A stretch of 13,223 bases of DNA, taken from the NCBI GenBank assembly GCA_043819555.1, contig JBDREQ010000029.1, forward strand, positions 1 to 13,223. Reading direction: 5' to 3'. The stretch is from Candidatus Zixiibacteriota bacterium. Lineage in GTDB: Bacteria > Zixibacteria > MSB-5A5 > GN15 > JAAZOE01. The notes beneath the pieces were generated by a model. That model was not told the origin of the DNA. It was given only the letters and a program-made list of their open reading frames with translations, and made no database searches. Below are positions 1 through 13,223 of this stretch, piece by piece; within the stretch, counting starts at the first letter, position 1, and every line of letters starts with the position of its first letter. Both the position numbers and the translations under genes were made by a program.

Positions 1-86
1 AAAAATATAACACTCACATAAAATAATTGCCAACCTTTTTCCACTTCTTCGCCCGCTTATAATGGATGAGAAAAACAGGCGATAAG

Positions 87-94
87 AAGGAGGT
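87..94 (+). promoter_or_regulatory. Shine-Dalgarno-like AAGGAGGT upstream of ATG 101 (alternative upstream start of the giant ORF)
   Basis: AAGGAGGT at 87-94 lies 6 nt before ATG at 101. Use is uncertain because a promoter-like element lies downstream (134-161) and the signal peptide begins at ATG 239. Confidence 0.4.
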
Positions 95-133
95 TATATC
101 ATGTCGGGTTATAATAATCGGTCATGGGGGGTA

Positions 134-161
134 TTGACAAATAGCATCAAGCTGTTATATT
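134..161 (+). promoter_or_regulatory. Sigma70-type promoter for the giant surface-protein gene
   Basis: Perfect -35 TTGACA (134-139), 16-bp spacer, and extended -10 TG-t-TATATT (TG 153-154, hexamer 156-161). The predicted TSS near 168 lies upstream of ATG 239. Confidence 0.6.
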
Positions 162-238
162 GCACTATACTACAGCTTGCCGCTCATTGCGATTCAGTTT
201 TGCAGGGACAAATATATCTTTTAAGAAAGAAGTACGAT

Positions 239-3200
239 ATGAAAGCTAAATTAGCACTGGCGATTACGGTCGCATTAGGGGTTATTCTATGCGTACCTTC
301 GGCGTTCGCCCAGACTAATGTCAGCGGACTTATTTCTACAAATACAAATTTAGCATTGACAGGAAGCTTAGATATTGACGCAAACGGATTCAACACAGGC
401 ACTTACCAATTAACCGCTCAGGCAGATCAGGTCCATGATACTCTCTGGGTACAGAATTGGGAATCAGGCTGGGGAAGCTGGTGGGTCGATGGCGGTCAAT
501 GGCAGGGGGGCGTTCCAACCTCCGGTCCGGGTGCGGCCTATTCGGGCAGTAATTGTGCCGGTACAGTTCTTGACGGCAATTATGTCGAACCTCCCTACGG
601 TGGCGGCAGTCAAACAAGTCGGCTAATCAGTCCCTCGTTTGTGGTACCATCAGATAATCCGAGATTGAGATTCAATCATTGGTACAATTTTAGCTGGAGT
701 GACTATGGATTTGTTCAGATACGTGCCAATGGCGGCGATTGGGTCACCGTCTTTGGGAATTACATTTGGAACAGCAATGGCTGGACTCGACCATCGATTG
801 ACATGTCAATGTACGCTGATTCCACTGTGGAGATTGCTTTTGTAATTACGACGGAGAATAGTGCGAGTGCTTATGCTGGAGTTTCTGCGCCGGATGTAGC
901 CACGGGCTGGTATGTGGATGATATCGTAATCGAGTATGGGCCTGAGATTCTAGTCAGTCCTGAAAATTTCGAATCAGGTGATGTTAACTGGTGGGTTGAT
1001 CGCGGTCAATGGCAGGTGGGAGATCCAACTTCCGGTCCGGTTTCGGCCTATTCAGGTAGTAATTGTGCTGGTACGGTTCTGAACGGCAACTATGCCGAAC
1101 CTCCTTATGGTGGTGGCAGTCAGACAAGTCGCTTGATTAGTCCCTCGTTTGTGGTACCATCAGACAATCCGAGATTGCGATTTAATCACTGGTACAATTT
1201 TAGTTGGAGTGACAACGGGTATATTCAGATACGTGTCAATGGCGGCGAATGGGTTACATTATTTGGAAATTATATTTGGAAAAGTAACGGTTGGACTCAG
1301 CCATCAATCGACCTGTCAACATATGCCGATTCCACTGTTGAAATTGCGTTTGCAATTACGACGCAGAATAGTTCAAGCGCTTATGCCGGAGTTTCTGCGG
1401 CGGATGTGGCCACTGGCTGGTATGTGGATGATTTTTTAATCGTGCATGGGGAAATTTCGTTTGTCAGTCCTGAGGGTTTCGAGTCGAATGATGGCGATGC
1501 CGACTGGTGGGCAAATTATGGCCAATGGCAGTTGGGAGTTCCTACATCCGGTCCGGATTCTGCATATTCGGGTAATAATTGTGCCGGTACAGTTCTTAAT
1601 GGCAACTATGCCGAACCTCCCTACGGCGGCGGCAATCAAACAAGTCGCTTGATCAGTCCTTCATTTGTAGTACCTTCTAACAATCCAAAATTAAGATTCT
1701 ATCACTGGTACGATTTAAGCTGGAGCGATTATGGTTATGTGCAAGTAAGAGTAAATGGCGGTGAATGGGTTACGGCATCAAGTACATTTAGTTCAACCAG
1801 TGGAGGATGGACACCAGCGCAAATTCAATTGTCTGACTATGTGGGATTAACTGTAGAGGTAGGATTTCTTATTACAACACAGAATGATCCAAGCGCTTAT
1901 GCCGGAGTTAGTGCCCCTGACGTTTCTACCGGTTGGTATATCGATGAGGTGTCGATTGAACCTCCGGGAGAACAACCGCCTCAAATAGTATGTCCATCAT
2001 CACCCCTTGACGTACTTGCCAGTATTCCCGGCGAAGTTTGCGTGCCGCTCAATATTATCAATGCTAATACGGTAACCTGCTGGAATGGCGGAATCGGTCC
2101 CTATGGTACTTGGAATAATGGCTCACTCTGTTTCCCGGCCCACGATACGGCCGGTACTTATGAAATATATGTAGCCGCAGAGAATTCTGTCGGTGTCGAT
2201 ACCTGCTTTGCGCTTGTTACAGTGAGCACTCCTCCGATTGATGATGATATACGTTTGACTGATGCTTCTGGCGATAGTTGGCATGGCAATGTGGCGGTCG
2301 ATGGCAGCGGAAATATCCATGTCGCTTGGCAGGATACCAGGGATGGAAATGACGAAATCTATTACTCCAAGCTGGACAATAATGGCAATACGCTTGTGGA
2401 TGATGCCCGATTGACAAACGATAACGCACAAAGCGTATGGCCAAGAATTGAACTTGATGGATTAGGTAATGTCCATATAGTATGGATTGATGAGAGAAGC
2501 AGTGGACCAGAATTATACTACACTAAATTGGATATAGACGGAAACACTCTGATAGATGATAAAAGGTTAACATTTAACGGCAGTAATAACTGGTCCCGTG
2601 AATTGTTAGTGGATGATAATAACAATCTCCATATTTTATGGGCAAGCGATGGGGAAGGTAATTTTGAAATTTACTATGCCAAATTGGATAACAATGGCGA
2701 TCGCTTGATAAATGACATACGCATAACCAATGCTGTTGGTGAAGGCAAATGGCCTAAATTGGGTGTTGATGACACCGGTGATATTCATCTGGCGTGGAAC
2801 GACTCAAGAACCGGCAGCGGAGAAATCCATTATAAAAAGTTGGATAATTCAGGAATTACTCTGGTGAACGACACAAGATTGACATATGATGGCAGTGCCA
2901 CAGGCGCGCCCTTCCTGGAGGCGGATAAATCAGGCAACATTCATATCATTTGGGCAGACAATCGAAATGGTTTTGACGAGCTTTTCTTTACGAAATTGGA
3001 TAACCTAGGAAATACACTGATAGATGATAAACAACTAACAACTGTATACTGGGGACGCTGGATGGATATTGATAATTCAGATTGTCTCCACGTCATATGG
3101 TCGGATGACCGCGATGGCAATGATGAAATTTATTATGCCAAATTCGATAACAACGGCAATAAGATTATCGCCGATACAAGATTGACTGATAATAGCGCAG

Positions 3201-6200
3201 CCAGCTGGTGGCCGAGAATCTGCGTTGATGAAACTTATAAATATCATGTGATATGGGATGATGATCGCGATGGTAATCGAGAGATTTACTATACCAACGG
3301 AATCTCATTGCCTGAAATAGAGTGTCCGGAAACAACACTTTATGAGACTATTAACGCAACCGGAATTGAGGTTTGTGTAGATCTTCCAATATACGGTGCA
3401 GATACTCAGGACATTTTTATTGATGGCGCCAACTGGGCGGACAACACTTTATGTTTCATTGCCGATAGTCTTGGCTTATACCAATTTACCGTTATTGTAG
3501 AAAACGCAAATGGCGCAGATACTTGTACTGTTTCAATTAATGTCAATAATCAACCAACAGTTTTATTTTACGAAGATTTTGAAGATGGAGTGCTCGATTC
3601 AAGGATAAGTATCCAAACGGTTGGATCATTCAATTATGCTCCGGATATTAAAGACCTCACCTCTTTCGGAAGTACTAAAGCATACGGATATGGGCGATCA
3701 ACATGCAATGCAAGTTGTTTTTATAATTACGTAACAAGACTTATAATCACGTTTCCCGCGCCAACCTATGCCCATGCGCTTACATTTAAGGAGATGGAAC
3801 TATACGGTAATTGGGGAGCGAAGGGCATGATCTTAATTGATGGAGAATTATTTACACCCGGCGACCAGCATTTTGGTCGACTTCCCCACAATGATCATAC
3901 ATCCGATACATCTTATCGCGTACCGGTATTCCTGATTGATAAAGAAGTTACCACCGTCGAAATTCAAGTTTATGATATTACAAACCGGAGTGAAATTTTC
4001 GTCGACGATATTACTATTTGGGCCGAAGAAGTATTTGCGAGTATTGAGTGTCCAGATACAGTACTTCATAATTCCATTAACCAAATCGGTACAGAAGTTT
4101 GTGTAAATCTGCCTATATACAATGTTGATGCTCAGGATGTTATTGTGGATGGGGGTTATTGGGTGGATAGTACCCTGTGCTTCATGGCCGATAGCATTGG
4201 TATTTACCAATTTATGGTAATAGCAGAGAATGCCTTCAATGCTGACACATGTGAGGTAACTGTAAATGTCAATATGTCGGATTCGGAACGACGATTGACA
4301 GATGCTAACGGAGATAGCTGGCATGGCAACGTGAAGGTTGATGGCAGCGGCAATATTCATGTCGTTTGGGAAGATACCCGGGATAACAATTCAGAAATCT
4401 ACTACTCCAAGCTGGATAATAACGGAAATACGCTAGTTGATGATATTCGTCTGACAAACGATAACGCGGAAAGCGTATGGCCAAAAATCGAATTTGATGG
4501 ATTGGGAAATGCTCACGTACTTTGGATTGACCAGAGAACCGGTAATTCAGAAGTATACTACACCAAATTGGATTTAGATGGCAACACCTTAATAGGTGAT
4601 AAAAGATTGACGTTTGAAGGTAATAGTAATTGGTCACGTGAATTGAAAGTCGATGATAATAACGATCTACACCTTTTATGGACAAGCGATCGGGATGGTA
4701 ACTTTGAGATTTACTACGCCAAATTGGATAACAATGGTGATCGTATAATAAACGATATACGTTTGACCAATGCTGCGGGCGAAGGCAAATGGCCTAAATT
4801 GGTTATTGATAGCAATGGTGACCTACATATAGCCTGGAACGATGCCAGAACCGGCAACGAGGGGATGTTTTATAAGAAGTTGGACAATGGCGGCAATACC
4901 CTGATTAATGATACTAATATATCAAATGCGGGCAGTATTTATGGCGCACCGCACGTCGATGTGGATAAGTCAGACAATATCCATATTACGTGGGGCGATA
5001 ATCGGAATAGTAACAATGAGATATTTTATACTAAATTGGATAACATTGGAAACACTTTAATAGATGATAAATTGATAACAAGCTGGGGTAACTATGGCTA
5101 TCTTCAGGATATTGATAATTCAGGCAACCTTCATATAGCCTGGTCTGATGTCAGGGATGGCAACGATGAAATCTATTATTGTAGACTGGACAACAGTGGC
5201 AATAAGATTACCGCCGATACAAGATTGACTAATAATAGCGCAGCCAGCTGGTGGCCGAGAATCTGCGTTGATGAAACTTATAAGTATCATGTAATATGGG
5301 ATGATAACCGCGACGGCAATCGAGAGATTTACTATACAAATGGAATTTCAATGCCTGAAATGGTAGTTGCACCCACCAATCTGCTATTTGAGACTACTGA
5401 AGATTCGGTTGAGCCGCCTACCCCACAAACGATAAATATAAGCAGTTCGGATGCTCCCGGGGCTCTTGATTGGAATGCGATAATAGCAAAGGGGGCAGAT
5501 TGGCTTGAAATCAGTCCCGCAACCGGAACTAATCCTGCAAGTGTGACAGTGTCGATTAAGCAAAGCGCCCTGCCGATGGCAGCCGGTATTTATAACGGAT
5601 TAATCAAGTTTAGTGATGACGGAGTATGGAATTCTCCTGTTTATGTAAACGTGACTTTGTTCGTTGAATCCGGTGTTGATGTTGGTGATTATGTAGCAGA
5701 GGGCGGAACCACATTCCAGGTTCCGATTAATCTTTATACGACTGATCTATTGACCGATTTTACCCTGCCGCTTAAGCTAAAGACTATTCAACCTGATAAG
5801 GTAAAACTGGATTCGATATATTTTGATCCGCTCTATATCGATTCGATAATTTACATCTCTGATAGTGAAATCGCTTTTCAGCCGATCCAACCGCCTCCAA
5901 TACCCGAAGACACGGCCGTTACAATCGGCTTTGCCGGTATCTCGGTTGGCCTGGATGCAGCGCCTGAAGTATTCTACTTCGATACCACGACAGTTACACA
6001 TAATGAAATTGCCTATTCTTATCAGTTTGTCAAGGCCACCGGCGATACTATCGTTCCCGAATTTGATAAAGGCGTATATCAAATAGGTGAGACGCCGCGA
6101 GTGTCGTTAACCATTGAAGATTTAAATTGCCCGCAGGGAAGTATGATTGGTGTGCCGGTTACCGCACTTGGTATTGAGAATGTAGGCGGATTACAGCTAA

Positions 6201-7714
6201 GCATAAGTTATGATCAATCTGTTGTGCGCACTGATTCGGTGATTGTATCATCTGATTATTTCACTCCGACCGTTAATGACACTCTGGGTATCATTTATCT
6301 GGCATGGACTAATCCGGCTAATCCATTTACGGTAACGGATAACGAAGCTCTGTTGACTTTATGGTTTACCGGAATCGGTAATGCCGGGGCAATCAGCTCA
6401 ATTTCATGGACCGGTTCGAATATTCTGGGAACACCTAACGGCAGTCCTATTCCAAATATCGAGTATATTGACGGAAGCGTGCAAATAATTGACAATGCGG
6501 GGATCATTTCCGGACGGGTAAGCTACTATACTTTGTCGAGCAACATTGCCGATGTTGAAATACATGTAGCTGGCCCTGGAAATGACCAGGTCATTACCAA
6601 TCAGGATGGCTGGTATATGTTTGAAGGAATGCCAGACGGTAATTATACGGTTTCTGCAACCCATGATGCCGATGATGCTGGTGTGGATATTCTGGATGCA
6701 ATATTAATCATGAATAAGCTTGCCGGTATAATTGATCTCAGTCCATACGAATCTGTGGCCGCAGATGTTAACCAGGATTGTCAGGTAAAGATTGTGGACG
6801 TGGTAAAGATATTGCGCAAAATTACCATGCTTGAGAATTTCCCAGGCAATTGGTCATTTATGGACCGCTCGTTTGCGATTGGCAATGACAATTGGTGTGC
6901 AGCCCCAAATAATATTTCCAGGACTGTGGCTGGAAACAGCCTTATGGATTTGCACTTTGTCGGCGTTCGCAAAGGGGATGTCAACGGTGACTGGAATCCG
7001 CAGAACGAGTTCTATGCAAAGCTGAAAGATAATGATAATGGACAAGTCAACATGGCATTTCGTGACGCCGTCTTTGAAGAAGATGGCCGATTTGATATTT
7101 CTCTTACTCTCTCTAATGGGAACTCTCTTGCCGGATTGGAAATTCATCTTAGTTATGATTCTGAGCAAATAGAATTCATCGGAGTAAATTCGGATATTTT
7201 GCCGGGTTTGGTTGCCAATGCGGAAGATAACAATATCCACTTGGCCTGGATCGATATTGATAAACCTCTCAAAAAATCGGATGACGTGGATGCTGTAAAG
7301 TTGACCTTTAGGATGCGCAACAATAATGATAATCCGCCTTCAATTAAATATGATCGGGTTATTGCAGCAGATGAGCGGGCAAGACAATACAGTGTTTTTG
7401 TATCCAACCTTAGTTTATCTTCCGGTGTTATTCCGTCTCGGTTTAGTCTGGCACAAAACTATCCCAATCCGTTTAACCCAATTACAAAGATTGCCTTCCA
7501 TCTTCCGGTGATAAACGAGGTCAGACTTGATGTATTTAATGTGCTTGGGCAACGGGTCCGAACTTTGGTTGATGGATTAAAGGAACCCGGAGTGCATTCC
7601 GTTATTTGGGATGGTAAGGATGATGCAGGAGCATTGGTTGCCAGCGGAATATACTTTTACAGCTTAAAGACTGAATCGCATATTGCCTGCAGAAAGATGA
7701 TTCTTCTAAAGTAA
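239..7714 (+). CDS. Giant secreted multidomain protein: jelly-roll x3, 7-bladed beta-propeller x2, Cys-rich Ig-like spacers, BACON-like, cohesin-like x2-3, carboxypeptidase-regulatory-like, dockerin-like, FlgD-Ig/T9SS type A-like C-terminus
   Basis: The ORF is open 101-7714. ATG 239 begins a Sec/SPI signal (MKAKLALAITVALGVILCVPSAFA|Q). Motifs seen: repeated W-W-x4-Q-W...RLISPSF...WY(V/I)D(D/E) units; blades HxxWxDxRDGNxEIYYxKLD; BACON-like QTINISS...DWLEISPATG...VTVSI (~5350-5670); cohesin-like VPV...GGLQLSISYD and AGLEIHLSYD; ISGRV...TNQDGWYMFEGMPDGNYTV; dockerin-like VDILDAILIM...AADVNQDCQVKIVDVVKIL and GDVNGD (6974-6991); terminal QNYPNPFNP...WDGKD...SGIYFY...KMILLK. Confidence 0.9.
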   Translation: MKAKLALAITVALGVILCVPSAFAQTNVSGLISTNTNLALTGSLDIDANGFNTGTYQLTAQADQVHDTLWVQNWESGWGSWWVDGGQWQGGVPTSGPGAAYSGSNCAGTVLDGNYVEPPYGGGSQTSRLISPSFVVPSDNPRLRFNHWYNFSWSDYGFVQIRANGGDWVTVFGNYIWNSNGWTRPSIDMSMYADSTVEIAFVITTENSASAYAGVSAPDVATGWYVDDIVIEYGPEILVSPENFESGDVNWWVDRGQWQVGDPTSGPVSAYSGSNCAGTVLNGNYAEPPYGGGSQTSRLISPSFVVPSDNPRLRFNHWYNFSWSDNGYIQIRVNGGEWVTLFGNYIWKSNGWTQPSIDLSTYADSTVEIAFAITTQNSSSAYAGVSAADVATGWYVDDFLIVHGEISFVSPEGFESNDGDADWWANYGQWQLGVPTSGPDSAYSGNNCAGTVLNGNYAEPPYGGGNQTSRLISPSFVVPSNNPKLRFYHWYDLSWSDYGYVQVRVNGGEWVTASSTFSSTSGGWTPAQIQLSDYVGLTVEVGFLITTQNDPSAYAGVSAPDVSTGWYIDEVSIEPPGEQPPQIVCPSSPLDVLASIPGEVCVPLNIINANTVTCWNGGIGPYGTWNNGSLCFPAHDTAGTYEIYVAAENSVGVDTCFALVTVSTPPIDDDIRLTDASGDSWHGNVAVDGSGNIHVAWQDTRDGNDEIYYSKLDNNGNTLVDDARLTNDNAQSVWPRIELDGLGNVHIVWIDERSSGPELYYTKLDIDGNTLIDDKRLTFNGSNNWSRELLVDDNNNLHILWASDGEGNFEIYYAKLDNNGDRLINDIRITNAVGEGKWPKLGVDDTGDIHLAWNDSRTGSGEIHYKKLDNSGITLVNDTRLTYDGSATGAPFLEADKSGNIHIIWADNRNGFDELFFTKLDNLGNTLIDDKQLTTVYWGRWMDIDNSDCLHVIWSDDRDGNDEIYYAKFDNNGNKIIADTRLTDNSAASWWPRICVDETYKYHVIWDDDRDGNREIYYTNGISLPEIECPETTLYETINATGIEVCVDLPIYGADTQDIFIDGANWADNTLCFIADSLGLYQFTVIVENANGADTCTVSINVNNQPTVLFYEDFEDGVLDSRISIQTVGSFNYAPDIKDLTSFGSTKAYGYGRSTCNASCFYNYVTRLIITFPAPTYAHALTFKEMELYGNWGAKGMILIDGELFTPGDQHFGRLPHNDHTSDTSYRVPVFLIDKEVTTVEIQVYDITNRSEIFVDDITIWAEEVFASIECPDTVLHNSINQIGTEVCVNLPIYNVDAQDVIVDGGYWVDSTLCFMADSIGIYQFMVIAENAFNADTCEVTVNVNMSDSERRLTDANGDSWHGNVKVDGSGNIHVVWEDTRDNNSEIYYSKLDNNGNTLVDDIRLTNDNAESVWPKIEFDGLGNAHVLWIDQRTGNSEVYYTKLDLDGNTLIGDKRLTFEGNSNWSRELKVDDNNDLHLLWTSDRDGNFEIYYAKLDNNGDRIINDIRLTNAAGEGKWPKLVIDSNGDLHIAWNDARTGNEGMFYKKLDNGGNTLINDTNISNAGSIYGAPHVDVDKSDNIHITWGDNRNSNNEIFYTKLDNIGNTLIDDKLITSWGNYGYLQDIDNSGNLHIAWSDVRDGNDEIYYCRLDNSGNKITADTRLTNNSAASWWPRICVDETYKYHVIWDDNRDGNREIYYTNGISMPEMVVAPTNLLFETTEDSVEPPTPQTINISSSDAPGALDWNAIIAKGADWLEISPATGTNPASVTVSIKQSALPMAAGIYNGLIKFSDDGVWNSPVYVNVTLFVESGVDVGDYVAEGGTTFQVPINLYTTDLLTDFTLPLKLKTIQPDKVKLDSIYFDPLYIDSIIYISDSEIAFQPIQPPPIPEDTAVTIGFAGISVGLDAAPEVFYFDTTTVTHNEIAYSYQFVKATGDTIVPEFDKGVYQIGETPRVSLTIEDLNCPQGSMIGVPVTALGIENVGGLQLSISYDQSVVRTDSVIVSSDYFTPTVNDTLGIIYLAWTNPANPFTVTDNEALLTLWFTGIGNAGAISSISWTGSNILGTPNGSPIPNIEYIDGSVQIIDNAGIISGRVSYYTLSSNIADVEIHVAGPGNDQVITNQDGWYMFEGMPDGNYTVSATHDADDAGVDILDAILIMNKLAGIIDLSPYESVAADVNQDCQVKIVDVVKILRKITMLENFPGNWSFMDRSFAIGNDNWCAAPNNISRTVAGNSLMDLHFVGVRKGDVNGDWNPQNEFYAKLKDNDNGQVNMAFRDAVFEEDGRFDISLTLSNGNSLAGLEIHLSYDSEQIEFIGVNSDILPGLVANAEDNNIHLAWIDIDKPLKKSDDVDAVKLTFRMRNNNDNPPSIKYDRVIAADERARQYSVFVSNLSLSSGVIPSRFSLAQNYPNPFNPITKIAFHLPVINEVRLDVFNVLGQRVRTLVDGLKEPGVHSVIWDGKDDAGALVASGIYFYSLKTESHIACRKMILLK
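440..1965 (+). repeat. Three tandem ~170-aa intragenic jelly-roll (MAM/immune-inhibitor-A-like) repeats
   Basis: The WW motifs start at 479, 989 and 1505 (periods 510 and 516 nt). All copies share SGPxxAYSGxNCAGTVLxGNYxEPPYGGGxQTSRLISPSFVVPSxNP and SAYAGVSAxDVxTGWY. In the segment of copies 1 and 2 that I compared, differences are largely at third codon positions. Confidence 0.9.
2252..3307 (+). repeat. Beta-propeller block 1 (seven ~52-aa blades)
   Basis: Seven units of the pattern DxRLT...DxxGNxHxxWxDxRxGxxEIYYxKLDNxG, running from RLTDASGDSWHG to REIYYTNGIS. Confidence 0.85.
4292..5350 (+). repeat. Beta-propeller block 2, a duplicate of block 1
   Basis: Blade-for-blade copy at an offset of 2040-2043 nt, including a perfect 52-nt match (3189-3240 vs 5232-5283). 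Confidence 0.85.
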
Positions 7715-7729
7715 ATATCCTGAAGTAGC

Positions 7730-7758
7730 GAAGAGTCCGGGAAATTCCCGGACTCTTC
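7730..7758. other. Perfect intergenic inverted repeat (RNA hairpin without U-tract)
   Basis: GAAGAGTCCGGGAA-A-TTCCCGGACTCTTC has 14-bp arms and starts 15 nt after the gene 1 stop. It is followed by ACCACTC rather than a T-run. Confidence 0.8.
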
Positions 7759-7786
7759 ACCACTCTTGGAGCCTTTTATATAGGTA

Positions 7787-7795
7787 TAAGGAGGT
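7787..7795 (+). promoter_or_regulatory. Ribosome binding site of the lipoprotein gene
   Basis: TAAGGAGGT ends 4 nt before ATG 7800. Confidence 0.75.
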
Positions 7796-7799
7796 TTGG

Positions 7800-8981
7800 A
7801 TGTCGGTACGAGTTTTTTATAGATTTGCATTAATGATTTTATCAATGGCTTATATCATGGTTTTGTTGGCTTGCAGTGAAAATAAAGAGCCTTCACCGGC
7901 ACCTATAATAATGGATGTTACTGCTCCAGCAAAAGTATCCAATTTTAATGTGGATAGTGTTAATCTTGGTACCGCGTGGATGTCATGGACGGCATCAGGC
8001 GATGATGGTTCGGTGGGAACATCAACTGTATATGATCTGCGATATGCTAAAAACTCCGTTAACCTCGTAAATGATTGGAATAACGCCAATGTGGCCACCG
8101 GTTTGCCGGCGCCTCGGATTTCTGGGAGCAATGAATCCTATACAATGACTGGTTTGCCCTCTGATATAGTATATTACTTCGCAATTAAAGCTCGAGATGA
8201 TGCTGCCAATATATCCATGATATCGGATATTGATTCTGCTTATTGGGAGTCTCTAGACGGAATTTCACCCGGTAAAATATCTAATTTTCAAATTGACAGC
8301 ATATACCAGGGAACTGTTTGGATTTCTTGGATAGCTACCGGCGATGATGCGTATGTGGGAACAGCGACAACCTATTACCTTCGTTATTCTACTGATTCTA
8401 TGACTCTTATTAATAATTGGAATAATGCAATAAATGTCAGCGGTCTCCCAATTCCTCAAATTTCGGGCAGTGTCGAGACATTTTCAATAACTGGTCTTCC
8501 AGCTGACACCACTTTCTATTTTGGCTTAAAGGCTACAGATGAAATGGGAAATACGTCGCCAATTTCGGATATTGAGTCCGTTCAATGGAGCGCGATAGCT
8601 CGGTTGAGACTGCCCGAATTAATAACTGCCGACTGCGACGTTGTTTCTGTTCCCATGACCGCTCATAATCTTACAGGAGTGGCTGGTCTTGAAGTTCACA
8701 TCCGGTATGAGTCACAGCAAATGACCTATGATTCAGTGACATCGGATTATGTTAGTAATATGATAACCAATGCCGATGATAGCCTGGTTCATTTTATTTG
8801 GGCGGATATTAATAATCTGGTTACAATTCCGGATGGCCAACCAATGGTAACAATATACTTTTCTGATCTTATAGGGATAAGCCTACTAAGTTTTGATGCG
8901 GAAACACAGCTCGTTGATTACTCTGGCAACCCAATGACAGTGGAATTTACCCACGGTTCAGCAGAATGCTCGGGAAAATAA
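7800..8981 (+). CDS. Lipoprotein with two fibronectin type III-like repeats and a C-terminal cohesin-like domain
   Basis: SPII signal with lipobox LLA-C (Cys25 at 7872-7874). Two 114-aa repeats start at 7914 and 8256 (DxxxPxKxSNF...SWxAxGDD...YxLRY...W..A...GLPxP...YFxxKAxD). The C-terminal domain VSVPM...AGLEVHIRYESQQ...HFIWAD aligns with the cohesin-like domains of gene 1. Confidence 0.88.
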   Translation: MSVRVFYRFALMILSMAYIMVLLACSENKEPSPAPIIMDVTAPAKVSNFNVDSVNLGTAWMSWTASGDDGSVGTSTVYDLRYAKNSVNLVNDWNNANVATGLPAPRISGSNESYTMTGLPSDIVYYFAIKARDDAANISMISDIDSAYWESLDGISPGKISNFQIDSIYQGTVWISWIATGDDAYVGTATTYYLRYSTDSMTLINNWNNAINVSGLPIPQISGSVETFSITGLPADTTFYFGLKATDEMGNTSPISDIESVQWSAIARLRLPELITADCDVVSVPMTAHNLTGVAGLEVHIRYESQQMTYDSVTSDYVSNMITNADDSLVHFIWADINNLVTIPDGQPMVTIYFSDLIGISLLSFDAETQLVDYSGNPMTVEFTHGSAECSGK

Positions 8982-9090
8982 TAAGACATGCGCTGTATTC
9001 ATTTTGATCTGCCAGATGGAATTTTAGTGGAATTGGGAAACTTGATTTTGGATTAATCCCCAAATTGTATATCCGCTGTATCTGGCTTCT

Positions 9091-9103
9091 AATCAATAAA
9101 TTA
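9091..9103 (+). promoter_or_regulatory. Possible IHF-type binding site
   Basis: AATCAATAAATTA matches the E. coli IHF consensus WATCAANNNNTTR. A one-mismatch copy, TAGCAATGCCTTA, lies at 9413-9425 next to the att core. The AT-rich context makes chance matches plausible. Confidence 0.3.
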
Positions 9104-9361
9104 AGCATAAAAATAGGGAGATTATTGCGAATTCTTAGTCAAGTTTTAATCTATTTTATATTTTACTATTATGACATCTCGGTTTCACCAGAAAATCGGT
9201 GAGCCCAAACAACTTCGATGTTTGCAATGATTCATCTAGTAGAATTCAATCATTCAAGTCATAGGTACAAAAATGAATAATCAGAAGGTACACAATTTGT
9301 CTTCGGAAAAAGATATCAACAACTCATATTTGTCCTGTCAGGCATTCAAAAAAATCAATTC

Positions 9362-9383
9362 CGTTAGAAATTGAGTAGAAAAT
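9362..9383 (+). repeat. Left pair of 11-bp arm-type-like direct repeats
   Basis: CGTTAGAAATT (9362-9372) and GAGTAGAAAAT (9373-9383) each match 9/11 to the GGTTAGAAAAT pair at 9583-9604, in the same orientation. Confidence 0.55.
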
Positions 9384-9434
9384 ACTTCAAACCTACGTTG
9401 CAACATATTGCGTAGCAATGCCTTACGTTAATTA

Positions 9435-9455
9435 TGCGGAGGAGGTAGGATACGA
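9435..9455 (-). mobile_element. tRNA-Ser-like 3' fragment, putative integration (att) core
   Basis: The minus strand reads TCGTAT-CCTAC-CTCCTCC-G-CA. This parses as a degenerate T-loop, T-stem 3' strand, acceptor 3' strand (pairs with a GGAGGAG 5' end), G73 discriminator and partial CCA. The 5' part of the tRNA is absent. Confidence 0.7.
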
Positions 9456-9530
9456 CGAACGGCATTTTAGCTAACTTTATGACATATAGCTAATTACGCG
9501 TAATTTGATGCCTTTGTGCATGTTAAGTTA

Positions 9531-9580
9531 CTTGTAGTTCCGTGTAGTTCGATGTAGTTGCGTGTAGTTCCTAGTAGTTC
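9531..9580 (+). repeat. Five tandem 10-bp repeats, consensus nnTGTAGTTC
   Basis: cttgtagttc, cgtgtagttc, gatgtagttg, cgtgtagttc, ctagtagttc. The GTAGTT core is invariant at an exact 10-bp period. Confidence 0.9.
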
Positions 9581-9582
9581 CC

Positions 9583-9604
9583 GGTTAGAAAATGGTTAGA
9601 AAAT
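9583..9604 (+). repeat. Perfect 11-bp tandem repeat GGTTAGAAAAT x2 (arm-type-like sites)
   Basis: 9583-9593 and 9594-9604 are identical. Confidence 0.8.
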
Positions 9605-9659
9605 TCCCCCTATTTCTGAGAAAAATATATATTTCAACAGCTATATTTAAGGCTTTACT

Positions 9660-9802
9660 ACTGTCAGCCAGACTTGGTGACAGCGAGAATCAAGGCAATA
9701 TGAATATCGAAAAGCGGCACGATGACTGAGAACCTTGAGTTCGTGGCCGAACGAAATGGCCGAGGTAGATTCATAGTTACGACCAAGTTGGCTGTGCCAG
9801 CT
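9660..9802 (-). ncRNA. Candidate structured ncRNA of about 145 nt, family not recognised
   Basis: Nested inverted repeats: 9665-9678 with 9782-9794 (13 bp plus one bulge), 9699-9705 with 9769-9775, and 9715-9722 with 9741-9749. It begins about 7 nt downstream of a perfect extended -10. The strand is inferred from that promoter. Confidence 0.45.
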
Positions 9803-9808
9803 GCCCTA

Positions 9809-9819
9809 ATTATACCACA
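9809..9819 (-). promoter_or_regulatory. Extended -10 promoter TGTG-G-TATAAT
   Basis: The minus strand reads TGTGGTATAAT (TRTG-n-TATAAT; hexamer at plus 9809-9814). No -35 is recognisable. Predicted TSS is about 9802. Confidence 0.55.
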
Positions 9820-9845
9820 AGGAATGACAGGACTCCCGCTGATCA

Positions 9846-12800
9846 TTAAATCAATCTCTCTATTAGAAGGGAATCGATTTTGCCGCCCAAATAGTCTTTT
9901 ACGTTTTTTATAACAAGTTTGGATTTAAAGTCTACAACTCTAGATTTATCACTGCGCTCATATGTGCGAATCAATGATCCCCATGGATTATCTTCACCAT
10001 CTCTTTTCTGTGCATTTTTTTTCTCGCAAAAGTTTTGATATGAAAGAAATAATTCCAATGGGAGATGTTTATCCCGTTCAAATGTAGTATCTGAGTAGAA
10101 ATTTAAATCGAGGCTCATGCGCTTTCCCTTTACATTGATCTCCTGAGATAATTTTTTCATCTTATTGCCAGTTACAGGTTTTGTCATCTTCTTTATTCGA
10201 AGATTCAAATCTGATGATAGTACATCATGAATGTAGATATCAGGCATCACGAAAATAAGACAATCTATGTTTTTCTTTACAGCTCTTTTACCCTGCGCTT
10301 TTCGATGGATACCACATTCGTTTTTTAATAATCCAAAAGCATTCATTCCGCTAATATGTAAAATTATAGAGCACTTACCGGATTGACGATTACCAGGCTG
10401 TTCACCTATAATTTTGTAACGATAACCTCTGCGCCGGGACCAGTTGATATAAACTCCCAAAAGTTCTAACAGCCATTTAATTGTACTTTTTGAGGAATCT
10501 TCAGCCTGGAGAATCATAAATGTATCAGCAGAATCATGTTCTCCCTCGAGCAAAAGCTCCATTTCGGCAGACTCTAAGTCCTTTATTAATCCTACTACTT
10601 GCGCTTTTAACCTACCTATTTCCTGCCTGGATCGTTTTTTTTCAGGAATTTTTAAGATTGATGTAATTCTATCATATGTGGATATCCACTTATTCATTCG
10701 CTCTACTTTTTGATTATGCTCCGCATATCGTGCAAGTACTTGATTAGCTTCTTTTGGATTATCCCAAAAGCTTGGGCGCAGCATTTGATTTTGTAGATTC
10801 TCCTTCTGAGATAGCGTATTATCATAATCCAATTTTGATTTCAGAAGATGAATCCTACCTTCTAATGATGCAGCGATTTTTTTCAAACCTCTATCCGGAA
10901 CTTTTATATCCGAGGAAGAAAGTTCTTTCATCTCTAAATCTGTTACTGGTTTTTCTTCAATCAAATGTAATAATTCAGCGACTGGCTTATTCCTTCTCAT
11001 ATTAATACGTATCTGGCAATCATCCGGAAGTTCTTCTGAAACCAGTAAAGAAGCAAGCGGCACCGCAATAGCCTTTTCAACAGCACGCTTTATGTGACGC
11101 GCACCATATTTTGGATCATAACCTATCTCAATAATATAATCTTTAACAGTTGGATCGATATCAATCGAGAATTTTCCGGTTTTTATCCCCTTGCGCTCTA
11201 ATACTTTGCCGATTTCACGATTAATTATTATGCTTAACACATCTTTACTAAGAGGCCGAAAGCATATGACTCCATCAAAACGGTTATATATCTCCGGGCT
11301 AAAGAAGCCCCTAACCTCTTTTAAAACAGCCTTATTCAATTCCGTCAGATCCACCTTTGTATCCGAACCAAATCCTATTTTTTGAGATGAATAATTCATG
11401 GCTCCGATATTCGAAGTCATTATGATAATACATGATTTGAAGTACGCTGGTTTACCTTCACCATCCAATAGAATTCCCTCATCCAATAATTGCAAAAGTA
11501 GGTTGTGGATATCATGATGGGCTTTCTCGATCTCATCAAATAGAACTACGCTGAAAGGATTATCTCTAATTTCTTCAATAAACCGGCTACATTTCTTTGC
11601 ATCCTCATAATGCGAACCGATCAATTTGGAAACCGCATCACGTTCATTATACTCAGACATATTCAGACGTATTATACGGCTGGGACTGCCAAACAGGTAA
11701 TCTGCCAAGACTTTGGACGATTCTGTTTTTCCAACACCGGTGGGACCAACAAATAGAAAGCTCCTAATAGGTTTATTTTCATCGCACAACCTGGCTTTGA
11801 AGGATATAACCGCCTCAATTATAGATCCCATGGCATCCTCTTGGCCAAGTACCCTCTCATTGAAAAAACTCATTATCTTTTCCGGCAATATCTTTTGTTT
11901 CTGATCGACAATTAAATCAGGAATACCTGTCAATTCGCAAAAAGCCAAGGTTATATCATCTGGAGTTATTTGGATATTTCCCTTATTAGAGGAGCCCTTG
12001 GATAATTCAACCGCCTTAGATATAATATCAATGGCTTTACCAGGAAAGGCTTTATATGGTATAAACGCACCTGACAATTCAATGGCCTCAGTAAAACACC
12101 CCTGCTTAAAATCAACTTTCCGTCGTCCGATAATATTTTGGCTGGCGTTCTTCAATATATCGGGTAATTTATTTTCGGTCGGTTCATCCACCGTTACTTC
12201 TGTAATCAATCGTTGGAAGCGAGGTTCTTCCCAAAATATTTTGCGTGACTGTTCTTGAGTCATTTCACCTATAATTGTTATCTTGCCCTGCTCAATACGA
12301 GGAATGAGGAAATCCGAAAAACTCGATTTATCGTTACTACTTATTCCAGCACCGAATATATTCGTAATATCTTCAAAATACAGTAAGATTTTTTTATCAT
12401 TACCTCCAAGATTACACAATTCTTCCAGGCGCTCCTGCCATTGACCGATATAAATTGCCCCCGCTATGATTGAAACCGTAGAAACTTGAAAAATCGTATG
12501 GCCTTTGAGAGGTTTAGGACACTTGCCTGAATTGATGATGTGCGCAAGTTGACGAACTGCAGCGGTTTTTCCTACGCCGGTGGGACCTATAAGAATTATG
12601 CTCTTTTTCGAACTATAAGCAAGGATATCGACCATCTCAGAAACTAGATTTTCAATTTCAAAAGCCTGTTGCGATTTATTTTCGCGTACTAATGCGGAAA
12701 GATTATAACCATATTTGGATAATCCCTTATGGCTGTCTGAGGATATTATCCACGTTTTTCCCTGAACATATTCCAGACCCTTTTGAATTCCACTTTCGAA

Positions 12801-13160
12801 TGATTCCGGAAGATCACCGCTAATCTGTAATGCCCTGAAAAGCATCTCAGCCTTAACAAAATCCCCTTTGGCGGCAGTTAGCCAGGCCTCATAATACGAA
12901 GCCTCGTCTTCGTTATCCAACAATTCTAATTTAGATATACATTTTTTGAGAGAGTTTTGGGGATCAAAACTATGACTCTGATGATTATCAGCATATATAA
13001 GAAGATCGCGATAAAGCTGGCAGAACATAAGATATGCTTCATCGGTTTCAAATTCAAAATCTTTTACCCATTCTTTGAGTATACTCAGATGTGTTTTTTC
13101 ATCAATTTCAAGATACTGCGACTGGAGTTTTTCCATATCCAGATCATTCAATGCAGCCAT
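9846..13160 (-). CDS. ClpA/ClpC-family double AAA+ ATPase fused to a C-terminal GGQ-less RF2-like (PCRF) module; 5' end may lie beyond the window
   Basis: NBD1 has GPTGVGKT (12564-12587), pore loop AGAIYIG and atypical Walker B LLYFED. NBD2 has RVLGQ, FLFVGPTGVGKT (11724-11747), MSEY, VVLFDEIEKAH, IIMTSN, IGF, PEIYNRFD and YGARHIKR. The last ~340 aa match RF2 landmarks (LDYD, FWDNP, GEHDSAD, AFGLLKNECGIHR, WGSLIRTY, GKIDSLL). There is no in-frame stop between 13161 and 13223. Confidence 0.9.
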   Translation of the reverse strand: MAALNDLDMEKLQSQYLEIDEKTHLSILKEWVKDFEFETDEAYLMFCQLYRDLLIYADNHQSHSFDPQNSLKKCISKLELLDNEDEASYYEAWLTAAKGDFVKAEMLFRALQISGDLPESFESGIQKGLEYVQGKTWIISSDSHKGLSKYGYNLSALVRENKSQQAFEIENLVSEMVDILAYSSKKSIILIGPTGVGKTAAVRQLAHIINSGKCPKPLKGHTIFQVSTVSIIAGAIYIGQWQERLEELCNLGGNDKKILLYFEDITNIFGAGISSNDKSSFSDFLIPRIEQGKITIIGEMTQEQSRKIFWEEPRFQRLITEVTVDEPTENKLPDILKNASQNIIGRRKVDFKQGCFTEAIELSGAFIPYKAFPGKAIDIISKAVELSKGSSNKGNIQITPDDITLAFCELTGIPDLIVDQKQKILPEKIMSFFNERVLGQEDAMGSIIEAVISFKARLCDENKPIRSFLFVGPTGVGKTESSKVLADYLFGSPSRIIRLNMSEYNERDAVSKLIGSHYEDAKKCSRFIEEIRDNPFSVVLFDEIEKAHHDIHNLLLQLLDEGILLDGEGKPAYFKSCIIIMTSNIGAMNYSSQKIGFGSDTKVDLTELNKAVLKEVRGFFSPEIYNRFDGVICFRPLSKDVLSIIINREIGKVLERKGIKTGKFSIDIDPTVKDYIIEIGYDPKYGARHIKRAVEKAIAVPLASLLVSEELPDDCQIRINMRRNKPVAELLHLIEEKPVTDLEMKELSSSDIKVPDRGLKKIAASLEGRIHLLKSKLDYDNTLSQKENLQNQMLRPSFWDNPKEANQVLARYAEHNQKVERMNKWISTYDRITSILKIPEKKRSRQEIGRLKAQVVGLIKDLESAEMELLLEGEHDSADTFMILQAEDSSKSTIKWLLELLGVYINWSRRRGYRYKIIGEQPGNRQSGKCSIILHISGMNAFGLLKNECGIHRKAQGKRAVKKNIDCLIFVMPDIYIHDVLSSDLNLRIKKMTKPVTGNKMKKLSQEINVKGKRMSLDLNFYSDTTFERDKHLPLELFLSYQNFCEKKNAQKRDGEDNPWGSLIRTYERSDKSRVVDFKSKLVIKNVKDYLGGKIDSLLIERLI

Positions 13161-13223
13161 TTTCCATCCGGCAGCTGCAATTAATTTCTCATTTACAGTC
13201 CCGGATGTTTGCCGTAAAAAATT

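Follow-up and report, generated by a model that had tools for sequence, protein, structure and literature searches.

At one end of the window, by which we mean the whole stretch of 13,223 nucleotides that was analysed, a long reading frame on the minus strand (9846..13223; stop codon 9846-9848) encodes a fusion of a Clp-type ATPase with a module related to peptide chain release factor 2 (RF2); all coordinates below refer to this strand. The frame is open at its 5' end, where the contig stops. An ATG at 13160 would yield a protein of 1104 aa, the form to which our Pfam positions refer; because residues of about 229-240 of the homologues align to base 13223, this codon is an internal Met. By the same alignment the window copy is truncated by the contig end and lacks some 230 N-terminal residues, which are of TPR type in the relatives. 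In what is left of the N-terminal helical region (12741..13223) the homology reaches to the contig end, and the relatives continue from there into TPR repeats. As read from the sequences, proteins of the family begin with a TPR region, followed by a ClpA-like D1, by D2 and, beyond a linker of some 40 residues, by a full RF2 paralogue. The linker, which leads from the D2 small domain to the RF2-like module (10884..11003), varies in sequence across the family. The gene product belongs to a protein family that is conserved but uncharacterised.

The first AAA+ module, D1 (11901..12740), is of the ClpA/ClpC type and was aligned with ClpC D1 at E 8e-23; no M domain follows it, and the fusion has a gap opposite the M domain of the genome's own ClpC. 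The alignment places a Walker A motif, GPTGVGKT, at 12564..12587 and a pore loop, GAIYIGQW (GTKYRGQF in ClpC), at 12438..12461, where the aromatic residue is retained as Y or F in 16/16 core members. The Walker B position (ILLYFED, 12369..12389) carries a non-canonical "ED" in place of the "DE" of ClpC, and the canonical form is found in 0/33 fusions. Because this motif is not canonical, D1 is predicted to bind ATP but probably not to hydrolyse it. In the second module, D2 (11253..11888; Pfam AAA_2 at 463-629, E 2.5e-46), Walker A, Walker B, sensor 1, the arginine finger and sensor 2 are all intact, and Walker B is canonical in 31 of the 33 fusions. Its pore-loop region, GSHYEDAKKCS (11586..11618), is shortened and unconserved where ClpC has GAPPGYVGYEEGGQ, and none of the 33 fusions has the GYVG pore loop. 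D2 is, on these motifs, a complete ATPase without the conserved pore-loop aromatic. An IGFG loop (11367..11378) aligns with the ClpP-docking loop of ClpC, with I595, G596, F597 and G598 invariant in 14/14 sequences, and a docking-type [IVLWF]GF sequence motif occurs in 31/33 fusions. By this IGF-type motif the motor is a putative partner for ClpP, which is present in the window's genome and in 4/4 other carriers checked. The D2 small domain (11004..11252) matches ClpB_D2-small at 637-719 with E 3.6e-14.

The first-pass annotation had called this part of the protein a Clp unfoldase. The call holds for the architecture, a double ClpA/ClpC-like AAA+ with a D2 small domain, and fails for the standard motor motifs. 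Neither canonical Walker B motifs nor aromatic pore-1 loops are found in both rings, and the motor is atypical because D1 lacks the canonical Walker B and D2 lacks GYVG throughout the 33 fusions. The likeness to ClpA and ClpC includes the two AAA+ modules, the D2 small domain, the D1 pore-loop tyrosine, the intact D2 ATPase site and the IGF-type loop at the docking position, and the M domain is absent as it is in ClpA. Unlike those proteins, the full-length relatives have TPR families at the N-terminus and no Clp_N, the protein scores 399.4 bits against a ClpA cut-off of 993 (NCBIfam), and a 345-aa RF2 module is attached at the C-terminus. Translocation by ClpA and ClpB depends on the pore tyrosine of D2. 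Since GYVG is lacking in every fusion and the D1 Walker B is non-canonical, processive threading into ClpP is doubtful. The RF module is attached to the D2 small domain, which presumably, in the geometry of ClpA, places it on the side of the ring that faces ClpP, a long way from the entry pore at D1. The two rings would share the work in an unusual manner, a dead D1 keeping its pore loop and D2 having the ATPase but no such loop.

The C-terminal 345 residues (9849..10883) form a complete RF2-like module with domains 1-4, as indicated by Pfam, NCBIfam, phmmer and structure matches. It had been proposed that the last 340 residues or so follow RF2 end to end, and a phmmer search against the PDB agrees, aligning module residues 7-339 with residues 10-352 of E. 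coli RF2 (E 2e-26). The HMM searches returned the PCRF/RF2 matches without GGQ that had been anticipated. Pfam places PCRF at 785-953 (E 4.9e-20); the last 344 residues alone match PCRF and two weak coiled-coil families and no others, with no match to RF-1 (PF00472) even at E<=1, and in the whole genome PF00472 finds prfA and prfB only. On the NCBIfam prfB model (TIGR00020), the full protein scores 120.8 bits and the module alone 125.7, both under the cut-off of 370, while the true prfB of the genome scores 520.8; the module is nearer to RF2 than to RF1 (120.8 vs 47.2 bits). The expected superposition of a predicted structure on RF2 was also obtained. An AlphaFold2 model of the module (mean pLDDT 71.6, below 50 in the last 51 residues) has RF2 (1gqe) as its best match both in Foldseek (E 1.4e-18, TMq 0.52) and in VIA-align (Z 18.9, rmsd 8.3, 318 aligned). 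The module is predicted to keep the RF2 fold, and it keeps much of the core of domains 2 and 4. An ordinary prfA and an intact prfB, complete with frameshift site, are also present in the genome, which makes the fusion an additional paralogue.

While the fold is kept, the residues by which RF2 does its work are mostly gone. The three replacements that had been noted by eye were all located in the module. The helix-5 tip, where RF2 has GxGG(T/E)E to read the first base of the stop codon, is AEDSSKS (10485..10505), with EDSS in place of GSGG; the SPF loop is replaced by a basic loop, KAQGKRAVKKN (10269..10301, by alignment with RF2); and the GGQ site, GAGGQHVN, is replaced by KKMTKPVTGNKMKK (10152..10193), in which the second Gly (G998) is the sole survivor. 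These losses are shared by the family. The RF2-invariant helix-5 glycines G111, G113 and G114 are retained in just 9-20% of 35 modules, and at the SPF site S is retained in 11%, P in 9% and F in 0% of them. Both SPF and GGQ are missing in 14/14 members aligned with the genome's own RF2 and RF1, and the absence of GGQ extends from the 14 core modules to 26/26 aligned modules. Since SPF, the helix-5 tip and GGQ are lost family-wide, the earlier description of the module as "codon-independent, non-hydrolytic" is a sound inference. To see which positions are retained, we took those conserved in at least 90% of 65 true RF2s and counted a position as kept if it was present in at least 60% of the 35 fusion modules. 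By this measure domain 1 keeps 1/1 of its invariant positions, domain 2 keeps 10/32, with the losses concentrated at the helix-5 tip and SPF loop, domain 3 keeps 2/24, and domain 4 keeps 7/10. The E, G, H and R of the ExGxHR sheet motif in domain 2 are retained in 80-100% of modules. On alignment, the module is without all stop-codon readers and nearly every conserved residue of catalytic domain 3, a pattern that fits a docking scaffold preserved and a chemistry lost. With 22 of the 24 invariant positions of domain 3 gone, well beyond GGQ itself, the module may also have lost an RF2-like reach into the peptidyl-transferase centre.

The fusion is real and conserved. Thirteen homologues on other contigs (up to 143 kb) share the architecture, with 35-47% identity over the entire RF module; ten of the 13 are 1353-1380 aa long. 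Intact fusion frames are found at six further genome loci, and the seven loci of the family come from Gemmatimonadota, Zixibacteria, Ignavibacteria, Eisenbacteria and unclassified MAGs. Three pairs gave RF-module dN/dS values of 0.13, 0.10 and 0.05, similar to those of the Clp part (0.06-0.18). Long Clp-PCRF fusions were among the top matches when 1.84 billion representatives were searched; when 24 matches picked by length or rank were scanned with Pfam, 19 had AAA_2 with PCRF and one, a non-fusion protein, had RF-1. There is also a more distant tier of Clp-PCRF fusions of 925-1404 aa, likewise without the motifs. A metagenome scan with these second-tier modules gave 80 loci, 74 of which carry GGQ and are ordinary RF2; of the other six, three are fusions (L077, L138 and the fragment L076), two have frames that the scan did not resolve (L087, L136), and one is cut by a contig end (L142). 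One variant, P0025, has a Ser/Thr kinase and degenerate AAA modules ahead of the same dead RF2, which suggests that the RF module can be moved between proteins as a part for targeting or sensing. Because every member seen comes from metagenome-assembled genomes, bench work would need synthetic genes.

To our knowledge, the GGQ chemistry is kept by every bacterial RF paralogue with a role on aberrant ribosomes (ArfB, PrfH, and RF2 with ArfA), and only archaea and eukaryotes are known to use a dead release-factor mimic together with ATP to deal with stalled ribosomes. The fusion resembles RF2 itself in its homology over all four domains, its predicted fold and its retention of FWD, the ExGxHR sheet, WGSxxRxY and DxR(T); it differs from RF2 in lacking SPF, the helix-5 tip glycines, GGQ and detection by RF-1, in falling far under the prfB cut-off, and in sitting behind a double AAA+ ATPase with no need for a programmed frameshift. 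ArfB (YaeJ) and PrfH are likewise RF-derived, codon-independent and active on aberrant ribosomes, but neither is fused to an ATPase, ArfB is without domains 1, 2 and 4 and PrfH without domain 1. Both keep the catalytic glutamine of GGQ (PMC6514570, an excerpt of section 2.4). A possible functional analogy is with Pelota/Dom34-ABCE1 and Vms1-Cdc48, in which a dead or altered release-factor paralogue acts codon-blind on the ribosome together with an ATPase. Those pairs derive from the eRF1 fold, to which RF2 is unrelated, and consist of two polypeptides each, and ABCE1 is an ABC ATPase; the fusion has bacterial RF2 and Clp parts in a single chain. Excerpts of the same survey describe Dom34 as lacking the catalytic Gln and Vms1 as binding the AAA+ protein Cdc48 (PMC6514570). 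The annotation had mentioned Clp-release-factor fusions as noted by comparative genomics; no such description was found in the literature searched. The main survey of bacterial RF paralogues lists RF1, RF2, ArfB and PrfH only, and "Clp" does not occur in its text and one supplement (PMC6514570); a text search of the ClpI paper gave no occurrence of "release factor" (PMC10149685).

A Clp motor joined to a complete RF2 without its stop-codon and release motifs points to a machine not described before, with the ribosome as its probable target. The reading we tentatively favour, at slightly short of an even chance, is that the RF2 module, which would neither read codons nor hydrolyse, brings a motor of the ClpP-docking kind to ribosomes. 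The dead RF2 would be a targeting arm that reaches into the ribosomal factor or A site whatever the codon, and the basic loops at the SPF and GGQ sites would give it a preference for ribosomes whose decoding site is empty or aberrant. The arm would deliver the hexameric motor to the ribosome, where it would extract, remodel or degrade a ribosome-bound protein, or pry the complex apart. In its logic, though by analogy only, this resembles the Pelota/Dom34-ABCE1 and Vms1-Cdc48 pairs. Against this reading count the atypical D2 pore and D1 Walker B, the erosion of domain 3, the place of the RF module on the ClpP side of the ring, the precedent of plant PrfB3 described below, the low confidence of the last 51 modelled residues, and the finding that no ribosome or translation gene is conserved beside the fusion in the neighbourhoods scanned.

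The same features could also describe a protein that has left the A site altogether. The dead RF2 would then be an RNA- or protein-binding adaptor, and the substrate remodelled by the ATPase would be an RNA-protein complex or some other client that has nothing to do with stalled ribosomes; we consider this unlikely, although it has a precedent. According to part of a review, plant PrfB3 is an RF2 paralogue without SPF and GGQ that is off the termination pathway and binds mRNA (PMC5897788). Like the module, chloroplast PrfB3 is RF2-derived and has a role other than termination; unlike the fusion, it is a stand-alone land-plant protein with no ATPase and acts on the petB mRNA 3' UTR. The ESM Atlas cluster closest by features is the PrfB3 cluster (score 0.91), which is a lead only. 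An adaptor would also agree with the near-complete erosion of domain 3 and with the charge of the window's module, which is +19 vs -14 for the genome's RF2. However, second-tier modules range from -20 to +7, and positive charge was rejected as a family trait. The retention in domain 4 and in ExGxHR, moreover, seems to go beyond upkeep of the fold, and no RNA-processing partner is conserved in the neighbourhoods scanned. RtcA lies upstream of the fusion in one lineage only.

A further possibility, which we regard as distinctly improbable, is a device of conflict or stress, in which, under phage attack or severe stress, the RF module would plug or mark ribosomes and the motor, with ClpP, would inactivate or degrade ribosomal or translation proteins to shut off translation. 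Its distribution is in keeping with such a role, since the fusion is patchy, in 3/150 other genomes sampled in the phylum and 0/9 other genomes of the window's own family (including the sole other genome of the genus), yet present in several phyla, and a broken, frameshifted remnant at one locus (L011) points to turnover. The kinase domain of P0025 matches the PADLOC PD-T4-6 models at E 4e-81, but this may be general Ser/Thr kinase similarity. The genomic context lends the defence reading of the earlier annotation little support. None of 31 neighbouring ORFs matches PADLOC at E<=1e-5, the fusion itself matches there only through generic AAA+ D2 segments (DolB and PDC-M37B models), and no relative was found in the viral contigs of an IMG/VR scan. 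The neighbours are housekeeping or surface-protein genes that differ between lineages. The neighbourhood comparison that had been proposed brought out no conserved partner gene among 33 ORFs around the seven loci, 15 more ORFs, and 11 examined by NCBIfam, nor any conserved ribosome or translation gene adjoining the fusion in the neighbourhoods scanned; two new neighbourhoods from the metagenome scan have no partner in common. The 265-aa downstream ORFs at L010, L074 and L075 appear to be antisense artefacts, with no counterpart in the window. That the fusion is an assembly chimera or a functionless, decaying prfB fragment is hardly credible, in spite of the missing start at a contig end and the broken remnant, given the same junction and architecture in 13 proteins on independent contigs and at six intact loci, the low dN/dS of the RF module (0.05-0.13), and the separate intact prfB.

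Returning to the RF2 module as a targeting arm for the ribosome, a bolder form of this reading, which we would call rather unlikely as it stands, is that FCB-group bacteria and, at a greater distance, planctomycetes have a one-polypeptide counterpart of Pelota-ABCE1 and Vms1-Cdc48, in which a codon-blind probe of the A site, descended from RF2, physically links an AAA+ motor that docks on ClpP to ribosomes in trouble. A conserved family that joins such a mimic to a Clp motor would show how, in nature, an AAA+ machine can acquire a target through domain fusion, and it would give translation quality control a new branch that can be tested directly. If the A-site-probe reading is true, it would define a new pathway of ribosome rescue, splitting or turnover, and the same probe reused on a Ser/Thr kinase would be a sensor of the state of the ribosome.

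The window is an entire contig (C29) of its assembly. The fusion is encoded on the minus strand at 9846..13223, in a frame that runs off the contig end; translation from the ATG at 13160 would yield a form of 1104 aa. Pfam places AAA_2 at residues 463-629 of this form, ClpB_D2-small at residues 637-719 and PCRF at residues 785-953. The contig end cuts this copy: base 13223 aligns with residues about 229-240 of the homologues, thus some 230 residues are missing, and in the relatives this region consists of TPR. The first-pass annotation had described a Clp ATPase carrying an RF2-like module without GGQ and SPF, and the description holds: translation recovers the motif strings it quoted at their positions, and the fusion is borne out by Pfam, by NCBIfam, by a phmmer search of PDB sequences and by the matches of an AF2 model to RF2. 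The last 344 residues alone match PCRF with an E of 7.6e-21, and the RF-1 domain is undetected in them by Pfam even at E<=1. The NCBIfam scores of the fusion are 399 bits for ClpA (cut-off 993) and 120.8 bits for prfB (cut-off 370).

In the phmmer search, residues 7-339 of the module align with residues 10-352 of E. coli RF2 (E 2e-26). An AF2 model of the module, built from eight family sequences, has a mean pLDDT of 71.6, with the final 51 residues below 50. Both Foldseek (E 1.4e-18, TMq 0.52) and VIA-align (Z 18.9, rmsd 8.3, 318 aligned) rank RF2 1gqe as its top match, in keeping with the RF2 fold proposed earlier, and the best-matching chains are the compact RF2 forms.

The residues kept by the module were examined against a reference set of 65 true RF2s, made up of 64 distinct GGQ+SPF ORFs (of 70 in a metagenome scan) and the RF2 of the window's own genome. 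Positions at least 90% conserved in RF2 were counted as kept if found in at least 60% of 35 fusion modules. By this measure the modules keep 1/1 positions in domain 1, 10/32 in domain 2, 2/24 in domain 3 and 7/10 in domain 4. Domain 2 has lost the glycines of the helix-5 tip, as well as the SPF loop and its flanking residues, and retains the ExGxHR sheet, W120 and Y128; in domain 3 the sole survivors are one Pro and the second Gly of GGQ. Neither SPF nor GGQ is present in any of the 26 modules aligned with the genome's RF2 and RF1. Core-family members have P-x-R-K-G-x-K-x-R-x-L-S at the position of GGQ and, in place of SPF, a loop rich in Lys/Arg whose length varies. The pattern therefore indicates that the decoding-centre scaffold is conserved, with the codon readers and the conserved surface of the catalytic domain replaced; the kept scaffold is presumably the part that sits at the decoding centre in RF2. 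The same module might also serve off the ribosome as a PrfB3-like adaptor for RNA or a partner, a possible reading which we consider unlikely.

The motor was compared by aligning 33 fusions, 16 from the core family and 17 from the more distant second tier, the degenerate P0025 and P0037 included, with the ClpC that the window's own genome encodes on contig C54. Walker A of D1 is present in most of them. Walker B, whose Glu is the catalytic base, never has the form DE in D1 (0/33); it is ED in 15 of the 16 core members and variable elsewhere. All 16 core members keep the aromatic residue of the D1 pore loop, and the M domain is absent from the fusions in this alignment. Walker A and Walker B of D2 are intact in 31/33, together with sensor 1, the arginine finger and sensor 2. 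Translocation in ClpA and ClpB is driven by the D2 pore tyrosine; a GYVG loop is found in none of the 33 fusions, and a nearby Y or W in roughly ten core members. Loops of the [IVLWF]GF type insert into the pockets of ClpP, and one occupies the ClpP-docking position of ClpC in 31/33 fusions, with IGFG invariant in 14 aligned core sequences. From these motifs and what is generally known of Clp proteins, the motor looks ClpP-dockable, yet no textbook threading unfoldase. ClpP is encoded in the window's genome, within a tig-clpP-clpX row, and in all four other fusion carriers checked; since ClpP is, to our knowledge, nearly universal, this co-occurrence lends weak support to a partnership.

The genome also has its own prfA and its own prfB with the usual frameshift site, the only two genes returned by a genome-wide RF-1 search. 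It further encodes SmpB, one tmRNA (tag GEYDYAMAA) and an RqcH-like NFACT protein (136214-137377 of contig C9); ArfB and PrfH were not found in it, and an ArfB-sized RF-1 ORF occurs in one of four other fusion carriers. Section 2.4 of a survey (PMC6514570) names RF1, RF2, ArfB and PrfH as bacterial release-factor paralogues, and the word "Clp" does not occur in its text or in one supplement. A full-text literature search found no description of a Clp-release factor fusion; most subscription journals lie outside its coverage, so one could exist.

The neighbours of the fusion gene vary by lineage and include oxidoreductase, ChaN-like, SPFH, formiminotransferase, peptidase C1 with dockerin, MscL, UvrA and, in one lineage, RtcA. 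In locus L010 this RNA 3'-terminal phosphate cyclase gene (3243-4280) has the same orientation as the fusion gene and precedes it by 2.6 kb, with two unannotated ORFs in between; the arrangement, seen at this locus only among those examined, resembles the PrfH-RtcB pairing. In the window the fusion gene converges on two plus-strand genes. The product of the one at 7800-8981 is 393 aa long; its N-terminus resembles that of a lipoprotein, and it has two fn3 domains and matches cohesin weakly. The 2537-aa ORF at 101-7714 carries a T9SS sorting domain (Por_Secre_tail/FlgD_ig) at its C-terminus, a cohesin domain at 2002-2129, a MAM-like segment and a BNR segment; its product, a giant protein secreted to the cell surface, is consistent with a host from Bacteroidota/FCB. 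Genes for dockerin-bearing proteins adjoin the fusion gene in two other loci, L007 and L009, probably a coincidence with the cohesin match in the window. A 60-aa ORF at 9664-9846 (minus strand), whose ATG shares one base with the fusion stop codon (TAATG), is probably spurious; it had no counterpart in a tblastn comparison of the window with the downstream ORFs at five related loci. No PADLOC match was obtained among 31 neighbouring ORFs, and those of the fusion itself cover generic AAA+ segments only; that the fusion is a shut-off device for stress or conflict seems to us improbable.

A word-indexed search with the RF module found 13 other proteins, which cover 99-100% of the module at 35-47% identity; ten are of 1353-1380 aa, all 13 carry AAA_2 and PCRF, and several have N-terminal TPR families. 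A one-genome-per-species scan gave 62 loci, 55 of them ordinary release factors and seven of the family (Gemmatimonadota, Zixibacteria, two Ignavibacteria, Eisenbacteria and two unclassified MAGs). Six of the seven have intact ORFs of 883-1385 aa. The seventh, L011 in the Eisenbacteria MAG, is a frameshifted remnant at 9656-10748 that runs, in two frames, from the last part of the D2 small domain through the linker to the RF module, with the D2-small/RF junction still visible; the ATPase part is lost, and a cytochrome gene lies upstream. For three pairs of loci, dN/dS is 0.13, 0.10 and 0.05 in the RF module and 0.06, 0.18 and 0.10 in the Clp part; a fourth pair, L009-L072, gives the same values as L007-L009. 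With these homologues, intact ORFs and low ratios, the assembly chimera or decaying prfB fragment against which the first-pass annotation had cautioned did not materialize, and an artefact is very improbable. The family is sparse: it is present in three of 150 other genomes sampled in the phylum and absent from all nine sampled genomes of the window's own family, including the one other genome of the genus.

A profile search of 1.84 billion representatives gave 4416 matches at E<=1e-3 and 27 at E<=1e-30, with the core family above 280 bits and the second tier, proteins of 925-1404 aa, at 95-150 bits. Among 24 matches examined by Pfam, 19 have AAA_2 and PCRF, and one, a eukaryote-type true RF without AAA, has the RF-1 domain. 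At source they bear nothing but automatic names ("AAA domain-containing protein", "ClpA/protein subunit release factor A", "AAA family ATPase [Pirellulales]"). In P0025 (1252 aa), which scores 283 bits against the family profile, the same dead RF2 module follows a Ser/Thr kinase and a degenerate double AAA. PADLOC PD-T4-6 models match the kinase (E 4e-81), and the protein may be a ribosome-state sensor kinase.

What is conserved as a single chain, judging by residues, is a predicted ClpP-dockable, D2-driven AAA+ ring joined to a codon-blind, chemistry-less RF2 scaffold. Our preferred reading, tentative at just under even chances, is that the RF2 module docks, whatever the codon, in the ribosomal factor/A site and delivers the motor to a ribosome-bound client. 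ArfB and SmpB, through their tails, prefer ribosomes whose mRNA channel is empty; the module would enter the site with no codon needed, and its basic loops would perhaps share this preference. Pelota/Dom34 with ABCE1, and Vms1 with Cdc48, would be analogues; as touched on in PMC6514570, Dom34 is inactive and Cdc48 is bound by Vms1. Once docked, the module would bring the motor and the TPR arm, the latter lost from the window copy, to the client, which would then be extracted or degraded via ClpP, or else the particle would be pried apart.
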